From contig DATLEY010000161.1 in the NCBI GenBank assembly GCA_035525215.1, positions 8,483 to 72,482 of the forward strand: DNA of 64,000 nt, given 5' to 3'. Made by a program: the position numbers and the translations under genes. The notes beneath the pieces are model-generated. The model was given only the letters and a program-made list of their open reading frames with translations. It did no database searches and was not told the DNA's origin. Source of the DNA: Thermoanaerobaculia bacterium. Lineage in GTDB: Bacteria; Acidobacteriota; Thermoanaerobaculia; Gp7-AA8. How positions within the stretch are numbered: the first letter of the stretch is position 1; every line of letters starts with the position of its first letter. Below, piece after piece: positions 1 to 64,000 of this stretch.

Positions 1-303
1 GGCCGGATGAAGAAAGAAGGATGGGGTCCCGGTCGAAGCGAGAGTGGCGCTGATCTTCTTGCAGATGATCCCGGACTTGCCGATCCCCATCGTGACGACC
101 CGCCCGCGGAGAGCCTGAAACATCTCGATCACGTTGACGAATGTCTCGTCGAGTCGGTCGACGAGCCCGAGGATCGCCGCCGCCTCGACCTCGAGAACTC
201 TCCGCCCCTCCAGGATCGAAGGATGGACGGAAGTGAGGGGGTCGGCGCGGTCGGGCGAGGGCATCGATCGGCCATTGTAGCCGGAGCGGCCTGCCATTCG
301 CAT
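1..303 (-). CDS. kdsD: Arabinose-5-phosphate isomerase (KdsD/GutQ family), N-terminal SIS-domain part; gene runs off the window start
   Basis: The reverse-complement frame reads ...RVVTMGIGKSGIICKKISATLASTGTPSFFLHPA. This is the diagnostic SIS-domain block of KdsD/GutQ. The start codon is uncertain: ATG at 303, 297 or 264. The C-terminus lies outside the window. The partial ORF is not reported by the ORF track. Confidence 0.6.
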   Translation of the reverse strand, partial: MRMAGRSGYNGRSMPSPDRADPLTSVHPSILEGRRVLEVEAAAILGLVDRLDETFVNVIEMFQALRGRVVTMGIGKSGIICKKISATLASTGTPSFFLHPA

Positions 304-458
304 AAGGCCCCGGGGCCTGAACAGATCGAAGTCGTGAATCGTGTAAACTGACGCCCTTTTCCGGCGGAATCCGGCGCTGGTTCCGAGGCGCCAGACCCGG
401 AACGGAGGCCCGTACCGGCCGGCTTCAAAACAAATCCAGGCGCAGCCAGGAGGAGATC

Positions 459-2018
459 ATGACTGAAATCGCATCGGCGTCGAAGACGCTCCCGGTCCAG
501 CCGAAGTCGGTCATTTGGAATCCCACTCCCGCGGAACTGAAAGACCTCACCTCGAAAATGCCGAATGCCCGGAAGACCGAGTTCGACAATTACAACGTCG
601 GAACGAAGGTCGTCTCGCGCTCCAAGCTCTCGACATTCCTCGTGACGGATGATCCATCCCAGTTCTCGGATCAGACCATCACCCGGGCCGAGTACGAGCG
701 CGTCGCCCGGTTGCAGGACGAGTACATCCGGAACCAGGAGATGATCGCGATCGAAGGCTTCATCGGGAACGATCCCGAGCATCGCGTTCCGGCACGCCTG
801 ATCATCGAGAAAAGAAACGCGAACATCGCGGGGATGCAGCAGCATCTCTATTACCAGGCCACCGCCGCAGAGCTCGAAAACTTCGAACCGGTCCTTCAGG
901 TCATCTACACGCCGAACCTCGAGATGCCCGGCTATCCCGACAACCGCCTCATCGCCGTCGATCTCGACAGCAACATCACCCGCGTTTTCAACTCCGATTA
1001 TTTCGGAGAGTCGAAGAAGGGCGGACTGCGGATGTGGAACCGCCTGGTCTACGAACGGGGCGGCCTCGCGCTCCACGCCGGATGCAAGGTCATCCCGGTC
1101 AACGGGAAGAATCGAGTCGGGCTCATCGTCGGGCTGTCCGGCACCGGGAAGACGACGACAACGTTCACCAAGCAGAATGATTCTTCGCCGGTGCAGGACG
1201 ATTTTCTGGCTCTGATGCCCGGTGGCAAAGTCGTCGCCACCGAGAACGGCTGCTTCGCCAAGACCTTCGGCCTCAACGAGAAGGACGAGCCGACGATCTT
1301 CCGGGCCTGCGCGTCACCTCACGCCTATCTGGAGAACGTCTCCCAGAGCGACAGCGGAAAGGTCGATTACTTCGATACCTCGTATACCAAGAACGGCCGC
1401 GCCGTGATCCGGATGCAGGACGTCGCGGGAAGCTTCGATGCCCGCAAGCTCGACAAGGCCGATTTCCTTCTGATTCTCAATCGCAACGACAACATCATTC
1501 CAGCCGTGGCCAAGCTCGAGGGGCCGCAGGCCGCGGCGTATTTCATGCTCGGTGAGACCAAGGGCACCTCTGCCGGGGGAGCCTCGGAGGCGGGCAAGTC
1601 CCTCCGGGTTCCCGGCACGAACCCCTTCTTCCCGATGCTGCACGCGAATCAGGGCAACCGCTTCCTCGAGCTTTTCGAAGCATCTCCGATGGACGTCTAC
1701 CTGTTGAACACGGGACGGATCGGAGGAGGGGATGAGGACGAGCGATCGAAGAAGGTCAGGATCCAGCACTCCTCGGCCATCGTGAAGTCCATCGCCGAAG
1801 GGACCATCGAGTGGGAGAAAGACTCCGATTTCGGCTATCTGGTCGCCACGAAGGTTCCCGGAATGGACGACGACGAATACCTGCAACCCCGCAGACTCTA
1901 CGAGCGCCAGGGGCGGATGGACGAGTACCGGCAGCTGGTCGAGAAGTACAAGCGCGAGCGCGCCGAGTACCTCGGGAAGTGGCCGGGGCTCGACGAGCGC
2001 GTCGTCAAGGCCCTGTGA
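459..2018 (+). CDS. pckA: Phosphoenolpyruvate carboxykinase (ATP)
   Basis: 519 aa. Contains the GLSGTGKTT kinase-1a motif and other PEPCK-ATP blocks (NGCFAKTFG, RIGGG). AGGAGG ribosome-binding site 5 nt upstream of the ATG. Confidence 0.9.
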   Translation: MTEIASASKTLPVQPKSVIWNPTPAELKDLTSKMPNARKTEFDNYNVGTKVVSRSKLSTFLVTDDPSQFSDQTITRAEYERVARLQDEYIRNQEMIAIEGFIGNDPEHRVPARLIIEKRNANIAGMQQHLYYQATAAELENFEPVLQVIYTPNLEMPGYPDNRLIAVDLDSNITRVFNSDYFGESKKGGLRMWNRLVYERGGLALHAGCKVIPVNGKNRVGLIVGLSGTGKTTTTFTKQNDSSPVQDDFLALMPGGKVVATENGCFAKTFGLNEKDEPTIFRACASPHAYLENVSQSDSGKVDYFDTSYTKNGRAVIRMQDVAGSFDARKLDKADFLLILNRNDNIIPAVAKLEGPQAAAYFMLGETKGTSAGGASEAGKSLRVPGTNPFFPMLHANQGNRFLELFEASPMDVYLLNTGRIGGGDEDERSKKVRIQHSSAIVKSIAEGTIEWEKDSDFGYLVATKVPGMDDDEYLQPRRLYERQGRMDEYRQLVEKYKRERAEYLGKWPGLDERVVKAL

Positions 2019-2030
2019 GACGGGACGCAC

Positions 2031-2062
2031 CGAACGAGGCGGGCTCCGGCCCGCCTCGTTCG
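2031..2062. terminator. Bidirectional stem-loop terminator between convergent pckA and lptFG
   Basis: Perfect 14-bp inverted repeat CGAACGAGGCGGGC-tccg-GCCCGCCTCGTTCG immediately after the pckA stop. It is followed by TCTCTTG on the plus strand. Confidence 0.6.
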
Positions 2063-2164
2063 TCTCTTGCGCCGCGTGAAGGATGATCGCGGTCACCGTG
2101 CTGGGTACGTGCGCGACCCCGACGGATACGTGGTCGCATTCGCCTCCAACCCGAGTGATGCCCG

Positions 2165-4501
2165 TCAGGTCTCCACGCGCAGGAACATGTACAGCGCCGC
2201 GAGCATGAAAAGCACGTTCGCGCTCCACGCCGCCAGAACCGCTGGTAGGCTTCCAACTTCGCCGAGCTTGGTGAAGATCCCGAAAATGGACCAGTAACCG
2301 AAGGCCAGAAACAAGGCGATGCCGATTCCATAGAGGGCGCCCTTCTTCCCCATCCGGAAGGAGAAGGGGAGGGCGATCAGCGCCATGATCACGCTGATGA
2401 AGGGCCAGGAAGTCTTCCGCCAGAGCTGCACGGTGAGCTCGTCCGGCGAATATCCCAGCCGCTTCAGGTTGCCGATGTACCGCCGCAGCTCTCCCCAGGT
2501 CATCTCCCCCGGCGTCTTCGCCTCCACTTCGAAATAGGAGGGTCGCTCCGGGTAATGGAGTCGCACCGGCTGGACGATCGGCGTGTACGAAGAACCCCCA
2601 TCATCTCCGAAGGAACGGACCCATCCTCCGACGAACACCCATCCCGTTCCGTCCCAGCGGGCCTCGTCGGCGACGACCCTCCTCGCGAGTTTGAACTCGC
2701 TAGGATGGAACTCGAAGATCTGAACCCGGGAGAGAGTCTTCGTTCGTTTGTCATATCTGAGAAAATTGAACAGGTAACGCCCCCGGCCGAAAACCCACTG
2801 CCGCTGCTCGGATGAGAACGTACTGGGAGTCTCATCCCCCTCGATCACCGACTTGAGCTCCGCCGCCCGGCTGTTCGAGTAGGGAAGGACGAAATCGAGA
2901 AGAAAGTACGAGAAAATACTGAGCAGAACCGCGACCGCCAGAACCGGGAGAGCGATCCGGTACAGCGAGATCCCGTTCGCCTTGATCGCCGTCACTTCGT
3001 TGTTCTTCGAAAGCACGCCGAAGGTGATCAGCGTCGCGACCAGCACTGAGATCGGCAGTACCCAGTCGAAGAACTGGAAGATGACGTAGCGATAGTAGGA
3101 AACGACGATCTCGAAAGGGACGTCGTTCTCGTTGATGTCCTGGATGATCTCGGTGTAATCGACCACGAGGAAGAGCACGATGGTCGAAAGCAGCACCAGT
3201 CCGAGAATCTTCAGGTACTGCGTGAGGATGTAGCGGTCGAGGATGTTCGGCAAGGGGATGTCGATTCGCTTAAGGATCCCGCCGTCGTCATCCTCGCTGG
3301 CCTCCGCCGCGGCGGCGATCTTTGACCCCCGGCGCTGCGCCAGTCGGCGCACCAGCAGGCCGAGAAATCCGCGGATTCGTCCCGGCTGGCGTTCCGATCC
3401 GGTCTTTCCCATCAACCAAAAGCCCAGACCGAGAATCAGAAAATTCGCGGCCCACATCGCGATCCAGGCCGGTAGCCGGCCCGACCGCGCCAGGCTCTCT
3501 CCGTTATTCAGGAGAATGTAATAGACCAGGATGATCAGAATACTTAAAGAAAAACCTGAACTTTTGCCTCCGCGGCGGTTCGTGATTCCCAGCGGCAGAC
3601 CGATGACCCCGAACGCAATGCAGGCAAACGGGATCGCGAAGCGCTGGTGGATCTCGACTCGGTAGAACCGCTCGTCGAGCGGATCCTGCTCCCGGCGGGC
3701 CTGCTCCAGACGGTCGAGCAACTCGGGAAGTCCCATTTCCTTCATCGATTTAGCGAGCTTCTTCACCTTCACGACCTCCTCGGTCGGGTCATGAAGGAAC
3801 AGGCGCTGGGAATCGTTCCGGTTGAGGTCGTAGCGGTCAGGGCGCCGGGATGAAGAGACATGAGTCTCCGGCCCGTGGAGCTCGAGCCAGGACTGGCGTG
3901 TTCCAGCGGTCATCGTCAGCCGGCCGCTGTCGGCCAGGATCGTTCTCTGCTGGTTCGGGTCGGAGGTATCGGCAATGAAGATTCCTTTCCAGAGTCCGGT
4001 CTCGGCATCGACGTCATTGATGTAGATGACCCGGTCCTGGAATTCGTCGAAGAAAACCCTGGGCTGGATTTTGGTCTCCGCCGCCATCGTGAGGAGACTC
4101 AGCTGGCGCTGCTGGAGGGCCCGGTTGCCTCTGGGCAAAACGGAAAGCATCAGATAGAGCGTGATGCCGAACATCAGGAGCGAAAAAATGAAAACCGGAC
4201 GGTAGATTGCCCGAGACGACAGACCGGCGGATTGCATCGCGATGATCTCGGAGTCGGCGGAGAGACGGCCGATCGCGATGAGGATGCCGACCAGGAGAGC
4301 CATCGGCAGGGTCAGAACCACGATGTGAGGAAGTGAGAGGGCCAGCAGCTCGAGAACCGTCGAGAACGGCAGCGAGCGCTTGATGATGAGCTCGGCGAAA
4401 TCGAAAAGGTTCTTGATCAGGATCAGCAGCGTATAGAACGAGAAGCCCAGCGTGGTGGGCCCCAGGAGCTCTCGAAAGATGTAACGCGTGAGGATCCGCA
4501 T
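2165..4501 (-). CDS. lptFG: LPS export ABC permease, fused LptF-LptG (two YjgP/YjgQ domains in one 778-aa polypeptide)
   Basis: N-terminus MRILTRYIFRELL... is typical of LptF/LptG. A second YjgP/YjgQ-like domain restarts near aa 400 (ILDRYILTQYLKILG...) after a charged linker. Each half has multiple TM segments and a periplasmic domain. Confidence 0.7.
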   Translation of the reverse strand: MRILTRYIFRELLGPTTLGFSFYTLLILIKNLFDFAELIIKRSLPFSTVLELLALSLPHIVVLTLPMALLVGILIAIGRLSADSEIIAMQSAGLSSRAIYRPVFIFSLLMFGITLYLMLSVLPRGNRALQQRQLSLLTMAAETKIQPRVFFDEFQDRVIYINDVDAETGLWKGIFIADTSDPNQQRTILADSGRLTMTAGTRQSWLELHGPETHVSSSRRPDRYDLNRNDSQRLFLHDPTEEVVKVKKLAKSMKEMGLPELLDRLEQARREQDPLDERFYRVEIHQRFAIPFACIAFGVIGLPLGITNRRGGKSSGFSLSILIILVYYILLNNGESLARSGRLPAWIAMWAANFLILGLGFWLMGKTGSERQPGRIRGFLGLLVRRLAQRRGSKIAAAAEASEDDDGGILKRIDIPLPNILDRYILTQYLKILGLVLLSTIVLFLVVDYTEIIQDINENDVPFEIVVSYYRYVIFQFFDWVLPISVLVATLITFGVLSKNNEVTAIKANGISLYRIALPVLAVAVLLSIFSYFLLDFVLPYSNSRAAELKSVIEGDETPSTFSSEQRQWVFGRGRYLFNFLRYDKRTKTLSRVQIFEFHPSEFKLARRVVADEARWDGTGWVFVGGWVRSFGDDGGSSYTPIVQPVRLHYPERPSYFEVEAKTPGEMTWGELRRYIGNLKRLGYSPDELTVQLWRKTSWPFISVIMALIALPFSFRMGKKGALYGIGIALFLAFGYWSIFGIFTKLGEVGSLPAVLAAWSANVLFMLAALYMFLRVET

Positions 4502-4639
4502 GGTCGGAAGGGGCGAGGCGGGATCATTAACGACGCCGGGAGCGCGAAGATTCGCTGAAACCGCTCCGGAGGCCTTGGCTTGCCGCTTTTCCGCAGAGTC
4601 CCATAAGATAGATTATGTTAAATACTTCCAGAGAACCGA

Positions 4640-5476
4640 TCATCGCTCCGACTCCAGCCTCTCAAGAACCGCCCGGAGCGCCGAGATCACCTCTTCCCGC
4701 TCCACCTCCGCTTTCCTGAACTTCAGGCTGAGCGTGAACGGCAGACTCTTGTCGTGCAGGTCGTACGAGTAATGCTTCGGGCGCCCCGCCTTTTTGACTT
4801 CCGGCTTCCGGGAGGTCGCTTTCCGGACCTCCGCCCGGCCGATCTCTCCGCGGCCGAACCTCTCGACCAGCATCTCCATCTCTTCTTCAGACCCGGCCCT
4901 CGCGATCTGCACCAGGACGGACTTGTTCGAGATGCCGGCTTCCCGGCAGAGCACCCGGATCCGGTCGGGAATCTCATTGAGCTGCAGGGTCTCGGTGATG
5001 GTCGTCCGTGACTTCCCGATCACCTGGGAGATCTTCTCGTGCGTGTACCCGAACTTCTCCTGGAGGAACTGGAAGCCTTCGGCCTCTTCGAATGCGGTGA
5101 GATCCTTCCGCTGAATGTTCTCGATCAGGGCGATCTCGACGACTTCCCGGTCCGAGGCATCGAGCTCGATGGCGGGAATCTCGTCCAGCCCGGCGGCCGT
5201 GGCCGCGCGGAAGCGCCTCTCGCCGGAGATGATCTGGTAGCGGCTCGGACCGATCTGTCGGACCAGAATGGGCTCCAGGACGCCTTTTTCCCGGATGGAG
5301 GCAGTCAGATCCTCGAGATTGCCGACGTTGGTTCTCGGCTGCCCCGGGTTCGGCTCGATGATCGACAGCGGCAGCATCGCCCCGATCTGGGAAGAAGATC
5401 TGCGCGCGAGCTCATCGACGAAGTGCGCGTCGTGGCGCATCCGCGCACGCTCTGGAAGTCCTCGCTTGGGGGTCAT
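4640..5476 (-). CDS. parB: Chromosome partitioning protein ParB/Spo0J
   Basis: ParB N-terminal box (ISGERRFRAA) plus HTH (SQVIGKSRTTITETL). Directly downstream of parA. Confidence 0.85.
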   Translation of the reverse strand: MTPKRGLPERARMRHDAHFVDELARRSSSQIGAMLPLSIIEPNPGQPRTNVGNLEDLTASIREKGVLEPILVRQIGPSRYQIISGERRFRAATAAGLDEIPAIELDASDREVVEIALIENIQRKDLTAFEEAEGFQFLQEKFGYTHEKISQVIGKSRTTITETLQLNEIPDRIRVLCREAGISNKSVLVQIARAGSEEEMEMLVERFGRGEIGRAEVRKATSRKPEVKKAGRPKHYSYDLHDKSLPFTLSLKFRKAEVEREEVISALRAVLERLESER

Positions 5477-5541
5477 TTCGGCTCCTGGGTCTCGGGTCTG
5501 ACTGCATGTCTACGCTGCACGGCGGGCGGCACTCCCCCATC

Positions 5542-6297
5542 TCAGACTCGCGCGAGGATTTCCTCGGATAGCGAGTAATACTCCATCGCCCCGCTCGATC
5601 GGGGCGCAAACGTGAAGATCGACTCCTTGTACGCGGGACTCTCCTCGAGCCGGATCGATTTGGTGATCACGGTCTGGAAGAGCCGGTCTCCGAAGACGTC
5701 GCGAATCTGGTCGTGGATGTCCTTGGCCAGCGTGGTACGGCGGTCATGCATCGTGATGACTACGCCCAGCAGCTGAAGGTTCGGATTCGGCCGGCTCTTG
5801 ATCTTCTCGATGGTCTCGAGGAGATCGTCCGTTCCTTCGAGCGCAAAATAAGAGGATTGGATGGGAACCAGAACATGAGTCGAAGCGACGAGCGCGTTGA
5901 CCGTGATCATGCCGAGCGTCGGCGGAGTGTCGATGAACACGTAATCGTAGTCAGAGATGACCTCCGACATCTTGTCCTTCAGACGGTAATGGCCGTCGAT
6001 CTCCCCGACCAGCTTCGATTCGAGCTTGGCCAGGGCGATTCGCGAGGGGGCCAGATCGAGCTGCTCGATCGGGGTCTTCACGATCACCTCGCGGAGGCCG
6101 AGCTCCTCCGAGACCATCACGTCGAACATCGATTTACTGATCTGGCGCACATCGACATAACTCATCGTCGAGTTCGCCTGAGGGTCGAGATCGATCAGGA
6201 GCGTCTTGAAGCCCTTGTTGGCGACGGCCGCAGCGAGATTGATCGCGGTCGTCGTCTTTCCGACCCCGCCCTTCTGATTCGCAACGGTGATGATCAT
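5542..6297 (-). CDS. parA: Chromosome partitioning ATPase ParA/Soj
   Basis: MIITVANQKGGVGKTTTAINLAA deviant Walker A. The track ORF extends to 6369, but the conserved protein starts at the ATG at 6297. Confidence 0.85.
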   Translation of the reverse strand: MIITVANQKGGVGKTTTAINLAAAVANKGFKTLLIDLDPQANSTMSYVDVRQISKSMFDVMVSEELGLREVIVKTPIEQLDLAPSRIALAKLESKLVGEIDGHYRLKDKMSEVISDYDYVFIDTPPTLGMITVNALVASTHVLVPIQSSYFALEGTDDLLETIEKIKSRPNPNLQLLGVVITMHDRRTTLAKDIHDQIRDVFGDRLFQTVITKSIRLEESPAYKESIFTFAPRSSGAMEYYSLSEEILARV

Positions 6298-6456
6298 CGG
6301 GCAAGGTCCCGTATCGATGATTCCCGGCTCAATCGCGCGCCGGCAACGCCGCGAGTTTCGGGATCCCAATCATGGACGCAGAACACTGGCGGGATTCTAA
6401 CCGACGGGGCACTCGGAGAGCGACCGGATGTTGGATGAAATCCGGCGGCCCCTCCC

Positions 6457-6942
6457 CTACATCTTGTACTTGCCGAGGTCCTCGGGACTGACTGATTCGA
6501 ACCACTTCTTCAGCTTCTCCTCGGATTGCTCTTCCGGGACGATGGTCTGCGCCTGGTCCAGAACCGTCTGAGCCACGAAGATCGGAGCCTCGGTACGCAG
6601 TGCGAGCGCGATCGCGTCGCTGGGTCGCGCATCGATCTCCACCGACCGGCCCCCCATGGACACGTCGATTCTCGCGAAAAACGTGGAGTCGCGAAGCTCG
6701 CTGATCACGATGCGATCGACTTTGCCCTCGATCTTCTCGATCACGTTCCTGAGAAGGTCGTGCGTCATCGGCCGCGGTGTCCCGATGTTCTCGAGCTGAA
6801 GGGCGATGGCGTTCGCCTCGAACACCCCGACCCAGATCGGAAGAAACACCTTCTCCTCGTCGTCCTTGAGCACGACGATCGGCGAATTGGAGACCGGATC
6901 GAGCATGAGCCCTTTGATGGTCATCGCGACGAGACTGCTCAT
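6457..6942 (-). CDS. Bifunctional nuclease (BFN/DUF151) family protein
   Basis: 161 aa. The pattern (…VVLKDDEEKVFLPIWVGVFEANAIA…RPMTHDL…) matches the DNase-RNase BFN domain family. 4-nt overlap with the upstream miaB stop. Confidence 0.55.
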   Translation of the reverse strand: MSSLVAMTIKGLMLDPVSNSPIVVLKDDEEKVFLPIWVGVFEANAIALQLENIGTPRPMTHDLLRNVIEKIEGKVDRIVISELRDSTFFARIDVSMGGRSVEIDARPSDAIALALRTEAPIFVAQTVLDQAQTIVPEEQSEEKLKKWFESVSPEDLGKYKM

Positions 6943-8234
6943 GCCACGGCCTCCCCTCTCAACGTGTGATGAAGCGCTTCATGGATGTGGACATCGACCA
7001 GCCGACCCAGCTCGGCCGGGCGGGGGCTGATGAAGTTGACGGTCCAGTTGTGCTCCGACTTGCCAGCGAATACCGATGCATCTCTGGCGCTCGGTCCCTC
7101 GTATAGCACCGGAATCACCCGTCCCACGTAGGATCGCAGAGTTTCCCGCTCGATCCCCTCCTGCAGTGCGAAGACTCGGTTGAGGCGCTCACTGGCGATC
7201 GGGTCGGGCACCGGATCTCCAAGGCGCAACGCCGGAGTTCCGGGACGAGGGGAGTACTTGAACGCATAGATCGAGCCGAAGCGGACCCGTTCCATCAGCG
7301 AGAGCGTCAGTTCGAAGTCCGATTCGCTCTCTCCCGGAAACCCGACGATGAGGTCCGTCGAAAAGCTCATCTCCGGGATGGCTTCACGGATCCTGTCGAC
7401 GGTGTCGAGGTAGCGCTCGCGCGTATAGAGCCGCTTCATCCGCCGGAGCACCGCCGAGGAGCCCGACTGGACGGGAAGATGAAGGAAGCGGCAGATCTGC
7501 GCCCGGTCGCGCATGACCTCGATCAGCCGGCCCGTGACTTCGGCCGGGTGAGACGTCATGAAGCGGAGGCGAAGAAGTCCGGAAAGATCCGTGACGGCCT
7601 CGAGCAGTGCGGCGAAGTCCATTCCGGTCTCCGGACACCGATACGCATTGACGGTCTGCCCGAGCAACTCGATCTCGACTCGTCCCTGTTCGAGAGCGTG
7701 CCGGATCTCCGCCATCAGATCCCGGGAGGGACGGGAGATCTCGCGTCCGCGAGTCGTGGGAACGATGCAAAAGGTGCAGTTCTTGTTGCACCCTTCGATG
7801 ATCGTCACCTGGGCGCGCACTGCGGAAGGGCGGTCGATGGTCAGATGATCGTAAGAGCGCTCGGCAGGGAAATCGACAGCGATCTTCTTTTTCCCATCGA
7901 TGATCTCGTCGAGGAATCCGACGTTCGCGGGGCCCATCACGAAATCGACCCAGGGGGAGCGTTCCAGGATCCGCTCCCCTTCCTGCTGGGCGACGCAGCC
8001 GGCCACTCCGATTCTGGCACCGCGCCGGCGCTGATATCGAAGCTCACCCAGCCGGCTGTAAACCTTCGATTCCGACTTGTCCCGGATGCTGCAGGTGTTG
8101 AGCAGAATCAGATCCGCCTCGCGGGCGCTCTCGGCCCGACGATATCCGCGCAGCCGCAACTGCCCGCCCAGCCTCTGGCTGTCGAGATCGTTCATCTGGC
8201 AGCCCCAGGTCTCGATGAAGTAGCTCTTTTCCAT
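6939..8234 (-). CDS. miaB: MiaB-family radical-SAM methylthiotransferase (tRNA i6A37 methylthiotransferase-like)
   Basis: N-terminal MTTase domain (YFIETWGCQMN), radical-SAM CNKNCTFC cluster and a C-terminal TRAM-like segment. MiaB cannot be strictly separated from MtaB/RimO by eye. Confidence 0.7.
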   Translation of the reverse strand: MEKSYFIETWGCQMNDLDSQRLGGQLRLRGYRRAESAREADLILLNTCSIRDKSESKVYSRLGELRYQRRRGARIGVAGCVAQQEGERILERSPWVDFVMGPANVGFLDEIIDGKKKIAVDFPAERSYDHLTIDRPSAVRAQVTIIEGCNKNCTFCIVPTTRGREISRPSRDLMAEIRHALEQGRVEIELLGQTVNAYRCPETGMDFAALLEAVTDLSGLLRLRFMTSHPAEVTGRLIEVMRDRAQICRFLHLPVQSGSSAVLRRMKRLYTRERYLDTVDRIREAIPEMSFSTDLIVGFPGESESDFELTLSLMERVRFGSIYAFKYSPRPGTPALRLGDPVPDPIASERLNRVFALQEGIERETLRSYVGRVIPVLYEGPSARDASVFAGKSEHNWTVNFISPRPAELGRLVDVHIHEALHHTLRGEAVA

Positions 8235-8815
8235 CAGGGCTTCGGCGCAACGACGTTGGAGGCTTCCTTCAGCCGGCGAGCTTCCTCGCGCGCCGCGGTC
8301 AGGGCGGCCTTCTTTTCATCCAGCGATCTTTTCGCGGTCTGGTACCGGTCGAAGATCTCGTCTTCACGGTTCTCCGGATCCTCTTCCTCGTAATACTCCT
8401 CTTCGAGAGGACCGAGTGACTTCTCGATCGCAGCGATTTCCTTTTCGAGCGCGGTCACTCTGGCGTCGGCCGCGAGGCGAGCCGCGGCCTGCGAGCTCTT
8501 CTCATTGGCCATGCGATCGAGGATCTCCCCTGCCGGCTCGTCCTTCTCGTTCAGTTCGGGAATCAGCGAGGCGGAGTGGACGATGGTGACCCTCCCCCCG
8601 GAGTTCTTGACCACGTCATCGGTGATGACGATTCCCGAGAGGCGGCTCTTTTCCCGGTTCTTGCGCGCGTCCTTGGCCGCCTTGACCAGGGGGGAATCCT
8701 CCTGCGAAGCGGTCTCTTCGGAGGAGGCGGGCGCCGTTTTGGGGGCTTTGGAAGGCTCCGCCGCGATCAGCGCGGAAGCCGCCAGACAGAAACCTGCGAG
8801 GAGAAGACTTTTCAT
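8234..8815 (-). CDS. Secreted acidic coiled-coil protein (hypothetical)
   Basis: The signal peptide MKSLLLAGFCLAASALIAA starts at the internal ATG at 8815. The longer track ORF to 9160 would bury the signal peptide. The rest is K/E/A-rich helical sequence. Confidence 0.45.
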   Translation of the reverse strand: MKSLLLAGFCLAASALIAAEPSKAPKTAPASSEETASQEDSPLVKAAKDARKNREKSRLSGIVITDDVVKNSGGRVTIVHSASLIPELNEKDEPAGEILDRMANEKSSQAAARLAADARVTALEKEIAAIEKSLGPLEEEYYEEEDPENREDEIFDRYQTAKRSLDEKKAALTAAREEARRLKEASNVVAPKP

Positions 8816-8913
8816 GCTTTCACCCGGATCGATGATACTCCAGGGAGCCTGAGCTCCCGGAGAGACGGTCCGCCATCGTGAACAGACGTGCGCGGGGAGG
8901 CATTTCTCGCGGC

Positions 8914-10716
8914 TCAGACCGCGCGAGTCCCGAATCCGGCGGGTAGCCTCATCGCGACGCTCTCGATCACGAACTCCTCGATCTCCTGCGCGGTCTTTTT
9001 CTGCATTGCCTGGCCGGCAATGCGACGGCAATCGCGATAGCGGAGGGATCGAAGGACCTCCTTCATGACTGGGATCGCCGAAGGAGTCATCGAGAAGATA
9101 TCGAGTCCCAGTCCGAGGAGAATGACGGCGTAGAGAGGATCCGAGGCCATTTCTCCGCACATCGATACCGGAATCCCCGCATCCTTTCCCGCGTCGATGA
9201 CGAGCTTGACCAGGCGGAGGATGGCGGGATGAAGCGGCTCATAGAGATAGCTGACGTTCTCGTTGGAACGGTCGATGGCCAGCGCGTACTGGATGAGGTC
9301 ATTGGTTCCGATCGCGAAGAAATCCGCTTCGGTCGCCAGGACATCCGCGGTCATCGCCGCGGATGGCACCTCGATCATGATCCCGACCGGCAGCTCCGGA
9401 TCGTAGGCCAGTCCCTCGGCATCGAGCTCCTGGCGGATCTCGCGCAGGAATGATTTCGCCTGCCGAAGCTCCTGGATTCCCGAGACCAGGGGAAACATGA
9501 TCTTCATCGGTCCATGAGCCGACGCTCGAAGAATCGCGCGAAGCTGGGTCCGGAACATGTCGCGGTGACGCATGCAGAGGCGCAGCGCCCGAAGGCCGAG
9601 AACCGGGTTGTCCTCTTTGGAGCCCATGACCTCCCGCGCGAGCTTTTTTCCCCCCAGGTCGAAGGTGCGGATGACCGCGCGATGCGGGGCGGCGGCCTCG
9701 GCGATTTTCTGGTAGACCTCCAGGTGTTCCTCTTCATCGGGGAGTCGGGGGCTCTTCGAGATGTAGAGAAATTCCGACCGGTACAGCCCGATCCCTTCGG
9801 CGCCGAAGCGGTGGGCGTCCTGGAGCTCTTCGATCAGCTCGAGATTCGCTTCCAACCGGACGGAATGCCCGTCCCGGGTGATCGTCGGCATGTCGCGATT
9901 CAGGAGAAGCCGCGTCTCATACTCCTCGTGACGCGTCACCTTGCTGCGGAACTCCTCGATCAGCGCGGGCGTTGGATTGACGACCAGGGTTCCTTCGTAG
10001 CCATCGACGATGACGAGCTCCTCGTTGTCGATGACCTGAGTGAGGCGCGGGACCCCGATCACCGCCGGCATGAAGAGCGACTTGGCGATGATCGATGTGT
10101 GCGACGTCCGGCCCCCGGACTCGGTCGCGAAGCCGACGATCGGCTTTCGGTTGAAGTGGACCGCATCGGAAGGAGTGAGGTCATCGGCGAGGATGATCAC
10201 GTCATGATCGATCTCGGAGAGATCGTGATGCGAGAGCCCCTGCAGGTTCTTGAGCAGGCTCATTCCGACGTCCTTCACGTCCTCGCCGCGGTCGCGGAGA
10301 TATTCGTCCTCGAACCGTTCGAAGCGCGCCTCCAGCTCTTCCTGCACTTCGTGGAGCGCCCATTCGGCATTGATCTGATCGAGCTCGATCTTCTGGATGA
10401 CCTTGTCGGAAAAGGCGGGATCGCTGGCGATCATCGCGTGTGCATCGAAAATCGAGGCGTATTCCTCGCCGATGGAACGGGCCACCTTGTCTTTCAAGTC
10501 CAGCAGGTCGATACGGGTCTGCTCGAGTGCCTGGCGGAACCTCCCCACCTCCCGTTCGATGTCCGCTTCCTTGATCGGAACGCGGAAGGCTGAGCTGATG
10601 CGCTCGACGATGAGCGCTCTGCCGATGGCGATTCCAGGAGAGACGCCGATTCCCTTGTAGGTCCGGATCTCCGACCGTACGTCGCGGGGAGGTCTCTTTC
10701 CTTTGGGTACGAACAC
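8914..10716 (-). CDS. ptsI: Phosphoenolpyruvate-protein phosphotransferase (PTS Enzyme I)
   Basis: 600 aa with GVSPGIAIGRA at the N-terminus. Phosphohistidine and PEP-utilising domains are present. GTG start 4 nt after the ptsH stop. Confidence 0.85.
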   Translation of the reverse strand: MFVPKGKRPPRDVRSEIRTYKGIGVSPGIAIGRALIVERISSAFRVPIKEADIEREVGRFRQALEQTRIDLLDLKDKVARSIGEEYASIFDAHAMIASDPAFSDKVIQKIELDQINAEWALHEVQEELEARFERFEDEYLRDRGEDVKDVGMSLLKNLQGLSHHDLSEIDHDVIILADDLTPSDAVHFNRKPIVGFATESGGRTSHTSIIAKSLFMPAVIGVPRLTQVIDNEELVIVDGYEGTLVVNPTPALIEEFRSKVTRHEEYETRLLLNRDMPTITRDGHSVRLEANLELIEELQDAHRFGAEGIGLYRSEFLYISKSPRLPDEEEHLEVYQKIAEAAAPHRAVIRTFDLGGKKLAREVMGSKEDNPVLGLRALRLCMRHRDMFRTQLRAILRASAHGPMKIMFPLVSGIQELRQAKSFLREIRQELDAEGLAYDPELPVGIMIEVPSAAMTADVLATEADFFAIGTNDLIQYALAIDRSNENVSYLYEPLHPAILRLVKLVIDAGKDAGIPVSMCGEMASDPLYAVILLGLGLDIFSMTPSAIPVMKEVLRSLRYRDCRRIAGQAMQKKTAQEIEEFVIESVAMRLPAGFGTRAV

Positions 10717-10720
10717 GCCG

Positions 10721-10990
10721 TCACTCCGATTCGTCGAACCTTGCCGCGATCAGCTGCTCGATCGATTCGAGCGCCTCTTCCTCATCCTCGCCGATCGCGG
10801 TCACCCGGATCGTCGTCCCCTGACCCGCGGCCAGGAGCAGAATCCCGAGAATACTCTTGGCGTCGACTTCTTCCGAGCCCTTCCGAACCTTGACGTCGCT
10901 CTTGAATCTCGCCGCCGTGTGAACCAGTTTCGCCGCGGCGCGAGCGTGAAGTCCGAGCTTGTTGCGGATCTCGATCTCCCTGGTCGTCAC
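10721..10990 (-). CDS. ptsH: Phosphocarrier protein HPr
   Basis: An 89-aa core, TTREIEIRNKLGLHARAAAKLV..., with the active His in GLHARAA and a regulatory Ser region (KSILG). The GTG start overlaps the EIIA stop as GTGA. The long track ORF 10721..11305 is an out-of-frame N-terminal extension artefact. Confidence 0.8.
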   Translation of the reverse strand: MTTREIEIRNKLGLHARAAAKLVHTAARFKSDVKVRKGSEEVDAKSILGILLLAAGQGTTIRVTAIGEDEEEALESIEQLIAARFDESE

Positions 10991-11412
10991 GCCGGCCGTT
11001 CCTCCTCGACCTCGGTCACCAGGAGATCCGACGCCACCCGGATCGACTTCGACCCCTTCTCGCGGATCATGTGCGCGGCTGCGAGAAGGTCGTTGCTCAC
11101 ATTCCGCACCGAAACGAACTTCACGATCATCGGCAGGTTCACCCCGGTCACGATCTCGACTCGATCCTTCTCCAGAAAGGAAAGACTGATATTGCTGGGC
11201 GTCCCGCCGAACATATCCGTGAAGATGATCACCCCCCGATCGTGGCCAATGCGCTCCAGGGCGAGCCGGATCTTCTCTCGCGACTGCTCCACGGACTCGC
11301 TCCACTCGAGGGGGACCGCTTCGATTCCGTCGAGGACCCCTTCGATCGTCTCCGCGGCGTGGAGGAGCTCATAGGCCAGTTTTCCGTGGGTGACGATCAG
11401 ACCACCGATCAA
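10987..11412 (-). CDS. PTS EIIA component, mannose/fructose (Man) family
   Basis: 141 aa, MIGGLIVTHGKLAYELL..., a typical EIIA-Man fold sequence. TTG start with an AAGGAG ribosome-binding site. No EIIB/C/D genes nearby. Confidence 0.75.
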   Translation of the reverse strand: MIGGLIVTHGKLAYELLHAAETIEGVLDGIEAVPLEWSESVEQSREKIRLALERIGHDRGVIIFTDMFGGTPSNISLSFLEKDRVEIVTGVNLPMIVKFVSVRNVSNDLLAAAHMIREKGSKSIRVASDLLVTEVEEERPA

Positions 11413-11588
11413 CGTCGAAGCTCCTTGGGGGGCTCGCCAGGGGCGGCGCGCCTCAGCCGCCTGAGAGGCGGCCGGGCGCGAAATTCTAACATTGGAAAGG
11501 GTTTACGCCTTCCCGCATCCCTTGAGTCAAGAATATGATTGCTATATGCTCATATTGTGGAAATGAATGCTGCAAGCGATCGATCATA
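11413..11588 (-). promoter_or_regulatory. AT-rich promoter/leader of the EIIA-ptsH-ptsI operon
   Basis: The only AT-rich stretch in the region. The minus strand carries an extended -10-like TGTTAGAAT. It is followed by GC hairpins (GCCGCCtctcaGGCGGC and GGCGGCtgaggcgcGCCGCC) and then the AAGGAG ribosome-binding site. Confidence 0.35.
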
Positions 11589-12920
11589 TTAGTCGTTAGT
11601 ACTCAGATTCATAGAGGGCGACATGAATCTCTCTCCCTCGTCCCCTTCCCCGCTCTCGAGGCGCGATTGCAGTTCCGACAGAGCTCTGACCTCGAAGACG
11701 CCGAGGGACGATCTGTCGATCATCTCGGCGATTTTCCGGCCGTGCTCTCTCAGTATTGCCCCCCGCGACCTCGGAACCGCCCCCTTCAGAATCCTGTCGA
11801 GAACCTCGAGCTGGTGGAATTGGACCGAAGGGAGCGATCTCGCCGCGCGCGCCATGGGATCGATCGCGAGATTGGCGATCTGGACGAAATCGATCCGGGG
11901 AACCTCCAGGCGGATTTCATTCTCCTCATCGCGGAATTGCCAGCGCGCCTCCAGCACGCAGATTCTCGCGAGAGCGGCGCCCAGCCTGTTGACGCAACTG
12001 ATCGCCGTGAAGGGGTCGTTCAACGAAGGCGAGAGCGCGCGAAGGCCGATCTCGACCAGCCGGGCCATATCGAACTCGACATCCTGTAGCTCGGTCCGAA
12101 CAGTCCCGATCGTAACTGCCTCGCGGATCCAGTCGCCTCCCTCACCCACTGCTTCGGGAGGCCATACCTCGGCCAGGACACGGTCACGAAATGCGAAATC
12201 GCCAGGCCCCCGGAGGAGCCGTACGCGAGCTTTCCGTTCCGCCGCTCCCCTGACCAGTTCTTCGAGAGCGTAGAACTGGACGTATCCATCGTGGAGACTC
12301 GTGACTGTCGCCGGATCCCCTGCGGTGCGCATCGGAGTCTCGTTCTCATCGAGATCGCCGAACGACTCATCGATTCGACGGTCGAGATCCTTGGCCAGTT
12401 TTCCGATCACGTTGTCGACCTGGATCGACCAGGAGACGTGATGGATGAAATAGATGAGGACTCCGATGGCGACGATCGAGAGGAGGATCGCGACGGACAG
12501 GGAGAGATGAGGGACGAACGGCGCGAGCTCCCCTCCCCTGACGGTCCGAAGAACGAGCATGCAGTAGACGAACAGGGACGTGAAGGTGCCGAGAACGAGC
12601 TGATTCCCACGATCCTGCATGAAATTACGAAGCAGCCGGGGCCCGAACTGCTGCGATGCCAGAGAGAGCGCGACGATCGTCATCGAGAAGACGACGCCGG
12701 CCACCGTAATCATCGATCCGGCGATCGTGGCCAGGAGCCCCCTCGCTTCCTCAGGACCGCCGCTGTAAACCCACCAGGGAAGGTCGTCCGAGCCCCTGAA
12801 GAAACTGTGATCGAGCGCGCCCAAGCCGAATGCGAGGGCCACGGCCGTGCTCAGCATCGCGGCCGGGACGAACCAGAGACCACTCCGGATGCGATCGATC
12901 ATTTTCAGAAAGCGGGTCAT
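11589..12920 (-). CDS. DUF2254-family membrane protein
   Basis: 443 aa. N-terminal TM helices followed by a large soluble domain, in the pattern typical of DUF2254. Function unknown. Inserted between rapZ and the EIIA-ptsH-ptsI genes. Confidence 0.55.
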   Translation of the reverse strand: MTRFLKMIDRIRSGLWFVPAAMLSTAVALAFGLGALDHSFFRGSDDLPWWVYSGGPEEARGLLATIAGSMITVAGVVFSMTIVALSLASQQFGPRLLRNFMQDRGNQLVLGTFTSLFVYCMLVLRTVRGGELAPFVPHLSLSVAILLSIVAIGVLIYFIHHVSWSIQVDNVIGKLAKDLDRRIDESFGDLDENETPMRTAGDPATVTSLHDGYVQFYALEELVRGAAERKARVRLLRGPGDFAFRDRVLAEVWPPEAVGEGGDWIREAVTIGTVRTELQDVEFDMARLVEIGLRALSPSLNDPFTAISCVNRLGAALARICVLEARWQFRDEENEIRLEVPRIDFVQIANLAIDPMARAARSLPSVQFHQLEVLDRILKGAVPRSRGAILREHGRKIAEMIDRSSLGVFEVRALSELQSRLESGEGDEGERFMSPSMNLSTND

Positions 12921-12973
12921 GGCGGGAATGAGGAGCGAAGAGCCTGCCAGCGGCTCGGGCCAAGGCCGGATTT

Positions 12974-13834
12974 TCAGCGCTTGCAGTCTCGGTGCGTCAT
13001 TTCCACGGAGTATCCGGCCGCGGTGAGCTCCTCCCGCAGCCGCTCGCCGATCGCGACCGAGCGATGCCGCCCGCCGGTGCAGCCGATTCCGATCGACAGA
13101 TAGCTCTTCATCTCGTTCTCGTACTGCGGAAGGAGATAGAGAATGAAGTCGAGCAGCCTTTTCACGAACTCCGTGTACTCGGGCTTCCCTTCGAGATACT
13201 CGACGATCTCCCTGTCCAGGCCCGTCTTCGGTCTCAACTCGTCCACGAAGTGAGGGTTCGGCAGGAAGCGGACATCGAACATGAGATCGAGGTTGTAGGG
13301 GAGAACGTATTTGTAGCCGAAGGTGACGATGTTGATCATCATCTCCCGCTGATAGCCGGGGAGCTCGAAACGGCGAATGACCTCCGCCTTCAGCTCGTGG
13401 ACCGAGAACTGGGAAGTGTCCAGAACCATGTCCGCCATGCTCCGCACTTCGGCAAGGCTGGAGCGCTCCTTGGCGATCGCCTCGACGACCGGCATCTCCG
13501 GACCGAACGGATGCGGCCTGCGAGTCTCCGAGAACCGCCGGGCCAGCACCTCGTCGCTCGCCTCCAGAAAGATGAGCATGGCCTCGGGAATCCGCATCTT
13601 GATCCGGTCTCGATAGATCGTCGGAAAGTCTTCGGCGAAGCCGGTCGTGCGCACGTCCACCACGACGCCCACTTTGCGGTAGCCCTCCCTGGTGACCTCC
13701 TCGAGGAGCGGCTCGATCATCCGGACCGGAAGATTATCGGTGCAATAAAACCCGAGGTCTTCGAACGTGGATTGTGCGTAGCTCTTGCCCGCCCCTGAGA
13801 GGCCGGTGATGATCACAGCGCTCTCAGGTTTCAT
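12974..13834 (-). CDS. rapZ: RNase adapter protein RapZ (YhbJ)
   Basis: MKPESAVIITGLSGAGKSYA P-loop and the conserved C-terminal CTGGRHRSV motif. 4-nt overlap with hprK. Confidence 0.85.
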   Translation of the reverse strand: MKPESAVIITGLSGAGKSYAQSTFEDLGFYCTDNLPVRMIEPLLEEVTREGYRKVGVVVDVRTTGFAEDFPTIYRDRIKMRIPEAMLIFLEASDEVLARRFSETRRPHPFGPEMPVVEAIAKERSSLAEVRSMADMVLDTSQFSVHELKAEVIRRFELPGYQREMMINIVTFGYKYVLPYNLDLMFDVRFLPNPHFVDELRPKTGLDREIVEYLEGKPEYTEFVKRLLDFILYLLPQYENEMKSYLSIGIGCTGGRHRSVAIGERLREELTAAGYSVEMTHRDCKR

Positions 13835-14931
13835 TTCCCGCGTCCCCTGCGGCGGGCGTGATCGATCTCTCGGTTTTTCTGATGCATCATGAGCTGCCGG
13901 CTCTGCAGACTGCGAACCTGAGAGCTGGCCGACGCGGCGTCGGTGGGCTCCGGAAGCTTCCGGGCCTCCTGATCGGCCTCATGGGCCTTTCGAACGAGAT
14001 ACTCATCGAGCTGGTTCGAGAAGTTCTGCGCCGAGTGATAGCCCTGCAGCTTCAGAAGATGGTTGCGAGCCGCGATCTCCACCAGGAGAGCGAGGTTCCT
14101 TCCCGACGCGACCGGGAGCCGCACCAGCGGCTTCGTCACCCCGAGGAGCTCGTAGGTCTCCCCTTCCAGTCCGAGCCGGTCGTATTCCGTGCCTTCCACC
14201 CACTTCTCGAGCTTCACCACGATGTCGATCGGCTTGATGTCGCGTGTGGAGGAAACCCCGAAGAGATCCTTGATGTTGATGATTCCGATCCCCCGAAGCT
14301 CCATGTGATGCGGAAGAATCTCGGATGAGTAGCCCAGCATCACGTCATTCGGATGGCGGCGGATGATGACCATGTCGTCGGCGATCAGCCGGTGCCCGCG
14401 ATAGATCAGGTCGAGAGCGCATTCGCTCTTCCCGATCCCGCTGTCGCCGATGAGGAGGAGGCCGATCCCAACCACGTCCAGCAGACCCGCGTGAAGCGTC
14501 ACGTGAGGCGCCATCGACTCTTCCAGAAAATAGGTGATCCGGTTGATGGCCTGCGAGGTGAGCGCCTCGGTCGCGAAAAGAGGGACCGACCGGTTCTCGC
14601 ACTCCTGGATGAACTCCTGCAGCGGCGGCATCCCCTTGGTCACGATGAAGCAGGCCACCTCGTGCGCCGCGACGTCGCGGACCCGTTTCTCCCTGAGCCG
14701 CGCCGGGAGCCCCTGCAGGTACTTGGTCTCGGACTCACCGATGATCTGAACCCTGCCCGGTTTGATGTACTCGTAGTAGCCGGCGAAGGCCAGACCGGGT
14801 TTCTGGACGCGCGGCCGGAGAATGGTGCGGTCGAGCCCATCCCCCCCGGTGATCAGCTCGAGACCGAGATCGCCCAGCTCCGGGGAGAGAAGGACCTGGA
14901 CGGAAGCCTGAACGAAATCTTCCTGATTCAT
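13831..14931 (-). CDS. hprK: HPr kinase/phosphorylase
   Basis: GDSGIGKSE Walker A and the LIADD block. A ~40-aa basic C-terminal extension overlaps the rapZ start. Confidence 0.85.
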   Translation of the reverse strand: MNQEDFVQASVQVLLSPELGDLGLELITGGDGLDRTILRPRVQKPGLAFAGYYEYIKPGRVQIIGESETKYLQGLPARLREKRVRDVAAHEVACFIVTKGMPPLQEFIQECENRSVPLFATEALTSQAINRITYFLEESMAPHVTLHAGLLDVVGIGLLLIGDSGIGKSECALDLIYRGHRLIADDMVIIRRHPNDVMLGYSSEILPHHMELRGIGIINIKDLFGVSSTRDIKPIDIVVKLEKWVEGTEYDRLGLEGETYELLGVTKPLVRLPVASGRNLALLVEIAARNHLLKLQGYHSAQNFSNQLDEYLVRKAHEADQEARKLPEPTDAASASSQVRSLQSRQLMMHQKNREIDHARRRGRGK

Positions 14932-15007
14932 CGCATCGCGCTCTCGGTTGGTGTGCCAGACGCCACACGCATTATCCGCCCGATCGCCGCTTCCCGCGGC
15001 TTTTCGT

Positions 15008-15556
15008 TCAGAACTCGGGCGCGATCATCCCGAAATTCTCGTCCCGGCGGCGATAAATCACGGTGACCCGGTCGGTATCGAGGTCGCGGAAGACGATGAA
15101 CTCGTTCTTGGAATCATCCAGGACCAGAGCGGCCTGCTCCACGGACATCGGCCGGATGGGCTGGCTGTTCTGGCGAATGATCCGCGGTCCGCTCTGACGC
15201 TCCCCACGGAGATCGGATTGCTCGATCATGCTGACCTCCCACCCCGCGGGTGAGGGTCCTCCCTTTTTCCGGAGATCGGTGGTCTTCTTGCGGTTCTTCT
15301 GAGCCTGGCGTTTCAGATGGTCGAGGGTCGAGCTGACGGCGTCTTCCATGGTGTCGGCTTCCTGGGACGACTTGACGTCGTAGGTCTTGCCGACGATGAA
15401 GATCTCGCAGATGTGGCGGTGCTTCTCGACGTTGAGGACGCAGCGGACCTCGATCACGTCGGGAAAGAATTTGGTGACTTTCGGAAGCTTCTGATTGATC
15501 AGGTCGCGGATACGATCGTTGACCTCATAGTTGCGTCCGGAGATCTCGATGTCCAT
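15008..15556 (-). CDS. hpf: Ribosome hibernation promoting factor (long form)
   Basis: MDIEISGRNYEV... conserved N-terminal domain plus a C-terminal dimerisation domain. Start taken at the ATG at 15556; the track ORF extends 29 codons further upstream. Confidence 0.8.
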   Translation of the reverse strand: MDIEISGRNYEVNDRIRDLINQKLPKVTKFFPDVIEVRCVLNVEKHRHICEIFIVGKTYDVKSSQEADTMEDAVSSTLDHLKRQAQKNRKKTTDLRKKGGPSPAGWEVSMIEQSDLRGERQSGPRIIRQNSQPIRPMSVEQAALVLDDSKNEFIVFRDLDTDRVTVIYRRRDENFGMIAPEF

Positions 15557-15668
15557 TGCACTCCTCCGTGAATCCCTTTCGCGCCTCGCGCGCTGGTGAT
15601 CTCGCTTCAAATCCCGTTCCGGGCTGCCCGGGGAAAACGGCAATCTTCCATCGCCAACACAGGGGGCG

Positions 15669-17117
15669 TCAGAAGATCTGCTTGCGGTCGGTGGATGAGG
15701 GGATATTCAGCTCGTCGCGGTATTTGGCGACGGTCCGCCGGGCGATGTTGATTCCTTCGTCATTGAGAATCTTCATGATTTTGGAATCAGACAGCGGCTT
15801 CCGGGGATCCTCCCCAGAGATGTATCCCTGAATCTTCCGTTTGACGGTGAGGCTGGAGATGTCGCCGCCGAACTCCGAATCGATGCCGCTGTGGAAGAAA
15901 TACTTCATGAGGAAGAGGCCACGCGGGGTGTGCATGTACTTGTTGGAGACCACGCGCGACACGGTCGACTCGTGCATCTGAATGTCGTCCGCCACGTCCC
16001 GCAGCACCAGCGGGCGGAGGAAGTCGATTCCCTTATCCAGGAACTCGCGCTGGTGCTTCACGATGGACTCGGCGACCTTGTAGATGGTCCGCTGGCGCTG
16101 GTCGAGGGACTTGATCAGCCATACCGCCGAGCGGATTTTTTCCTTGATGTAATTGACGGTCTCGCCGTCCTTCTTCGAGTCCATGGAGTGGAGCATCTGC
16201 CGGTAGCTGCCGTTGATCCGGAGCTTCGGCATGCCGTCCTCGTTGAGCTGAATCACGTACTCGTCGCCGATCTTGTGGATGTAGACGTCCGGCTCCACGT
16301 AAATCGCCCGCTCGTTGCTGTACTTGCGGCCGGGTTTGGGATCGAGGTGCTTGATGATCTCGACGATGGCCTCGAGCTGTTTCATCTCGATCGAGAGATG
16401 CTTGGCCAGCTGGACGAAGTGGCGGTTCATCACCATGTCCCAGTGATCGCGCACGACCTGCTCGACCAGAGGATCGTCGATCTCCAGCGGCGCGAGCTGC
16501 AGGAGCAGGCACTCGCGAAGATCGCGGGCTCCCACGCCGACCGGGTCGAACGACTGAACGCGCTTGATCGCGGCCTCGACAAGCTCGCGGTCCGCCCTGG
16601 TCGCTTCGATGATCTCGTCGACGGAAGCTCGCAGATAGCCGTCCTCGTCGATATTTCCGATGATGAAGCCGGCGACTTCCTTGATCTCGGGTGAAGCGTC
16701 GGACATGGCCAGCTGCCAGCCGATATGGTCCGGAAGGTCGGGAGGGCGCGTGAGAGTGTTCTCGATCGGAAACTCTTCGTACTCCTCCGTCATGCGGGGG
16801 TTGTAGCCGTACTCGATGTAATCCTGGAAGTAGGCGTCGTAATCGATCTCGTCGAAGGAGTCTTTCTCCTCCGGCTTGGTCTCTTCCTTGGCCGCTTCCT
16901 CGGCCTTCTGCTCCTGGCTTTCGGCCTCCGCCTCTTCCCCCTTCACTTCCTCCTGCTCCTGGGTCTCGTCGAGCAGGGGGTTCTCCAGGAGCTCCTGGTT
17001 GAGGACCTCCTGGAGCTCGAGTTTGCTCAACTGCAGCAGCTTGATCGCCTGCTGCAGCGAAGGCGTCATGATCAGCTTTTGAGAAAGCCTGAGGTGAAGC
17101 TTTTGTTCGAGCGCCAT
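15669..17117 (-). CDS. rpoN: RNA polymerase sigma-54 factor
   Basis: N-terminal region I (LQLSKLELQ), an acidic linker and the C-terminal RpoN box ARRTVAKYR. Confidence 0.9.
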   Translation of the reverse strand: MALEQKLHLRLSQKLIMTPSLQQAIKLLQLSKLELQEVLNQELLENPLLDETQEQEEVKGEEAEAESQEQKAEEAAKEETKPEEKDSFDEIDYDAYFQDYIEYGYNPRMTEEYEEFPIENTLTRPPDLPDHIGWQLAMSDASPEIKEVAGFIIGNIDEDGYLRASVDEIIEATRADRELVEAAIKRVQSFDPVGVGARDLRECLLLQLAPLEIDDPLVEQVVRDHWDMVMNRHFVQLAKHLSIEMKQLEAIVEIIKHLDPKPGRKYSNERAIYVEPDVYIHKIGDEYVIQLNEDGMPKLRINGSYRQMLHSMDSKKDGETVNYIKEKIRSAVWLIKSLDQRQRTIYKVAESIVKHQREFLDKGIDFLRPLVLRDVADDIQMHESTVSRVVSNKYMHTPRGLFLMKYFFHSGIDSEFGGDISSLTVKRKIQGYISGEDPRKPLSDSKIMKILNDEGINIARRTVAKYRDELNIPSSTDRKQIF

Positions 17118-17161
17118 GGTTTTTCGGGGAAGGGACTGGTTCCATCCGGAGCTCGAAGGCC

Positions 17162-17959
17162 CTAGTGGAGGTTGAACCCCTCCCCCAGATAGATGCGGCG
17201 GACTTCCGGGTCGGTCGACAGCAGCTCGGGCGGCCCCTGGCGAAAGATCTCGCCTTCCTTAATGATATAGGCCCGATCGGTGATCTTCAATGTTTCCCGC
17301 ACGTTATGATCAGTGATGAGGATGCCAATCCCTCGCTCGCGGAGCTGAGAGACGATGCGCTGAATGTCGAGGACCGCGATGGGATCGATTCCTGCAAAGG
17401 GCTCATCGAGCAAGATGAATGCCGGATTGATCGCCAGGCACCGGGCGATCTCCACTCTCCGCCGCTCCCCTCCCGACAACGCGTATCCCCGGCTCTTCAT
17501 GATGTGCGCGAGGCCGAACTCCTCGAGCAGCCGGCGCGCTCGCCGTTCCCGCTCCGCCGCCGAGATGCCCATCGTCTCGAACACGGCGAGAAGATTCTGT
17601 TCGACCGTGAGCTTCCGGAAAATCGAAGCCTCCTGCGGAAGGTAGCTGATTCCCTTCTGCGCCCGGAGATACATCGGCATCGTGGTGATCTCCTCGTTGC
17701 CGAGAAGCACGCTTCCGCCGTCGGGGCGGGTCAGCCCGACCACCATGTAGAACGTCGTCGTTTTTCCGGCGCCGTTCGGCCCGAGCAGTCCGACGATCTC
17801 ACCCTGCCTGATGTCGACCGAGACGTCGCGGACCACCCTGCGGCCGCGGTAGATCTTGACCAGATTGCGCGTCGAGAGGAGAAGAGCGCCGCTCCCGGCG
17901 GTCGCGGCCCGCTCCGAGATCCCGAGCTCGCTCAGGCGGATTTCCTTGAGGTTCGTCAT
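17162..17959 (-). CDS. lptB: LPS export ABC transporter ATP-binding protein LptB
   Basis: GPNGAGKTT Walker [14 protein letters not shown] signature, 265 aa. Immediately upstream of rpoN, as in the canonical lptCAB-rpoN arrangement. Confidence 0.85.
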
Positions 17960-17979
17960 CGCTGGCGAAGTGTAATGGA

Positions 17980-19938
17980 TTATTCGGGAGTGCTCTCGGG
18001 GCGGTAGACGGCTTCCGTCCGCCCGGAGCCCTTGAGGACCTCCACGTGATTGCGAGCGAGATCGAGGACGATCTCCTCCCCCTTGACGGTCCCACGCGGC
18101 TCGCTGACGACCGCAGGGGAACCTTCCAGATTGATCACTTTCTGGGTCACGCGGTAGACGAGTTTCGAGCCGCTGGCCTCTCGATTCAGCGCGCGCTCGG
18201 CCATTTTCACATTTCCCTCCGCCTCGACGCGGTCCAGTTTCTGACTGGTGTCGAAACGGAAAATGGCGTTGTCCGAAGTGAGGATGCGTCCCTGGTCTTC
18301 GATGCGGACGCTTCCTTCGAGCACGGCCCGGCGCTCATTGCGTTTCGCCGAGAGAGTCGACGCGACCGCGGTGATCGGCGCCGTGGTCTGCCCCTCGCGC
18401 GCGTTGTAGAGCACCGCTCTGACATTCCCGGACGCGACCACTGTCTCTCCGCTCTCTTCGATCCGAAGCGCATCCGCGATCAGAATGTTCTTCTCCTGCC
18501 AGGCCCTGACCTTCCCCGTGAACACTCCTTCGCCGGTCTGCTGGTGAAGCGTCAGCTTTTCGGAGTTCACGTAAACGGGAGTCGACGAAGAGGGAAAGAG
18601 CGCTCCCGCATCGACGCTCGGCTTTCCCTCACGGTTGACGAGCTTCGCCTTCACGAATCCCTCCGCCGTTACGACGCCTGTCTTCGACCTCATCTCGATG
18701 GTTTGAGCCGTGACGGTCTGGGCGTCGGTCTGAATCGACGGGAGCGCCCCCTGGCTCGAGTTCAACACGATGCGATCTCCGACGAAATCGAAGGTTCCCT
18801 TCTGCGCGGTTGCGCGGGCGTCGGCATCGCGGTACTCGAGATTCCCATTCACGACGGCGCTGGAGGGACGCTGCCCCGCCGCGTCGAAGTAAGCGATCAT
18901 GCTGAAGCCGGAGAGCACCCGGCGGACCGCGCCCCTCTCCTCCAGCCGCGCGCTTCCGGTTGCCTCCAGCTGCGTGAGGCCACGACCGGCGAGCAAGGCC
19001 CTGAAACTGCCCGCGGTCAGGACTCGAAGCGGCGGTCCCTGCATCGTCGCCATCGCTGGCGACTCGCCGCGCTCGATGAAGATCGCTCGGAACTCTCCGC
19101 CGTTGCCGATCTCCGTGAAGAAACGCTCGCCGCGGATCACGGTCGGACCCGTCTCCGAGCCCGCGGACACCCCGGTCAGCGCAAACTCGACTCCGCAACA
19201 TCCCTCGAGTCCCGAGAGAACGTTCTTCTCCTGATCGAACCGCGCGGTGATCGATGCGGTCTCGAGCGTGTCTCCCTGCCGCTCCAGGACCACGTCGTCG
19301 CGGAACGTCGCCTCGCTCGCCATCCGGTCGAAGTCCGCGCCAGCCGAGCGGATCGTGACGGCAGGATCATTTCCAGCGGGCTTCATCACCGCTTCGACCC
19401 CTTCCAGAAGGATCATGCGCTCGGTCGCGATATTCAGGTCCACCCCTCCCGCGCGGCCGCTCCAGGCGTCCGCGGAGAATGCGACGGGTACATTGTTCAC
19501 CAGGCGGTTTCCATCGAAATTGATCGTCGCGGTCTCGATCGTGATTCCGTCGCTGGAGGTGATCTTCACCCCTCCAGTCGCCTGGGCTTCTTTGGTCTCC
19601 ACCCGGAACTCGGCTTGCGGCGCGGTCAGCTCGTAGCTCTGGCCATTCGGCCGGAAGATGGTGAGGGCGACGTCCTCGAGTGTGTACCACCCGGAGGAAA
19701 AACCCATGGTGCGCCGCGCCCGGATCCGCGAGACGACCCGTCCACCGAGGGTCTGAACGTCCTCGAATGCGTAAGCGACCAGCTGCGGAGTATCCCCTTT
19801 GCGGATCTCCGAGGTGATGGGCTGGGTCACGGCCTGCCCCTGACGCCGGTTCTCGGTGAAACTGAGGGCGATCACGCCGATGAAGGCGAGAAAGACGATC
19901 GGCAGACCGATCCGCAGTATGCGTACGCTTCGTACCAT
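17980..19938 (-). CDS. LptC/LptA (OstA-like) fusion protein with N-terminal membrane anchor
   Basis: 652 aa. Starts with an N-terminal TM helix ([16 protein letters not shown]). Followed by several OstA/LptA-like beta-jellyroll repeat segments (…ASGNVRAVL…, …AEGNVKM…). Sits directly upstream of lptB, where lptC and lptA normally lie. Confidence 0.5.
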
Positions 19939-19959
19939 CGTTCCAGGCGGACCGGCGAA

Positions 19960-21654
19960 TCAGGAGTGCGCGACAGGCGCGCTTCCGGTGGGAGCTGCAT
20001 CGACCACTTCGAGCCGGAACTCGTCGTATCGATCGGGCTCCAGCCGGAAGAGAAGATCGATCCGATTCCCCACGGTCAGAGTCCCCCCGAGGGACGCGAC
20101 CGACGGCCACGCGACCGCCGGCATTCGCCTTGTGGTCTGCCGCAGGGTCAAACGGTGGCACCCCGGCGAAAACTCCCTCACGGACTCCACGTCCACCCCG
20201 CGCGCCATCAGCAGCGGCTGAGGATTTTCCTGCCCGAACGGCTCGAGCCGTTCATGGTCCGCCGCGAACGTTCGGTCCATCTCCTGAAGCGTGACCTCGG
20301 CGTCGACCCGGGCACTCCGGACGAAGAGAGACCGGTCGGTGGAAGCGAACCGCTCGATGAGCCGGCGCCGCAATGGCTGCAGGGAATCGGAGTGCAACGA
20401 GAACCCGCAGGCATGCGCGTGTCCTCCGAAGCGAGTGAACAGATCGGAAACTTCTTCGAGCGCCGCATGGAGGTCGATCGAGGAAACGCTACGGGCGGAC
20501 CCGACACACTCCTCCCCATCTCTTGCGATCGCGAGCGCGGGGCGGTTGTACCTCTGAGCGAGCCGCCCGGCGCAAAGCCCGACGACGCCGCGGTGCCATC
20601 CCTCGCCCCAGACGACGAGGATTGGAGGGAGCTCCCCCATCTCCGCGATCATTGCCTCGGCCTCCGCGAGGACGGCGTTCTCGATCGCCTGGCGCTCGCG
20701 ATTCAGTCGATTGAGCTCGGCAACGAGAGGCTCGGCGGCCGATTCGCTCTTCGCGTCGAAAAGATCGATCGCCGTATTCGCCGAGGCGAGCCTTCCCGCC
20801 GCATTGATCCGCGGTCCGATCCGGAAGCCGATGTCGCTCGCCCGGAGCGGCCTGCCGAGAAGGCCGAGTGAGCGGATGAGAGCGCGAAGCCCCGGATTGC
20901 GCGGATCCGCCAGACCCGCCAGCCCGAGCCGCACCAGCGCGCGGTTTTCTCCCGTCAGCGGCGCCACATCGGCGATCGTTCCAATCGCCGCGATCTTCAC
21001 GAGGGAACCGATCGACATCGAATGTCTGCTCCTCCGCAGAAGCTCGCAGCAGAGCTTGAACGCGACGCCGACTCCCGCGAGATCCTTGTACGGATAATCG
21101 CATCCCGCCTGCTTCGGATTGAGGACCGCGGCGGCTGAGGGAAGCATTCCGGGAGGGAGATGGTGATCGGTGATGATGACGTCGATCCCCTTCTCCAGGG
21201 CCTCCGCAACCGGCTCGACCGAAGTGATTCCGCAGTCGACGGTGACGACGAGCTTGACCGCCCGATCCCGGAGGACGCGATCGATCACTTCGCTCTTCAA
21301 CCCGTAACCGTCGAAGACGCGATGGGGGACGACGAAATCGACGTCCGCGCCGAGAGCGCGGAGCACGGTGCGCATCAGCACGATCGAGGTCACGCCGTCG
21401 ACGTCGTAGTCGCCGTAGATGAGGATCGGCTCGCGATCGCGCACGGCGCGGAGAATTCTCTCCGCCGCAGCCTCCATCCCGCCGATCCCCACCGGGTCAT
21501 GGAGTCCGTCGAGCGTCGGGTTGCACCACGCATCCAGCTCGGATGCCGTCGTGATCCCGCGGCTTCCGAAGATCGGCGCGAGCGTCGGAGCGACCGGAAG
21601 ATCAGAGCCGCCCGTGGTCGCGGGGGAGTAAGCCCAGAACTCATGAATCGTCAC
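19960..21654 (-). CDS. recJ: Single-stranded-DNA-specific exonuclease RecJ
   Basis: DHH motifs (YGDYDVDG, ITDHH) and a DHHA1 domain. 564 aa. Confidence 0.85.
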   Translation of the reverse strand: MTIHEFWAYSPATTGGSDLPVAPTLAPIFGSRGITTASELDAWCNPTLDGLHDPVGIGGMEAAAERILRAVRDREPILIYGDYDVDGVTSIVLMRTVLRALGADVDFVVPHRVFDGYGLKSEVIDRVLRDRAVKLVVTVDCGITSVEPVAEALEKGIDVIITDHHLPPGMLPSAAAVLNPKQAGCDYPYKDLAGVGVAFKLCCELLRRSRHSMSIGSLVKIAAIGTIADVAPLTGENRALVRLGLAGLADPRNPGLRALIRSLGLLGRPLRASDIGFRIGPRINAAGRLASANTAIDLFDAKSESAAEPLVAELNRLNRERQAIENAVLAEAEAMIAEMGELPPILVVWGEGWHRGVVGLCAGRLAQRYNRPALAIARDGEECVGSARSVSSIDLHAALEEVSDLFTRFGGHAHACGFSLHSDSLQPLRRRLIERFASTDRSLFVRSARVDAEVTLQEMDRTFAADHERLEPFGQENPQPLLMARGVDVESVREFSPGCHRLTLRQTTRRMPAVAWPSVASLGGTLTVGNRIDLLFRLEPDRYDEFRLEVVDAAPTGSAPVAHS

Positions 21655-21665
21655 TCCAGGAGTGT

Positions 21666-21700
21666 AAAGGAGTTGCGAGTTCCGAGTTGCGAGTTCTACA
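21666..21700. repeat. Direct repeat GAGTTGCGAGTTC x2 in the accA-recJ intergenic spacer
   Basis: GAGTTGCGAGTTCcGAGTTGCGAGTTC is read directly from the sequence, between the accA stop and the recJ start. Confidence 0.5.
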
Positions 21701-21712
21701 ACCGGTAGAGAC

Positions 21713-22663
21713 TCAGGCCTTCTCGAAAACGCCCATCTTGCGGAACTTCTTGTATCGCTCCTCCGGAAGGGCTGCGGGCTTGATCTTCGAAAGCTCCTTC
21801 AGTGCTTTCTGGAGGTAAGGGCGCAGCAGCTCGGCGGCACGCGCAGGGTCGGAATGAGCTCCCCCTTCCGGCTCCGGCACGATCTCGTCGATCACCCCCA
21901 GCTCCTTCAGCTCGGCCGCAGTGATTTTCATTGCGCTCGCCGCCTCCTGCGCCGCTGCTGGATTCTTCCAGAGGATCGCCGCGCATCCCTCGGGCGAGAT
22001 CACCGAGTAGACCGCGTGCTCGAGCATCAGGATGCGATCTCCCACGCCCAGCGCGAGTGCGCCACCGCTTCCACCCTCCCCGGTTACGGTGACGATGATC
22101 GGAACGGTGAGCCCGGCCATGTCGCGCAGATTCACCGCGATCGCCTCGGCCTGCCCTCGCTCTTCCGCCCCGAGTCCGGGGTAGGCGCCCGGCGTGTCGA
22201 TGAAACAGAAGATCGGATGGCGGAACCGGTTCGCGAGCTCCATGATCCGCAGCGCCTTCCGGTACCCCTCCGGCCGCGGCATGCCGAAGTTGCGGATGAC
22301 CTTCTCCTTCGTGTCGCGACCCTTCTGATGGCCGATCACCACGCAGGAAGTGCCGTCGAATCGCGCCAGGCCGCTCACGATGGCCGGATCGTCGCCGAAC
22401 TTCCGGTCCCCGTGCAGCTCGACGAAGTCCTCGAAGAGGAGCTCGATGAAATCGAGCGAGTACGGACGGGAAGGATGACGGGCGACCAGGGTCTTCTGCC
22501 ACGCCGAGAGGTTGGCGTAAACGTCCCGGCTGACTCTGGTAAGCTTCGCCTGAAGCTCCTCGATCTCGTGAACGCTCGCGGGGTCGGACGGCTCACCCAG
22601 CTCTTCGATCCGCTTACGCAGCTCCAGAATCGGCTGCTCGAATTGCGCTGGATCGCTGGTCAC
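21713..22663 (-). CDS. accA: Acetyl-CoA carboxylase carboxyltransferase subunit alpha
   Basis: 316 aa. Conserved AccA blocks ([17 protein letters not shown]). Confidence 0.9.
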
Positions 22664-22747
22664 GGGCGGACCGTAGCAGAAGCCTCAGCACAGGGTCAAA
22701 TTGTGCCGAAGCCGCCCTTGAAGCACGAAACGGAGACCCCGAATACG

Positions 22748-23239
22748 ATGGAAACCGCGGATTCGACCGAATCGATGCGCCACGTCCCCCCGGCGGCCGA
22801 GCTGCTGCGACGGGTCGATGAGATCTACCGTAAACGTCTGGATGCCGCACTCGCGATCTATGAGACGGCGAGCGAGGATCAGAGGAAGAAGCTCGCAGCG
22901 CGGCTGATCGCGGTCGCGCGCTGGCTCGAGCGGATTCCGGAATCCCCGAGGGAAAATCGCGCGGGACACCGCGGCGAGTCGAACGATCCGCCGACGCGAA
23001 CGCGCGCCGCGCTGCAGATCGCCGTCGAAGCTCTCCATCGCATCGACACGGACCGGTTCGGACATCGGGCGCCATTCCATCGTTTCGAGCAGTCCGGAGC
23101 TGAACGTCTGTACGAAGCGGTACTCGCCGCTGGTTACTCGCTCTCGATCCTGCTCGACGAGATGCAGAAGATTGACCCGGACGTCTGGTGGAAGCTGCTC
23201 GACAGCTCGGCCCGCGACCAGATCCCGATGGTCGGTTGA
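22748..23239 (+). CDS. Hypothetical helical protein
   Basis: 163-aa ORF on the plus strand, divergent from accA. Its composition is protein-like (not low-complexity). The stop codon is embedded in the CTGAG-type repeat. It is the in-frame 3' part of track ORF 21854..23239. Confidence 0.4.
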   Translation: METADSTESMRHVPPAAELLRRVDEIYRKRLDAALAIYETASEDQRKKLAARLIAVARWLERIPESPRENRAGHRGESNDPPTRTRAALQIAVEALHRIDTDRFGHRAPFHRFEQSGAERLYEAVLAAGYSLSILLDEMQKIDPDVWWKLLDSSARDQIPMVG

Positions 23240-23310
23240 GTCCTGAGTGCTGAGTCCTGAGTGTGGCGCCGATCCAAGGCTGGGCGGCGAGACGCCGCCC
23301 GCCACTCTGC
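23237..23310. repeat. Composite intergenic repeat (CTGAG-unit block plus GC hairpin CTGGGCGGCGAGACGCCGCCCGCCACTCTG)
   Basis: TGAGTCCTGAGTGCTGAGTCCTGAGTG is followed by GGGCGGCG-aga-CGCCGCCC. The same two modules recur at 26593-26861 and 30748-31172. Confidence 0.7.
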
Positions 23311-25737
23311 TCAGAGAATATTCACCGGGTCGACATCGATGATCGCCTCGGCTCCCTTGAAGGTCTCCCCGACGATCGCTTTCTCGACCGCCCTGCGGAG
23401 AGCGGCTCGATGCGTGCTCCGCACCAGAATCTGGTAGCGGTGCACACCCTTGATTCTCGCCAACGGCGCTGCGGCCGGCCCCTGAACTCTCACGTCGGCG
23501 ATCCCGCGAAGCGCTTTCTCCAGCCGCTCTCCCCCGCGCGTGGCAGCCTTCTCGGCTGCCGCCAGATCCTCGCCGCGAAACACGATCGCGATCATCGAGG
23601 TCAGCGGCGGATAGTGAAACCGCGATCGGAAGACGATCTCTTCGCGATAGAACGCTTCGTAATCGTGCCGCACCGCGTGCTCGATCGCATAGTGATGGGG
23701 ATAGGCGGTCTGGATCACCACCTTTCCCGCGAGATCGCCGCGCCCCGATCGCCCCGCGACCTGAGTCAGCAGATAGAACGTCTTCTCCGCGGAGCGAAAG
23801 TCGGGATACCCGAGGACCGAATCGGCGTTGATCACCGCGGTCAGCGTCACGCCGGGGAAATGATGTCCCTTGCTGATGATCTGCGTACCGATCAGCGCCT
23901 GGGTCTTCCCGCTGCGGAAGCGGTCGAGGATCCTGACCAGCTCTCCTTTCCTCCGCGTGGAATCGCGATCGAGCACGTCGACCGCGACCTCGGAAAAGTA
24001 ACCGCGGAATCGTTCTTCGACCTTTTCGGTGCCGTAGCCGATCGGCTGGAGCACCTCGCCGCCGCAGAGCGGGCACTTCGAGGGGATGGGCCGCTTCAAC
24101 CCGCAGTAGTGACAGATCAGAAGCCCGAGCCGCCGGTGAACGGTCATCGTCACGCTGCAGTCGCGGCAGCGGAAGTCGTTCTCGCATTCGCGGCAGAGGA
24201 GGAAGGGAGCGTATCCGCGCCGGTTGATCAGGATGATCGCCTGCTCTCCGCGGCTGAAGACGGAGCCGAGCTCCTCCCGCAGCGCGCGGCTGAAGATCAC
24301 GAAGCCCTTGTCCTCCTTCTCTCCCTTTTCCTTCCGGATGTCGACGATCTCGACAGTGGGGAGAGGACGCGACTCGACACGTCGCGTGAGACGGATCAGC
24401 GAGTACCGCCCCTTCTCCGCGTTTTCGCGGCTCTCCAGCGAGGGCGTTGCCGACCCGAGGATCACGGGGATTCCGGCGATCTGAGCGCGAAGCACGGCGA
24501 GATCGCGACCGTTGTAGCGGGGCGACTCCTCCTGCTTGTAGGCGCTGTCTCCTTCCTCGTCGACGACGATCAGCCCGATCCGCTGAAAGGGAGTGAAGAT
24601 CGCGGAGCGCGGGCCGATGGCCACGTCCACCTCTCCCCGTCGCGCTCTCCACCACTGCTCGTATTTCTCTCCGGCCGAGAGACCGCTGTGGAGGATCGCG
24701 ATTCGGTCGCCGAACCGCTCCATCAGCCGCGAGGCGAAGACCGGCGTGAGAGCGATCTCCGGAACCAGCAGAATGGCCTCCCATCCCCTCTTCACCACAC
24801 TCCTCATCATCTCGATATAGACCTCGGTTTTTCCGCTTCCAGTCACCCCTTCTAGGAGGAATGGAGAGAACGTTCCGAGACGATCGTGAATGCGGCCGAT
24901 CGCCTCATGCTGCTCCATCGAGTACTTCAGTTCTCCGACGCGATGTGACTCGAGATCGGCGAAGAAGGGATCCATCGCATGCCTGCCGACGCGGCGCTCG
25001 ATGCGCACCGCTCCCTTCCGGGCCAGCGTCTCGATGGAGGATCCGCTGGCGCCGGCCGCGACCAGAGCGGCGACCGGCGCTTCTCCTCCGCGCGCCTGCA
25101 AGAGCGCGATGACCTCCTGCTGTTTGCCGGTCAGCTTCTCAGGCTCCACGGCGAGGACCACCCATCGGTCGTAACGGACTCCTCTGGCGTCCTTGAGGAC
25201 GTCATTGATCGCGATGACGCCGGCCTCGCGCAAGCGTGCCAGCGCGGCGCGCGCGCCGCGCCGTCCGGAGATGATGGAGGCGGGGTCGCGATCCCCCGAG
25301 CGGATTCGCTCCAGGATATCCACGTCCGCCTCGAGAACCCTCCCTTCGCGCAAGGCCTCGGGGAGCGTGGTTTCATCAGCCAGCTGCAGCGTGCTGCGTC
25401 CACGCGCGGACATGTTCGGCGGAAGGGCGGCGCGCAGCATCTCTCCGAGGGGGGCGAGGTAGTAGGAGGAGGCCCGCCGGCAGAGCTCCAGGATCTCCGG
25501 AAGGATCGCCGGCTCCTGATCGTCGAGAATCGAGTGGATGTCGCGGATCCGCTCGACCGGCGCCTCTTCCACCAGATTGGTGACGAAGCCGGTGATCCGT
25601 TTCGGTCCCCACGGCACTTCGACGCGGTCGCCGATCCGGATCTCGTCCTGGAGCTGCTCAGGAATCCGGTAAGTGAATGTGCCGCGAACTCCGAGGGGAA
25701 TGGCGACCTCGGCGTAGGAGAGAAGGCCGCGAGTCAT
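23311..25737 (-). CDS. priA: Primosomal protein N' (replication restart helicase PriA)
   Basis: 808 aa. Helicase motifs (GVTGSGKTE, DEEGD) and a Cys-rich zinc-binding insert (CRECENDFRCRDC…CHYCG). Confidence 0.9.
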   Translation of the reverse strand: MTRGLLSYAEVAIPLGVRGTFTYRIPEQLQDEIRIGDRVEVPWGPKRITGFVTNLVEEAPVERIRDIHSILDDQEPAILPEILELCRRASSYYLAPLGEMLRAALPPNMSARGRSTLQLADETTLPEALREGRVLEADVDILERIRSGDRDPASIISGRRGARAALARLREAGVIAINDVLKDARGVRYDRWVVLAVEPEKLTGKQQEVIALLQARGGEAPVAALVAAGASGSSIETLARKGAVRIERRVGRHAMDPFFADLESHRVGELKYSMEQHEAIGRIHDRLGTFSPFLLEGVTGSGKTEVYIEMMRSVVKRGWEAILLVPEIALTPVFASRLMERFGDRIAILHSGLSAGEKYEQWWRARRGEVDVAIGPRSAIFTPFQRIGLIVVDEEGDSAYKQEESPRYNGRDLAVLRAQIAGIPVILGSATPSLESRENAEKGRYSLIRLTRRVESRPLPTVEIVDIRKEKGEKEDKGFVIFSRALREELGSVFSRGEQAIILINRRGYAPFLLCRECENDFRCRDCSVTMTVHRRLGLLICHYCGLKRPIPSKCPLCGGEVLQPIGYGTEKVEERFRGYFSEVAVDVLDRDSTRRKGELVRILDRFRSGKTQALIGTQIISKGHHFPGVTLTAVINADSVLGYPDFRSAEKTFYLLTQVAGRSGRGDLAGKVVIQTAYPHHYAIEHAVRHDYEAFYREEIVFRSRFHYPPLTSMIAIVFRGEDLAAAEKAATRGGERLEKALRGIADVRVQGPAAAPLARIKGVHRYQILVRSTHRAALRRAVEKAIVGETFKGAEAIIDVDPVNIL

Positions 25738-25799
25738 GAATGAGAGGAGTGTAGCCGACTCGAGCCGGCGCCCTGCCTATCGCGATCCCGCTCCGACCG

Positions 25800-26561
25800 T
25801 CAGCGGGCGGGCACGTCGATGCCCAGCTCGGCCATCACCTTCTTCAGGTCGCTCCAGACGTCCTTTTTCGCGGAAGGGGTTCGAAGGAGGTAGGCCGGAT
25901 GGTACGTCGGCATCACCTTGATCCCGCGGTAGCTCTGCCACGCTCCACGAACCGAAGAGATGGTGACCGGCTTTCCGAGAAGGGTCTGCACGGCGAACTT
26001 TCCGAGGGTGACGATGACTCTCGGCTGGATCAGCTCGATCTGGCGGGTGATCCAGGGAGAGCAGGCGGCCAGCTCGTCCGGCTCGGGATTCCGGTTGTCG
26101 GGGGGGCGGCACTTGATCACGTTCGCGATGTAGACGTCATCCCGAGAAAGCGTCATCGCTCCGATGATGTCCGTGAGGAGCTTCCCAGCCCGTCCGACGA
26201 ACGGAGCCCCTTCGCTGTCCTCGTCGCGCCCAGGCGCCTCGCCGACGAACATCAGATCCGCGGTCGGGTTGCCTGTTCCGAAGACGACCTGAGTGCGCGT
26301 CGTCGAAAGCCTGCATCGGATGCAACGTTTCGCCGCATCCTCGACCGTCGTGAGGAGGGCGAGCGCGGCGACGTCCTCCGGGTTCGGAATGCCCGATCGG
26401 AGTCGTTCGGCAGCGGCGGGCGTGACGGAATCTTCGTCGATGGCGACGTCACCCGGGGGGATCGGGAGCGGAGTTTCGCCCGGTCTGGCCTTCGAGAGAT
26501 CGAGATGGGTGAATCCGAGGTCGCGAAGCAGCTCGAGCTCGGCGCGGAGTGCGGGATCCAT
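25800..26561 (-). CDS. Uracil-DNA glycosylase, family 4
   Basis: Motifs [16 protein letters not shown] and HPAYLLR are typical of family-4 UDG. Confidence 0.8.
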
Positions 26562-26592
26562 GGATCTGGAGTTTACGCGAGGGGGTGCGGAA

Positions 26593-26861
26593 AGTGGCGG
26601 GCGGCGTCTCGCCGCCCAGCCGTTAACGGCAATGCTGAAATACTCGGGCCTTTGTGGCGCGGGCTTTCAGCCGGCTGGCGCCACTCGGACGGCGGAGCCG
26701 TCCCAAGCGTTGCTACGTCCCGCTGATACCCGAAAGCGCGCTTCGCGTCGACGAACCAGCGCGCTTCGCGCATCGGCTTGCCTTTAACGCGGCTGGGCGG
26801 CGAGACGCCGCCCGCCACTCTGGCGCCGGCTTTCAGCCGGAGTACTCAGGACTCAGCACTC
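26593..26861. repeat. MITE-like element: ~40-bp terminal inverted repeats flanking ~145 bp, plus adjacent CTGAG-type block
   Basis: Left arm AGTGGCGGGCGGCGTCTCGCCGCCCAGCCGTTAACGGCAA (26593-26632). Right arm TTGCCTTTAACGCGGCTGGGCGGCGAGACGCCGCCCGCCACT (26778-26819). The two are near-perfect reverse complements. The CTGAGT-type block 26841-26861 overlaps the coaBC stop. Confidence 0.65.
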
Positions 26862-28045
26862 TTTCCCATCGCCGCGACGGCGCGATCGAGGATCCGGTTC
26901 GCGATGGTCAGCTTTGGAGCACGGGGGATCGGGAGGCTCTCTCCATTTCGATCGAACAGCGTGACGGCGTTCTGATCCGAATCGAAACCGATCGAAACAT
27001 CGCTCACATCGTTCGCCACGACCAGATCCACCTGCTTCCGGTCGAGCTTCTCGCGCGCGTTCGCTTCGACGTTCTCGGTCTCCGCGGCGAAGGCGATGAC
27101 GTATGCCCCATGGCCGTTGCCGCGCACCGCTTCCAGGATGTCGGGCGTGCGCGCCAGCTCCAGAGTCATTCCGCCCGAACCTGGGCTCTTCTTGATCTTC
27201 TGCGTGCTCGGCGCGCTGACGGTGAAATCGGCCACCGCCGCGGCCTTGATCAGGAGATCGCAGGCAGGAAGCGTCGCGATCACGGCGTCCCGCATCTCCG
27301 CGGCGGTCATCACCGGAACGACGCGCACGCCGTGCGGCGGAGCGAGCCGGGTCGGTCCGGAGACCAGCGTCACTTCCGCCCCCCTTCTCCGCGCGGCCGC
27401 GGCCAGGGCGTACCCCATCTTTCCCGACGAGCGGTTGGAGAGGTAGCGGACCGGGTCGATCGGCTCGCGCGTCGGGCCGGCCGTGACCACCACCCGTTTC
27501 CCCTCGAGATCGCGCGGCGCTGACTGCGCCATGACATGCTCGACGATGGCCGGCGGGTCGGGCATCCTTCCGACACCTTCATCGCCGCAGGCCAGAATGC
27601 CGGAGTCGGGATCGAGGATCTCGACGCCGCGGATGCGGAGCGTCTCGAGATTCTGCCGTACCGTCGGGTGTCCAAACATCGTGGTGTTCATCGCGGGAAC
27701 CACAACGATGGGAGCGCGGTGCGCGAGGGCGTAGGTTGTCAGGGCGTCGTCGGCGATTCCGACCGCGAGCTTCGCGATGAGGTTCGCGGTGGCGGGAGCG
27801 ACGAGGAGGAGATCCGCCCAGCGTGCGATCTCGATGTGATCGACCCCGCCCTGCGAGGGATCGCCCCACTGATCGGTGAGGACTCCGTGATTGGATACCG
27901 CGGAGAGGCTGAGTGGTGAAACGAAACGGGTGGCGTTCGCGGTCATGATGACGCGAACGTCCGCGCGGGCATCCCGGAGGCGCCTGACCAGGTCAGGCGT
28001 CTTGTACGCGGCGATGCCGCCCGAGATGCCGAGTACGATGTTCAC
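26846..28045 (-). CDS. coaBC: Bifunctional phosphopantothenoylcysteine decarboxylase/phosphopantothenate-cysteine ligase
   Basis: N-terminal flavoprotein domain (ILGISGGIAAYK) and a C-terminal CoaB domain. 399 aa. Confidence 0.9.
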   Translation of the reverse strand: MNIVLGISGGIAAYKTPDLVRRLRDARADVRVIMTANATRFVSPLSLSAVSNHGVLTDQWGDPSQGGVDHIEIARWADLLLVAPATANLIAKLAVGIADDALTTYALAHRAPIVVVPAMNTTMFGHPTVRQNLETLRIRGVEILDPDSGILACGDEGVGRMPDPPAIVEHVMAQSAPRDLEGKRVVVTAGPTREPIDPVRYLSNRSSGKMGYALAAAARRRGAEVTLVSGPTRLAPPHGVRVVPVMTAAEMRDAVIATLPACDLLIKAAAVADFTVSAPSTQKIKKSPGSGGMTLELARTPDILEAVRGNGHGAYVIAFAAETENVEANAREKLDRKQVDLVVANDVSDVSIGFDSDQNAVTLFDRNGESLPIPRAPKLTIANRILDRAVAAMGKSAES

Positions 28046-28260
28046 TCTTCGTCGTCGAGGAAGTCCGACTCCGGCTCGGGCGGCGGAGTGAGCGACCAGA
28101 GGATGGCTTTCTGATCGATCTCTTCCATCGCGATCCGGGTCGGCTTCGCAAACCGGGTTCGGAGCTTGGTCGGCGAGCCTTCGATGAGATCTTCCGCTCG
28201 CTTCGACACGAGCAGCACGTATCTGAATTTACTGTCGATTCCCTCAGGCAAGCGATCCAC
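28042..28260 (-). CDS. rpoZ: DNA-directed RNA polymerase subunit omega
   Basis: 72 aa. The FRYVLLVSKRAEDL core matches RpoZ. Sits in the conserved gmk-rpoZ context. Confidence 0.7.
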   Translation of the reverse strand: MDRLPEGIDSKFRYVLLVSKRAEDLIEGSPTKLRTRFAKPTRIAMEEIDQKAILWSLTPPPEPESDFLDDEE

Positions 28261-28927
28261 TGCGTTCCTCCTTGAAGCGCCGCGCCATCTCGCGCAGCGC
28301 CTGCATGGCCGATTTCGATTTCAGTTTTCGCGCGATGACCGCAGCCTTGAGGCTGTCCACCGCCACTTCGAGGTTGTCGTTGATGATCACGTAGTCGTAG
28401 AACGGAAGCCCCTGTTCGATTTCTTCGCGCGCTTTCTCCAGCCGCCCTTCGATCTCGGCCTGGTCATTCGCTCCCCTCGCTTCGAGCCGGTGCCGCAGGA
28501 CCTCGAAGCTCGGGGGAAACAGAAACAGGCTCAGTGAATGGGACTGAAGATCCGCGTTGCTCGCGATCTGCCGGGCCCCCTGGACGTCGATGTCGAGGAT
28601 CACGTCCTCCCCCCGGTCCAGGCGGGTCTGCACCTCTCCTTTGGAGGTGCCGTACATTTGCCCGTGAACATGGGCCCATTCGATAAATTCCCCATTACGA
28701 GTCATTTGCTCGAACTGGGGACGCTCGACGAAGTAGTAGTCCTTCCCCTCCTTCTCCCCCTCGCGGATCGCCCGCGTGGTGTGCGAAACGGAGAAGTGAA
28801 GGCGGATTCCGATCTTTTCCAGATCGATGCGGGCCCGGTCGATCAGGGTCGTTTTCCCGGCCCCCGACGGACCCGAGACGATGAACAGCGTCCCGTCGGG
28901 ATGAAAATTGACCGAGTCATTCGACAT
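28244..28927 (-). CDS. gmk: Guanylate kinase
   Basis: GPSGAGKTT P-loop and a guanylate kinase fold sequence. Confidence 0.9.
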   Translation of the reverse strand: MSNDSVNFHPDGTLFIVSGPSGAGKTTLIDRARIDLEKIGIRLHFSVSHTTRAIREGEKEGKDYYFVERPQFEQMTRNGEFIEWAHVHGQMYGTSKGEVQTRLDRGEDVILDIDVQGARQIASNADLQSHSLSLFLFPPSFEVLRHRLEARGANDQAEIEGRLEKAREEIEQGLPFYDYVIINDNLEVAVDSLKAAVIARKLKSKSAMQALREMARRFKEERSGSLA

Positions 28928-29807
28928 TCTGGACCTGCTCGCGAATCCGCTCCACGGCGGTCTTCAATTCTACAACGATGCTCCGCATCGCCGCGGATCG
29001 CGACTTCTGCCCAGCCGTATTGATCTCCCGCAGAAGCTCCTGAGAGAGAAAATCGAGCTTTTTCCCGGCGGGCTCCGAGGATCCCATAAGCCCCTCCATC
29101 TGGCGCAGATGGCTCTCCGCACGCGAAAGCTCCTCGGCGATGTCCCCCCGCTCGACCTGAATCACGGTTTCCTGCGCCAGGCGATCGGAATCCATCGCCA
29201 CGCCCGCCCCTTTCGCCAGCTCCTCCACCCTCTGGAGATAGGACTGCAGCGACTCCTGCTGAACCGTCTCGCGAAGCTCCGCGAGCGAGGCGAACCCGCT
29301 CCGAGCCTCCGCCAGTCGCGACTCGATGTCTCCCTGAAGCGCCTTCCCTTCGTTCTCGCGCATCTTCTCGAGCATCTCGAACGCCTGCCCGACGAGGACG
29401 AGAACGCTTTTCTGCTCCCCTTCCTCCAGCTCCGGCTCCTTCGCCACCACCTGCACGAGATCCGGAATCCTCAGCAGATCAGAAGCGCTCAACTTCGCTT
29501 CCAATCCGAAATCTTCGAGAAGGGCCTTGAGCTCGGGGAGGACGCGGTCCGCAATCTTTCTCGCCAGCCGGATCTCGTAGTCGGGATCCGAAGTGCGGCT
29601 CACCCGGATGGTGACGTCGACTTTTCCGCGCGAGAACGTCTCGGACGCGAGCGAGCGAATCGCCGGCTCCAGCTCCCAGAACACCTCGGGAACCCGAACG
29701 GAGACCTCGAGATACCGATGGTTGACGCTCCGGGTGATGACCGAGATCGCGAACCGCTCCCCAACCGTTCCGGCGGCGCGGCCGAATCCCGTCATGCTTC
29801 GAATCAT
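28917..29807 (-). CDS. yicC: YicC/YloC family stress-induced protein
   Basis: MIRSMTGFGRA... canonical YicC N-terminus. 296 aa. Upstream of gmk as in many bacteria. Confidence 0.85.
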   Translation of the reverse strand: MIRSMTGFGRAAGTVGERFAISVITRSVNHRYLEVSVRVPEVFWELEPAIRSLASETFSRGKVDVTIRVSRTSDPDYEIRLARKIADRVLPELKALLEDFGLEAKLSASDLLRIPDLVQVVAKEPELEEGEQKSVLVLVGQAFEMLEKMRENEGKALQGDIESRLAEARSGFASLAELRETVQQESLQSYLQRVEELAKGAGVAMDSDRLAQETVIQVERGDIAEELSRAESHLRQMEGLMGSSEPAGKKLDFLSQELLREINTAGQKSRSAAMRSIVVELKTAVERIREQVQNVE

Positions 29808-29904
29808 CGCGCGGTTTTATACCATGCAGCCGCCGGTAGAAAAGGAGAGACGACAGCCGCCGGAAGGTGGCTGAAGTCTCTCTGGAGCTGAAGCACTGCG
29901 CGCG

Positions 29905-30696
29905 TCAGCTGCTGCGGCCGTAACGCGAGCGGAAAGTGTTGTAATCGTTGGTGTTCGTGACGAGTCGGGAGTTTCCCGGAAGCTTGGCGATCTCGCTGCG
30001 GACCAGTTCGATGCGGGATTCCGTGACCGGGTGCGACGAGAAGAAACGCTCCACGGCTCCCGGGCTGCGCTGACGCCGAGCCAGGAGCTCTTCGAACATC
30101 GACGCCATCCCCTCGGGGTTGTAGCCAGCCGCGTGCATCCAGCGGGTCCCGAGGACGTCGGACTCCCGCTCGGCGTCCCTGCCATAGCTGGCCATGGCGC
30201 CTCCCGCGACGATCTGCGCGAGGATCTGCTGGTAGGCCGCGGGATTCTGTCCAAGGAGCACGCTCGCCAGGATGTTGATCCCCTGGGCGCGCGACATCTG
30301 CTCGGTGCCGTGACGTTGAACGCCGTGCGCGATCTCATGAGCCATCACGCCCGCGAGCTCGGCGACGTTGTCCGCGGCGCCGATGAGACCCGTCGTCACG
30401 TAGACATGTCCGCCTGGAATGTTGAACGCGTTGACCTCGGGGGAGTCGATGATGTGAAACCCCCAGGGGAGATTCGCCATGGGAGTCTGCGCCACCAGGC
30501 GCTGCCCGAGCTGAGTGATGTAGGCGTTCGCCGCCTGATCCCGGACCACAGGCATCTGGCGCTCGATGTCGGCCGCCAGCTGCTGGCCGAGCCGCCACTC
30601 CTCCTCGAGCGAGATCATGTTGAAGCCGCCGCCGGAAGAGCATCCGGTGATCAGGACTGCAACGATGGCAAGTGCTGAGAGCCGCGCTGATTTCAC
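29905..30696 (-). CDS. M48-family zinc metalloprotease lipoprotein
   Basis: HEIAH zinc motif. Lipobox LITGCSS after a signal peptide. Confidence 0.7.
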   Translation of the reverse strand: MKSARLSALAIVAVLITGCSSGGGFNMISLEEEWRLGQQLAADIERQMPVVRDQAANAYITQLGQRLVAQTPMANLPWGFHIIDSPEVNAFNIPGGHVYVTTGLIGAADNVAELAGVMAHEIAHGVQRHGTEQMSRAQGINILASVLLGQNPAAYQQILAQIVAGGAMASYGRDAERESDVLGTRWMHAAGYNPEGMASMFEELLARRQRSPGAVERFFSSHPVTESRIELVRSEIAKLPGNSRLVTNTNDYNTFRSRYGRSS

Positions 30697-30747
30697 GATT
30701 CAACCTCCTGGTTTGCGGAGGTTATTGAGAGCAACTCCCCTGCCATG

Positions 30748-31172
30748 AGGGAGAGTGCTGAGTCCTGAGTGCTGAGCCTGAGTGCTGAGCCTGAGTGGCT
30801 GAGTCCTGAGTGCTGAGCCTGAGTGCTGAGCCCTGAGGGGCGAGTGCTGAGTCCTGAGGGGCGAGTGCTGAGTGCTGAGGGGGCCAGAGCTGAGTCCTGA
30901 GTAGCTCTGGGCGGCCCGGGCCGGCACGCCTACTCCTGAGTGCAGTAGGGGCGGCGGACTGAACCGTTGGCCTTCAAGCTCCGGAGCCGGCCGAAACCGG
31001 GGGAACTCCGCTCAACCCACCTCAGGACTTACCAAGCGCTCAGGACTCATCCCCTCGGCACTCTTACTCAGCACTCAGCACTCGATCCTCAGCACTCAGG
31101 ACTCTCACTCAGCACTCAGAACTCGTCCCTCAGCACTCTCACTCAGCACTCGATCCTCAGTACTCTTCCTTA
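30748..31172. repeat. Large imperfect palindromic array of 7-8-bp CTGAG(T/C)(G/C)C units
   Basis: About 19 CTGAG units in 30752-30905. About 11 reverse-complement CTCAG units in 31040-31170. These flank a ~115-bp unique core. Fills the ykgJ-M48 intergenic spacer. Confidence 0.8.
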
Positions 31173-31568
31173 CCCGAGCTCGTACGGAATGAAGTCGGGA
31201 TCGTCCTGGTGGTCGCGCTCGAAGGCGAGAAAATCGTAGTAGCCGCAGCGTCGTCCCTCGGGATAGCTGCGGCAGACGTTCGGGCGCGCCTCGTAGATCG
31301 TGCAGCGCCGCGTCTCCTTGTCGAGGAACTGGCAGACGGTTCCGTACACCTTGTCCTTTTGATGACGGAGCGCGCGATGTCCCTCGACGAGCTTCGTGAA
31401 TTTACGCTCGGCGGCTTCCGGGGTGAGGCTGAAGTGCTTGGCGAGCCGCTTGACATCCCGCTTCGTGACGTCGATTCGCTCGTAGCTGCAGCAGTAGGCG
31501 GGGCACTTGAGGCAATCGAAGAGTGGCTTGAGGTTTCCGGGAAGCTCCGCGGGCTTGGCTCTGGACAA
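31170..31568 (-). CDS. YkgJ-family (CxxCxxCC, UPF0153) cysteine-cluster protein
   Basis: [10 protein letters not shown] motif plus further conserved Cys residues. 132 aa. Confidence 0.6.
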
Positions 31569-31673
31569 ACAGGACCTCTCAATCGGGTGAAGAGCCGGCC
31601 ACTCGGTTGTGATTGCGAATCAAATCGATCGCGCTCTCGAGAGTCGCTCGTTTCGTCTCTGCCCCGAAGCAGT

Positions 31674-32492
31674 TTAAGGCATCCCGGGCTCGCGGGTCAC
31701 TTCTCCCGTCATGGGAACGAACCGCACGGGGATGGTGCGATGCTCGGTAACGCCTTCAGCGGTTTTGGTCACGATGACCAGCTCCTGGTACCAGTCGCCG
31801 ACGGGAATGACCAGACGCCCGTCGACTGCGAGCTGGTCGATGAGAGGCTGGGGGATGAAACGTGGAGCGGCGGTGACGATGATCGCGTCGAAAGGAGCTT
31901 CCTCGGGCCAGCCGCGATAGCCGTCGCCGTGCCGGACTTTCACATTCTGATATCCGAGAGTCTTCAGCGTCTTCTCGCTCTGCTCGGCGAGCTCCGGGAC
32001 GATCTCGATCGTGTAGACGTCCCTGACGATCTCCGCGAGAACGGCCGCCTGATATCCCGATCCCGTCCCCACTTCGAGCACGCGGTCGCCTGCACTGAGT
32101 CCGAGGGCCTGAGTCATGTAGGCGACGATGTAGGGCTGAGAGATCGTCTGGTCATGTCCGATCTGAAGAGGACGATCCTCGTAGGCATGCGTCGCCTGCG
32201 AAGTCGGAACGAAGCGATGGCGGGGAACGCGCCGCATCGCATCGAGCACCGCCTGATTGGTGATTCCTCGCGCCGTGATCTGTTCAGCGACCATCCGCTG
32301 GCGCGCCCTCGTCTGCGGATCGTTCGCGCCGGTCAGGTCTCCATCCCGCCCCTCCCGGACCCCCTCGAGGGCGCAACCGGCGAGAGCGGCAATGAGGATC
32401 AAAGTCCAGGAGAGACGCGGCACGTAGCGCATTATAGGGGCCTTCGCTCGCCGATCCCTGGTCATCGACTCGAACGTAACGGTTCGGTTCAT
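31674..32492 (-). CDS. pcm: Protein-L-isoaspartate O-methyltransferase with N-terminal lipoprotein-type signal peptide
   Basis: PIMT motifs ([13 protein letters not shown], post-I/II blocks). The N-terminus [20 protein letters not shown] looks like a lipoprotein signal. The alternative start at 32432 would give the signal peptide directly. Confidence 0.75.
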
Positions 32493-32539
32493 CCTCAGTG
32501 ACTCATCGTCGACCGCGCAGGCTGGCGGACCCGAGAGAG

Positions 32540-32569
32540 ATGGCGGCGGACGAGCCCGTCCGCCGCCAT
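32540..32569 (-). terminator. GC hairpin downstream of the M16 peptidase gene
   Basis: ATGGCGGCGGACG-agccc-CGTCCGCCGCCAT perfect 13-bp stem. No U-tract follows. Confidence 0.3.
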
Positions 32570-32584
32570 GGGCGAGGCCAGCGC

Positions 32585-34066
32585 TCAGGGAACCGTCTGC
32601 GGGTTCCCGTCGATGTCATAGACCGTCACGGGATAGCCGAGGGTCTCGAGCGGTTCGCGAATCGCCCCGGCTTTGCCGACGATCACGATGGCGGAGCGGT
32701 CCGGATTCAGATAACGGTTCGCGACGCGCTGAACGTCGGCCTCCGTCACCGCCGCGATGCGCTCGCGGTAATGATCGAAGTAATCCTCGGGGAGGCCATA
32801 CAGCTCCAGGTCCGTCAGCCGGTTCGCGAGATCCCAGGCGCTCTCCACGGTCGAGGGAAAAATGCCGGCCTGATAGTTCTTCGCTGCCGAAAGCTCCGTC
32901 TCCGTCACGGCTCCGGAACGAATGCCTCGCAGCTCATTCATGATCTCGGTGACCGCCGGGAGCGTCACCTCCGTACGCACGGGTGTGCTGACGGTGAACG
33001 GGCCGGGCTCCCTTCTCCAGGTGAAGGAGGAACGAGCCCCGTAGGTGTAGCCGTGCCGTTCACGAAGATTGAGGTTGATGCGGGAGCCGAAGTTCCCGCC
33101 GAGAATCGTGTTCATGATCAGGAGTGGGAAGTAATCTTCCGTCGAACGAGCCACGCCGGGGTGGCCGACGCGGATCTCCGACTGGACCGCCTGGGGACGG
33201 TCGATCACGTAGATCCGGCTCGCATCGATGGCCGCCGGGGAGACGGCGACCGGCGTGACCGCGGGGCCCCGCGCCCACCCCGAGAAATACTTCCTCGCCA
33301 GCTCGACTGCCACGGCAGGCTGGATGTCGCCGGTAATGATAATCGTCGCGTCGTTGGGCACGTAGTGACGGCGGTAGAAATCCTGAACGTCACTCCGGGT
33401 GATGCCGCTCACGGTCGATTGGAGGCCGATGACCGGGCGCCCATACGCGGTGTCGCCGTAGACGACCGACGCAAAACGCTGATTCGCCACGATCGAGGCG
33501 TTGTCTCTCTGCTGGAGAATGCTCGCCAGACGCTGCTGTCGAAGGCGATCGATGTCCGCGGCCGGAAAGTCCGGACGGAGCAGGACGTCGGCGGCCAGCG
33601 CGAGCGCGGGCTCGAAGCGGTTGCTGAGGACGTCGAACCCCGTGCCGCTCATATCCCAGTCCGACCAGGACGAGAACGAGGTCCCGAGGTTGCCGAAGCT
33701 CTCGGCGATCTGGAGCGCTGTCTTGCCGGCCGCTCCTTCGTCGAGCGCGTCGGCCGTGAAGGACGCCAAACCGGCCTTGCGCGAGGGATCATGCTCCGCC
33801 CCCGAGCGCACCATGGTCCGGAAGGTCACGATCGGAGCGCTGCGATTCTCCGCCACGAGAACTCGAAGACCGTTGTCGAGAGTGACGCGAGTGACATCCG
33901 GAAACTCATAGGGACGAGGCGTGAGCGGGGCCGGCGCGGTGGCGCGGAAGTCCTCGGCCGCCGCGGCAGTCGTGGCGGCTGGCTCCGGAGAGGGCGCAGG
34001 GGGCGGAGTGGTCGTGCAGCCGGTGATCAATGCGACGATTGCGAGGCTCGTGATCAGACGTCTCAT
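32585..34066 (-). CDS. M16-family (pitrilysin-like) peptidase subunit, lipoprotein, probably non-catalytic partner
   Basis: M16 fold sequence without a clear HxxEH motif. Lipobox LITGC. 4-nt overlap with the upstream M16 gene. Confidence 0.7.
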
Positions 34067-35469
34067 TGCGCACCTCCTGCAGGAGTGGTCTTCTTCGGCA
34101 CGTAAGTCACCGTGACCCGGTTCTCGGGAGCGAGGAACGCTCGGGCCGCATTCTGAACGTCAGCCACCGTTACTGCATCGATCCGATCGTCGATTCGATT
34201 GACTTCGCGGGGATCACCGAAATACGTGGCGGCCATCGAGAGCTGATCCGCGCGCGATGCGAACTCGGCGAGAGACAACGCGATCTCGGTCTTCCACCCG
34301 TTGCGCGCGCGCTCCAGCTCCGTGGCCGAGGGGCCCTGTTCGATGAGTCTGCGGATCTCGCTCTCCGCCGAGGCTTCCGCGCGCTCCGGCGTGATTCCGG
34401 GCTTCGGCTGGATCCACATGGCGAGCATGGAGGCTTTCTCGCTCGGCCAGACGAACGCGTTCACGCTCTGCGCGATCTGTTGCTCCAGGACGAGCGCGCG
34501 CTCCAGACGGCTCGCCTTCCCGTCGGCCAGGATGCGGACCAGCAGATTCGCGGTCACCCATCCCGCCTCGCGGATGGGAGGGACCCTGTACATTCTGTAG
34601 ACCCGAGGCAGCTGGACGACCGCTTCGATCGTGCGCCGCTTTTCGCCGCCGAGCGGCTGGAGCGTGGCGTCCACGGCGGGCTTCGCCGGGCCTGCCGGGA
34701 TGGGACCGAAATATCGCGCCACCAGCTTGCGTGTCTGCGCCGGATCGAAGTCGCCGACGATGGTCAGCACCGCGTTGCTCGGGCTGTAGTACGTCCGGAA
34801 AAACTGGCGTACGTCCTCCATCTCGGCAGCCGTCAGATCGTCCATCGATCCGATCGTCGGCCATGAATAAGGATGAGTTGGGGGGAAAAGAAGGCGGAGC
34901 TGATCCTCGATCCAGGTTCCGTAGGGAACGTTGTCATAGCGCTGCCGGCGCTCCTCTTTGACGACCTGCTTCTGAACGTCGAGCTTCGCCTGATCGAGCG
35001 CCGGAAGAAAGAAGCCCATCCGGTCCGCCTCGAGCCAGAGAGCCATCGGCAGGTAGTGGGACGGAACCGTTTCGTAATAGTTGGTTCGATCGAACGACGT
35101 GGAGCCGTTCAGGACGCCCCCCACCGACTGGATGTACCCGAAATGCGCGTTGTTCCCGACGTTCTCCGAGCCCGAAAAGAGCATGTGCTCGAACAGGTGC
35201 GCGAATCCGGTGCGACCCGGCCGTTCATTGGCGGAACCGACGTAGTACCAGAGGTTCACTGCAACAAGCGGCGTGGAATGATCCTCATTGAGCACTACGC
35301 GCAGCCCGTTGGGAAGAACGTAATCCTGAATCTCCAGATCGGCGCCTGGCGAGGCCGCGGGAAGCAGCGCGACCATCAGGACGATCGCGAGACGTTTCGC
35401 CATCCTCATACTTTTCCTCCTCGATGAAATTGAGTTTCGATCATCCGGACCCCGTGAGCGGGCGCTCAC
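34063..35469 (-). CDS. M16-family zinc peptidase (HxxEH active-site subunit)
   Basis: The HLFEHMLF inverted zinc-binding motif and N-terminal signal peptide are both present. Confidence 0.8.
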   Translation of the reverse strand: MSARSRGPDDRNSISSRRKSMRMAKRLAIVLMVALLPAASPGADLEIQDYVLPNGLRVVLNEDHSTPLVAVNLWYYVGSANERPGRTGFAHLFEHMLFSGSENVGNNAHFGYIQSVGGVLNGSTSFDRTNYYETVPSHYLPMALWLEADRMGFFLPALDQAKLDVQKQVVKEERRQRYDNVPYGTWIEDQLRLLFPPTHPYSWPTIGSMDDLTAAEMEDVRQFFRTYYSPSNAVLTIVGDFDPAQTRKLVARYFGPIPAGPAKPAVDATLQPLGGEKRRTIEAVVQLPRVYRMYRVPPIREAGWVTANLLVRILADGKASRLERALVLEQQIAQSVNAFVWPSEKASMLAMWIQPKPGITPERAEASAESEIRRLIEQGPSATELERARNGWKTEIALSLAEFASRADQLSMAATYFGDPREVNRIDDRIDAVTVADVQNAARAFLAPENRVTVTYVPKKTTPAGGAQ

Positions 35470-35580
35470 GTTCCACGTCCGGAGGAGAGGGCGATCTTAT
35501 CGCGAGTCGTCCTCCGGAAGGGCACCTGGAACCTTCTTCGCAAGGAGAGGCAGACTCGTCCGTCGAAAGGGGTTTCCAAC

Positions 35581-36363
35581 GTGGACCATGCCGTGTCGCT
35601 CGTCCAGGCATACCTTCAGCTCAACGGCTACTTCACCTCTTCCGAATATCCCATCGTCGCCGCCTCGGCCGACGGAAAGAAGTTCCGCACGGTCACGGAC
35701 ATCGATCTCCTGGCCTTCCGCTTCCCCACCACCGGCCGCGCCCTGGAGGGGAGCCTGCTCGCCGCCGGAATCGCCAGGCCGGATCCCGACCTGGCCACCC
35801 CGCGAGACCAGATCGACATGATCATCGGCGAAGTGAAGGAGGGCCGGGTCAACTTCAATGTGAGCGCCACCGAGAAGGAAGTGCTCGCCGCGGCGCTCGA
35901 CCGGTTCGGATGTCCTGAGCAGGACATCCCGACCCTGGTGGAAGGTCTCCGCGCTGAGGGGGCAGTGGTCACCGACGCCGGCTACCGGGTGCGGCTGATC
36001 GCTTTCGGCGCGATGCCGCCGGGCGATGAGGTCCCCCCCTGCCGGATCATTTCGCTCGGTCATGTTCTTCAATTTCTCCAGACCTATGTGCGGGACAACT
36101 GGGCCATGTTGAGGCAGTGCCAGTTCAAGGACCCGGCGCTCGGATTTCTCATGACGCTCGAAAAAGCGAAGCGTGGGGGAGCCGGACGGAGAGGAAAAGG
36201 GGGCGTGGAGGTGGTTCCGGGGCCGAACGAAAACGAGGCGGCCGCCGCCTCGAACAGCGAGCAGTCGCGCCGCAGGACCGATTTCTCGTCGGCACACCGC
36301 CCCGCTCCGATGCGCGCGAAGCCGACGACACCGCGAGGGCAGAAAGCTACGGGGAGGAAGTAG
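35581..36363 (+). CDS. Hypothetical protein with PD-(D/E)xK nuclease-like motif and Arg/Lys-rich C-terminal tail
   Basis: GTG start with an AAAGGGG ribosome-binding site. D (in TDIDLLAF) followed 37 aa later by EVK fits the restriction-endonuclease-like signature. The last ~70 aa are R/K/G-rich low complexity. One of the few plus-strand genes. Confidence 0.45.
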   Translation: MDHAVSLVQAYLQLNGYFTSSEYPIVAASADGKKFRTVTDIDLLAFRFPTTGRALEGSLLAAGIARPDPDLATPRDQIDMIIGEVKEGRVNFNVSATEKEVLAAALDRFGCPEQDIPTLVEGLRAEGAVVTDAGYRVRLIAFGAMPPGDEVPPCRIISLGHVLQFLQTYVRDNWAMLRQCQFKDPALGFLMTLEKAKRGGAGRRGKGGVEVVPGPNENEAAAASNSEQSRRRTDFSSAHRPAPMRAKPTTPRGQKATGRK

Positions 36364-37027
36364 ATGCTTCACTCCAGAGCTTCGAAAACTCGCGCTCCCC
36401 TTCCACGGAGAGCTCGGTGATCGCTCTCTCGACCTGAACGCGCTGGACCTCGAGCTCGGCCGGAGTCGATTCCGGGGGGATCGCGATGGGGCCGCCGTAC
36501 CGGAAGAGAACCCGCGAGAAAGGGTGCGGAATCTCGAAGCCATCCCACGATCCGAGTACGAATTTCTTTTCCGCGACGACCGCGGCGGGAACGATGGGGT
36601 GACCGGTGATGCGCGCCGCTCCGATCAGGCCGGGCTGGACGATGCGCCGCGGCCCGCGTGGCCCGTCCGGCGTCAGGATCAGATTCCATCCATCGCGCGC
36701 GAGACGGATCATGCCGCGGAGCGCCTCGGAGCCTCCTCGGGAGGAGGATCCCCGGGCGATTCCGAGACCGAAACGGTTCATGGTCCGGGCGATCAACTCG
36801 CCATCCCGATGGTTGGAGATCATGACGACGGCCGGGCGTGCAAACCGCCCGTAGATCATCACCATGATCTGGCCGTGCCAGAAGGCGTAGAGATAGCGCT
36901 CTCCGCGACGGTTCAATGCGTCGATGTTCTCGATCCCGGAGTGCCGGACCCGCAAGGTCGCGTGAAGAGTCCTGATGAACATCGCGGCGACCGGAGGGAC
37001 AAGGCGGAGCGTGAGATCACGTTTCAC
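36347..37027 (-). CDS. DUF374-family lysophospholipid acyltransferase-like protein
   Basis: 226 aa with the YAFWHG block typical of DUF374. Sits next to msbA/lpxB as in many lipid A/Kdo loci. Confidence 0.6.
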   Translation of the reverse strand: MKRDLTLRLVPPVAAMFIRTLHATLRVRHSGIENIDALNRRGERYLYAFWHGQIMVMIYGRFARPAVVMISNHRDGELIARTMNRFGLGIARGSSSRGGSEALRGMIRLARDGWNLILTPDGPRGPRRIVQPGLIGAARITGHPIVPAAVVAEKKFVLGSWDGFEIPHPFSRVLFRYGGPIAIPPESTPAELEVQRVQVERAITELSVEGEREFSKLWSEASTSSP

Positions 37028-39049
37028 TCAGCGCGCCTGCACTTCGCGGATCGCCGCATCGTCGAGGAATTGCATTTCGTAGAGCTTCCGGTAGAGGCCC
37101 TGTCCGGCGATCAGGACGTCGTGGCTTCCCGATTGGATGATGCGGCCGGACTCCATCACGAGTATGCGACTGGCCTTCCGAATCGTAGAGAGGCGGTGAG
37201 CGATGACCAGGGTCGTCCTCCCCTCCATGAGATTCGAGAGCGCGTTCTGGACCAGCCTCTCCGACTCGGTATCGAGCGCCGAGGTGGCCTCATCGAGAAT
37301 CAGGATGGGAGGATTCTTGAGGAGAGCGCGCGCGATGGCCAGCCTCTGACGCTGTCCGCCCGACAGCAGAACGCCGCTCTCGCCGATATGGGAATCATAA
37401 CCCTGCGGCAGCGCGTCGATGAACTCATGGGCATGAGCCGCTCTCGCCGCCTCCTCTATTTTCTCCATGGTGATATCGGAGCGGCCGTACGCGATGTTGT
37501 TGCGAACGGTATCGTTGAAGAGGATGACTTCCTGCGTCACGAAACCGATCAGGCTCCGGAGCGAATCCAGGGAAAGGTTCCGGATGTCCTCTCCCCCGAT
37601 GAGAATCCGTCCTTCCGACACGTCGTAGAAACGCGGGAGGAGATTGACCAGAGTCGACTTACCGGTTCCGCTGCCGCCCACCAGCGCCACGACGTCTCCC
37701 GGGGCGATGCTGAAGTCGATCTCCCGCAACACCGGCTTCTCCCCGTACGAGAACCCGACGCCCTGATAGTCGATGCCGCTCCCGATCGATTCGATCCGGA
37801 CCGGAGCCGGCGACTCCTTCACCTCATTGTGCACGTCGAGAATCTGGAACACTCTCTCGGCGGCGGACAGCGCCGTGTTCACCGCCAGATTGACCTTGTT
37901 CAGTCGCTTGATCGGAGCGTACATGCCGGCCACCGCGATGAGAAAGCTCATGAACTGCCCGAGAGTGAGCGCCCCATCCCGGATGCGCAGGGCCGCATAG
38001 CCGAACAGCAGGACCATGCAGACACCGGCCAGAAGCTCCATGACCGGCGAGGTCAGCGCCTGGATCTTCTGCGCCTTGAGGTTGATCTGGAGATGCCGCC
38101 GGGTTGCCTCCCGGAAGCGGCGGATCTCGAAGGTCTCCATCGCGAACGCCTTCACGATCCGCACTCCCTTGATCGTCTCCTCCAGCAGCGTCGCGATGTC
38201 GGCCATTCGTTCCTGTGATACGCGGGTCGCCCGCCGCAGCCTCCTTCCGAACTGCACCACCGGATAGGCGATTACCGGGGCGAGGATGAAGGTGAAGAGC
38301 GCCAGCTCGGTGTTGATCAGAAGGATCACCATGGCGATGGCGATCAGGTTGATCGACTCCTGGAAGAGATCGCCGATGCGAATCGAGACGGCGGCCTGAA
38401 CCTGCTCGACATCGGAGACGATGCGGCTGACCAGCTCTCCCGTGGTCCGCTCGGCGAAGAAGCGGTTGCTCTGCTGAATGATCGACTCGTACAGCGCATT
38501 CCTCAGGTCGCGGACCGTGGATAAACCGACCCTCTGGAAGGAGTATTCGGCAAAGAAGGACGTCAGCGCGCGGACGATGAAGACGAGCATCAGGAGAGCC
38601 AGGACGTATTTCCAGCGGTCTCCTTCATGCGCACTCCACCACTGACGAAACTGCCGCGTCCGGTCGTCGATCCGATTGACGACTGCTCCCCTCTCCCCCT
38701 CCGGCTCATTGCGACGCATCAGGTGAGCGATCAGGGCTGTCTTCGCCCGGTCTTTGCCTTTGGGCGGCGCCTCGAACTGTTCGAGCGAGAACGAGCCATC
38801 AGCGCCGGCAGGGAGAGTTCGCTCCCCCACCGTCACCTCGGCACCGGAGATGGGTTCGCCATTCCGAGTGATCCATCCCCGTGCCCCTTCCAAGGGCTCA
38901 TCGCCGGCGAGCACCTCGTCGAAGAGCGGCTGGATCAGGACGATCAGCGCGCCTGTCGTCGCGGCAACAGCCAGCATGCTCGCCAGAGCGATGATCGCCC
39001 ACGTTCGATACGGAAGCGTGTGGCTGAAAAGTCTCCCGAGGATTTTCAT
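37028..39049 (-). CDS. msbA: Lipid A export ABC transporter permease/ATPase MsbA-like, with ~80-aa insertion in periplasmic loop 1
   Basis: Six-TM exporter domain plus a nucleotide-binding domain (GGSGTGKST, LSGGQRQRLAIAR). 673 aa versus the typical ~580. The insertion between TM1 and TM2 carries a CarboxypepD_reg-like pattern (ISGAEVTV…ADGSFSL). Confidence 0.8.
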   Translation of the reverse strand: MKILGRLFSHTLPYRTWAIIALASMLAVAATTGALIVLIQPLFDEVLAGDEPLEGARGWITRNGEPISGAEVTVGERTLPAGADGSFSLEQFEAPPKGKDRAKTALIAHLMRRNEPEGERGAVVNRIDDRTRQFRQWWSAHEGDRWKYVLALLMLVFIVRALTSFFAEYSFQRVGLSTVRDLRNALYESIIQQSNRFFAERTTGELVSRIVSDVEQVQAAVSIRIGDLFQESINLIAIAMVILLINTELALFTFILAPVIAYPVVQFGRRLRRATRVSQERMADIATLLEETIKGVRIVKAFAMETFEIRRFREATRRHLQINLKAQKIQALTSPVMELLAGVCMVLLFGYAALRIRDGALTLGQFMSFLIAVAGMYAPIKRLNKVNLAVNTALSAAERVFQILDVHNEVKESPAPVRIESIGSGIDYQGVGFSYGEKPVLREIDFSIAPGDVVALVGGSGTGKSTLVNLLPRFYDVSEGRILIGGEDIRNLSLDSLRSLIGFVTQEVILFNDTVRNNIAYGRSDITMEKIEEAARAAHAHEFIDALPQGYDSHIGESGVLLSGGQRQRLAIARALLKNPPILILDEATSALDTESERLVQNALSNLMEGRTTLVIAHRLSTIRKASRILVMESGRIIQSGSHDVLIAGQGLYRKLYEMQFLDDAAIREVQAR

Positions 39050-40179
39050 GATGGGATCGCGGCGGTCCGGCGGTCGATCAGTGTAGCGATTTTCTCCGCG
39101 ACCCGGCGCGCAGCGCCGGGGGTTCCGAGCTTTTCACGAACGAGGTCGATCTCACCACGGATGCGGCTCCACCGCGAAGGCTCCAGCGCCGCCAGGGCCT
39201 CCTGTGCGACCCGCTCCGCGCTGACTTCCTGCTGAATCAGCTCCGGCACGATTCCCTTTCCGGCCACGATGTTCACGAGGCTGAAGTACGGCAGGCGGAC
39301 CATCCGACGGGCGACGGCGTAAGTGAGTGGGGGAAGCCGGTAGACCACCACAGGCGGAACTCCGAGGATGGCGGATTCGAGGGTGGCGGTCCCGGAAGAA
39401 CAGATCGCCAGGTCGGCGCCAGCCAGAGCCGGCAGACGCTCCTCTCCTTCGATGATCCGGACATCGACCGAGGTGCTCCCGATCAACCGCGCGATCTGAC
39501 TTCGCTCGATCGTCGGTGCCAGGACGACAAACGATTCGACGGAAACGGACTTCTTCATGATCTCGACTGCACCGAGTGCGGGTCGCAGCAGGGAGTCGAC
39601 TTCCATGCGGCGGCTGCCAGGGAGGATCGCGATCCGGAAGGGAGCGGAAGGCGGCTCGCTGCTCCGTGGGCGAACGGACGAGAGCTGTCCCACCAGCGGA
39701 TGACCGACGTACATCGCCTCGACGCCGCGCTGGTCATAGAGCTCTTTTTCGAATGGAAAGATCACGAACATCTGATCGACGCGCTCGGCGATCTGCCTCA
39801 CGCGCCGCTTCCGCCAGGCCCAGACCTGCGGCGAGATGTAATAGAAGACGGGGATCCCGAGCGTTTTCGCTCTTGCGGCGACGCGCAGATTGAAATCCGG
39901 GTAGTCCACGAGAAGGATGGCATCGGGACGTTCCCGTTCGATGGCCCGGATCAGGTCTCTGAGAGCCCGGAAGTACATCGGAAGATGCCCGAGCACGTTG
40001 AACAAACCGACGATGGCGAGATCGCGGGCGTCGCGGATGCGGCGCAACCCTTCTGCGGCCAGACCATCTCCGCCGATTCCGAACAGCTCCAGATCCGGAT
40101 CGAGGGTCCGAAGCTCCCGCATGACTTCCGCGGCATGGAGATCGCCGGAAGCCTCGCCGGCAACGACGCACAACTTCAA
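39046..40179 (-). CDS. lpxB: Lipid-A-disaccharide synthase
   Basis: N-terminus MKLCVVAGEASGDLHAA…, GT19 family. 377 aa. Confidence 0.85.
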   Translation of the reverse strand: MKLCVVAGEASGDLHAAEVMRELRTLDPDLELFGIGGDGLAAEGLRRIRDARDLAIVGLFNVLGHLPMYFRALRDLIRAIERERPDAILLVDYPDFNLRVAARAKTLGIPVFYYISPQVWAWRKRRVRQIAERVDQMFVIFPFEKELYDQRGVEAMYVGHPLVGQLSSVRPRSSEPPSAPFRIAILPGSRRMEVDSLLRPALGAVEIMKKSVSVESFVVLAPTIERSQIARLIGSTSVDVRIIEGEERLPALAGADLAICSSGTATLESAILGVPPVVVYRLPPLTYAVARRMVRLPYFSLVNIVAGKGIVPELIQQEVSAERVAQEALAALEPSRWSRIRGEIDLVREKLGTPGAARRVAEKIATLIDRRTAAIPS

Positions 40180-40601
40180 CGGGCGCTCCTCTGCCTGCGG
40201 GCCAGCCAGGCCGTGGCGGCGAGGGCCGCGACCGTTCCCAGGGCATCGAATGCGAAGTCCTTGACCGAAGAATCACGTCCGGGAACCCACGACTGGTGAA
40301 TCTCGTCGAGCGCGCCCCAGCCGATGCTGATTGCGCCGGCCAACAGGAGTGATCTCGCGTGAACGCGCTCCGGATCGAACGCGGTCAGCGCGAAGACGAG
40401 CAGAAGCGCGAGCAGGCCGTACTCGCCGAAATGAGCCAGGCGGTCATCGAAATCTACGTTGCTGAGCTCGGTAGCGTGAAGGCCCGACATCCCCCAGATG
40501 AAGGCGAGATAAAGAAGAGCGGGGAGAACACGCAGTGCCCGCTCGAGGATGGCGGCGCCGGAGATGCCGGTCATCGCATCGGAAAGGGGTACATGAGCCA
40601 C
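40176..40601 (-). CDS. VanZ-like family membrane protein
   Basis: DEIHQSWVPGR motif plus TM helices. 4-nt overlap with lpxB. Confidence 0.6.
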   Translation of the reverse strand: MAHVPLSDAMTGISGAAILERALRVLPALLYLAFIWGMSGLHATELSNVDFDDRLAHFGEYGLLALLLVFALTAFDPERVHARSLLLAGAISIGWGALDEIHQSWVPGRDSSVKDFAFDALGTVAALAATAWLARRQRSAR

Positions 40602-40726
40602 GCCAAAAACACCCCCCCGAAAAAGAGGGAGCAGAAGATGACGGTGAAGAGGCGGACTCGGTCGCGCTTTTCGTTCTTCCAGAGAAGGGCGAAGAAAAGG
40701 CCGGCCGCCACGGCATAGAGGAACAT
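40571..40726 (-). CDS. Possible small two-TM membrane protein (51 aa), below ORF-track threshold
   Basis: MFLYAVAAGLFFALLWKNEKRDRVRLFTVIFCSLFFGGVFLAWLMYPFPMR. Its TGA stop overlaps an in-frame ATG of vanZ (ATGA). Confidence 0.3.
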   Translation of the reverse strand: MFLYAVAAGLFFALLWKNEKRDRVRLFTVIFCSLFFGGVFLAWLMYPFPMR

Positions 40727-40752
40727 GAGAATGATGTGGCTGCGGAGCAGGG

Positions 40753-41118
40753 TCAGTCCTTTCTCTGCTGAGCGATGTCGAATGCGTCGAGGATCAGCAG
40801 AAAATTCATCAGGCCGGCCGTCATGGCGAAGGCCGTTCCGTACTCATAGGTGATCGAGAGGATGTTTCCGAAAGGGCCCGCCGCCCGGGCGATGAAGTAC
40901 GGCAGCCCGAGGCCCATCGAGGCGAAGGTCGCGAGAATGGTGAGAGGACGGCCGGGCTCGATCGTGTAAATCTTTCCCTCGATCGCCAGACCCACCGCGA
41001 ACATGAAGAAGACGATCGCGCAGAAGGCGATTCCCCTGGCGCGGCGGCCGAGGTAAAAATGGCCCGCTCCGGGAAGGGCAAACGCGAGAACCATCGCGGT
41101 CAGAGTCTTACGATTCAT
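40753..41118 (-). CDS. Hypothetical small membrane protein
   Basis: Three predicted TM helices. Start taken at the ATG at 41118 (ribosome-binding site GGAG); the track ORF to 41175 would overlap the HIT gene by 38 nt. Confidence 0.4.
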   Translation of the reverse strand: MNRKTLTAMVLAFALPGAGHFYLGRRARGIAFCAIVFFMFAVGLAIEGKIYTIEPGRPLTILATFASMGLGLPYFIARAAGPFGNILSITYEYGTAFAMTAGLMNFLLILDAFDIAQQRKD

Positions 41119-41137
41119 CGGATGGAATGCTCCGTCG

Positions 41138-41650
41138 TCACTGGTGAGGATCGATAACCGCACCGAGTCCCGCAAATTTCGGGCTGAGCTTCTCCCATGT
41201 CGTCTCCAGATTCTCGGGGATCATCCGGGTCTCTGCCGTCACGCTCATGAAGTTCGAGTCGCCGGACCACCGCGGAACGACATGGACGTGATAGTGATCG
41301 GCCACACCCGCTCCTGCCGCGGTCCCGAAGTTCATCCCTACGTTGAACCCGTCAGGATGATACTCATCGGAAAGGATGCGCTGGGATTCCGCGGAGGCCA
41401 TGATGATCGCCGAGAGAGCTGCACGATCACTCTCCCAGAGGCGGGAGACGTGCTCAGCCGGCGCGACCATCAGGTGACCGTTGGTATAGGGGTAGCGGTT
41501 GAGCATGACCACGAGCTTCGAATCCGAGTAGAGCGTCAGGCTGGATCGAAGATCCTGGGCCGACGCCGCCGAACAGAAAATGCAGCCGGCCGGCTCATCG
41601 GAGCGAGCGGTCAAGTAATTCCACCTCCAGGGTGTGAAGAGCCTCGCCAC
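41138..41650 (-). CDS. HIT-family (histidine triad) nucleotide hydrolase/transferase
   Basis: HYHVHVVPR histidine-triad motif. 170 aa. Confidence 0.7.
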   Translation of the reverse strand: MARLFTPWRWNYLTARSDEPAGCIFCSAASAQDLRSSLTLYSDSKLVVMLNRYPYTNGHLMVAPAEHVSRLWESDRAALSAIIMASAESQRILSDEYHPDGFNVGMNFGTAAGAGVADHYHVHVVPRWSGDSNFMSVTAETRMIPENLETTWEKLSPKFAGLGAVIDPHQ

Positions 41651-41656
41651 GGGCGA

Positions 41657-41968
41657 TCACTCTTCGTCCCCATCGCCCGCGGGCGCGTCGGAAGAGTCGT
41701 TGATCAGCTCCTTCAGCTCTTTTCCCGGCTTGAAATAGGGAATCTTCTTGGAGGGAACTTCGACTTTCTCTCCGGTCTTCGGGTTGCGCCCCGTCCGGGA
41801 TTTCCGGCTGCGGAGGCGGAAGCTCCCGAATCCGCGCAGCTCGATTTTCTCCCCGCTCCGGAGTGAGTCGACGATCGAGTCGAAGACGACGTTGACGATC
41901 GTTTCGGCCTGTTTCTTGGTCACCTGAATGGCTCGGGCGACCTCGTCGACGAGCTCGGCCTTCGTCAT
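41657..41968 (-). CDS. HU/IHF-family DNA-binding protein with acidic C-terminal tail
   Basis: MTKAELVDEVA… plus the RGFGSF and R-N-P-x-T arm motifs. Start at the ATG at 41968. C-terminal DSSDAPAGDGDEE tail. Confidence 0.75.
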   Translation of the reverse strand: MTKAELVDEVARAIQVTKKQAETIVNVVFDSIVDSLRSGEKIELRGFGSFRLRSRKSRTGRNPKTGEKVEVPSKKIPYFKPGKELKELINDSSDAPAGDGDEE

Positions 41969-42049
41969 GACTCCCGGCTTCGTCGCGATGGTCTCGTTCG
42001 TTTCGGGCTCCCGCTCTTGCTCCACTTTAGCTTCCCCCCGTCGTCAGCC

Positions 42050-43051
42050 TCACTGATACCACCGATAGAGAAATCGCGTTCCGGTGAAGCCATCTCCGAT
42101 GACCGCACGGACCGCGCTCTTCGCCGCGTTTCCGTCCAGAAGAAGATCGAGAAATCCGGGCTGCCGCTCCCGCGGGTAGACCGTCTTCGGCGTCCCGCGG
42201 ATTCCGCCTTCTTTTCCAGCCAGCTCGATGGCATCCCTCAGGGTTCCGATGCGATCGATCAGCTTGAGCGCCACCGCCTCTTCCCCGGTGTAAATCCGCC
42301 CGTCCGCGAGCAGGGTGACCTCGGCTTCGGTCAGCTTCCCCTCGCGTCCCTCGGCAACCGCCCGAATGAACTGTTCATGAAGCCCGGTCACGATGGACTG
42401 CAGATGGGCGCGCTCCTCCGGCTTCATTTCCCGGTAAGGCGAGCCTTCATCCTTCATCGCGCCGCTGGTGATCGTCTGCGGCTCGAGCCGCGCCCAGGCC
42501 ACGAGATCCTCCATGTTGAACCACTGGGCAATCACCCCGATCGATCCAGTGATGGTTCCGGGATTCGCCACGATGGAGTCGCAGGCGACCGCGATGTAAT
42601 AGCCGCCCGAGGCCGCGACCGAGTCGAGCGAAGCAATGATCGGTTTACCTTCTTCCTCGCGAAGCTGCCGGATGGCTGAGTAGATCTCCTGAGACGGGAC
42701 CACCGCGCCGCCCGGGCTGTTGATCCGGACCACGATCGCCTTGACCTCGGCCGACGAAGCATAGTGCTCCAGACGGTGGATGGTCTCCCGGGAATCGAAG
42801 ATCTCTCCCTCGATCGGAACGATTGCGACCTTCGGCCCGAACGCCCACCAGCCGTCCGGCCGGGTTCCGACGGCTGCCATGCCGGCTCCAGCGATGGTCA
42901 GCAGGACGAACAGCGTGAGGCAGCCCCCCAGAAGTCCCCAGAAGGCGAATCGTCCCGAGCGTGAGGGCTTCTTCCGCTCGGACGCCATCTCGGGCGCCGG
43001 TGGCTGGTGAGAATCTCCCGGCGGCACGATCATCGACGAATCGTCAGTCAT
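42050..43051 (-). CDS. sppA: Signal peptide peptidase SppA (36K type)
   Basis: N-terminal TM segment and an S49 peptidase domain (SPGG, VAASGGYY). Confidence 0.8.
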   Translation of the reverse strand: MTDDSSMIVPPGDSHQPPAPEMASERKKPSRSGRFAFWGLLGGCLTLFVLLTIAGAGMAAVGTRPDGWWAFGPKVAIVPIEGEIFDSRETIHRLEHYASSAEVKAIVVRINSPGGAVVPSQEIYSAIRQLREEEGKPIIASLDSVAASGGYYIAVACDSIVANPGTITGSIGVIAQWFNMEDLVAWARLEPQTITSGAMKDEGSPYREMKPEERAHLQSIVTGLHEQFIRAVAEGREGKLTEAEVTLLADGRIYTGEEAVALKLIDRIGTLRDAIELAGKEGGIRGTPKTVYPRERQPGFLDLLLDGNAAKSAVRAVIGDGFTGTRFLYRWYQ

Positions 43052-44697
43052 GATTTCTCGTCCGCGTCGCTGTCCGAAGCAGGCGGCTCCTCGTCGCTTC
43101 GACCCTCGCGCTCCTGAGGGTCACTCCCGCCGTTTCCATCCTGAGAAACATCCCTCATGGTGAGACCCAGCTTCTTCTCCGCCCAGTCGATCTTGATGAT
43201 CCTCGTGCGGACGCGGTCACCAGGATTGAAGATCTGATCCAGCTTCAGCCTCCCCTCGCGCTCCACCTCGGAAACATGGACGAGGCCTTCCACGCCTTCG
43301 GTGAGTTTGACGAAGAGACCGAAGTCGGTGATCTTGGAGATGGTTCCTTCGACCTCGTCGCCGATCTGGTGCGCCTTGGCGTATTCGTCCCACTCGTTCG
43401 GGACGAACTCCTTGATCGAGAGCGAAAGCCTCTGATTCTCGCCATCCACGGTGATGACGCGAGCGGTGACCTGATCGCCTTTCTTCAGCATCTCGCTCGG
43501 ATGCTTGAGCCTCCGGGTCCAGGACATGTCGGAGATGTGCACCAGGCCGTCCATCCCCTCTTCCACTTCGACGAAGGCCCCGAAATCCGTGATGTTCCGG
43601 ACTCGTCCGGTGATGGTGCTGCCGACCGGATATCGCTCTTCGATGGTGGCCCAGGGGTTCTGCTCGAGAGCCTTCAGTGAAAGGGAGATCCGCCGATTCG
43701 ACACATTCACATCAGCGACGACGGCCTCGACCGGCTCGCCGGCCGCGAGGATCTTCGAAGGTCGGACCCGCCGTGTCCAGGACATCTCCGAGATGTGAAT
43801 CAACCCCTCCACGCCCTCCTCGAGCTCCACGAACGCGCCGTAATCGGTCAGCGACACGACCTTGCCATTGACCCGGCTGCCGATCGGATATCGCTCTGCG
43901 ACGTCGAGCCACGGATCGGGCGTCCGCTGTTTGTAACCGAGGGAGACCCGCTCGTGCTCCGAGTCGAACTTGAGGACGACCACATCGATCTCGTCGCCGA
44001 CATTGAAGAACTCCGAGGGATGGTTCACCCGGCCCCAGGAGATGTCCGTGATGTGAAGCAGCCCATCCACGCCTCCCAGATCGACGAACACTCCGTAGTC
44101 GGTGATGTTCTTGACCGAGCCTCGGACCTTCTTCCCCTCTTCCAGCGCGGCGAGGGTCTCCTTCTTCTTTTCGCCATGCTCGACTTCGACGATCGCCTTG
44201 CGGGAGACGACGACGTTGTTCCGTTTTTTGTCGAAGGAGATGACCTTGAAATCGAGCTCCTGTCCTCGAAATGAATCCAGGTTCTTGACCGGCCGGACAT
44301 CCACCAGCGATCCGGGAAGAAAGGCTTTCACTCCGACGTCGACGGCCAGCCCTCCCTTGACCCGCTCGATGACCCGGCCTTTCACGGTGCCCGATTCCTT
44401 GAACGCCTTTTCGAGCTGATCCCAGACCTTCACTCTCTCCGCTTTTTCCTTGGAGAGGAGGACCTGTCCGGTATGGCTCTCGAGGCGCTCGACGAAGACA
44501 TCGATCTCCTCGCCGACCTTCACGCGAAGCTCGCCCGAATAGGTTGTGATCTCCTGGATGGGAATGACCCCCTCGGATTTGAATCCGATGTCGACGATGG
44601 CCTCGGTCGGGGTGATTTTCAGAATCCGCCCCTTGACGATCTCCCCCTCGGCGAACTCGGCCATCTTCTCGTCGTACATCCGGAGAAGCTCTTCCAT
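43048..44697 (-). CDS. rpsA: 30S ribosomal protein S1
   Basis: Six S1 repeats (…VDVGVKAFLPGS…, …GLLHITDISW…). Start taken at the MEELLRMYDEK ATG at 44697 by alignment to S1 N-termini. The track ORF extends to 44772. Confidence 0.88.
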   Translation of the reverse strand: MEELLRMYDEKMAEFAEGEIVKGRILKITPTEAIVDIGFKSEGVIPIQEITTYSGELRVKVGEEIDVFVERLESHTGQVLLSKEKAERVKVWDQLEKAFKESGTVKGRVIERVKGGLAVDVGVKAFLPGSLVDVRPVKNLDSFRGQELDFKVISFDKKRNNVVVSRKAIVEVEHGEKKKETLAALEEGKKVRGSVKNITDYGVFVDLGGVDGLLHITDISWGRVNHPSEFFNVGDEIDVVVLKFDSEHERVSLGYKQRTPDPWLDVAERYPIGSRVNGKVVSLTDYGAFVELEEGVEGLIHISEMSWTRRVRPSKILAAGEPVEAVVADVNVSNRRISLSLKALEQNPWATIEERYPVGSTITGRVRNITDFGAFVEVEEGMDGLVHISDMSWTRRLKHPSEMLKKGDQVTARVITVDGENQRLSLSIKEFVPNEWDEYAKAHQIGDEVEGTISKITDFGLFVKLTEGVEGLVHVSEVEREGRLKLDQIFNPGDRVRTRIIKIDWAEKKLGLTMRDVSQDGNGGSDPQEREGRSDEEPPASDSDADEKS

Positions 44698-44976
44698 CCC
44701 GACCGATTCGCTTTCGAGCTCATCGGGCGGCCGGGCCGGCCTTCGGATCTTGCGCTCATCGCTCGGGGGCATTCGGGGCCAGACCTCTCAGATCAATCTC
44801 CGACTTCGGCGCGAGTCGCCGGAAATGGCGCCCGGCACGACCAGGTTGCGGCTCCGAAATCTTGCGCCGACCGGGGATCGACGAGCCGTGGAACGAGGCT
44901 TCCCGCGCAGGGGTCCATTACAGCTAACTTATTGATACGCGCCGAAATGGGAGTTTAGCGGCGAGGTCTGGACGCG

Positions 44977-45657
44977 TCAAGGAGCGGAGGCATTCCCACT
45001 GCGGACCCGATCGACGATCAGGCCGACGACCTGGCGGATGGAGAGGTCGGAGGTGTCCACGACGTGATACGTGTCATCCCAGCGCAGCGGCGAGTCATGC
45101 CGCTCGGAATCCTGCCGGTCGCGCGTCTCGATCTCTCCCAGAACCAGACTCACATCCTGAGAGATCCCCCGAGCCTCGAGCTCGAGCTGCCTGCGCCGGG
45201 CACGGACCTCCGGGCGGGCGGTGAGGAAGAACTTGTAAGGAGTTTCCGGGAAGACCTTGGTTCCGATGTCCCTCCCCTCGAGCACTCCACCGGCTCTGCG
45301 CCCCATCTCCTGTTGCATCCGGACCAGGACTCGCCGGACGGCCGGAACCGCGGAGACCAGGCTCGCGGCCATGCTCATCTCCGGGGTGCGGATGGACCCG
45401 GTGACGTCTTCCCCGTCCAGAATCACCTTCTGGGCCGCTCCGCTGCCTTCGAGATCGATCGACGTCGAAGCGGCCAGCGACTGGAGGACTGATTCGTCAC
45501 GGAGATCGATGGCGCGCCGGACGGCTTTGAGCGCCATGGCCCGGTACATGGCGCCCGTGTCGATGTGAGGGAGCTCGAGCGCCTCGGCGACCCGGCGGCT
45601 GGTCGTCGACTTTCCCACGCCCGCCGGACCGTCGATGGCGACGATGACCGCGGCCAT
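44977..45657 (-). CDS. cmk: Cytidylate kinase
   Basis: IAIDGPAGVGKST P-loop. The ATG at 45657 overlaps the rluB stop (TGATG). The track ORF to 45888 is an upstream extension through rluB. Confidence 0.85.
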   Translation of the reverse strand: MAAVIVAIDGPAGVGKSTTSRRVAEALELPHIDTGAMYRAMALKAVRRAIDLRDESVLQSLAASTSIDLEGSGAAQKVILDGEDVTGSIRTPEMSMAASLVSAVPAVRRVLVRMQQEMGRRAGGVLEGRDIGTKVFPETPYKFFLTARPEVRARRRQLELEARGISQDVSLVLGEIETRDRQDSERHDSPLRWDDTYHVVDTSDLSIRQVVGLIVDRVRSGNASAP

Positions 45658-46571
45658 CACTTGGTGCGGCCGGCGCGGGATCGAGCGGCCTGCGCCTTCG
45701 CAGCGGCCTTTCTCCGGACGGCTGGAGGTTTCTTCGTCGCAGCGGCTTTCTTGGCGGGAGCTTTTCGCGTGGCCTTGGTCTTGGGCTTGATCTCGCGGGC
45801 GCGAGCGGTCTGTCTTCGGGGGCGGCGGGTTTCGGGCTCCTCGTTTCTGGAGAGCAGCCGGACCTCGCGTGGATCCAGGTCGCGCCACTGACCGGGGACC
45901 AGAGCATTGTCGCGGATCGCGCCGATGGCGACTCGCTTGAGCTTCGAGACGGGATGCCCGACCGCCTTGAACATCTTCCGGATCTGCTGAGTCCTTCCTT
46001 CGCGAAGCCGCACTTCGAACCAGCTGTTTCCTTCGGCCTGACTTCGACCGGTGGTCCGGATTCGCTCGATCTCCGCGGGGCGGGTGCGAACCCCGTCCAG
46101 GGTGATTCCGCGCTCCAGTTTCTCGACGACGCGATCGGTCGGGACGCCCCTCACCTTGACGTGATAGGTCTTCACAGTCCCATGACTGGGATGCGAGAGC
46201 TGATGCGCGAGCTCGCCGTCGTTGGTGAGCAGCAGCAACCCCTCCGACTGATAATCGAGGCGTCCCACCGGAAACACTCTTTCCCTCACGCCCTTGAGGT
46301 AATGGAGAACCGTCCTGCGTCCTTCGGGATCGTCGGACGTGGTCATCACTTCCTTCGGCTTGTAGAGCAGGATGTACCGCGGCTCCTCGGCAGGACGCAG
46401 AAGCTTTCCGTCGACCTTGATGTGATCCCGAAGAGAGTCCGCGCGCGTTCCGAGCTCGGTGATCACCTTGCCATTCACGCGTACGCGGCCGTCGAGGATC
46501 ATCTCTTCGGCTTCGCGACGCGAAGCAAGACCGGCCCGGGCGATGATCTTCTGCAGACGATCGAGTGACAT
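45657..46571 (-). CDS. rluB: 23S rRNA pseudouridine synthase (RluB family) with Lys/Ala-rich C-terminal tail
   Basis: S4 domain (ASRREAEEMI). RsuA/RluB catalytic motif (GRLDYQSEGLLLLTNDG). About 60-aa KKAAA-type tail. Confidence 0.8.
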   Translation of the reverse strand: MSLDRLQKIIARAGLASRREAEEMILDGRVRVNGKVITELGTRADSLRDHIKVDGKLLRPAEEPRYILLYKPKEVMTTSDDPEGRRTVLHYLKGVRERVFPVGRLDYQSEGLLLLTNDGELAHQLSHPSHGTVKTYHVKVRGVPTDRVVEKLERGITLDGVRTRPAEIERIRTTGRSQAEGNSWFEVRLREGRTQQIRKMFKAVGHPVSKLKRVAIGAIRDNALVPGQWRDLDPREVRLLSRNEEPETRRPRRQTARAREIKPKTKATRKAPAKKAAATKKPPAVRRKAAAKAQAARSRAGRTK

Positions 46572-47240
46572 TCAGTTCCGCGAATTCGAATCCGATTCTA
46601 ACGCGTCTTCGGCGACTCCCGCCTCCGATTGCCGATTCTCGCCGTCGAGCGGCAGGATCTCCTGCGCGGCCGATGCCGGCGACAGCAGCTCTTCGGCCAG
46701 ACTCTCTCCGAGGATCTCGCTGAACTCTTCCAGCCGGGGAAGGTCCTGAATCGACTCGAGGCCGAAGTGGAGGAGGAAGTCGCGGGTGGTTCGATAGAGG
46801 AAGGGGCTTCCCACGACATTCTTCCGTCCGGCGATTTTGATCATCTTCCGGTCGAGGAGAGTGCGCACGACGCCGGTCGCATTGACGCCACGGATATCGC
46901 TGATCTCGGGGGCCGTCACCGGCTGTCGATAGGCGATGATGGCCAGAGTCTCGAGGGCGGCCATGGAAAGGCGGCCCTCGTTTTTCCGGGCGAAAAATTT
47001 ACGCAGATGAGGGTCCAGATCCGCGCGGGTGGCGAAGCGATAGCCACCCGCCGCCTTCTCCACGACGAATCCCCCCTCCCGCGCCAGGAAGGCCTGCTCG
47101 ATCTCCAGGAGCATCGCGTCGATGCCCTCTTTCTCTTCGCCGGGGAAGGCTTCGTAGAGATCTTCGATTTTGACCGGCTCGCCGGAGACGAAGAGGATGG
47201 CCTCGATCGCGGCGCGGAGTTCGGTCGGTGTCATCGTCAT
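46572..47240 (-). CDS. scpB: Segregation and condensation protein B
   Basis: ScpB winged-helix sequence (EAILFVSGEPV…). Confidence 0.85.
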   Translation of the reverse strand: MTMTPTELRAAIEAILFVSGEPVKIEDLYEAFPGEEKEGIDAMLLEIEQAFLAREGGFVVEKAAGGYRFATRADLDPHLRKFFARKNEGRLSMAALETLAIIAYRQPVTAPEISDIRGVNATGVVRTLLDRKMIKIAGRKNVVGSPFLYRTTRDFLLHFGLESIQDLPRLEEFSEILGESLAEELLSPASAAQEILPLDGENRQSEAGVAEDALESDSNSRN

Positions 47241-47264
47241 TCGGTCGGGTCCTCGGTCTGATGA

Positions 47265-48092
47265 TCAGTGGTCGTACAGGTTGAACTGCGCGGGATCGAT
47301 CTCCCTCTCTACGCGGTGAATCAGGATCTCGGCGAACGCTTCCCCCTGGCGAAGAGAGACGCCCCCGAGCCGCACGAGCTCGAGCGTCGCCAGAAAGATC
47401 ACCACCAGCTCGGCGCGATCCCTCCCCTCCAGGTACCAGTTCAACCGTAGAGGCGTCGTCTCCGTGAGAACCGTGTAGAGCTCCCTCATCTTGTCGGAGA
47501 CCTTGTAGACGGCGCGTTTCAGCTCGATCGCGTCGGGATGATCGTAGCGATAGCGTTTGATCGCCGAGCGGAAGGCGTCGATCAGGTCGAAGAGAGAAAC
47601 CTCGCTCATATCGAGCTCGCGGGTCTCGGTACCGGGGAGCGGTGACGGAGGCCTGGACCAGACGCCCATCCGGACGACATCCACCTCCGCGAAGCTCTCG
47701 GCCACGGCCTTGTATCGCTGGTACTCCAGCAGGCGGTCGACCAGCTCCGCGCGGGGATCCGTGGAATCGTCCCCCTCCTCGCCGCGCGGAAGCAGCATCT
47801 TCGACTTGATGTGAATCAGGAGCGCCGCGATGTAGACGTAATCCGCCGCGACATCGAGGTCCAGCTCGGCCATCGAGTCGAGATAGGTGTTGTACTGGTC
47901 CGTGATCAGGACGATCGGGATGTCGTAGATGTCGATCTTATGCTTGCGGATCAGGTGAAGGAGGAGATCGAGCGGCCCTTCGAACGAGGGAAGTGAGACG
48001 CGGTAGCTCTCTTCTGCCGCGGCGTCGAGGGGACTCTCATCGGGCTCGAGCTCGGGGAGAAGGTCGGGTTGAAGGGTTTGGTCGATCATCAA
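47265..48092 (-). CDS. scpA: Segregation and condensation protein A
   Basis: FEGPLDLLLHLIRKHKIDIYDIPI, the canonical ScpA N-terminus. Confidence 0.85.
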   Translation of the reverse strand: MMIDQTLQPDLLPELEPDESPLDAAAEESYRVSLPSFEGPLDLLLHLIRKHKIDIYDIPIVLITDQYNTYLDSMAELDLDVAADYVYIAALLIHIKSKMLLPRGEEGDDSTDPRAELVDRLLEYQRYKAVAESFAEVDVVRMGVWSRPPSPLPGTETRELDMSEVSLFDLIDAFRSAIKRYRYDHPDAIELKRAVYKVSDKMRELYTVLTETTPLRLNWYLEGRDRAELVVIFLATLELVRLGGVSLRQGEAFAEILIHRVEREIDPAQFNLYDH

Positions 48093-49093
48093 AACTGCTC
48101 GTAGTCGAGCTTCATGGCCCGGCGCACCAATTCCAGAGTCTCGGTGCAGCGCTCTTTCGCCGCGCGATTCCCCGACCTCAGCACATCCCAGACCACGGAG
48201 GGATCCCGGTCGATTTTCTCACGCCTCTCCCGGATGGGCCGAAGCGCTTCGATCATGATCTCCGTCAGAAGCCTCTTGTCGTCGACGCAGCCGATCTGCG
48301 CCGTTCTGCACTCATGATCGACTCGGGCTGTGGTGGCGGGATCGGAGAGGAGGCGGTGGAACTGAAAAAGATTGCAGATGTCCGGATTGCCCGGATCTTT
48401 CCGCCGGATCCTGTTCGGGTCCGTAAACATGGTGCTCACGAGTTGACGGATCTCGTCCGCGCTGGCGGTCAGCCCGATGGTGTTTCCATAGGACTTCGAC
48501 ATCTTCCTTCCGTCCAGCCCCGGCACCTTCGGCGTTTCGGTCAGAAGGGGCTGGGGCTCGGGAAAGACGTCTCCGTAGAGATGGTTGAAGCGTCGCGCGA
48601 CCTCGCGCGTGAGCTCGAGATGAGCGACCTGATCCTCTCCGACCGGAACGAAGTTCGCCCGGTAGACGATGATGTCGGCGGTCTGGAGCAGCGGATATCC
48701 GAGGAAGCCGTACGTATTCAAGTCGCGGTCGGCCAGCTGCTGCTGCTGTTCCTTGAATGTCGGCACTCGCTCCAGCCAGGGGAGCGGCGTGATCATCGAA
48801 AGGAGCAGGTGAAGCTCGGCGTGTTCCGGAACCTGGGACTGGACGAAGATCGTGGCTATCGCGGGATCCATCCCCGCCGCCAGCCAATCGGCCACGGCAT
48901 CGTAGGTGGCGTCCTTGACCCGCGCCGGATCTGCGTAATCCGAAGTGAGGGCGTGCCAGTCGGCGACGAAATAAAAACAGCGATAGGAGTCCTGAAGGCG
49001 AACCCAGTTCCGAATCGCTCCGAAGTAGTTTCCGAGATGAACGCGGCCGGTAGGCCGCAGTCCGCTGAGGACGATCGCCTGCTGCTGGGTCAC
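48089..49093 (-). CDS. trpS: Tryptophan--tRNA ligase
   Basis: HLGNY (HIGH) and KMSKS motifs. GTG start. 334 aa. Confidence 0.9.
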   Translation of the reverse strand: MTQQQAIVLSGLRPTGRVHLGNYFGAIRNWVRLQDSYRCFYFVADWHALTSDYADPARVKDATYDAVADWLAAGMDPAIATIFVQSQVPEHAELHLLLSMITPLPWLERVPTFKEQQQQLADRDLNTYGFLGYPLLQTADIIVYRANFVPVGEDQVAHLELTREVARRFNHLYGDVFPEPQPLLTETPKVPGLDGRKMSKSYGNTIGLTASADEIRQLVSTMFTDPNRIRRKDPGNPDICNLFQFHRLLSDPATTARVDHECRTAQIGCVDDKRLLTEIMIEALRPIRERREKIDRDPSVVWDVLRSGNRAAKERCTETLELVRRAMKLDYEQF

Positions 49094-49189
49094 CGCGTCG
49101 AGATTGCCTTTCGTGTGGGGTGGAGGATCGGCGGCGACGCCGATGATTTCCCGTCGGACGGGAGGGGGGCGAGTGTAGCGCAGGAAGGA

Positions 49190-49680
49190 AGGATGGTCGA
49201 GGGTTCAGGGTAGAGGAGCGAGGGAAGAGGGGAGAAGCATTCGCGGCGGACCTGCCGCGCAGCGTGCCCCCGCAACTCAAACGACACGGGTCCCGGCTCG
49301 TGAGTCAAAGGCCGTTCACGGGCACGGGCGCGTTCACGTTCACGGGTCGGAGGCAGGAACAGGTCATTCAGAGGCCGCACGGGAGGAGGAGGTGGCAAGA
49401 CGATTGGTCTCGCGGCCGAAGAATCTCAGAATGCGCAGGCCGTCATCGGGTTCTTGTGCCGGTGCACTCGCATCGTCCGAACGCGTCTGGACGTGGATAA
49501 GAACCCGACAGCGATCATCGCGGCTGAGATTCTTCGGCCGCGACGCCAGCTCATATTCTGCACGGCTGGCGCGTGCGGCCTCTGAATGACCCGCCCTCCC
49601 CGCGCAATTCCGCTTCTCCCTCTTCCTTTCGCTCCTCTCCCCTCTCCCTCTTCCATCGCTCCTCTACCCTCTTCCATCCC
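49190..49680. repeat. Nested imperfect palindrome with mirror polypurine/polypyrimidine outer arms (recG-trpS spacer)
   Basis: Outer arms: GGGTAGAGGAGCGAGGGAAGAGGGGAGAAGC (49207-49237) pairs with the complement in 49610-49680. A perfect 20-bp inverted repeat GGTCATTCAGAGGCCGCACG lies at 49361-49380 and 49571-49590. An inner 21-bp inverted repeat lies at 49408-49428 and 49523-49543. Confidence 0.8.
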
Positions 49681-49681
49681 C

Positions 49682-51781
49682 TCAGTCCCTCTCGCGCAGC
49701 TGCTTTCCGCTCTCCAGGACCCCGGGTGCCAGCGCATCCAGATCGCCGTAGGTTCCCTTCTCCGCCGCTTCGATCGCGGCTTCCCTCGCGATCTCCATCA
49801 GCTCGTGATCGCGGATCAGATGGCCGAAGCGAAAACGGGGAACGCCGGACTGGCGAGTGCCGAAGAAGTCTCCCGGGCCGCGAATCTCCAGATCTTTCTC
49901 CGCGACCTCGAAGCCGTCGCGGGTCGACTCGAATGAGCGCAGCCGCGCCTTCGTTTCCTCCGAGGCACCCTCATCGCGGATGAGAATGCAGAGCGACTTC
50001 CTCGAGCCGCGGCCCACGCGACCCCGCAGCTGATGGAGCTGCGAGAGTCCGAAGCGGTCCGCATCGACGATCACCATCACCGAGGCGGCGGGGACATCGA
50101 TGCCGACTTCGATCACGGTCGTCGATACGAGGATGTCGATCTCTCCACGCTTGAACTGCGCCATGACCTGCTGCTTCTGATTCGGAGGCATCCTGCCATG
50201 GAGCACGCCGACGCGGCGGCCGGTAAACGCGGCACGGACCCGCTCTTCGCCCGCGACCAGCGGCGTGAGGTCGAGCTTTTCCGACTCTTCGATGATCGGA
50301 AAGACGATGTATGCCTGCGCCCCCGCCGCGATCTCTTCCTCGATGAACCGGAAGACCTTCGCCAGCCGGTTCGTCCCCCGCACGATGGTCCGCACGGGAG
50401 TTCGCCCGGGCGGCAGCTCGTCGATCACAGAAAGCTCGAGGTCACCGTACATGGCGATGGCCAGCGAGCGCGGGATCGGCGTCGCGGTCATGACCAGGAC
50501 GTCGGGGAGACGTCCCTTCTCGAAGAGCCGCTGGCGCTGCACCACGCCGAACCGGTGCTGCTCGTCGACGATGGCCAGGCCGAGCGAGCGGAACTCCACC
50601 GGTTTCTCGAGGAGCGCGTGAGTTCCGATCAGCAGATCGATCTCTCCTGCTGCCAGCGCCGCGAGAATCGGACGCCTTTCGGCGGCGGACGTGGATCCCG
50701 TCAGCCTGGCCACGCGCACCTTGTCACCGAGAAGCTGACGGATTCTCTCTTCATGCTGCCCAGCCAGAATCTCCGTTGGAGCCATCAATGCCGCCTGATG
50801 CCCGTTGCGGATGACGATCATCGCGGCGATGAGCGCCACGATCGTCTTTCCCGACCCCACGTCGCCCTGGAGCAGCCGGTACATCGGCTCCTCCGCCTGG
50901 AGGTCGCCGGCGATCTCGCGAAGGACCCTTTTCTGCGCCCCGGTCAGCCGGAACGGGAGGACTTCCCGCACGCTGGCGCGCAATTCGTCATCGATCGCGA
51001 TTCGCCGCTGTTTTCTCTTCACTTCCTCGGAGGCGCGGCGCAGCCGCAGAGCCAGCTGAAACGCGAAGAACTCCTGCACGATCAGCCGCCGGTGTGCCGG
51101 CGTTTCGAGGGTCGCGAGCTCCGGAGTCAGCTCTCGCGGATGATGGAGCGAAAGAATCGCTTCACTCAGCGGGATCACGCCGAGCCGTTTTGCGAGAAGC
51201 GGCGGGAAGGGGTCCTCGAGTCGCGACACCGACTCCAGCGCCTGCTGGATCACATTGCGAACGGACTTCGTGTAGATCCCGTTCACCGGCGGATAGATCG
51301 GAACGATCGCCCCCTCGGTCTCGCCGACTCCGGTATCGTCGATCTTCTCCCAGGCGGGGCTGTCGATCTGCAGGCGGTTGCGCTGCGAGAAACGCGGCTG
51401 CCCGTAGATCGCCAGCCGGTCTCCCTTCATGATCTTCTCCGCGAGCCATGGCTGATTGAACCAGACCAGCATCACCGTTCCGGTCGAGTCATCGAGGATC
51501 GTCTCGAAAATCGACATTCTGCGTACCGGCGAGGTCTTCAAGTGCGCGGAGAGGATGCGTCCCCGCAGCAGGACCGGACCGCTCGTTTCTCCGAGATCGC
51601 AGACGCGTGTCGGATTCCGCCGATCCTCATAACGATGCGGAAACCAGAAGAGCAGGTCGCGGGCCGTGCGCAGACCGCAGGCTTCGAACAGCGCCGCCCG
51701 TCCCTCGCCCACTCCGCGCAGATTGCGCACCGAGGTCTCCGGTCCGATGGGCGTCCACTGATCTCGGGCGGCGCGGCTCAC
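49682..51781 (-). CDS. recG: ATP-dependent DNA helicase RecG
   Basis: Wedge domain plus helicase motifs (GDVGSGKT, DEQHRFG). 699 aa. Confidence 0.9.
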   Translation of the reverse strand: MSRAARDQWTPIGPETSVRNLRGVGEGRAALFEACGLRTARDLLFWFPHRYEDRRNPTRVCDLGETSGPVLLRGRILSAHLKTSPVRRMSIFETILDDSTGTVMLVWFNQPWLAEKIMKGDRLAIYGQPRFSQRNRLQIDSPAWEKIDDTGVGETEGAIVPIYPPVNGIYTKSVRNVIQQALESVSRLEDPFPPLLAKRLGVIPLSEAILSLHHPRELTPELATLETPAHRRLIVQEFFAFQLALRLRRASEEVKRKQRRIAIDDELRASVREVLPFRLTGAQKRVLREIAGDLQAEEPMYRLLQGDVGSGKTIVALIAAMIVIRNGHQAALMAPTEILAGQHEERIRQLLGDKVRVARLTGSTSAAERRPILAALAAGEIDLLIGTHALLEKPVEFRSLGLAIVDEQHRFGVVQRQRLFEKGRLPDVLVMTATPIPRSLAIAMYGDLELSVIDELPPGRTPVRTIVRGTNRLAKVFRFIEEEIAAGAQAYIVFPIIEESEKLDLTPLVAGEERVRAAFTGRRVGVLHGRMPPNQKQQVMAQFKRGEIDILVSTTVIEVGIDVPAASVMVIVDADRFGLSQLHQLRGRVGRGSRKSLCILIRDEGASEETKARLRSFESTRDGFEVAEKDLEIRGPGDFFGTRQSGVPRFRFGHLIRDHELMEIAREAAIEAAEKGTYGDLDALAPGVLESGKQLRERD

Positions 51782-51851
51782 GGAATCATTCTCCCTCGGA
51801 GCGGCAGAGGGAGAAACACTTCTACTTCTCGTGGAGAGCTGCGAGGCGTGA

Positions 51852-52646
51852 TCAGTCTTCGAAGATCACCTTCATCTGAATCAGACCGATGCGGATGTCG
51901 TCGCCGGTATGGAGGGGAACGGGAACTCCGGTCGGAATGCGCTCGTCGTTCACGAATGTGCCGTTGACCGTCCCTACTTCTTCGAGCACCGCCCAGCTCT
52001 CCTCATTCTGGATCAGCTTCGCGTGGCGGCGGGACACGGAGCGCTGCTGATCCACCGAGGAGAGATCGATCTCCGGACGGATGCCGGTGACCGGATCGGC
52101 GCGTCCGATGGTGGTGTCGGGAACCAGCCCGAAAAAGAAGGCATTGCCAGTGGCGACGTCGACCAGGCGATGGCGGCTTCCCGCCGATGGAGGGGCCTGG
52201 GCCGGCGGCTCGACGGAGATCACGGGGTTCTCGAGATCGATCCTCGAGTCGGAGGCGAGACTCTGCAGAAGAACGTTCGCGTCGCGCAATCGGCGCGAGT
52301 ACTTCCTCATGATGCGAACCGAGATCTCGGGGTTCTTGCGGATCATCTCGTCGAACCGGCTCCCGTTGATCGCGATGACGCGCACGTCGGTCTTCGCGAT
52401 GGCATCCGCGCTCCGCGGGACGTTCTCGAGAATTGCCATCTCGCCGAAGAAATCGCCACGCTCCAGGCGGGAGAGGGTTCGCGTCTCGCTTCCCAGCTTC
52501 TTCACGATCTCGACGATGCCGTCCTGGATGATGAACATCTCGGTCCCCAGGTCTCCTTCGTGGAAGACCGCCTCCCCTGCGGCGAAGCTGAGGACCTTGT
52601 CCTTGAGCGGATCGCGATTCTGACTCGTTTTGAAAACGGCCTTCAT
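51852..52646 (-). CDS. Cyclic-nucleotide-binding domain / FHA domain fusion protein
   Basis: N-terminal cNMP-binding fold (GEAVFHEGD…FFGEMAIL). C-terminal FHA (…IGRAD…SRRHAKL…NGTFVND…). 4-nt overlap with the upstream ldcA-like gene. Confidence 0.65.
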   Translation of the reverse strand: MKAVFKTSQNRDPLKDKVLSFAAGEAVFHEGDLGTEMFIIQDGIVEIVKKLGSETRTLSRLERGDFFGEMAILENVPRSADAIAKTDVRVIAINGSRFDEMIRKNPEISVRIMRKYSRRLRDANVLLQSLASDSRIDLENPVISVEPPAQAPPSAGSRHRLVDVATGNAFFFGLVPDTTIGRADPVTGIRPEIDLSSVDQQRSVSRRHAKLIQNEESWAVLEEVGTVNGTFVNDERIPTGVPVPLHTGDDIRIGLIQMKVIFED

Positions 52647-53587
52647 GATGGGATCCGGGGTCCGACCAGCGGATCGGGAAATTCGACCGTGCGCGCCGAC
52701 GTGTCGATGCGCACGCGTGCTCCGACGGGAAGGAGGAGATTGTCTCCGTGATGCCCGAAGGGAAGATTGCGGAGGACAGGGATGCCGGAGCCCGTAAAGT
52801 ACTCATGAATCAGCACTTCCAGCTCGGGGTCATTCCCGCAGTCCTTGAGCCGGCCAATCATTACGCCTCGGATGGCGCGCAATCTACCAGACAGCCTGAG
52901 GGTGGTCAACATACGGTCGAGGCGGTAATTGCGCTCGTCCACCTCTTCCCAGAACCAGATGCCGTCATCAACCCAGAAGTCGTAAGGTGTATCGAGAAGC
53001 GCGGCGGTCAGGGAGAGGCATCCACCGAACAACACTCCCTCCGCCATCCCTTCCACCGCGATCTGATCCGGCGTGAGCTCCCACCGCATCGGCGCCTCTC
53101 CGGAGAGCATGGCGAAGAACCAGCGCTCAATCTCCGGCGACAGCCCCCCGTGAATGTCGAAGTTGAGCATCGGGCCATGGAAGGTGCTCAATCCTGTTTC
53201 CCTGGCCACCGCCTGATGAAGCGCAGTCAGATCGCTGTAGCCGATCACAGGCCTCGGATTTTCCGCGAGCGCGGCGTAATCGATCCGGTCGAGAATCCTC
53301 ATCGCGCCGTAACCGCCGCGCGCGAACATGATGGCGTCGATCGCGGGATCCCTGAAGGCCTCATTGATCGCCCTCAGACGGAGATCGTCCGGCCCGGCCA
53401 GATAGCTCCGTTCGACCTCGTAAGCATTGGGCGCAATCCGCACCTGGAATCCCTTCCTTTCGAGGATCGAGGCAGCGTGCTCGATCCGGTCGGCTTTCGA
53501 GGGAGACGAGATCGCGAGAACGGCAATGGTGCCGCCGGGCGGGAGGGGCCTGGGAGTCAGGAGTGGCAAGCGAGGGGGAGATTTCAC
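52643..53587 (-). CDS. LD-carboxypeptidase (S66 family, LdcA/MccF-like)
   Basis: The IGYSDLTALH and GGYGAMRIL blocks match S66 LD-carboxypeptidases. 314 aa. Confidence 0.7.
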   Translation of the reverse strand: MKSPPRLPLLTPRPLPPGGTIAVLAISSPSKADRIEHAASILERKGFQVRIAPNAYEVERSYLAGPDDLRLRAINEAFRDPAIDAIMFARGGYGAMRILDRIDYAALAENPRPVIGYSDLTALHQAVARETGLSTFHGPMLNFDIHGGLSPEIERWFFAMLSGEAPMRWELTPDQIAVEGMAEGVLFGGCLSLTAALLDTPYDFWVDDGIWFWEEVDERNYRLDRMLTTLRLSGRLRAIRGVMIGRLKDCGNDPELEVLIHEYFTGSGIPVLRNLPFGHHGDNLLLPVGARVRIDTSARTVEFPDPLVGPRIPS

Positions 53588-53664
53588 GGGTCGGGAGTCT
53601 AAATGAAGTCAGCCGGCGGATGGTACGGAGCGCGGAGTGTCAGGTTGCAGCGGGAGGAGAGAAA

Positions 53665-54032
<368 letters not shown>

Positions 54033-54142
54033 AAGGTTTCAACATCACGCTGGTTGGAATGATTCTCCCCGACGTCTGAAGGAGTCTCGCCGTAAAAAAA
54101 TCGATGATCGTAAACAACGATGGAATCGAGAGTTATAAACAT

Positions 54143-54158
54143 TGTCGGCGCGCCGACA
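54143..54158 (-). terminator. Palindromic hairpin immediately after the NYN gene stop, upstream of the rnpB promoter
   Basis: TGTCGGCGCGCCGACA. On the transcribed strand it is followed by AATGTTTAT. Confidence 0.4.
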
Positions 54159-54593
54159 TTAAACGTTTCGGTTTTTGGGATCCGAAAAATAGCTCTCCCA
54201 CTCCACGTCGTTCCCCGTCGAGGGTTCCCCGTCCGGCATCGACTCGAGCTCGCGGATGAACATGCGGGCATCCACCGTCTCGACGTCGCGCCTTTTGACC
54301 CGCATCGCGATCCCGCGATCCGAGGTGACGATGCGGAACGGTTCCCGTTTGCGCTCCACCTCCGCGACGATGGCATCGTCGGCGGAAGAGGGTGCACAGA
54401 ATCGAATCTGGATCGCGCCCGGCCCTGCGCCGAAATCGCCCGGCCTCTCGCCGTCGAAGAAGCAGGTCAGCTTTCGACGATGAGCACGGCCAAACGCGGC
54501 GAGCAGCCGGAGGAGATGTCGTTTCGACTCGGTGCTCTCTCGTTCGAGGCCCATTGCACCGAGCACGTTGCTCCCGTCGACGAGGATCCTCAT
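54159..54593 (-). CDS. NYN-domain (YacP-like) predicted RNase
   Basis: The MRILVDGSNV… N-terminus is typical of YacP/NYN ribonuclease-like proteins. Confidence 0.55.
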   Translation of the reverse strand: MRILVDGSNVLGAMGLERESTESKRHLLRLLAAFGRAHRRKLTCFFDGERPGDFGAGPGAIQIRFCAPSSADDAIVAEVERKREPFRIVTSDRGIAMRVKRRDVETVDARMFIRELESMPDGEPSTGNDVEWESYFSDPKNRNV

Positions 54594-54606
54594 CGGCGCT
54601 CTGATG

Positions 54607-55179
54607 TCAGGGAAGAGCGCTGCGGCGGCTTGCCCGCATGAACCAGATCGACATGATTGCGAGGAAGAGAATGAGCGCAGCGAGGAAGACGTAAGGGAGG
54701 AAGACCGCGAGAATCGACTGAACGATCGCGAAAACGTCCTCGGCCACCGAGAGAACTGGATTTGCTGTACCCCCCGTGGTCACGGTGCTCGTCGCCCGAA
54801 CGCTCGATTTGATGACGTGACTCCCCAGAGCTGCGCTTCCGCCCAGGACGCCGGCGAGGATGGCGACTCCCTGAGGCAACTCGGGAGTCGCTGCCGCGAA
54901 AGCCACGACGGCTCCGGCGAGCGGGCGGACGAATGTGTGGATGACGTCCCAGGCATGGTCGACAGCCGGGATCTTGTCCGCGACGAACTCGATCAGGTAG
55001 AGGATGCCGAGCACGATCAGCACCGGCGTGGAGGCGAAGAAGTCCGCCAGCGTCCCCGAGAACACTCCGGGATAAAAGCGGGAGATCAGCCCGAAGACCA
55101 GGAACGTTGCATAGGCGTTCACGCCCGCGCCAACGCCAAGCCCCACTGAAGTGAGAATTGCTCCGACCGACTCGATCAT
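54607..55179 (-). CDS. DUF4126-family membrane protein
   Basis: 190 aa, Gly/Ala-rich with multiple TM segments. The pattern matches DUF4126. Confidence 0.55.
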   Translation of the reverse strand: MIESVGAILTSVGLGVGAGVNAYATFLVFGLISRFYPGVFSGTLADFFASTPVLIVLGILYLIEFVADKIPAVDHAWDVIHTFVRPLAGAVVAFAAATPELPQGVAILAGVLGGSAALGSHVIKSSVRATSTVTTGGTANPVLSVAEDVFAIVQSILAVFLPYVFLAALILFLAIMSIWFMRASRRSALP

Positions 55180-56705
55180 CGCAAAAGCTCCCGCGGTTGC
55201 ACCACCACCGGATCCGTTCCCCGGAGCGATTGGGGAATCTCCCCTGCCGCTGCCTGGGCCGCCTCACGCGTTGCGTATCGTCCCCAGAATACACGGAAAC
55301 ATGGCTCGCCTCGGAACTGGATCGGAACGAACCAGACCCGCTCCCCTTCCGCGATCGCTTTGGTGACGGAAGCGGTCTGACAGACGATCTCGAACTGCAG
55401 AGTGTAGGCGACCGTGCGGTTCTCCTGCGCGTACTCCCGCGCCATTGCGAAGTACCGCTCACGAAGCGGGTCCACGGGAGGAACGTCGGCGTCCGGCTCA
55501 GGCGCTGGCGCGATCTCCGCCGGGGTCGTGACCGTCTCTGCGGTCGCGGTTGCCTCCACCGGCGCATCGCTCTCAGCAAGCTGGGAGGCTTCGAGTCCGA
55601 ACTCGCTTTCCGGCGCGGGAACCGGGAGGGCCTCGGCCGGCGTGGTGATTGCGGGCGCGGCTTCGGGGTCCAGCGCTCCGGTGGAGGCCCACCAACGGTA
55701 TCCGAAGAATGATCCGGCAAGCAGCACGACCGCGAGAAGGCCCAGAAAGAGCAACGAGTTTCGGCCGGCCCTTCGGCCTACCTCCGCGTCGTCGGGGGGG
55801 ATGACGGCGGGCTCGATCTCCAATTCCCGATCGAGAGGGGCGTCCGCCTCCGAGAAGGTTTCGAATGGCTCCGGATCGAGCTCCGCCAGCGCGAAGGAAT
55901 CAGGGCCCGCCGGCTGAGAGCTCAGAGGATCCGATAGAAACGGCCCTTCCGCCGAGAGCAGCGGATCGTCTGGCGAGAGGGGCAAAACCTCAGGTGTCAC
56001 TTTAACATTTGGTCGTTCAATGAGTCCCAGGATCTCCAGAGCGACGAGCAGTTTGTAGACGGCGAACGAATCGAGTCCGGTGCGTTCCGCGATCTCGGAG
56101 GCCGTGCGCTCTCCGTCGATCTGCGACGTAATGGCGTCCGCGTCCTCGTTCAAAGCGAGCCCTGCATAGCGATCGGAGAAGCGGTCGGTCCGACTGAATG
56201 TGACCTCCCCCGCCTGAATGGCCGCCTCGACCCCGCTTCGATCCGGCTCGGTGACGATGAGCTCCAGAATCAGCTGCGGAAGGTAAAAAGGGATCCCCTC
56301 TTCGCGCTTCGGGAGATAGTCCTGCACGACCTGGAAGGATCCCTCGCGCCAGGCGCGGACGGAGCGGATGATCCCGACGGCCTGAAGCCGTCGTGCGGAG
56401 GTCAGCTCTGTCTTCGAGACGAAGCCGAGGGTCAGAAGAGCGTCGCCCAGAGTCTCGTTCTCTCTTCGTTTTCCCAAGGCTTCGCGGATGTGGTCGCGAT
56501 TGATCTTTCCAGCCCGCAGAAGGATTTCGTCCACACTGTCGGTCCGGTCGTTGGTGCTCGCCGAGAGAACGTCCCCTCCCTTGAAGTAGAGGATCTTGAT
56601 GATTCCGTCGTGCTCGAAGCGGATCGCGCCCGTAAAGCGCTCTTCAGCGAGCTCCATGAGATGCGCGATCAGATCGATACTCTTGAGTTCTCCCTCGAGC
56701 TTCAT
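55176..56705 (-). CDS. DUF4388 (PATAN-like) N-terminal domain / TM / C-terminal SPOR-domain protein
   Basis: N-terminal IDLIAHLMELAEERFTGAIRFEHDG… is DUF4388-like. A Pro/Ala-rich linker includes a TM helix (LLAVVLLAGSFFGY). The C-terminal FRVFWGRYATREAAQAAAGEIP is SPOR-like. Confidence 0.55.
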   Translation of the reverse strand: MKLEGELKSIDLIAHLMELAEERFTGAIRFEHDGIIKILYFKGGDVLSASTNDRTDSVDEILLRAGKINRDHIREALGKRRENETLGDALLTLGFVSKTELTSARRLQAVGIIRSVRAWREGSFQVVQDYLPKREEGIPFYLPQLILELIVTEPDRSGVEAAIQAGEVTFSRTDRFSDRYAGLALNEDADAITSQIDGERTASEIAERTGLDSFAVYKLLVALEILGLIERPNVKVTPEVLPLSPDDPLLSAEGPFLSDPLSSQPAGPDSFALAELDPEPFETFSEADAPLDRELEIEPAVIPPDDAEVGRRAGRNSLLFLGLLAVVLLAGSFFGYRWWASTGALDPEAAPAITTPAEALPVPAPESEFGLEASQLAESDAPVEATATAETVTTPAEIAPAPEPDADVPPVDPLRERYFAMAREYAQENRTVAYTLQFEIVCQTASVTKAIAEGERVWFVPIQFRGEPCFRVFWGRYATREAAQAAAGEIPQSLRGTDPVVVQPRELLR

Positions 56706-56780
56706 CAGAGCTGCCCGTCCTCTTCTTCGGGATGATTGAACACCATTGGTGCGCCGGCCAACACTCCGGTTGCGCCCATC

Positions 56781-58628
56781 TCAGGCCGACGCATGAAGCT
56801 GCTCGTAAACCGTCTTGCCGACTTTGGGCCCGAGCACCTGGGCGAGATCGAGCTCGGAGGCCTGACGCACCGCCGAGAGGCTTCCGAAGTGCTCGAGCAG
56901 AAGTTTCCGCCGCTTGGTGCCGATCCCGGCGAGCAGATCGAGCTCGCTCGTCAGCGTGCGACGTGCGCGCCTCCGGCGATGGGAGGATACCGCAAAGCGG
57001 TGCGTCTCATCCCGGATCATCTGCAGCAATTGGAGAGCGGGATTCCGTCTCTCCAGCCGGATCACTTCATCCAGACCCGGCAGGTAGATCTCCTCTTCCT
57101 GTTTCGCGAGACCCGCAATGGCCTGATTCTCGACGCCGAGTCTGCGGAGCGACGAGAGAGCAGCATTGAGCTGGCCTCTCCCCCCGTCGATCAGGATGAG
57201 ATCGGGCATTTCTCTCCCATCCTCCAGAATCCGTTTGTAACGTCGTTCCACGGCCTCCGCCATGGATCTGAAGTCGTCCGCACTTTCCACTGACCGGATA
57301 TTGAAGATCCTGTAGTTGGCCTTGTCGAACTTTCCGCGATCGAAAGCGACCATCCCCGCCACCGAATCAGTCCCCTGAATGTTCGAGATGTCGAACGACT
57401 CGATGGTGCGCACTTCCTCCCCCTCGAACCCGACGATCTCGCCGAGTCGCGCGGCCGCGATCTGGAGACGGTCCTGGGAAGACTTCCGGAAACGCGACTC
57501 GTGGGCGAGCCGTGCATTCCGGTTCGCGAGCTCGAGGCGGTCGATCCCCTTCCCTCTCCGGGGAACCCTCAACGCGACTTTTCTCTCTCTCTGCGAGCTC
57601 AGCCAGCTCTCCACGAGCGACTGATCCTCGATAGCGAAGGGAAGGTGGATCTCCGCCGGAATGAAGAGGTTGTCCTGGTAGTAGCGCTGCAGCACTTCGC
57701 CCAGAAAGAAAGACGGTTGATATTCGTCAACCTTCTCCCAGAAGAGCTCACGCCGGTCGACCAGATTTCCCTGGCGAAGGATGAAGAGCTGGATGGCGAC
57801 GTGGCCTCCCTCTTCATGAAGGCCCCAGACGTCCACTTCGTCGATCCCTGCCGAGGCGACCTGCTGTTCGGACTGAATCCGCTCGGTCGTCCGGATGAGA
57901 TCCCGATAATAGGACGCCAGCTCGAATCGCTGATCCTCGGCGGCGCGGTACATTTTCTCCTTGAGCCGGTCGAGCAGCTCGCGACGTTTGCCTCCGAGAA
58001 AGAGAACCACGTCGTCGACCATCTCACGGTACGCCTCGTCGGAGGTGAGTCCCGCGACGCAGGGACCCAGGCACTGATGCATGTCGTAGTAGAGGCATGG
58101 CCGCGCCAGGGCGCTCTTGCCCGACGTGATCTCCAGGTCGCAGCTCCGCAGCTTGAACTGATCGGCCACCAGCTTGAGAATCCGCCGCGCAGTCCCCGCG
58201 AAGAACGGACCGAAGTACAGATCCCCCTTCTTGCGGTTCACCTTTCGAGTGAAGACCACGCGCGGGTAGTCCTCCGACATCGTCACCTTGATGTAGGGGT
58301 ACGTCTTGTCGTCGCGCAACAGCACGTTGTAGCGCGGCTGATGGGTCTTGATGAGATTGTTCTCGAGCAGGATCGCTTCGAGCTCGTTGTTCGTCTCGAC
58401 GAAATCGATCGAGTCGATCTCGCTGATGAGAGCTACGGTCTTGGAATCTCGGGCTCCACGTCCCACGAGATAGGAGGACACACGACTCCTGAGATTCCTC
58501 GCCTTGCCGACGTACGCCACCTCCCCGCGATCGTTGCGGTGAAGATAGACCCCCGGCCTCTCCGGCAGTTCCTTCAGCCGGCTCTTGAGGCGCGTCAGAC
58601 GCTGGTCGAACGTCTCGGGCGGGAGCAC
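56781..58628 (-). CDS. uvrC: Excinuclease ABC subunit C
   Basis: GIY-YIG N-terminus (PGVYLHRNDRGEVAYVGKA), UvrBC-interaction region, RNase H-like and HhH domains. 615 aa. Confidence 0.9.
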   Translation of the reverse strand: MLPPETFDQRLTRLKSRLKELPERPGVYLHRNDRGEVAYVGKARNLRSRVSSYLVGRGARDSKTVALISEIDSIDFVETNNELEAILLENNLIKTHQPRYNVLLRDDKTYPYIKVTMSEDYPRVVFTRKVNRKKGDLYFGPFFAGTARRILKLVADQFKLRSCDLEITSGKSALARPCLYYDMHQCLGPCVAGLTSDEAYREMVDDVVLFLGGKRRELLDRLKEKMYRAAEDQRFELASYYRDLIRTTERIQSEQQVASAGIDEVDVWGLHEEGGHVAIQLFILRQGNLVDRRELFWEKVDEYQPSFFLGEVLQRYYQDNLFIPAEIHLPFAIEDQSLVESWLSSQRERKVALRVPRRGKGIDRLELANRNARLAHESRFRKSSQDRLQIAAARLGEIVGFEGEEVRTIESFDISNIQGTDSVAGMVAFDRGKFDKANYRIFNIRSVESADDFRSMAEAVERRYKRILEDGREMPDLILIDGGRGQLNAALSSLRRLGVENQAIAGLAKQEEEIYLPGLDEVIRLERRNPALQLLQMIRDETHRFAVSSHRRRRARRTLTSELDLLAGIGTKRRKLLLEHFGSLSAVRQASELDLAQVLGPKVGKTVYEQLHASA

Positions 58629-58770
58629 GCGCGCAACAACGCCCGTTCACGTTGAAAAGTTTCCCCTCGCGGACGGCCCTGGCTCACTTCACGGGAAGAG
58701 CCAGCAGGTAGGTGGGCTCGAGCCGATCCGATGGCCAGATCGCTCCATCCGTGAAGCTCCGGACGTCACG

Positions 58771-58808
58771 AAAAGAAAATGGAACGGACCGCTCGCGCGA
58801 CCCGTTCC
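58771..58808 (-). terminator. Rho-independent terminator of the M1 peptidase gene
   Basis: Minus-strand GGAACGG-(14 nt)-CCGTTCC stem followed by ATTTTCTTTTCG. Lies 25-60 nt past the stop. Confidence 0.5.
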
Positions 58809-58831
58809 TCGGTTCGAAGTGAAGCAGGGGG

Positions 58832-60856
58832 TCAGTTCATCTCGGGAAGCTCGGTCCCCCAGAAATACCGGTCCATGTAGGGCTGGTAGTCCTTCTTGGT
58901 GATGAACTGAAGAAGACCGGCGACGTCCTGGGACGTGCCGAACTTGAAGTTGAAGCTCTTCTGATACGACTTCAGGAAGGAGAGGAACGCGGTGTCACCC
59001 ATCTCCTCGTGAAGATGGGCGAGCAGGTAGGCGCCCTTGAAGTAGACCAGCGAGGTACGCTCCCGGTTCTGGAGGATTCTGTCGCCCGGGATGCGAACCC
59101 GGTTGGCCATCGGAATCGGCGCGGAGGCCGTGGCTCGCCTGGAGCGGCTTTCCCAGTCCCGAAGCATCTGCTTGTAGACCCGCTCCCCCTTCAGCTTTTT
59201 CAGGAAGAGAGCGGCGCAGTACTCGGCGAAGGACTCGGTGAGCCACTGCTCCTCACCGGAAGGCATCTTGACGACGTGGCCCCAGTACTGATGGGCGATC
59301 TCGTGCGCGAATCGCTCGTTGATCCCCTGGGAGAAGAGCTGGTTGAGCTCTCCCATCGTGGGGTTGAATGCTTCATTCGTGATGAACATCGTCCCCGGGG
59401 GCGCCTGACCGAAGCCGTACGAGTCGATCTGGAGGATGTTCAGCTCGGAGAATGGGAACGGCCCGAGGAACCAGTCGTAATACTCCATGACGCCGAAGGC
59501 GAGGTCGGAGAGCTGCTTGATGGCGCGCTTGTTCTTCAGGGCGTAGGTGGCCACCCGGACCGTGACTCCCCCGCGGGTCTCTTCTTCATAGTGGTACTTC
59601 CCCGCATGAACGACCGCGAACTGCACCGGCTTGTCGATCACGTTCTCGATGACGTTGTAATCCCCTTCCTCTTCCCGACGGATCGTCTTGCCTGGAGCGA
59701 AGGCGATGTACGGTTTCTTCACCTTCACGACTGAATGGAGCGTGTAGTACTGACCATTCAGGTCCGGCATCGGGAACCAGGGCTCGACGCCGAGCTGCCA
59801 GAAGCTGCCGCCCTGCGGCCTGATCAGGAAATCGCCATCGATCGCGAATGTCAGCTTGGTCGACGCCCCAGCCGCGAGCGGCCGCGGGAGCCCGACGATC
59901 AGAGAACCCTCCCGATGTTCGAACGAGAGCTCCTTTCCTGCTTCGTCCTTCACAGACCTGACGTTGTACTTCCGCTGCCGGACCTTGTCGTCGAATCGTT
60001 CAGAGTAGAGATCCAGCCGCACCGTGGAGAGGCCCCCGACGTTGGCGGTGATGGTCTCCGTGACGGTCAAGTTGGCGTCATCCCCCTCGGAAGCGATGAG
60101 CGTGTAGTCGACGTGCGTCAGCAGGAACGGAGCGACTGGGGGCTGCTTCGCCGATCGGCCGATCGGCTGCTCGGACAGAGGAATCGGCACCAGGCGGTTC
60201 CTGATGTCTCGAACGGTTCCGCCAGCCCTCTCGAGCGTGTAGAAACTCTCCTGATGATCCTCGGCCTGATCGTACTCGTAGGCCACCGTTTCCTTCCCGC
60301 CGGTCATCTCGGCCCGGATGAATTTCCCAGCGCCCGAGTTCAACTCCCGCTGAACGATCCGGTGGGTGACCGGAGCTCCCCACTCTCGGGAGAAATTCTC
60401 GCGGTGCGCGGCGAACTCCTTTTCCATGGAGACTGACCCCGCGGTACCAGCCAGATCCGGCATCGGAGCGCCGAGCCACCAGACCAGGATTTCATTGAAG
60501 GAGTCCTGAATCCGCGTCGCTCCCCCGCTGCTGTCTCCGGAAAGCTTCGTCGCGCGCTTCAGGTTGGACGCGAGCACCGGCTGTTCCACCGGCTCGGACG
60601 AGGTGTACGCGAAGCTGCCGTTTCCTTTGAAAAAGAAGCCGGCCGCCTGATCTCCGACCATGATCAGAGCCGCGTTCCCTGACGTGAGGCTCAGATCGAT
60701 ACTTTCATGCTTGATGGTCACGTTGCTGACCGCTGTCGTCTCGGGTGCAAGGCGGGCCGACGCGAAGGCTTCGATGAGCCCTGCCACGGTCGCGCCGGAA
60801 GCGTGGGTCGCCAGCAGCAGCAGCGCCGCTCCCAGCCAGTAGGTTCTGGTTTTCAT
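58832..60856 (-). CDS. Secreted M1-family (aminopeptidase N-like) zinc metallopeptidase
   Basis: Signal peptide. The HEIAHQYWG…E(x18)E gluzincin motif is present. 674 aa. Confidence 0.7.
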   Translation of the reverse strand: MKTRTYWLGAALLLLATHASGATVAGLIEAFASARLAPETTAVSNVTIKHESIDLSLTSGNAALIMVGDQAAGFFFKGNGSFAYTSSEPVEQPVLASNLKRATKLSGDSSGGATRIQDSFNEILVWWLGAPMPDLAGTAGSVSMEKEFAAHRENFSREWGAPVTHRIVQRELNSGAGKFIRAEMTGGKETVAYEYDQAEDHQESFYTLERAGGTVRDIRNRLVPIPLSEQPIGRSAKQPPVAPFLLTHVDYTLIASEGDDANLTVTETITANVGGLSTVRLDLYSERFDDKVRQRKYNVRSVKDEAGKELSFEHREGSLIVGLPRPLAAGASTKLTFAIDGDFLIRPQGGSFWQLGVEPWFPMPDLNGQYYTLHSVVKVKKPYIAFAPGKTIRREEEGDYNVIENVIDKPVQFAVVHAGKYHYEEETRGGVTVRVATYALKNKRAIKQLSDLAFGVMEYYDWFLGPFPFSELNILQIDSYGFGQAPPGTMFITNEAFNPTMGELNQLFSQGINERFAHEIAHQYWGHVVKMPSGEEQWLTESFAEYCAALFLKKLKGERVYKQMLRDWESRSRRATASAPIPMANRVRIPGDRILQNRERTSLVYFKGAYLLAHLHEEMGDTAFLSFLKSYQKSFNFKFGTSQDVAGLLQFITKKDYQPYMDRYFWGTELPEMN

Positions 60857-61080
60857 TCAAGCCTCCCTGTGATGGTTGGAGCCGGACCAGGCTCGTTTGA
60901 TTGCAGACAACCATTTCGCAACGGATACGTTCCAGCACTCTACAATTTTTTTCAGGACCGTGAACGATTTTCGACTCCTGCTCGCGCGCCGTCATCTCCG
61001 CTCCACCGGCGCCGGCGACGTTGCCGCACCACCCTTGCCAGCTGGCAGACAGCCCCGCGTCATTGGCGAAGCGAGAAAGC

Positions 61081-62772
61081 TCAGAGAATCCCATCCCGGG
61101 CCGCCTGAGCGACGGCCGCCGCGCGCGAGGGCTGATCCAGTTTTCCAAGGATGTTGGCGACGTGGCGGTGGATGGTGTGCTCGCTCAGCTTGAGAGAACT
61201 GGCCACCTGTTTGTCGCTCATCCCGTCAGCGACCAATCGCAGCACGTCGACTTCCCTTCGCGTGAGAATGGAGAGTCGGGGCGAGCGCGCTTCGACGAGC
61301 TGGGCAGGAGGCTTCGCAAGCGAGTCGCGCACGGCTCGGGCTCGGACAGCCTCGCCCGCGGCGCCGAGCCGCTCGAAGGCGCTCACGGCCGCGTCGATTT
61401 CCTGCCGGGCGAAGCCTGAGCGTCCCAGCGCGTGCAGAACGGTGGCGAGATCGACGCGAACGCGAGCCGCTTCCCACGGGGCTCCACATCGTTCGAAGAG
61501 GTCGAGGGCGTCCTCGAGATGATGCCGAGCCTCCTCCAGGGCATTGCGATCGCGAGCCAGCAGAGCGCGGGCGAGAACGGAGACCGCGCGTATGGCTGGA
61601 GTTCCCATTCTCTGCGAGATTCCCTCGAGCTGCACCATTGCATCATTCGCATCGCGCGCGCTCCCGTTGGCCAGAGACGCGGCGACGAGCAGCTCGAGTC
61701 CCCACGCGCGCTCGACCCACTTTTCCGCGAGCGCTCTTCGACGGAGACGTTCCAGCAGAAATGCGGCGTGAGACGGATCTCCTTCATCGAGGGCGATGGC
61801 CGCCTGTCCCAACAGCGCCATCGTGCGCGGCTCGGTCTCCCTGAAGAGAGCCTTCGCTTCGTCGATCCTCCCCTGCCGTCTCCGCAGCTCGCCGAGTTGA
61901 AGCCGCGCCTCGGGAGCAAGGAGCGGCCGCTTCGCCTCGAGAGCTGCGTGGGAGCTTCCCAGAAGTTTCTCGGCTTCCGCCCATTCTCCTCGTCCAATCA
62001 GAAGCGCGGCCCGCTCGGTTTCGCAGAGGGCGAAGATCGAGCCCATCCGCCACCGCCGCGCGAAGGTCTCGATGCGATCGGACCATGCGCTGAGCCGTTC
62101 GTAATCCCGGACGCGCTCGCAAGCATGAATCAGGAAGCAGGAAGTCGCGACGACCGAATCGATGTGCTCCATCTCTCCTGCGAGCGCCGCCGCGGCGGCT
62201 TCGTCGATTCGTCGCATTCCTTCGTCGATCTCTCCCTCGGTGACCTGGATCAACCCTTCGAGTGCAAGAGCCAGCATCTCAAGCTCGACGTCGCCCAGCC
62301 TTCTGGCGGTCTCGCCAGCCTGGATCGCAAGCGACCGGGCTCTCGAGTGATCCTGTTCGATCGCCCGCGCCAGGTGTCCCTCCCAGAGGTGAAGCCAGCC
62401 GTGCTCCGGTCCTTCGTCCAGCGGCTCGAGCAGTCTCCGCGCGCGCTGCAGCCAGCCGGCGGTGACCGCGAGCCCGCGGAAATCCGCGTAGTCGAGGGCC
62501 AGGAAGATGGCAACCCGCGCTGCGTCGCGATCACGACCGCTGGCCCGGTAGAGGCGGTAGGCCTCTTCGCGCGTCTCGAAAGACGCCTCGGCTTCGTCCA
62601 GCCAGTAAAGCGCCCAACCGAGTCCCTCGCGCGCCTCGGCCGATTCCGCCTCGGCGGCTGCGATCTGCGCGAAGATCTCGCGCGCCCGCTCCCACTCGGC
62701 AGAGGAGAGCGCCGACCGCCCTTCTTCCAGGGTGGGTCGATCGCCGGGACCAGCAGCGTTCAGGTGCGACAA
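61081..62772 (-). CDS. LuxR-family transcriptional regulator with large N-terminal TPR-like helical domain
   Basis: C-terminal GerE/LuxR HTH (LTRREVDVLRLVADGMSDKQVASSLKLSEHTIHRHVANILGKL). About 480 aa of Ala/Leu/Arg-rich helical repeats. Confidence 0.7.
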   Translation of the reverse strand: MSHLNAAGPGDRPTLEEGRSALSSAEWERAREIFAQIAAAEAESAEAREGLGWALYWLDEAEASFETREEAYRLYRASGRDRDAARVAIFLALDYADFRGLAVTAGWLQRARRLLEPLDEGPEHGWLHLWEGHLARAIEQDHSRARSLAIQAGETARRLGDVELEMLALALEGLIQVTEGEIDEGMRRIDEAAAAALAGEMEHIDSVVATSCFLIHACERVRDYERLSAWSDRIETFARRWRMGSIFALCETERAALLIGRGEWAEAEKLLGSSHAALEAKRPLLAPEARLQLGELRRRQGRIDEAKALFRETEPRTMALLGQAAIALDEGDPSHAAFLLERLRRRALAEKWVERAWGLELLVAASLANGSARDANDAMVQLEGISQRMGTPAIRAVSVLARALLARDRNALEEARHHLEDALDLFERCGAPWEAARVRVDLATVLHALGRSGFARQEIDAAVSAFERLGAAGEAVRARAVRDSLAKPPAQLVEARSPRLSILTRREVDVLRLVADGMSDKQVASSLKLSEHTIHRHVANILGKLDQPSRAAAVAQAARDGIL

Positions 62773-62850
62773 AGAGACCTCCGGTTTCGGGAAGAGATCA
62801 GCTTAACACCGAGACGCGCGGGGAGCGGACTCTGGTAATCCGAAAAAAAA

Positions 62851-64000
62851 TCAGACGAAGATGCGAAGCTCCCTGAGCTCACGGATCCTGTCCCGGATCT
62901 CCGCCGCTTTTTCGAACTCCAGATTTTTCGCGGCCGCCTTCATCTCCTTGTTCAAGCGCGCGATCGTGACCTCGATGTCCTCGTCGGCGACCAGCTCATT
63001 TTTCTTGCGGGAGATGCCGGAAGCGAACGGCTCGAAGTAGTCGAGGTTGGCCATCCGGACCAGATCGGAGTCGATGGCCTTGATGATCGTCGCAGGCTCG
63101 ATCCCGTGCTCGCGGTTGTACTCGGCCTGAATGGTCCGGCGGCGATTGGTCTCATCGATTGCGGTTCTCATGGAGTCCGTGATCCGGTCCGCGTAGAGGA
63201 TTGCAATTCCGTTCACGTTGCGCGCCGCACGGCCGATGGTCTGAATCAGTGAAGTGTTCGACCGGAGGAATCCCTCCTTGTCGGCGTCGAGGATGGCCAC
63301 GCAGGAGCACTCCGGAATATCGAGTCCTTCGCGGAGAAGATTGATCCCGACCAGCACGTCGAAGACTCCCTGGCGGAAGTCCCGGATGATGGCCACGCGC
63401 TCCAGGGTCTCCACGTCCGAGTGGAGATAATTCACCTTGATGCTCAGCTCCATGAGGTATCGGGTTAGATCCTCGGCCATCCTCTTGGTGAGGGTGGTCA
63501 CGAGGACGCGCTCGTTGCGACCCATCCGTTCACGAATCACTCCGATGAGATCGTCGACCTGTCCCTTGACCGGGCGGATGATCACCTCGGGATCGAGCAG
63601 ACCGGTCGGCCTGATCACCTGGTCCGTGAACTCACCCCCGGTTTTTCCGAGCTCGTATGGACCGGGCGTGGCGGATACGTAAATCAGCTGATTCATCTTC
63701 GATTCGAACTCTTCGAAGGAGAGAGGGCGGTTGTCGATCGCGCTGGGAAGGCGGAAGCCATACTCGACCAGCGTCTGCTTTCGCGCCCGGTCCCCTCCCC
63801 ACATCGCCCGGACTTGCGGGATGGTTTGATGCGACTCGTCGACGATCATCAGAAAGTCATCGGGAAAATAGTCGATCAGCGTCGGAGGAGGCTCACCGGG
63901 CGCCCGGCCGCTGAGGTGCCTGCTGTAGTTCTCGATTCCATTGCAGTACCCGAGCTCAGCGAGCATCTCCAGATCGAACAGCGTCCGCTGGCTCAGCCGC
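62851..64000 (-). CDS. uvrB: Excinuclease ABC subunit B, C-terminal ~380 aa; gene continues past the window end
   Basis: Helicase motifs ([10 protein letters not shown], …TIGRAARN…) and the C-terminal UVR domain ([16 protein letters not shown]). The reading frame is open to position 64000. Confidence 0.9.

Follow-up and report, generated by a model that had tools for sequence, protein, structure and literature searches.

Tagged REP repeats are described as a GTAG or GTGG tetranucleotide that lies 0–2 nt before a fully paired stem of 7–20 bp, in which the first four pairs are G+C-rich and the loop is 2–5 nt long (PMC6006769). Twenty-four GTAG families have been surveyed, and the GTGG form of the tag is found in the GTAG-20 family of Opitutus terrae; at the time of that survey, in 2013, GTAG repeats were recorded in Proteobacteria, Cyanobacteria, Chloroflexi, and the PVC group (PMC3733652). 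The commonest arrangement is the head-to-head dimer with the tags outside, and heterodimers with differing stems as well as tandem clusters also occur. Dimer spacers may have complementary ends or contain small stem-loops, and some dimers are split by inserted DNA (PMC3733652). The repeats lie within about 20 bp of the 3′ ends of ORFs, between convergent or co-directional genes, and in-frame copies are present in helicase and repair genes (PMC3733652).

Here we describe an inverted pair of hairpins between coaBC and a UDG-superfamily gene in a 64,000-nt stretch of DNA from a Thermoanaerobaculia bacterium (the whole analyzed stretch is referred to as the window). We conclude, with a probability of roughly 70%, that the arms of the pair are copies of a GTAG/GTGG-tagged REP of about 30–40 nt and form a head-to-head homodimer in a BIME-like mosaic. 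The repeat unit, which we call H, is assigned to a GTGG-tagged REP family on structural and distributional criteria, and all arrangement features reported for the tagged REPs (PMC3733652) recur for it. The H repeat of Acidobacteriota is a new sequence in a known REP class: the kind of element is ordinary, and the host group is new.

The hairpin pair in the coaBC–UDG spacer

The coaBC and UDG genes are both transcribed right to left and are separated by 284 nt (26562–26845; 68% GC). This spacer contains an inverted repeat (26593–26622 and 26790–26819) whose 30-nt arms are 100% complementary across a gap of 167 nt. By eye, the arms reach inward to 26632 and 26778 (AGCCG-TTAACGGCAA versus AGCCGCGTTAAAGGCAA), giving arms of 40 and 42 nt with a gap of 145 nt, and this extension needs two indels. 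The original prediction, of two inverted sequences of about 40 bp lying 145 bp apart, is borne out in this form. The features of the region are as follows (window positions, strand in brackets).

23277–23306 (−): REP-like unit H, solo copy C; 29/30, 1 mismatch; covariance model 49.5 bits
25800–26561 (−): UDG-superfamily gene (family-4 UDG), by Pfam
26562–26592 (−): UDG-proximal stretch (TTTCCGCACCCCCTCGCGTAAACTCCAGATCC), outside the repeat; conserved in the relative L006, 39 nt at 90%
26593–26622 (+): REP-like unit H, copy A (AGTGGCGGGCGGCGTCTCGCCGCCCAGCCG); covariance model 52.5 bits; extension TTAACGGCAA to 26632
26633–26777 (no strand given): spacer of the A/B dimer, a mosaic of smaller palindromes
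26654–26684: double-foot palindrome S1 GTGGCGCGGGCTTTCAGCCGGCTGGCGCCAC, within the A/B spacer
26687–26703: hairpin GGACGGCGGAGCCGTCC, within the A/B spacer
26735–26747 and 26758–26770: AGCGCGCTTCGCG, two copies, within the A/B spacer
26790–26819 (−): REP-like unit H, copy B; covariance model 53.1 bits; extension to 26778
26821–26840 (+): module S, second copy (TGGCGCCGGCTTTCAGCCGG); small hairpin, between copy B and the end of coaBC
26844–26861 (−): heptamer block GAGTGCT-GAGTCCT-GAGT, encoding CoaBC KSAES and the TGA stop
26846–28045 (−): coaBC, by Pfam

The H unit reads AGTGGC-GGGCGGCG-TCT-CGCCGCCC-AGCC, or (A)AGTGGC-GGGCGGCG-TCT-CGCCGCCC-AGCC(C) in its longer form. A GTGG tag at the 5′ side is separated by one base from an 8-bp G+C stem with a TCT loop, after which comes the 3′ tail AGCC. 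The perfect 8-bp GC stem that had been noticed inside each arm is confirmed as GGGCGGCG-TCT/AGA-CGCCGCCC with a 3-nt loop; pairing of the flanking bases extends the stem to 11 bp, with a bulged A. Folded as RNA, the hairpin has a predicted free energy of −22.9 kcal/mol; the DNA form reaches about −15 kcal/mol. Every term of the REP descriptor is present in H: the tag lies 1 nt before the stem, the stem has 8 bp, and the loop has 3 nt. A-GTGG-C precedes the stem in all 12 of the 12 H-type copies, including L016mac. The H′ variants described below also have the GTGG tag, and the variants H″ and L002v are without it (GTTATGG and GTGTCG).

The H 30-mer, with up to 3 mismatches allowed, occurs three times in the window versus 0.00 times expected from 100 dinucleotide shuffles, and all three copies lie within 3.6 kb of the 64 kb. 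Copy A is antisense to the transcripts of coaBC and UDG, with 31 nt between it and the downstream ATG of UDG. Copy B is in sense orientation, 26 nt past the stop of coaBC, the upstream gene of the co-directional pair. Copy C is also in sense orientation; it lies 4 nt past the priA stop, between convergent genes, and adjoins the heptamer block at 23238–23262 (+). This is the hairpin that had been placed at 23280–23309, and we find it at 23277–23306 (−) with 1 mismatch.

In the A/B pair the GTGG tags are outermost, and the spacer is unusually long at 145–167 nt. Module S (GTGGCGCSGGCTTTCAGCCGG; 26654–26684 and 26821–26840) is the second small palindrome of the coaBC–UDG spacer, also has GTGG at its start, and has the opposite orientation in L006. 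The internal direct repeat GGCGCSGGCTTTCAGCCGG of the original prediction does exist in two copies (26656–26674 and 26822–26840), the second of which lies outside the right arm and not in the interior. The view that the interior has no ORF holds loosely, in that nothing suggests genes, but mechanical ORFs are listed across the GC-rich spacer. The CTGAGT-type block said to cover the coaBC stop was recovered as GAGTGCTGAGTCCTGAGT; it contains the stop codon at 26846–26848 and encodes ...GKSAES*.

For both strands, the entire spacer is predicted to fold into a single long hairpin (−172.5 and −173 kcal/mol; z = −7.7 and −8.0). The equal stability arises because the inverted repeat is at the DNA level, and it carries no strand information. 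The 3′ tails after the hairpin (AGCCGCGUUAAAGG for B and AGCCUUGGAUCGG for C) have no U-tract. An intrinsic (Rho-independent) terminator was considered and rejected, given the missing U-tract and a consensus scan that found no terminator-like sites in 26300–27100. A consensus scan for promoters and a scan for tRNA and tmRNA also returned nothing in the region. The UDG-proximal stretch at 26562–26592 is likely the promoter or 5′ leader of UDG.

Copies in other genomes and the history of the spacer

A 28-mer of H was scanned over 185,579 species-representative genomes. Its exact sequence is found in one other genome only, the uncultured Acidobacteriota MAG MFD03899.bin.2.39, at five places with flanks unlike those in the window, and near-identical H variants are present on contigs related to this MAG. 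Five exact 28-mers (plus variants) in the sole whole genome scanned are far below the numbers of classical REP families. We derived a covariance model from 18 copies and variants. It gave 16 matches at E ≤ 0.0016 in relatives' loci; in the window it matched only copies A, B, and C, whereas more copies are present in the MAG loci and two related contigs (L016 and L018). Viral contigs gave no match to H. A scan of metagenomes with a free loop gave five matches that were set aside as chance in G+C-rich DNA, with other loops, no GTGG, and an apparently coding context.

The arrangements of H include inverted dimers and clusters (the window pair, an array in L004, and an H/H″ pair in L016) as well as single copies (copy C and a solo copy in L001). 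L004 has an array of 2.8 repeats of a 166-nt unit, and every unit contains H together with a variant, H′ (GCACGGCG/CGCCGTGC), in the opposite orientation. Downstream of a macB-like gene, H is found at the orthologous site in L005, in its 82%-identical variant L002, and in L016, where H and the inverted variant H″ (GGCCGCCG/CGGCGGCC) are about 50 nt apart. Copies near the 3′ end of an upstream ORF include B (26 nt), C (4 nt), and those of L001, L005, and L016, which are 18–73 nt past stops. Copies are mostly in sense orientation just past stop codons (B, C, L001, L005/L002/L016, and L004), although the ~6 independent sense loci and 1 antisense locus are too few for significance. Because copies are found solo, paired, in tandem, and within a gene, with unrelated flanks, the recurring unit is the hairpin of about 30–40 nt. 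H is a multi-copy sequence, and at least two genomes carry it in identical form at loci that are not homologous.

Two other interpretations of these repeats were rejected. A CRISPR array or remnant does not fit copies that are inverted and lie 167 nt and 3.3 kb apart, nor the L004 array, which repeats its "spacers" too. The 166-nt direct-repeat spacing in the window equals the period of the L004 array (166 nt), and this is a coincidence and not common descent, because only the hairpin aligns between the two.

The stem variants GCACGGCG/CGCCGTGC, GGCCGGCG/CGCCGGCC, and GGCCGCCG/CGGCGGCC differ by compensatory changes. Three stem pairs are altered on both sides, the covariation score was reached by 0 of 500 shuffles, and the paired cells amount to 91% versus 37–62% when the partners are slid. 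At the level of aligned sequence, these comparisons show an H stem that appears to have been kept through compensatory changes; the covariation is support and not proof, because the rows are related and few.

H also lies in frame within hrpB, at L003 3263–3291, L016 1971–1999, and L018 4249–4277. The L003 copy is located between the HA2 and HrpB_C domains and encodes PSGGRRLAAQPG; the three copies encode SGGRR(L/P)A(A/G)QP, which adds ~10 residues to the linker. The copy is present in the hrpB orthologues of L016 and L018 (~80% identity), and ~10–12 residues are missing at the site in those of L017 and L020 (~80%) and in all more distant ones. This presence and absence departs from the identity matrix, which implies either one gain with losses or repeated insertion at one site. 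In L018 a two-sided stem change (GGCCGGCG/CGCCGGCC) keeps the hairpin and alters the protein from A to G. In L016 and L018 the 5′ tag and arm have undergone short tandem duplication, and GTGGGGGCGG in the L017 hrpB could be a remnant of H. The copies in hrpB clearly exemplify a DNA or RNA hairpin kept within a coding gene at amino-acid cost.

The gene order yicC-gmk-rpoZ-coaBC-UDG-priA is kept in relatives, and we compared the coaBC–UDG spacer among them (identity of CoaBC to that of the window is given).

Window: spacer 284 nt; H pair and small palindromes
L006 (CoaBC 94%): spacer 231 nt; damaged copy A only
L019 (CoaBC 73%): spacer 203 nt; inverted arrays of a different heptamer
L012–L015 (CoaBC ~72%): spacer 80–94 nt; no H unit

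L006 and the window share 92% nucleotide identity through coaBC up to 26841 and 88% from 26682 through UDG. In between, 158 nt of the window including copy B correspond to an unrelated 122 nt in L006 that consist largely of heptamer repeats. At the copy-A site of L006, 12 nt have been lost within the hairpin (CGGCT/GCCGCCCCCCAC). Since L006 shares the copy-A half only, the 227-nt block was not gained or lost as one piece. H comes and goes between close relatives.

The neighboring UDG–priA spacer also varies, with 62 nt in the window (25738–25799) versus about 300 nt in L006 (2462–2768), and this length difference is a further sign of fast spacer turnover in the lineage. In the 73% relative, the same spacer (L019 3060–3160) holds four G+C hairpins with the GCG-TCT-CGC loop core seen in H. 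They have other stems and no clear GTGG, are arranged two per orientation in a nested palindrome, and score E = 0.008–0.3 with the model. A composite transposon, with A and C inverted around UDG-priA, was rejected because relatives that lack the hairpin still have coaBC, UDG, and priA in synteny.

Other spacers of the window and competing explanations

The heptamer block at the coaBC stop belongs to a second repeat family. The tandem heptamers GAGTGCT/GAGTCCT, the arms of a further inverted repeat, and the corresponding arrays of relatives are located as follows.

23238–23262 (+): tandem heptamers
26844–26861 (−): tandem heptamers
30753–30902 (+): tandem heptamers
31066–31165 (−): tandem heptamers
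49207–49231 and 49646–49670: purine-rich 25-mer arms, 96% complementary, with nested inverted repeats
L012 6057–6200: array of a relative
L013 6031–6108: array of a relative
L015 6019–6185 and 8619–8757: arrays of a relative
L019 2084–2286 and 5660–5782: arrays of a relative

An 18-mer of the heptamers has 14 matches in the window versus 0.09 expected, and the family is separate from H. Read on the same strand as the upstream gene, the arrays supply TGA in each of the three frames. Array sequence overlaps two stop codons, that of coaBC and that of a plus-strand ORF ending at 23239. The CoaBC tail is 4–6 aa longer than in the ~72% relatives. In relatives, different lineage-specific 7–8-nt tandem arrays occupy the same spacers and are inverted at both spacer ends; they are of the GGGTCTAG type (with TAG) in L012, L013, and L015 and of the GTTGTCT/GTTGTTT type in L019. 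These arrays are reminiscent of the STRR repeats of cyanobacteria.

Three spacers between co-directional minus-strand genes fold as giant hairpins: 26562–26845, 30697–31169, and 49205–49681 (z = −8.9, −11.3, and −11.9). Eleven other spacers of the window have no giant hairpin (z > −2.4). The arms are unrelated in sequence, consisting of REP units in one spacer, heptamer arrays in another, and the purine-rich 25-mer in the third, whose neighbors are the recG stop on one side and a class-I (Trp/Tyr-type) tRNA synthetase gene on the other. The pair may be viewed as one module of an undescribed intergenic design in a Thermoanaerobaculia-like clade, in which co-directional spacers become single giant hairpins whose arms are either GTGG-tagged REPs or 7–8-nt arrays with a stop in every frame (GAGTSCT here, GGGTCTAG in L012, L013, and L015, and GTTGTCT in L019). 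We regard this view as possible, if unlikely. If true, the design would bring the upstream stop beside the next start and could act as a processing or insulating device.

It has also to be asked if the hairpins are host-encoded and non-mobile, that is, 3′-end or attenuator structures or the site of a host protein, and identical by selection. Such a role would suit the sense orientation of most copies just past stop codons, the retention of the copy downstream of macB at an orthologous site in sequences ~82% identical overall, and the maintenance of the stem by compensatory changes. As an account of origin we consider it unlikely, because identical 29-mers at unrelated loci of two genomes require copying and not convergence. 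Furthermore, one copy lies within hrpB, where a terminator would be harmful, copy A is antisense, a U-tract is lacking, and relatives with the same gene order have no such hairpin in the orthologous spacer. Host use of the hairpins is compatible with co-opted REPs, and hence it competes with the REP reading for origin only.

The original prediction saw the locus as a 227-bp MITE, in which the 40-nt arms would be terminal inverted repeats for a DDE transposase and the block would move whole. Its size, its lack of coding capacity, and its inverted ends of 30–40 nt agree with the general form of such an element, and the spacer exceeds that of the ~72% relatives by about 200 nt. We nevertheless find this unit quite improbable. 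No target-site duplication is seen at the flanks (GGAA/AGTGGC... and ...GCCACT/CTGG); the interior has no second copy in the window, in the relatives' loci examined, or in L006; and the arm stands alone at 23277–23306 and has other partners and spacings elsewhere. The arms are hairpins in their own right and bear a GTGG tag at the 5′ side, a signature of REPs and not of IS ends. Empty sites had also been expected in relatives, but the difference from L006, a replacement of 158 nt by 122 nt, spans one arm only. Part of the prediction stands all the same: the arms are a dispersed repeat, the same hairpin is found past priA, and the region is non-coding and structured. What recurs is only the hairpin, and the 227-bp block is single-copy. 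Relatives do vary in spacer length (80–231 nt, versus 284 nt in the window) and some are without the hairpin, though not as presence or absence of the whole block, and the further copies foreseen were found for the 28-mer, in one other genome of the 185,579 representatives, and not for the interior in the loci examined.

A further account holds that whole-spacer palindromes arise by inverted duplication, through template switching or fold-back repair, as a general habit of the genome. It would explain why three spacers in the window are giant hairpins with quite different arms when other spacers are not, why relatives show the same design with other repeats, and why A and B share an extension of 10–12 nt that is missing at the orthologous A site of L006. 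It leaves the identical solo units at distant loci, in another genome, and in hrpB unexplained, and so it may account for B arising from A, but not for the family; overall we give it little credence.

A structured small RNA, also raised by the original prediction, or a cis-regulatory leader of UDG is extremely improbable, since the very stable fold predicted for both strands is explained by the inverted repeat in the DNA itself and is no stronger on one strand than on the other, no Rfam family is matched at the gathering threshold, and the interior is not conserved in the 94% relative and is absent in the ~72% relatives. Over the whole window, the sole Rfam match at the gathering threshold is a full-length bacterial class A RNase P RNA at 53666–54027 (−; 313 bits), and with a permissive E-value the best match in the region is Bp2_287 (15.5 bits versus a threshold of 70; E = 0.34). 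In annotation, the coaBC–UDG spacer should be given as repeat-derived and not be labelled a small-RNA gene or a transposon.

With the arms taken as tagged REPs, H may have been copied from place to place as a single-stranded DNA hairpin, the tag and the stem being read by a Y1 (HUH) transposase of the RAYT type. Gene conversion and slippage would then homogenize or erode the copies, and slippage as the route of erosion agrees with the loss of 12 nt from the L006 copy and with the duplication of the 5′ arm in L016 and L018. No Y1 transposase was found among 20 mid-sized window ORFs, which are housekeeping genes, or among the ORFs scanned in L001–L005, and no mobile-element genes were found among the window ORFs scanned. 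The window is housekeeping DNA (4640–6369 and 46572–48218), with parB, parA, a bifunctional nuclease, rapZ, hpf, HU, scpA/scpB, recG, and priA.

We infer three kinds of functional effect for H by analogy with the REPs of other bacteria, namely RNA stabilization, attenuation, and RNase III cleavage. H would be co-transcribed with the upstream gene, and B and C are predicted to form a very stable 3′ hairpin (−23 kcal/mol) that could stop exonucleases working from the 3′ end and reduce transcription running on from coaBC into UDG. Copy B may thereby end or stabilize the coaBC message, while the conserved 31 nt at the UDG start would carry UDG's own signals. In a read-through RNA, A and B could pair into a duplex of >30 bp, a plausible RNase III substrate.

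Comparison with described systems

Heptanucleotide tandem repeats of cyanobacteria, the STRR (Mazel et al. 1990), are reportedly confined to spacers and often lie near gene ends. Within this locus they resemble only the CTGAGTS block, which likewise consists of tandem 7-nt repeats restricted to spacers and is often close to the end of a gene. The two differ in sequence and in phylum, and the arrays here give a stop in three frames, overlap real stops, and bracket spacers in inverted orientation.

Bacterial MITEs such as Correia/NEMIS, ERIC, and RUP share with the pair a non-coding nature, a length of 70–300 bp, inverted ends, co-transcription, and long hairpins that RNase III can cut. Unlike the pair, they recur whole with target-site duplications and IS-like ends. 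The REPIN–RAYT systems of Pseudomonas fluorescens and E. coli are closer in design, as two inverted REPs form one long hairpin and movement is presumed to occur as single-stranded DNA through a Y1 transposase (PMC3116915, PMC3337134). However, REPINs form populations of near-identical doublets with a short conserved spacer, whereas the doublet described here is unique, has a long mosaic spacer, and is represented by only one half in a close relative. A REPIN was rejected on these grounds, as the 145–167-nt spacer has no second copy in the window or in the relatives' loci examined and L006 has the copy-A half only. The H pair is neither a REPIN population nor a MITE, because the defining features of both were looked for and were not found.

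The hrpB copies recall the Rickettsia palindromic elements (RPEs) and the intragenic REPs of Opitutus terrae, in which a palindrome lies in frame in a housekeeping gene and adds ~10 residues to a variable linker. RPEs differ in that they carry a CGTC tag and most are longer; in H, CGTC is found in the loop only, and the window has no intragenic copy.

The closest match is to the GTAG/GTGG REPs and BIMEs of E. coli, Pseudomonas, and Stenotrophomonas, which are G+C palindromes of 20–40 nt with an unpaired 5′ tetranucleotide tag adjoining the stem. H shares with them the single copies, head-to-head dimers, tandem clusters, heterodimers with differing stems, spacers that have complementary ends and small stem-loops, positions a few to tens of nt past stops between co-directional or convergent genes, and occasional in-frame copies in helicase and repair genes. 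It differs in a spacer of 145–167 nt versus the usual 20–100 bp of REP dimers, in a copy number that looks low (5 exact copies, one genome scanned), and in being a new sequence with an acidobacterial host. The H consensus extends the tagged REP-type repeats to one uncultured lineage of Acidobacteriota and provides a basis for counting copies and seeking the transposase.

Follow-up and report, generated by a model that had tools for sequence, protein, structure and literature searches.

Heptanucleotide repeats are the commonest long tandem repeats in many bacteria, and their function, their 7-nt period and their spread have remained unexplained for more than 30 years. According to Mrazek (2007), as cited in PMC4679880 and PMC4692102, heptanucleotides constitute the most abundant class of long SSRs, and a link to the length of DNA held by the polymerase has been suggested. 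The GGGAATC arrays of Xanthomonas form 70–75 convergent inverted pairs per genome, are located on the sense strand close to stop codons, preferably consist of four units and avoid divergent intergenic regions; no function was found for them (Rehm et al. 2015, PMC4692102). The cyanobacterial STRRs are, in the account of Mazel et al. (1990) cited in PMC4692102, tandem heptanucleotides present in many copies per genome. In the case of the TAACTGA repeats of Beggiatoaceae, Cyanobacteria and Bacteroidetes, one heptamer dominates the genome with 169 sets (MacGregor 2015, PMC4679880).

Here, a palindromic array of GAGTSCT heptamers is described from a 64,000-nt stretch of DNA (the window) of a Thermoanaerobaculia MAG. 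Similar to the GGGAATC repeats of Xanthomonas and the GGGGA(C/T)T repeats of Nostoc, which are dispersed and overwhelmingly intergenic and in which about four units are preferred and the length varies among relatives while the repeat type is kept (PMC4692102), it consists of tandem 7-nt units and forms a convergent inverted pair with the G-rich arm first. It differs from them in its acidobacterial host and in its size, which, at ~20 units per arm plus a 100-nt core, is far above the usual one. Moreover, GAGTSCT contains no G-run, so the G-quadruplex explanation offered for the Xanthomonas and Nostoc repeats is inapplicable here; among the units of the element, only three variants have such a run (GAGGGGC twice and GAGGGGGCCA once). 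Being a very large, non-G-quadruplex and non-cyanobacterial example from Acidobacteria, the element argues against the G-quadruplex explanation of the best-studied family.

With the STRRs, the element shares the tandem heptanucleotide structure, but the host differs: as far as the account cited in PMC4692102 goes, STRRs are specific to heterocystous cyanobacteria, and the three units named there are different from GAGTSCT. With the TAACTGA repeats it has in common an intergenic location, a patchy distribution across distant phyla and the lack of a known spreading mechanism, whereas those are nearly all direct repeats situated just upstream of start codons, with one inverted case (PMC4679880), and the arrays described here are inverted pairs beginning at stop codons. 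REP, BIME and REPIN sequences are likewise extragenic hairpin repeats of 3' regions and of spaces between co-directional genes, and have been proposed to stabilise the upstream mRNA and to attenuate read-through. Membership in the REP/BIME group was rejected because the arms are tandem 7-mers that vary in length by whole units, not one conserved 20–40-nt palindrome with a GTAG-type head. As in bidirectional intrinsic terminators, a GC-containing hairpin directly follows the stop codon, but the copy of the window has no U-tract, and its arms of ~150 nt carry many bulges and enclose the 100-nt core.

The element is thus an extreme-sized palindromic heptanucleotide repeat of the LSSR/STRR type and not a new kind of element. 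Its 7-nt unit is arranged head to tail, lies within the class range of 5–11 nt and is repeated for longer than expected by chance, and the features of the convergent Xanthomonas pairs are present as well, namely arrays on opposite strands, the G-rich arm first and a distance of 4 nt from the upstream stop codon. Inverted convergent heptamer pairs near stop codons are already known (PMC4692102); what is new is the acidobacterial copy of extreme size and the comparative rules given below. A literature search found no paper describing GAGTGCT arrays, the exact repeat string being retrieved only from AFLP MseI adapters and unrelated primers.

Organization of the ykgJ–M48 spacer

Between recJ (19960) and the second M16-type ORF (35469), both included, every gene is on the minus strand, and the order includes recJ, accA, priA, udg, coaBC, rpoZ, gmk, yicC, M48, ykgJ and pcm. 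Synteny with annotated orthologous loci or a reading of the translations provided the names of rpoZ, gmk, yicC and the two M16-type ORFs. The spacer between ykgJ and the M48 gene is occupied by the element almost from end to end (Table 1).

Table 1. Coordinates of the element, its neighbours and related repeats in the window.
Feature	Position	Strand	Remarks
Related heptamer array GAGTTSC	21670–21696	+	3.9 copies; in the 58-nt accA–recJ spacer, most of which it fills
ORF without Pfam match	21854–23239	+	antisense to accA
Mini copy of GAGTSCT	23236–23262	+	3.7 units; 3' of priA (minus strand)
REP-like hairpins	23276–23307, 26593–26623, 26793–26824		GTGG-CGGGCGGCG-TCT-CGCCGCCC
Mini copy of GAGTSCT	26845–26863	-	2.7 units; overlaps the coaBC stop codon
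M48 family metallopeptidase	29905–30696	-	lipoprotein-like BepA/YfgC relative; downstream gene
ykgJ–M48 spacer	30697–31169		473 nt, between two minus-strand genes
Sigma-54-type -24/-12 promoter motif (predicted)	30728–30746	-	TGGCAG-N5-TTGCTCT, i.e. GG-N10-GC
Whole element	30748–31172		two inverted GAGTSCT arrays (~22 + ~21 units) around a ~100-nt core
Left arm	30748–30912	+	~22 GAG-phased GAGTSCT units; G-rich on the plus strand
Left array (TRF)	30753–30879	+	period 7, 18.4 copies, unit GAGTGCT
Unique core	30913–31010	no strand	~100 nt
Small hairpin of the core	30929–30949		CCTACTcctgagtgcAGTAGG
Right arm	31011–31172	-	~21 GAGTSCT units on the minus strand; AGSACTC on the plus strand
Right array, inverted (TRF)	31066–31151	-	period 7, 12.6 copies, unit ACTCAGC
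Outermost complementary segments	30748–30789 and 31129–31170		palindrome covers the entire interval
ykgJ stop codon	31170–31172	-	TAA
ykgJ	31170–31568	-	CxxCxxCC (YkgJ-type) zinc/iron-chelating domain protein; upstream gene

The arrays are real and statistically overwhelming. The two arrays detected by TRF are separated by 187 nt, and the 12-mer CTGAGYSCTGAG occurs in 16 copies in the window, against 0.06 expected. Thirteen of the 16 copies are found in the spacer, all 10 of those in the left arm on the plus strand and all three of those in the right arm on the minus strand. Parsing on GAG divided the left arm into 22 units and the right arm into 21, the majority being 7 nt and some 6 or 8 nt long; the variant units include GAGCCT, GAGGGGC and GAGTGGCT in the left arm, as well as GAGGATC. 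A 41-nt higher-order repeat of its own is present in each arm, and the unit order of the two arms is not mirrored unit for unit, by which an origin of the arms as a recent exact inverted duplication was rejected. The edge of the palindrome lies 4 nt past the ykgJ stop codon. On the minus-strand transcript, the right arm comes first as the G-rich 5' arm, and the C-rich left arm follows on the 3' side, adjacent to the M48 promoter motif.

Folding of either strand yields a single long imperfect hairpin around the core. The RNA of the minus strand has a folding energy of −270 kcal/mol (z −8.5) and that of the plus strand −262 kcal/mol (z −11.5), while the DNA fold of the element reaches −135 kcal/mol (z −9.5); in none of the three cases did a shuffled sequence match the element. 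No Rho-independent terminator was predicted in positions 30300–31700 by a consensus scan for a hairpin followed by a U-tract, and each 3' arm is followed by a sequence that is no more than pyrimidine-rich. In an Rfam scan of the window, RNase P was the only match and the spacer gave none at the gathering score; its sub-threshold matches (C/D-box and miRNA) were attributed to the CUGA motif and the hairpin shape. The sole ORFs of the spacer run through the C-rich arms, which are free of stops in all frames, whereas the G-rich arms have TGA stops in all three frames.

The first-pass annotation had recognized a palindromic repeat array at 30748–31172, and both these coordinates and the repeat content agree with the TRF and 12-mer results. 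Its description of reverse-complementary right-arm units, a core with its own hairpin, a long imperfect hairpin and spurious low-complexity ORFs was likewise upheld, as was its view that the element is non-coding and is neither a classical REP/BIME nor a CRISPR array, since the units are contiguous, 7 nt long and inverted between the arms, unlike the direct 24–48-nt repeats with unique spacers of CRISPR. The ~11 units it reported for the right arm are an undercount, as GAG parsing gives 21.

The window contains three GAGTSCT loci and one GAGTTSC locus, all of them intergenic or at stop codons; GAGTSCT is the putative dominant heptamer of this genome. Recurrence of the unit near 23237 and 26841 had been pointed out before; both copies exist, with the positions given in Table 1, and their host genes are the minus-strand priA and coaBC. 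The plus-strand ORF that ends within the first of these copies is taken as spurious because it has no Pfam match and is antisense to accA, and the copy is therefore assigned to the 3' side of priA. It is possible that the first-pass annotation had placed this copy at the 3' end of that ORF. The priA copy is situated ~14 nt from the REP-like hairpin 23276–23307; the order in the priA-sense RNA is GAGTG, REP hairpin, (ACTCAGS)n. The second copy encodes the C-terminal residues of coaBC (...KSAES*) and is followed by the REP-like hairpin 26793–26824, which is one of two such hairpins forming an inverted pair in the coaBC–udg spacer.

Promoter motif, orthologous spacers and assembly support

On the minus strand, the sequence CATGGCAGGGGAGTTGCTCT lies just downstream of the array, with the array end ~2–6 nt upstream of the motif. 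It fits the GG-N10-GC pattern of the −24/−12 consensus, which we take to be that of sigma-54 promoters and by which the M48 promoter was assigned. The aligned upstream regions of six orthologous loci share just two invariant blocks, TGGC and GTTGCTCT, and the M48 gene is predicted to have a conserved promoter of the sigma-54 type. As this motif directly follows the array, the array fills exactly the stretch that separates the stop codon of ykgJ from the predicted promoter.

The proximal arm is located at about −10 to −160 relative to the predicted promoter, that is, in the usual range of enhancer sites, and the number of units varies. A Nostoc preprint reports an effect on promoter read-out for heptamer repeats that lie upstream of recO and recF. 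An array of this kind might act at the DNA level, either as a multi-site binding platform, for example for an enhancer-binding or nucleoid protein, or as a phase-variable spacer upstream of the sigma-54 promoter, with the copy number altering M48 expression. Such a role is very improbable, because the same repeat also follows priA and overlaps the coaBC stop codon, where no promoter of this type is near, the arrays track stop codons and not promoters across genomes, and orthologs keep the promoter motif without the array.

The ykgJ–M48 spacer was compared in five related lineages, the M48 proteins of which are 67–76% identical to that of the window. The spacer of locus L123 has 9-mer arms, (GCGTCTTGG)n ... 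(CCAAGACGC)n, and those of L127 and L128 are built as (GTTCTCC)n ... (GGAGAAC)n, whereas no array is present in the spacers of L122 and L124–L126. The array-less spacer of L124 is unstructured (z 0.42), and, together with the other array-less spacers, it indicates that the hairpin is dispensable at this locus. Each genome has its own dominant unit in several spacers.

These comparisons bear on a strong rival of any functional reading, according to which the element is a neutral or selfish by-product: slippage expands a repeat in unconstrained intergenic DNA, and the resulting hairpin, without a selected role, fills the space between stop codon and promoter. We regard this as a possible explanation, although on the doubtful side. 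It is in line with an array that begins 4 nt past the stop codon and leaves a few nt in front of the promoter motif, with the loci that have neither the array nor a compensating structure, with unit numbers that differ between assemblies, and with the published work on Xanthomonas, in which no function was found (PMC4692102). Less easily accommodated is the presence of a palindromic array in this very spacer in four of the six lineages, with three different units.

Two independent Logan contigs (run SRR8556377) are identical to the flanks, enter the arms for 34 and ~40 nt with matching sequence, and then break. One Logan contig of this run has one GAGTGCT unit more than the window, which reflects either population heterogeneity or assembly uncertainty; the exact unit numbers are thus approximate and assembly-dependent. 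Palindromes can arise as assembly artefacts, and the short-read contigs of the same population break within both arms, as would be expected of an assembly or amplification artefact such as a chimeric fold-back. This explanation is hardly credible, since the flanks are two different genes in conserved synteny, the independent contigs reach into both arms, and the same architecture is found in complete genomes and in many independent assemblies. The palindrome is not an assembly artefact. A scan of metagenomes with the M48 protein yielded only relatives of ~40% identity and no strain variants. In practical terms, arrays of this type break short-read assemblies and yield spurious low-complexity ORFs.

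Recurrence of the architecture in other genomes

The comparative survey covered ~250 loci. When one genome per species was scanned for (GAGTSCT)x3.4, at least 120 loci were obtained, a lower bound that is not comparable with the counts of control heptamers given below. Among the matches listed were Nostocales, Acidobacteriota (Blastocatellia, Thermoanaerobaculia, Pyrinomonadaceae), Chloroflexota, Planctomycetota, Gemmatimonadota, Nitrospirota, Verrucomicrobiota, Chlorobiaceae, Treponema and Pantoea. The earlier suggestion of a dispersed repeat family is well founded, with three GAGTSCT loci and a related GAGTTSC array in the window and at least 120 loci in other genomes. GAGTGCT inverted pairs were present in loci of Nostoc, Anabaena and Calothrix (L046, L061, L080), and another Nostoc locus, L075, contains an STRR1-type pair, GGGACTG|AATCCCC. 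Other paired units at the surveyed loci include AGGCGAG, TGGGTGA, CGTAAGT and AGTTGGC, and nearly all of them have a period of 7 as determined by TRF. In a repeat-blind sample, made up of Acidobacteria contigs that were selected by M48 homology and total 317 kb, period 7 was the commonest (23 of 66 tandem repeats), and four inverted pairs were found; at viral loci, 172 of 251 arrays had this period.

In the surveyed loci, neighbouring arrays are always ordered (GAGTSCT)n ... (AGSACTC)n, so that the G-rich arm is the 5' arm on both strands. This was the case in 37 of 38 pairs of the GAGTSCT family, the lone exception being a false pair that spans a gene in L099, and among pairs of other units 27 were G-first, five C-first and four ambiguous. 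Inversion and polarity of this degree are far from random, which speaks against neutral expansion. In locus L100, the unit order is reversed, yet the pair is G-first by composition.

The position of the arrays with respect to genes is equally regular. In 75 palindromic arrays, the sides facing a gene 3' end (n = 80) have a median gap of 4 nt to the stop codon, 49 of the 80 being within 10 nt, while the sides facing a gene 5' end (n = 56) have a median gap of 77 nt to the start codon. Small gaps to stops and large gaps to starts would also fit a neutral expansion that is bounded by purifying selection on neighbouring signals. Convergent contexts (25) are more frequent than divergent ones (10) according to a crude gene caller; the same program labelled 24 arrays as intragenic, a category that was left unused because in many such cases the ORF probably just continues through the C-rich strand, which has no stops. 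The under-representation of divergent intergenic regions, seen in the survey and reported for Xanthomonas (PMC4692102), is a point against the neutral explanation, and so is the mode of the arm length at 4–5 units.

The median arm length is 4.3–4.6 units. Since only six of 86 family arms exceed 12 units, the copy of the window is a size extreme. Core length varies from ~10 nt up to several hundred, and the cores of different copies, including those on the same contig, show no relationship; some of them hold other REP-like hairpins. Many small members consist of a perfect stem of ~30–37 bp that is preceded by an A-tract and followed by a U-tract, as in L035 and in L028, where a 37-bp stem reaches −70 kcal/mol (z −11.6). 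These small members resemble bidirectional intrinsic terminators, and across elements T is modestly enriched after the 3' arm (3.09 vs 2.12 per 10 nt). The architecture, with a G-rich 5' arm, usually 4–5 units per arm and an edge that abuts stop codons, recurs in many phyla.

The dispersal of one unit to several loci of a genome could also be due to mobility. TnpAREP is described to cleave at a CT dinucleotide next to GTAG-headed REPs, every unit of the array ends in CT, both mini copies of the window adjoin GTGG-headed REP-like hairpins, and GTAG-headed REPs adjoin arrays in L230 and L111. The arrays might accordingly be terminal inverted repeats or recognition sites of a non-autonomous, MITE- or REPIN-like element that is moved in trans, for example by a REP-associated Y1 transposase cleaving at CT. 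We consider this improbable. The element ends have no flanking direct repeat or target-site duplication, the cores are unrelated between copies, and a MITE was rejected on both grounds; moreover, the arms vary by whole units and are not mirrored. The core as a diverged REP was rejected too, its similarity to the REP-like hairpin of the window (19) not being significantly above that of shuffles (16.3 ± 2.6). No transposase was found among the nine of 56 called window ORFs that were scanned against Pfam, which, given this number, is weak evidence.

In viral contigs, the real unit gave 22 array stretches, against 13, 7 and 2 for three control heptamers of the same composition. The similar order of magnitude agrees with neutral expansion. 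It also weakens the argument that a heptamer shared by more than 10 phyla must be a conserved recognition motif, the space of heptamers being small.

Possible function and origin of the hairpin

On balance, the element is probably a slippage-grown repeat hairpin in the 3' region of ykgJ, acting as a terminator, insulator or stabiliser. The arrays would have arisen and grown in place by replication slippage in 7-nt steps, as suggested by the arm-specific 41-nt super-repeats and the one-unit difference between assemblies. The pcm–ykgJ transcript would run into the element, which would form the 3' part of the message. The G-rich arm would emerge first and the C-rich arm would then pair with it, so that arms of ~150 nt each would close a hairpin 4 nt after the stop codon. 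This hairpin may block 3' exonucleases, is a likely substrate of RNase III, and could impede read-through and set the 3' end of the ykgJ message. It would thereby shield the putatively sigma-54-controlled genes M48-yicC-gmk-rpoZ-coaBC from transcription that starts further upstream.

In function, the element would therefore be a REP/BIME-like or terminator-like 3' hairpin, while not being a REP by membership. The terminator or insulator role envisaged in the first-pass annotation is consistent with the position of the array, although a canonical terminator is not predicted and the array-less ortholog spacer is unstructured; for the recombination role named alongside it, nothing in the analysis provided support. 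The missing canonical terminator and the array-less orthologs are points against the 3'-hairpin reading, and neutral expansion would equally fill space that is free of signals. The regularities of the arrays (G-first, stop-abutting, 4–5 units, exchange of units in the same spacer) lead to testable hypotheses of a terminator or RNase III hairpin and of palindrome origin.

Slippage alone accounts neither for the spread of one unit to several loci of a genome nor for the nearly universal G-rich 5' arm. A more speculative and rather unlikely reading is that palindromic heptamer arrays represent a cross-phylum class of self-propagating hairpins, generated by a specific mechanism that always leaves the G-rich arm 5', with selected stop-touching hairpins of ~30 bp that couple translation termination to mRNA 3'-end formation. 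Propagation might then proceed by fold-back priming of the G-rich nascent strand or through an enzyme that processes hairpins by cutting at the CT dinucleotide of each unit, and the architecture of a locus would be maintained even as its units are replaced.

Several causes of the G-first polarity were considered. Avoidance of Rho as a general cause was rejected because cyanobacteria, which to our knowledge lack Rho, show the same polarity. Stops in all frames were found in 72 of 76 GAGTSCT 5' arms and in five of 76 3' arms, but in 23 versus 20 of 66 arms of other units; as the pattern fails there, all-frame stops are a by-product and were discarded as the cause. Our best guess is fold-back priming by the G-rich strand, which could pair with itself via G–T wobbles (AGTGCT).

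Copy number of the main array and the leader of M48

An independent Logan contig from the same population (L253, run SRR8556377) carries one additional GAGTGCT unit relative to the window at ~31134–31160, and both Logan contigs end within arms of the main element. Taken together, these observations hint at 7-nt copy-number heterogeneity and account for the assembly breaks.

The sigma-54-type promoter motif upstream of the M48 protease gene was also located in the related loci L122–L128, and across six orthologous loci its blocks TGGC and GTTGCTCT do not vary. The motif implies that, in Thermoanaerobaculia, the M48-yicC-gmk-rpoZ-coaBC block would be under RpoN control. The M48 gene starts at a GTG codon, with the Shine-Dalgarno sequence GGAGG located 6 nt upstream. 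In the small hairpin AACCUCCgcaaaccaGGAGGUU, an anti-SD-like CCUCC pairs with this GGAGG; the hairpin may act in translational control.

Features of the window and of related or distant loci
Feature	Location	Strand	Detail
Sigma-54-type promoter motif	30728–30746	minus	TGGCAG-N5-TTGCTCT, i.e., GG-N10-GC
Small hairpin	30702–30723	minus	before M48 start
REP-like dispersed hairpin, three copies	23276–23307, 26593–26623, 26793–26824		
GAGTTGC/GAGTTCC heptamer array	21670–21696		3.9 copies; 58-nt accA-recJ spacer
Gap without confidently called gene	22664–23310		647 nt; between priA stop codon and accA start codon
Gap without confidently called gene	44773–45256		484 nt
Polypyrimidine (CT-rich) tract	49600–49700		~100 nt; inside 588-nt intergenic gap
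Bacterial RNase P RNA class A	53666–54027	minus	Rfam, 313 bits
Palindromic array	L123 (relative) 2213–2473		
Palindromic array	L127 (relative) 3773–3922		
Palindromic arrays	L128 (relative) 2884–2992, 3566–3666, 4672–4760		
AGSACTC array	L058 1889–2014	sense	twelve units
Perfect unpaired array of the GAGTSCT heptamer	L016 4654–4751		Pantoea coffeiphila (enterobacterium)
Perfect unpaired array of the GAGTSCT heptamer	L072 5351–5455		Treponema sp. HNW (spirochaete)

Other repeats in the window

The REP-like hairpin combines a GTGG head with a GC palindrome of 8 bp, closed by a loop of 3 nt (GGGCGGCG-AGA-CGCCGCCC), and its three copies compare with 0.09 expected in the window. In the coaBC-udg spacer, two of the copies lie ~170 nt from each other in inverted, REPIN-like orientation, and both heptamer mini-arrays have such hairpins within ~25 nt. 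The array in the accA-recJ spacer has the GAGT core in common with the main unit. The CT-rich tract shows periodicities of 27 nt and 7 nt (CCTCTCC). RNase P RNA was the sole Rfam match at gathering score in the whole window.

Arrays in relatives and distant genomes

In related lineages, palindromic arrays of other units occupy the ykgJ-M48 spacer and neighbouring spacers, the units being the 9-mer GCGTCTTGG, GTTCTCC, and CAGGGGA/CAGTAGA. In arm polarity, pairs built from GTTCTCC belong to the small number of C-first exceptions.

More than 15 intergenic GAGTSCT arrays were found on the 40.8-kb IMG/VR contig 3300005578_000008, which is designated 'viral' (L215, L221, L222, L226 and L230). One GAGTSCT pair flanks what appears to be an entire glycosyltransferase-like gene broken up by GTAG-headed REPs (GTAGGGGCGCAGCATGCTGCGCCC). 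The AGSACTC array of L058 stops 6 nt upstream of the start codon of a gene whose translation resembles ribosomal protein L16; the AGGA within the heptamer AGGACTC could act as a Shine-Dalgarno sequence. The unpaired arrays of Pantoea coffeiphila and Treponema sp. HNW (14–15 units) may be ordinary contingency-type microsatellites instead of family members.

Text and sequence searches for the GAGTSCT repeat are swamped by adapter sequences, because the standard AFLP MseI adapter and primer contain GAGTCCTGAGT; this match is coincidental and does not reflect contamination.

Follow-up and report, generated by a model that had tools for sequence, protein, structure and literature searches.

The recG-trpS spacer of a Thermoanaerobaculia genome as a probable mosaic of nested palindromic repeats

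The spacer between recG and trpS in a MAG of Thermoanaerobaculia (Acidobacteriota) is, with a probability that we put at about 0.72, a mosaic of nested palindromic intergenic repeats and not one designed structure. In the window, i.e., the whole 64,000-nucleotide stretch of DNA that was analysed, these inverted repeats span positions 49200-49681, and an earlier sequence-only reading had taken their three layers as a single object; the comparisons described below indicate that at least three repeat modules make up the spacer. The middle, inner and innermost layers constitute what is, judged by its sequence, one ~240-bp non-coding imperfect palindrome, a MITE-like dispersed repeat with copies at unrelated loci. 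The outer layer most likely represents the resident 3' hairpin of recG, one of a class of repeat-armed hairpins that occur throughout this lineage, and a set of GTTCACG repeats would be a third small module beside the element.

Anatomy of the locus

Both genes lie on the minus strand, and the Pfam domains found at each bear out their earlier assignment as recG and trpS (Table 1). The spacer, previously given as 590 bp, measures 588 bp, and the recG stop codon directly adjoins the palindrome. In three relatives (L001, L002 and L004) the recG-trpS synteny is kept with spacers of 196-247 bp.

Table 1. Features of the recG-trpS region in window coordinates
Feature	Coordinates	Strand	Remarks
trpS CDS, GTG start	48089..49093	-	Pfam tRNA-synt_1b; HUP66357.1, 100% match
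Conserved trpS 5' leader	49094..49171	-	Small hairpins, GAAAGG ribosome-binding-like site; outside the palindrome
Putative trpS promoter	49172..49200	-	-35-like TCGACC 49195-49200; 17-nt spacer; -10-like TACACT 49172-49177
Outer layer, trpS-side arm	49207..49238	.	Single copy of the unit; inverted-repeat pairing with the recG-side arm
Side-branch segment between middle and outer layers	49239..49356	-	Separate hairpin in the predicted fold
GTTCACG module	49300-49347		Within the side-branch segment 49239..49356
MITE-like palindromic element	49357..49597	-	nhmmer envelope 49357-49595; middle, inner and innermost layers
Terminal inverted repeat, trpS-proximal	49359..49381	.	GGTCATTCAGAGGCCGCACG
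Fast-evolving internal patch	49382..49404	-	Just inside the trpS-proximal terminal repeat; from copy alignments and folds
Inner 20-25-bp stem	49405..49548	.	CGCGGCCGAAGAATCTCAG / CTGAGATTCTTCGGCCGCG; encloses the apical hairpin 49446-49508
Terminal inverted repeat, recG-proximal	49572..49594	.	CGTGCGGCCTCTGAATGACC plus C-rich tail; 20/20 repeat
Outer layer, recG-side arm	49612..49678	.	Two copies of the 27-nt unit
recG CDS	49682..51781	-	Pfam RecG_wedge, DEAD, Helicase_C, RecG_dom3_C; exact protein HUP66358.1

The 490-bp nested palindrome described from the letters alone is real, and the layers attributed to it are present. In the outer layer 49207-49238 pairs with 49612-49643 (32 nt, 78%) and 49207-49231 additionally with 49646-49670 (25 nt, 96%), and the partial duplication noted for its pyrimidine side resolves, using TRF, into a 27-nt unit repeated 2.1 times, the other arm carrying a single copy. 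Read on the gene-sense strand, the recG-side arm is the 5' arm and purine-rich, and the trpS-side arm is the 3' arm and pyrimidine-rich; a 24-mer from the former recurs within the window only at 49208-49231. The middle layer is the reported perfect inverted repeat (20/20), with its halves at 49362-49381 and 49572-49591, 190 nt apart. The inner layer pairs 49405-49429 with 49524-49548 (25 nt, 92%), the 21-mer previously quoted for it matching only with one mismatch, and it encloses a fourth, innermost pair that the earlier description lacked (49446-49471 with 49483-49508, 73%). The GTTCACG repeats were recovered at 49313-49346. The layers are nested and yet not truly concentric, as had been proposed, for the outer and the middle layer are separated by unequal gaps of 123 nt and 20 nt, the 123-nt one carrying a side hairpin of its own. 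Likewise, the purine and pyrimidine arms, formerly described as mirror arms, are inverted complements rather than mirror repeats. In the predicted fold the fast-evolving patch at 49382-49404 is unpaired and lies opposite a small conserved branch hairpin (49549-49571).

The region folds with exceptional stability in every form considered: -282 kcal/mol for RNA of the minus strand (z -10.2 against shuffles), -279 kcal/mol for RNA of the plus strand (z -11.6), and z -11.1 for single-stranded DNA. Each inverted-repeat word occurs twice, against 0.02-0.03 occurrences expected from window shuffles, and together with the z-scores of the folds this excludes chance as the source of the structure. The palindromes are nonetheless imperfect, with the element core being 68% self-complementary. 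Elsewhere in the window we noticed a second foldback with inverted arms of tandem repeats (30746-31166) and a separate 30-nt REP-like palindrome, present three times and unrelated to the recG-trpS structure.

A dispersed MITE-like element

Four further DNA copies of the ~240-bp element lie at unrelated intergenic sites in other assemblies, with unrelated flanks. They are 92% (L013), 89% (L011), 83% (L018) and 79% (L020) identical to the copy in the window, and core identity across all pairs of the five DNA copies, which come from four assemblies, ranges from 73 to 92%. A scan of species-representative genomes with an 18-mer of the terminal repeat retrieved two complete copies, L011 and L013, on two contigs of another Thermoanaerobaculia MAG (HVS accessions, as against the HUP accessions of the window MAG); the other seven of its nine matches (L009, L010, L012 and L014-L017) were rejected as single-arm chance matches in other phyla. 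L018 and L020 belong to ENA soil assemblies and were reached via translated searches, while a sixth copy, P0129, is known only as a translated ORF. The genes flanking these copies include a subtilase and a Ser/Thr kinase, a small ORF beside a DUF2071 gene, an unnamed ORF, and an alpha/beta-hydrolase-like C-terminus. The element gave no match in two scans of JGI metagenomes, one with a two-arm pattern and the other with the invariant central 23-mer, in a scan of viral contigs, in a distant BLAST search against plasmids, or in a protein search with its antisense translation. A 700-aa repeat protein, P0127, that had matched with 4e-08 was judged a low-complexity coincidence. The TrpS and ScpA ORFs of the window and P0001, looked up as exact sequences in a contig index, had no entry there.

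Criteria for MITEs are laid out in a review of bacterial repeats (PMC3184786). The element lies below the MITE size limit of about 400-600 bp, and the ORFs inside it have no Pfam match; their reading frames are broken or shifted between copies, and hence the element is non-coding. The orientation of the element as given in Table 1 was set by the other copies. Its termini have GGGCGGGGGTCATTCAGAGGCCGCACG-type ends, and the terminal repeats comprise 23 paired alignment positions, which are conserved in the copies with full ends, the recG-proximal repeat being invariant in these; G-rich and C-rich tails allow the repeats to be extended to about 30 bp. The palindrome ends fade into these tails, and the ends in the window, L011, L013 and L020 show no direct repeat of the kind expected from a target-site duplication, the exact termini being uncertain. 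L019 was considered as an empty site for L013 and discarded: homology begins exactly at the right end of the element, and the left neighbour differs, so that with its left flank rearranged it yields no target-site duplication. L011, L013 and L018 share a left extension of ~50 nt that the window copy lacks.

The inner stem with its apical hairpin is the most conserved part of the element. A 43-nt block there is invariant in the first four copies, and in the fifth (L020) the stem arms are again invariant, with only a few bases after CTCAG differing. Both the terminal and the inner stems are conserved even in the most diverged copy, whereas the interior varies; such conservation of stems, unlike the situation in many MITEs, could mean that the element has a function at the protein or RNA level. 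The spacers of L001, L002 and L004 contain no trace of it. The element is a member of a small family of MITE-like repeats in soil Thermoanaerobaculia, and it would have reached the recG-trpS spacer by insertion, presumably moved in trans by a transposase. Thus, the suggestion of an inserted MITE with 20-bp terminal repeats is supported for the middle and inner layers, on account of the copies at unrelated loci and the absence from relatives, and does not extend to the outer layer, which most likely is of another class.

The outer layer and the repeat-armed hairpins of the lineage

We define here a class of tandem-repeat-armed 3' hairpins, which is a construct of this analysis and not a published family: highly stable hairpins of locus-specific sequence that start within about 16 nt of the upstream stop codon and whose arms consist of tandem units. 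The outer layer has these properties, starting 3 nt past the recG stop, and we infer that it probably is the resident recG hairpin of this class. Every relative with adjacent, co-directional recG and trpS carries a very stable hairpin 1-14 nt past the recG stop (z -7 to -12), with arms of tandem 7-, 9- or 25-nt units and sequences that are unrelated from one relative to the next; the position is occupied in L001, L002, L004 and L006. Among L001, L002 and L004, the hairpin zone is 41-45% identical, as against 80-91% for the recG 3' region, the promoter plus leader, and the trpS 5' region. Relatives in which a convergent gene overlaps the end of recG have no such hairpin, implying that it is dispensable. 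In about 190 kb of related loci we counted 17 repeat-armed hairpins, nearly all of them just past stop codons, after which they begin within 0-16 nt, or past the RNase P RNA gene.

The arms complement each other by Watson-Crick pairs almost throughout, G-T pairs being very few, and a strand-asymmetry test contrasting G-U with C-A over the 17 hairpins gave 8 versus 9, i.e., no signal. Watson-Crick arms with almost no G-U pairs and without a strand bias could point to renewal or symmetrising at the level of DNA rather than to ordinary selection at the level of RNA; mobile foldback elements, or slippage acting together with template switching, would be candidate processes. Units of the GAATG, GTGAACG and GAGTSCT types recur across loci, and the terminal repeat of the MITE-like element has the GAATG unit as its core; hence, both the element ends and the hairpins could come from one recognition or mobilisation system. 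On a tentative view, to which we give rather low credence, the outer layer and its counterparts might form an undescribed class of bacterial foldback hairpins with arms of 7-27-nt tandem units, beginning a few bases past stop codons throughout Thermoanaerobaculia, the MITE possibly being moved by the same system. We regard as similarly doubtful, while worth stating, the idea that these hairpins inherit their position and foldability and have their sequence wholly replaced between relatives whose flanking non-coding DNA is more than 80% identical.

The element would sit near the apex of the outer hairpin, and an insertion at that point would not prevent the hairpin from folding; the concentric look of the whole would be accounted for in this way. 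The GTTCACG module has echoes at other loci: its stretch 49319-49349 matches L004 31-61, in the vicinity of the RNase P RNA gene, at 29 of 31 positions, and 49347-49300 resembles L018 1322-1358, beside another copy of the element (score 26 versus 13.2 +/- 2.2). Transcripts of recG reading into the spacer would fold as one giant multi-layer hairpin, and this could stop or insulate transcription or block 3' exonucleases. A terminator scan over 48950-49800 returned zero terminator-like sites; the hairpin is present without a U-tract. Canonical terminators also occur in the lineage, as at L011 2099-2132.

The trpS promoter and leader

Downstream of the palindrome, trpS has its own conserved promoter-like TACACT box, from which it would be transcribed. 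The box is invariant in seven loci, and the -35-like T[TC]G[AC]C word with its 17-nt spacer was read from an alignment; a simple scan for the sigma-70 consensus did not call this putative promoter. Promoter and leader together are 82-86% identical among L001, L002 and L004. An Rfam scan of 48000-51000 (E<=10) detected no family and no T-box, and at the gathering score the whole window and the loci of four relatives contain RNase P RNA as the only match, upholding the earlier remark that no T-box precedes trpS. A MIR1437 match (E 0.08, 27 bits against 168 needed) was set aside as reflecting merely a long hairpin.

Alternative explanations

That the palindrome is a conserved structured RNA, either a trpS leader sensing tRNA-Trp or tryptophan or a ~240-nt sRNA gene with paralogues, was one of the proposals made from the sequence, and we consider it very improbable. 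Its attractions are the great stability of the predicted structure, the high conservation of the stems among copies, a compensatory change (A:T to T:A) by which the terminal stem of L018 differs from the others, and the agreement in direction between the element and the downstream gene in all four copies for which that gene is known, the last being not significant (p about 0.06). Against these, the sequence is absent from the orthologous spacers of relatives whose trpS leader is conserved, the element lies upstream of the TACACT box, the genes downstream of its copies are functionally unrelated, and neither an Rfam family nor a T-box is matched. The element core, moreover, folds equally well in sense and antisense (no signal in G-U versus C-A), and two-sided changes affect only 3-4 of about 81-84 pairs, none of them within the inner stem; a conserved spacer of the same length with covariation, which would have marked a leader RNA, was not seen among the relatives, whose orthologous spacers do not align here. 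Slighter still is the chance that the region is a DNA-level element, an H-DNA triplex or a cruciform regulating supercoiling, replication or recombination. Homopurine and homopyrimidine arms are present, the single-stranded DNA fold reaches z -11, and near-pure Watson-Crick arms fit maintenance as DNA; however, H-DNA requires mirror repeats whose halves each measure about 10-12 nt or more and stand only a short spacer apart, and the longest one here is 7+7 nt (49224-49237), a length equalled in 12% of arm shuffles, in a purine tract broken by T and C. Imperfect palindromes with long spacers disfavour the extrusion of a cruciform, and the same core is found in unrelated contexts. As a specific function, H-DNA or a cruciform is not supported: meaningful mirror repeats are absent, and the palindromes are imperfect.

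We place next to no weight on a chimeric hairpin made by a short-read metagenome assembler. The source is a MAG, and repeats do interrupt assemblies of this lineage: L003 stops within the promoter/leader, 143 bp upstream of trpS and immediately beyond the hairpin zone, and L020 stops within the flank of the repeat. The element in the window, however, lies inside an 86.8-kb contig and has syntenic genes to either side, and near-identical copies are internal to four other contigs from three other assemblies produced by different groups. More deserving of attention, although we think it unlikely, is the possibility that the ~480-bp palindrome in its entirety, outer arms and GTTCACG module as well as core, is a single long composite member of the repeat family. 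It would then be an element nested in an older one of that family, or would have been mobilised as a unit, and in either case would have taken the place of the original hairpin of recG. L018 shows a like nesting at another locus, with an outermost pair GGGGGCATTCAGAG / CTCAGAATGACCCCC, a second inverted pair (CGCGAGC..GGAGATGAC), then the core, followed before the right end by the same GTGAACG module, and L011 has an extra outer inverted pair around its core. The right outer arm in the window starts with GAATGC and a C/T-rich tail, like the right end of the element (GAATGACCCCCGCCCTTCCC); its similarity to the L018 right end is weak (p 0.035), and the 16-mer CCCTCTTCCCTCGCTC is common to this arm and the right flank of L020 (p about 0.02), this 16-mer being of low complexity with 12 chance-level matches in viral contigs. 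The left outer arm, on the other hand, is unlike the flank of any other copy (p 0.2-0.8), and its equation with the ~50-nt left extension of L011, L013 and L018 was rejected (47% identity, p 0.5-0.8). L018 has its modules in another order than the window, the outer arm recurs nowhere else in the window, and in relatives that lack the core this very position is still taken by a hairpin. A mosaic in which a MITE-like element has entered a resident recG hairpin remains our preferred reading.

Implications

An eye-catching 490-bp structure beside two housekeeping genes is explained by this mosaic as a stack of small palindromic repeats, which prevents its annotation as a trpS riboswitch or leader. 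With the element, a MITE-like family is described for the first time in Thermoanaerobaculia, a soil-dwelling, uncultured class within the Acidobacteriota; our literature search returned no paper linking Thermoanaerobaculia with MITEs. The more interesting by-product is the occurrence of long repeat-armed hairpins right after many stop codons, with their sequence being replaced very fast. If these hairpins are the terminators or mRNA 3' stabilisers of the lineage, they would offer a natural system for following the birth and growth of terminator-like hairpins and their invasion by mobile palindromes. Systematic breaks and mis-assemblies would be a further consequence of such hairpins in the MAGs of this group.

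Comparison with known systems

The element resembles the palindromic MITEs of other bacteria—ERIC/IRU of enterobacteria, Correia of Neisseria, RUP and Nezha—in being small, non-coding and intergenic with terminal inverted repeats, in folding as a whole into a long hairpin, and in occurring as diverged copies at unrelated loci, often a short way downstream of genes. ERIC also has a highly conserved central inverted repeat. The element differs from all of these in showing no sequence similarity to them and no visible target-site duplication or TA flanks, in the about six copies found so far, in its uncultured Acidobacteriota host class, and in copies that come in forms with extra nested inverted layers.

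The mosaic as a whole recalls the REP/BIME mosaics and REPINs of E. coli and Pseudomonas, which likewise combine extragenic palindromic units in inverted orientation with linker motifs. REP/BIME sequences lie right after stop codons, vary from one close relative to another within a given intergenic site, and have proposed roles as terminators or mRNA stabilisers; their units are 20-40 nt long, belong to one sequence family with hundreds of copies, and are linked to a RAYT (Y1 transposase) gene. In contrast to REP units, the arms of the hairpins described here consist of tandem 7-27-nt units whose sequence differs by locus. In the outer layer, as in the second foldback of the window, long inverted arms made of short tandem repeats are reminiscent of the Foldback (FB) and Galileo transposons, which are eukaryotic, of kilobase scale, and in some cases carry transposase genes; we know of no established bacterial counterpart of these. 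A strong hairpin right past a stop codon between co-directional transcription units is also what a Rho-independent terminator would look like, but the hairpin here lacks a U-tract, has stems 5-20 times longer than usual, and has repetitive arms. Many bacterial repeats at the 3' ends of genes are co-transcribed and affect mRNA stability (PMC3184786). Finally, in their short (7-nt) tandem repeats limited to intergenic regions, the hairpins are comparable to the cyanobacterial STRR and to the TAACTGA repeats of Beggiatoaceae, an intergenic family of heptamer repeats (PMC4679880). Whereas the latter two are single conserved heptamers in direct arrays, the unit here varies by locus and its inverted pairs form hairpins.

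A nested palindrome between recG and trpS

In the window, which comes from a Thermoanaerobaculia (Acidobacteriota) metagenome-assembled genome, a 588-bp spacer follows recG and precedes trpS, the order given by the sequence-only reading; both genes are on the minus strand. It is part of a synteny block (YacP, RNase P RNA, S66 peptidase, FHA protein, recG, trpS) common to the window and its relatives. The window proteins of the recG-trpS pair have accessions HUP66357.1 (TrpS) and HUP66358.1, and TrpS is 100% identical to 'MAG TPA: tryptophan--tRNA ligase [Thermoanaerobaculia bacterium]', on an 86.8-kb contig. The palindrome in this spacer is a real, non-random structure: the outer, middle and inner inverted repeats and the GTTCACG repeats listed by that reading are all present, together with an additional innermost pair, and the inverted-repeat words occur twice against 0.02-0.03 expected from shuffles of the window. 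Folding bears it out on either strand as RNA (z -10 to -11.6) and as DNA (z -11). The layers, described as concentric, are nested but asymmetric: 123 nt that form a separate side hairpin intervene at one end, and 20 nt at the opposite end. The outer arms, with 2.1 copies of a 27-nt unit on the pyrimidine side, had been taken for mirror polypurine/polypyrimidine tracts; they are instead inverted complements, and the longest mirror repeat (7+7 nt) is not above shuffles, so the H-DNA option is rejected.

Features of the window and of related loci (window positions unless a locus is named; paired arms are separated by a slash)
Feature	Position	Strand	Details
trpS	48089-49093	minus	scpA next
trpS promoter-like box and leader	49094-49200	minus	
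Outer arm pair a	49207-49238 / 49612-49643		78% paired
Outer arm pair b	49207-49231 / 49646-49670		96% paired
GTTCACG repeats	49313-49346		
Middle layer	49362-49381 / 49572-49591		perfect 20-bp inverted repeat
Inner layer	49405-49429 / 49524-49548		25 nt, 92%
Innermost pair	49446-49471 / 49483-49508		
recG	49682-51781	minus	
RNase P RNA, bacterial class A	53666-54027	minus	313 bits
L001 recG-trpS hairpin			CATTCAA/CATTCAC units vs GAATGTT units
L002 recG-trpS hairpin			AATGCAG units
L004 recG-trpS hairpin			GGGAGTCTA nonamers
L006 recG-trpS spacer	9393-9925		608 bp, nested
Example hairpins, L001	2201/2306, 9086/9163		
Example hairpins, L002	717/784		
Example hairpins, L004	607/676, 2503/2590, 6851/6964		
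Example hairpins, L005	356/398, 2334/2377		
GCTTCGAGGAAGTGAAAGTTC-like repeats, L005	5177-5337		7.6 copies
GCTTCGAGGAAGTGAAAGTTC-like repeats, L007	5293-5520		10.9 copies
GGCTGGGCGGCGAGACGCCGCCCGCCACT palindromes	23279-23308, 26593-26622, 26790-26819		30 nt
GAGTSCT heptamer runs	23237-23263, 26840-26860		
GAGTTGC/GAGTTCC direct array	21670-21696		3.9 copies
AAGCAGG direct array	62121-62144		3.4 copies

The middle and inner layers are a dispersed repeat

Together, the middle and inner layers make up a single dispersed repeat (49357-49597). When species-representative genomes are scanned for an 18-mer taken from the middle repeat, at least two complete two-armed copies come up (L011 and L013), on two contigs of SMAG_U14434, another Thermoanaerobaculia MAG; the remaining matches listed are one-armed chance matches. 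In gene-sense orientation both are 89-92% identical to the window copy over ~240 bp, and the likeness ends at the element ends. Searching protein collections with the translated element adds a fourth copy on an ENA forest-soil contig (L018), a fifth in another ENA soil assembly (L020) and a sixth known from a translated ORF alone (P0129). An assembly artefact is rejected, given five internal copies in four independent assemblies. Pairwise identity among all DNA copies is 73-92%, and the neighbouring genes are different at every one: subtilase and Ser/Thr kinase genes at L011, a small ORF adjoining a DUF2071 gene at L013, an unnamed upstream ORF and a downstream gene without identification at L018, and the end of an alpha/beta-hydrolase-like gene at L020. 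Reading frames differ from copy to copy, and hence the element is non-coding. Copies with both arms show no sequence change in the 23-bp terminal stem or the 20-bp inner stem; the segments between these stems are variable, being mutually complementary in L020 and not in the window, L011 or L013. Covariation among copies is essentially nil, and neither strand folds consistently better. The element is absent at orthologous sites. By the MITE criteria in PMC3184786, such features characterise a MITE-like or ERIC-like palindromic repeat, and the 240-bp unit is best classed as a new MITE-like family, so that the MITE suggested earlier is supported for these two layers. No target-site duplication is visible, the sole orthologous comparison (L019, for the L013 site) having a rearranged left flank. 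Directly upstream of the L011 copy (2099-2132) is a canonical intrinsic terminator (AAAGGCTCCGGGGCGACCCGGAGCCTTTCTTTT), which indicates that the lineage also uses ordinary hairpin and U-tract terminators.

The trpS leader and the spacers of relatives

Three relatives with ~85% identical TrpS retain the order FHA gene, recG, trpS, scpA; their recG-trpS spacers measure only 196-247 bp and lack the 240-bp element. The ~110 nt nearest trpS are conserved in the alignment and hold a TACACT box invariant in seven loci (the window, L001, L002, L004, L005, L006 and L007), a -35-like word 17 nt upstream of it, and a short leader with small hairpins and a GAAAGG site ahead of the GTG start. Between the recG stop and this box the relatives cannot be aligned: identity across the hairpin zone of L001, L002 and L004 is 41-45%, against 80-91% for the recG 3' end, the promoter with leader, and the trpS 5' end. 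Since the orthologous hairpin zone is unalignable and the palindrome is absent in relatives, it is not a conserved trpS leader. The palindrome lies between the recG stop and TACACT; if TACACT is, as inferred, the trpS -10 box, the palindrome would fall outside the trpS transcript. The long structured leader proposed earlier is thus disfavoured on both counts. A T-box or other known RNA is likewise rejected, there being no Rfam match at the locus, box and leader included, which agrees with the T-box signature reported as missing.

Repeat-armed hairpins after stop codons

Wherever recG and trpS are adjacent and co-directional in a relative, a very stable hairpin of its own (z -7 to -12) occupies exactly the same place, beginning 1-14 nt past the recG stop and armed in each case with tandem arrays. 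The spacer of L006, from another MAG (GCA_035544735.1), is independently nested: directly behind the recG stop are three 25-nt units, which pair with three 17-nt units located ahead of the promoter, and the two sets enclose a GAATGCA-heptamer hairpin (9586-9697) like that of L002. Repeats seem to land or expand at this site recurrently. Where a convergent kinase gene runs over the end of recG, relatives are without the hairpin, which is hence dispensable for recG. Across ~190 kb of related loci (L001-L006) there are 17 paired tandem arrays, nearly all beginning 0-16 nt past a stop codon or the RNase P RNA gene. Their units (7, 8, 9, 17 or 25 nt) are locus-specific in sequence, with a TAGGAC core common to the RNase P-S66 spacer units of three relatives. 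G-U pairs are almost absent from the hairpins, whose folding energy shows no bias between sense and antisense. This lineage-wide class of fast-turnover, tandem-repeat-armed hairpins directly after stop codons is the more unusual point.

The window has a second, larger giant foldback (30746-31166; RNA fold z -9.3) that is flanked on the minus strand by an M48 peptidase gene (29905-30696) and an unnamed ORF (stop 31157), and in which ~18 GAGTGCT/GAGTCCT heptamers (30753-30879) face ~12.6 ACTCAGC units (31066-31151) across a ~185-nt loop. Two of its three REP-like GGCTGGGCGGCGAGACGCCGCCCGCCACT palindromes are arranged as a perfect inverted pair with 167 nt between them, and short GAGTSCT runs adjoin two copies; none of the related loci examined has a match. 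Its two direct heptamer arrays, of which that at 21670-21696 lies between two co-directional minus-strand ORFs, are without an inverted partner nearby; none was found either for the 21-nt tandem repeats lying between recG and the FHA-domain gene of two JGI contigs (L005 and L007). One GAATG-type heptamer array (CAGAATGMAGAATG) is shared by two different loci, being present in the RNase P-S66 spacer of L005 (3333-3346) and in the recG-trpS spacer of L002 (4771-4784) and L006 (9591-9604). GAATG is also the core of the MITE terminal repeat (CTCTGAATGACC), and a common origin or recognition is possible.

Origin of the outer layer

We take the polypurine/polypyrimidine layer to be the site's resident hairpin, the 240-bp repeat sitting close to its apex, because the relatives' own hairpins occupy the same place and the class is lineage-wide. 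The whole structure is best classed as a MITE-like repeat set within a repeat-armed hairpin typical of the lineage. The repeat was presumably inserted by a transposase supplied in trans, and the insertion would be tolerated because it is apical, the one kind that leaves the hairpin foldable.

That the whole 480 bp is instead a composite of element-in-element origin is unlikely, yet it stays a live rival because the outer-layer picture is not clean. L018 has extra nested inverted pairs and a GTGAACG module as at window 49300-49347 (score 26 against 13.2 +/- 2.2), a module that L004 also has, close to the RNase P RNA gene (29/31). The right outer arm is weakly similar to the right end of L018 (p 0.035) and shares a 16-nt word with an L020 flank (p about 0.02), but this word is low-complexity and occurs in viral contigs by chance, and the left arm matches no flank of other copies. 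A ~50-nt left extension common to L011, L013 and L018 is absent in the window (47% identity; p 0.5-0.8).

Possible function

A terminator scan finds no U-tract at the palindrome. At the RNA level it would form a giant hairpin in the recG 3' untranslated region, which, we hypothesize, might act as a transcriptional terminator or insulator or change the decay of the mRNA, by analogy with the REP/BIME, ERIC and Correia elements (PMC3184786).
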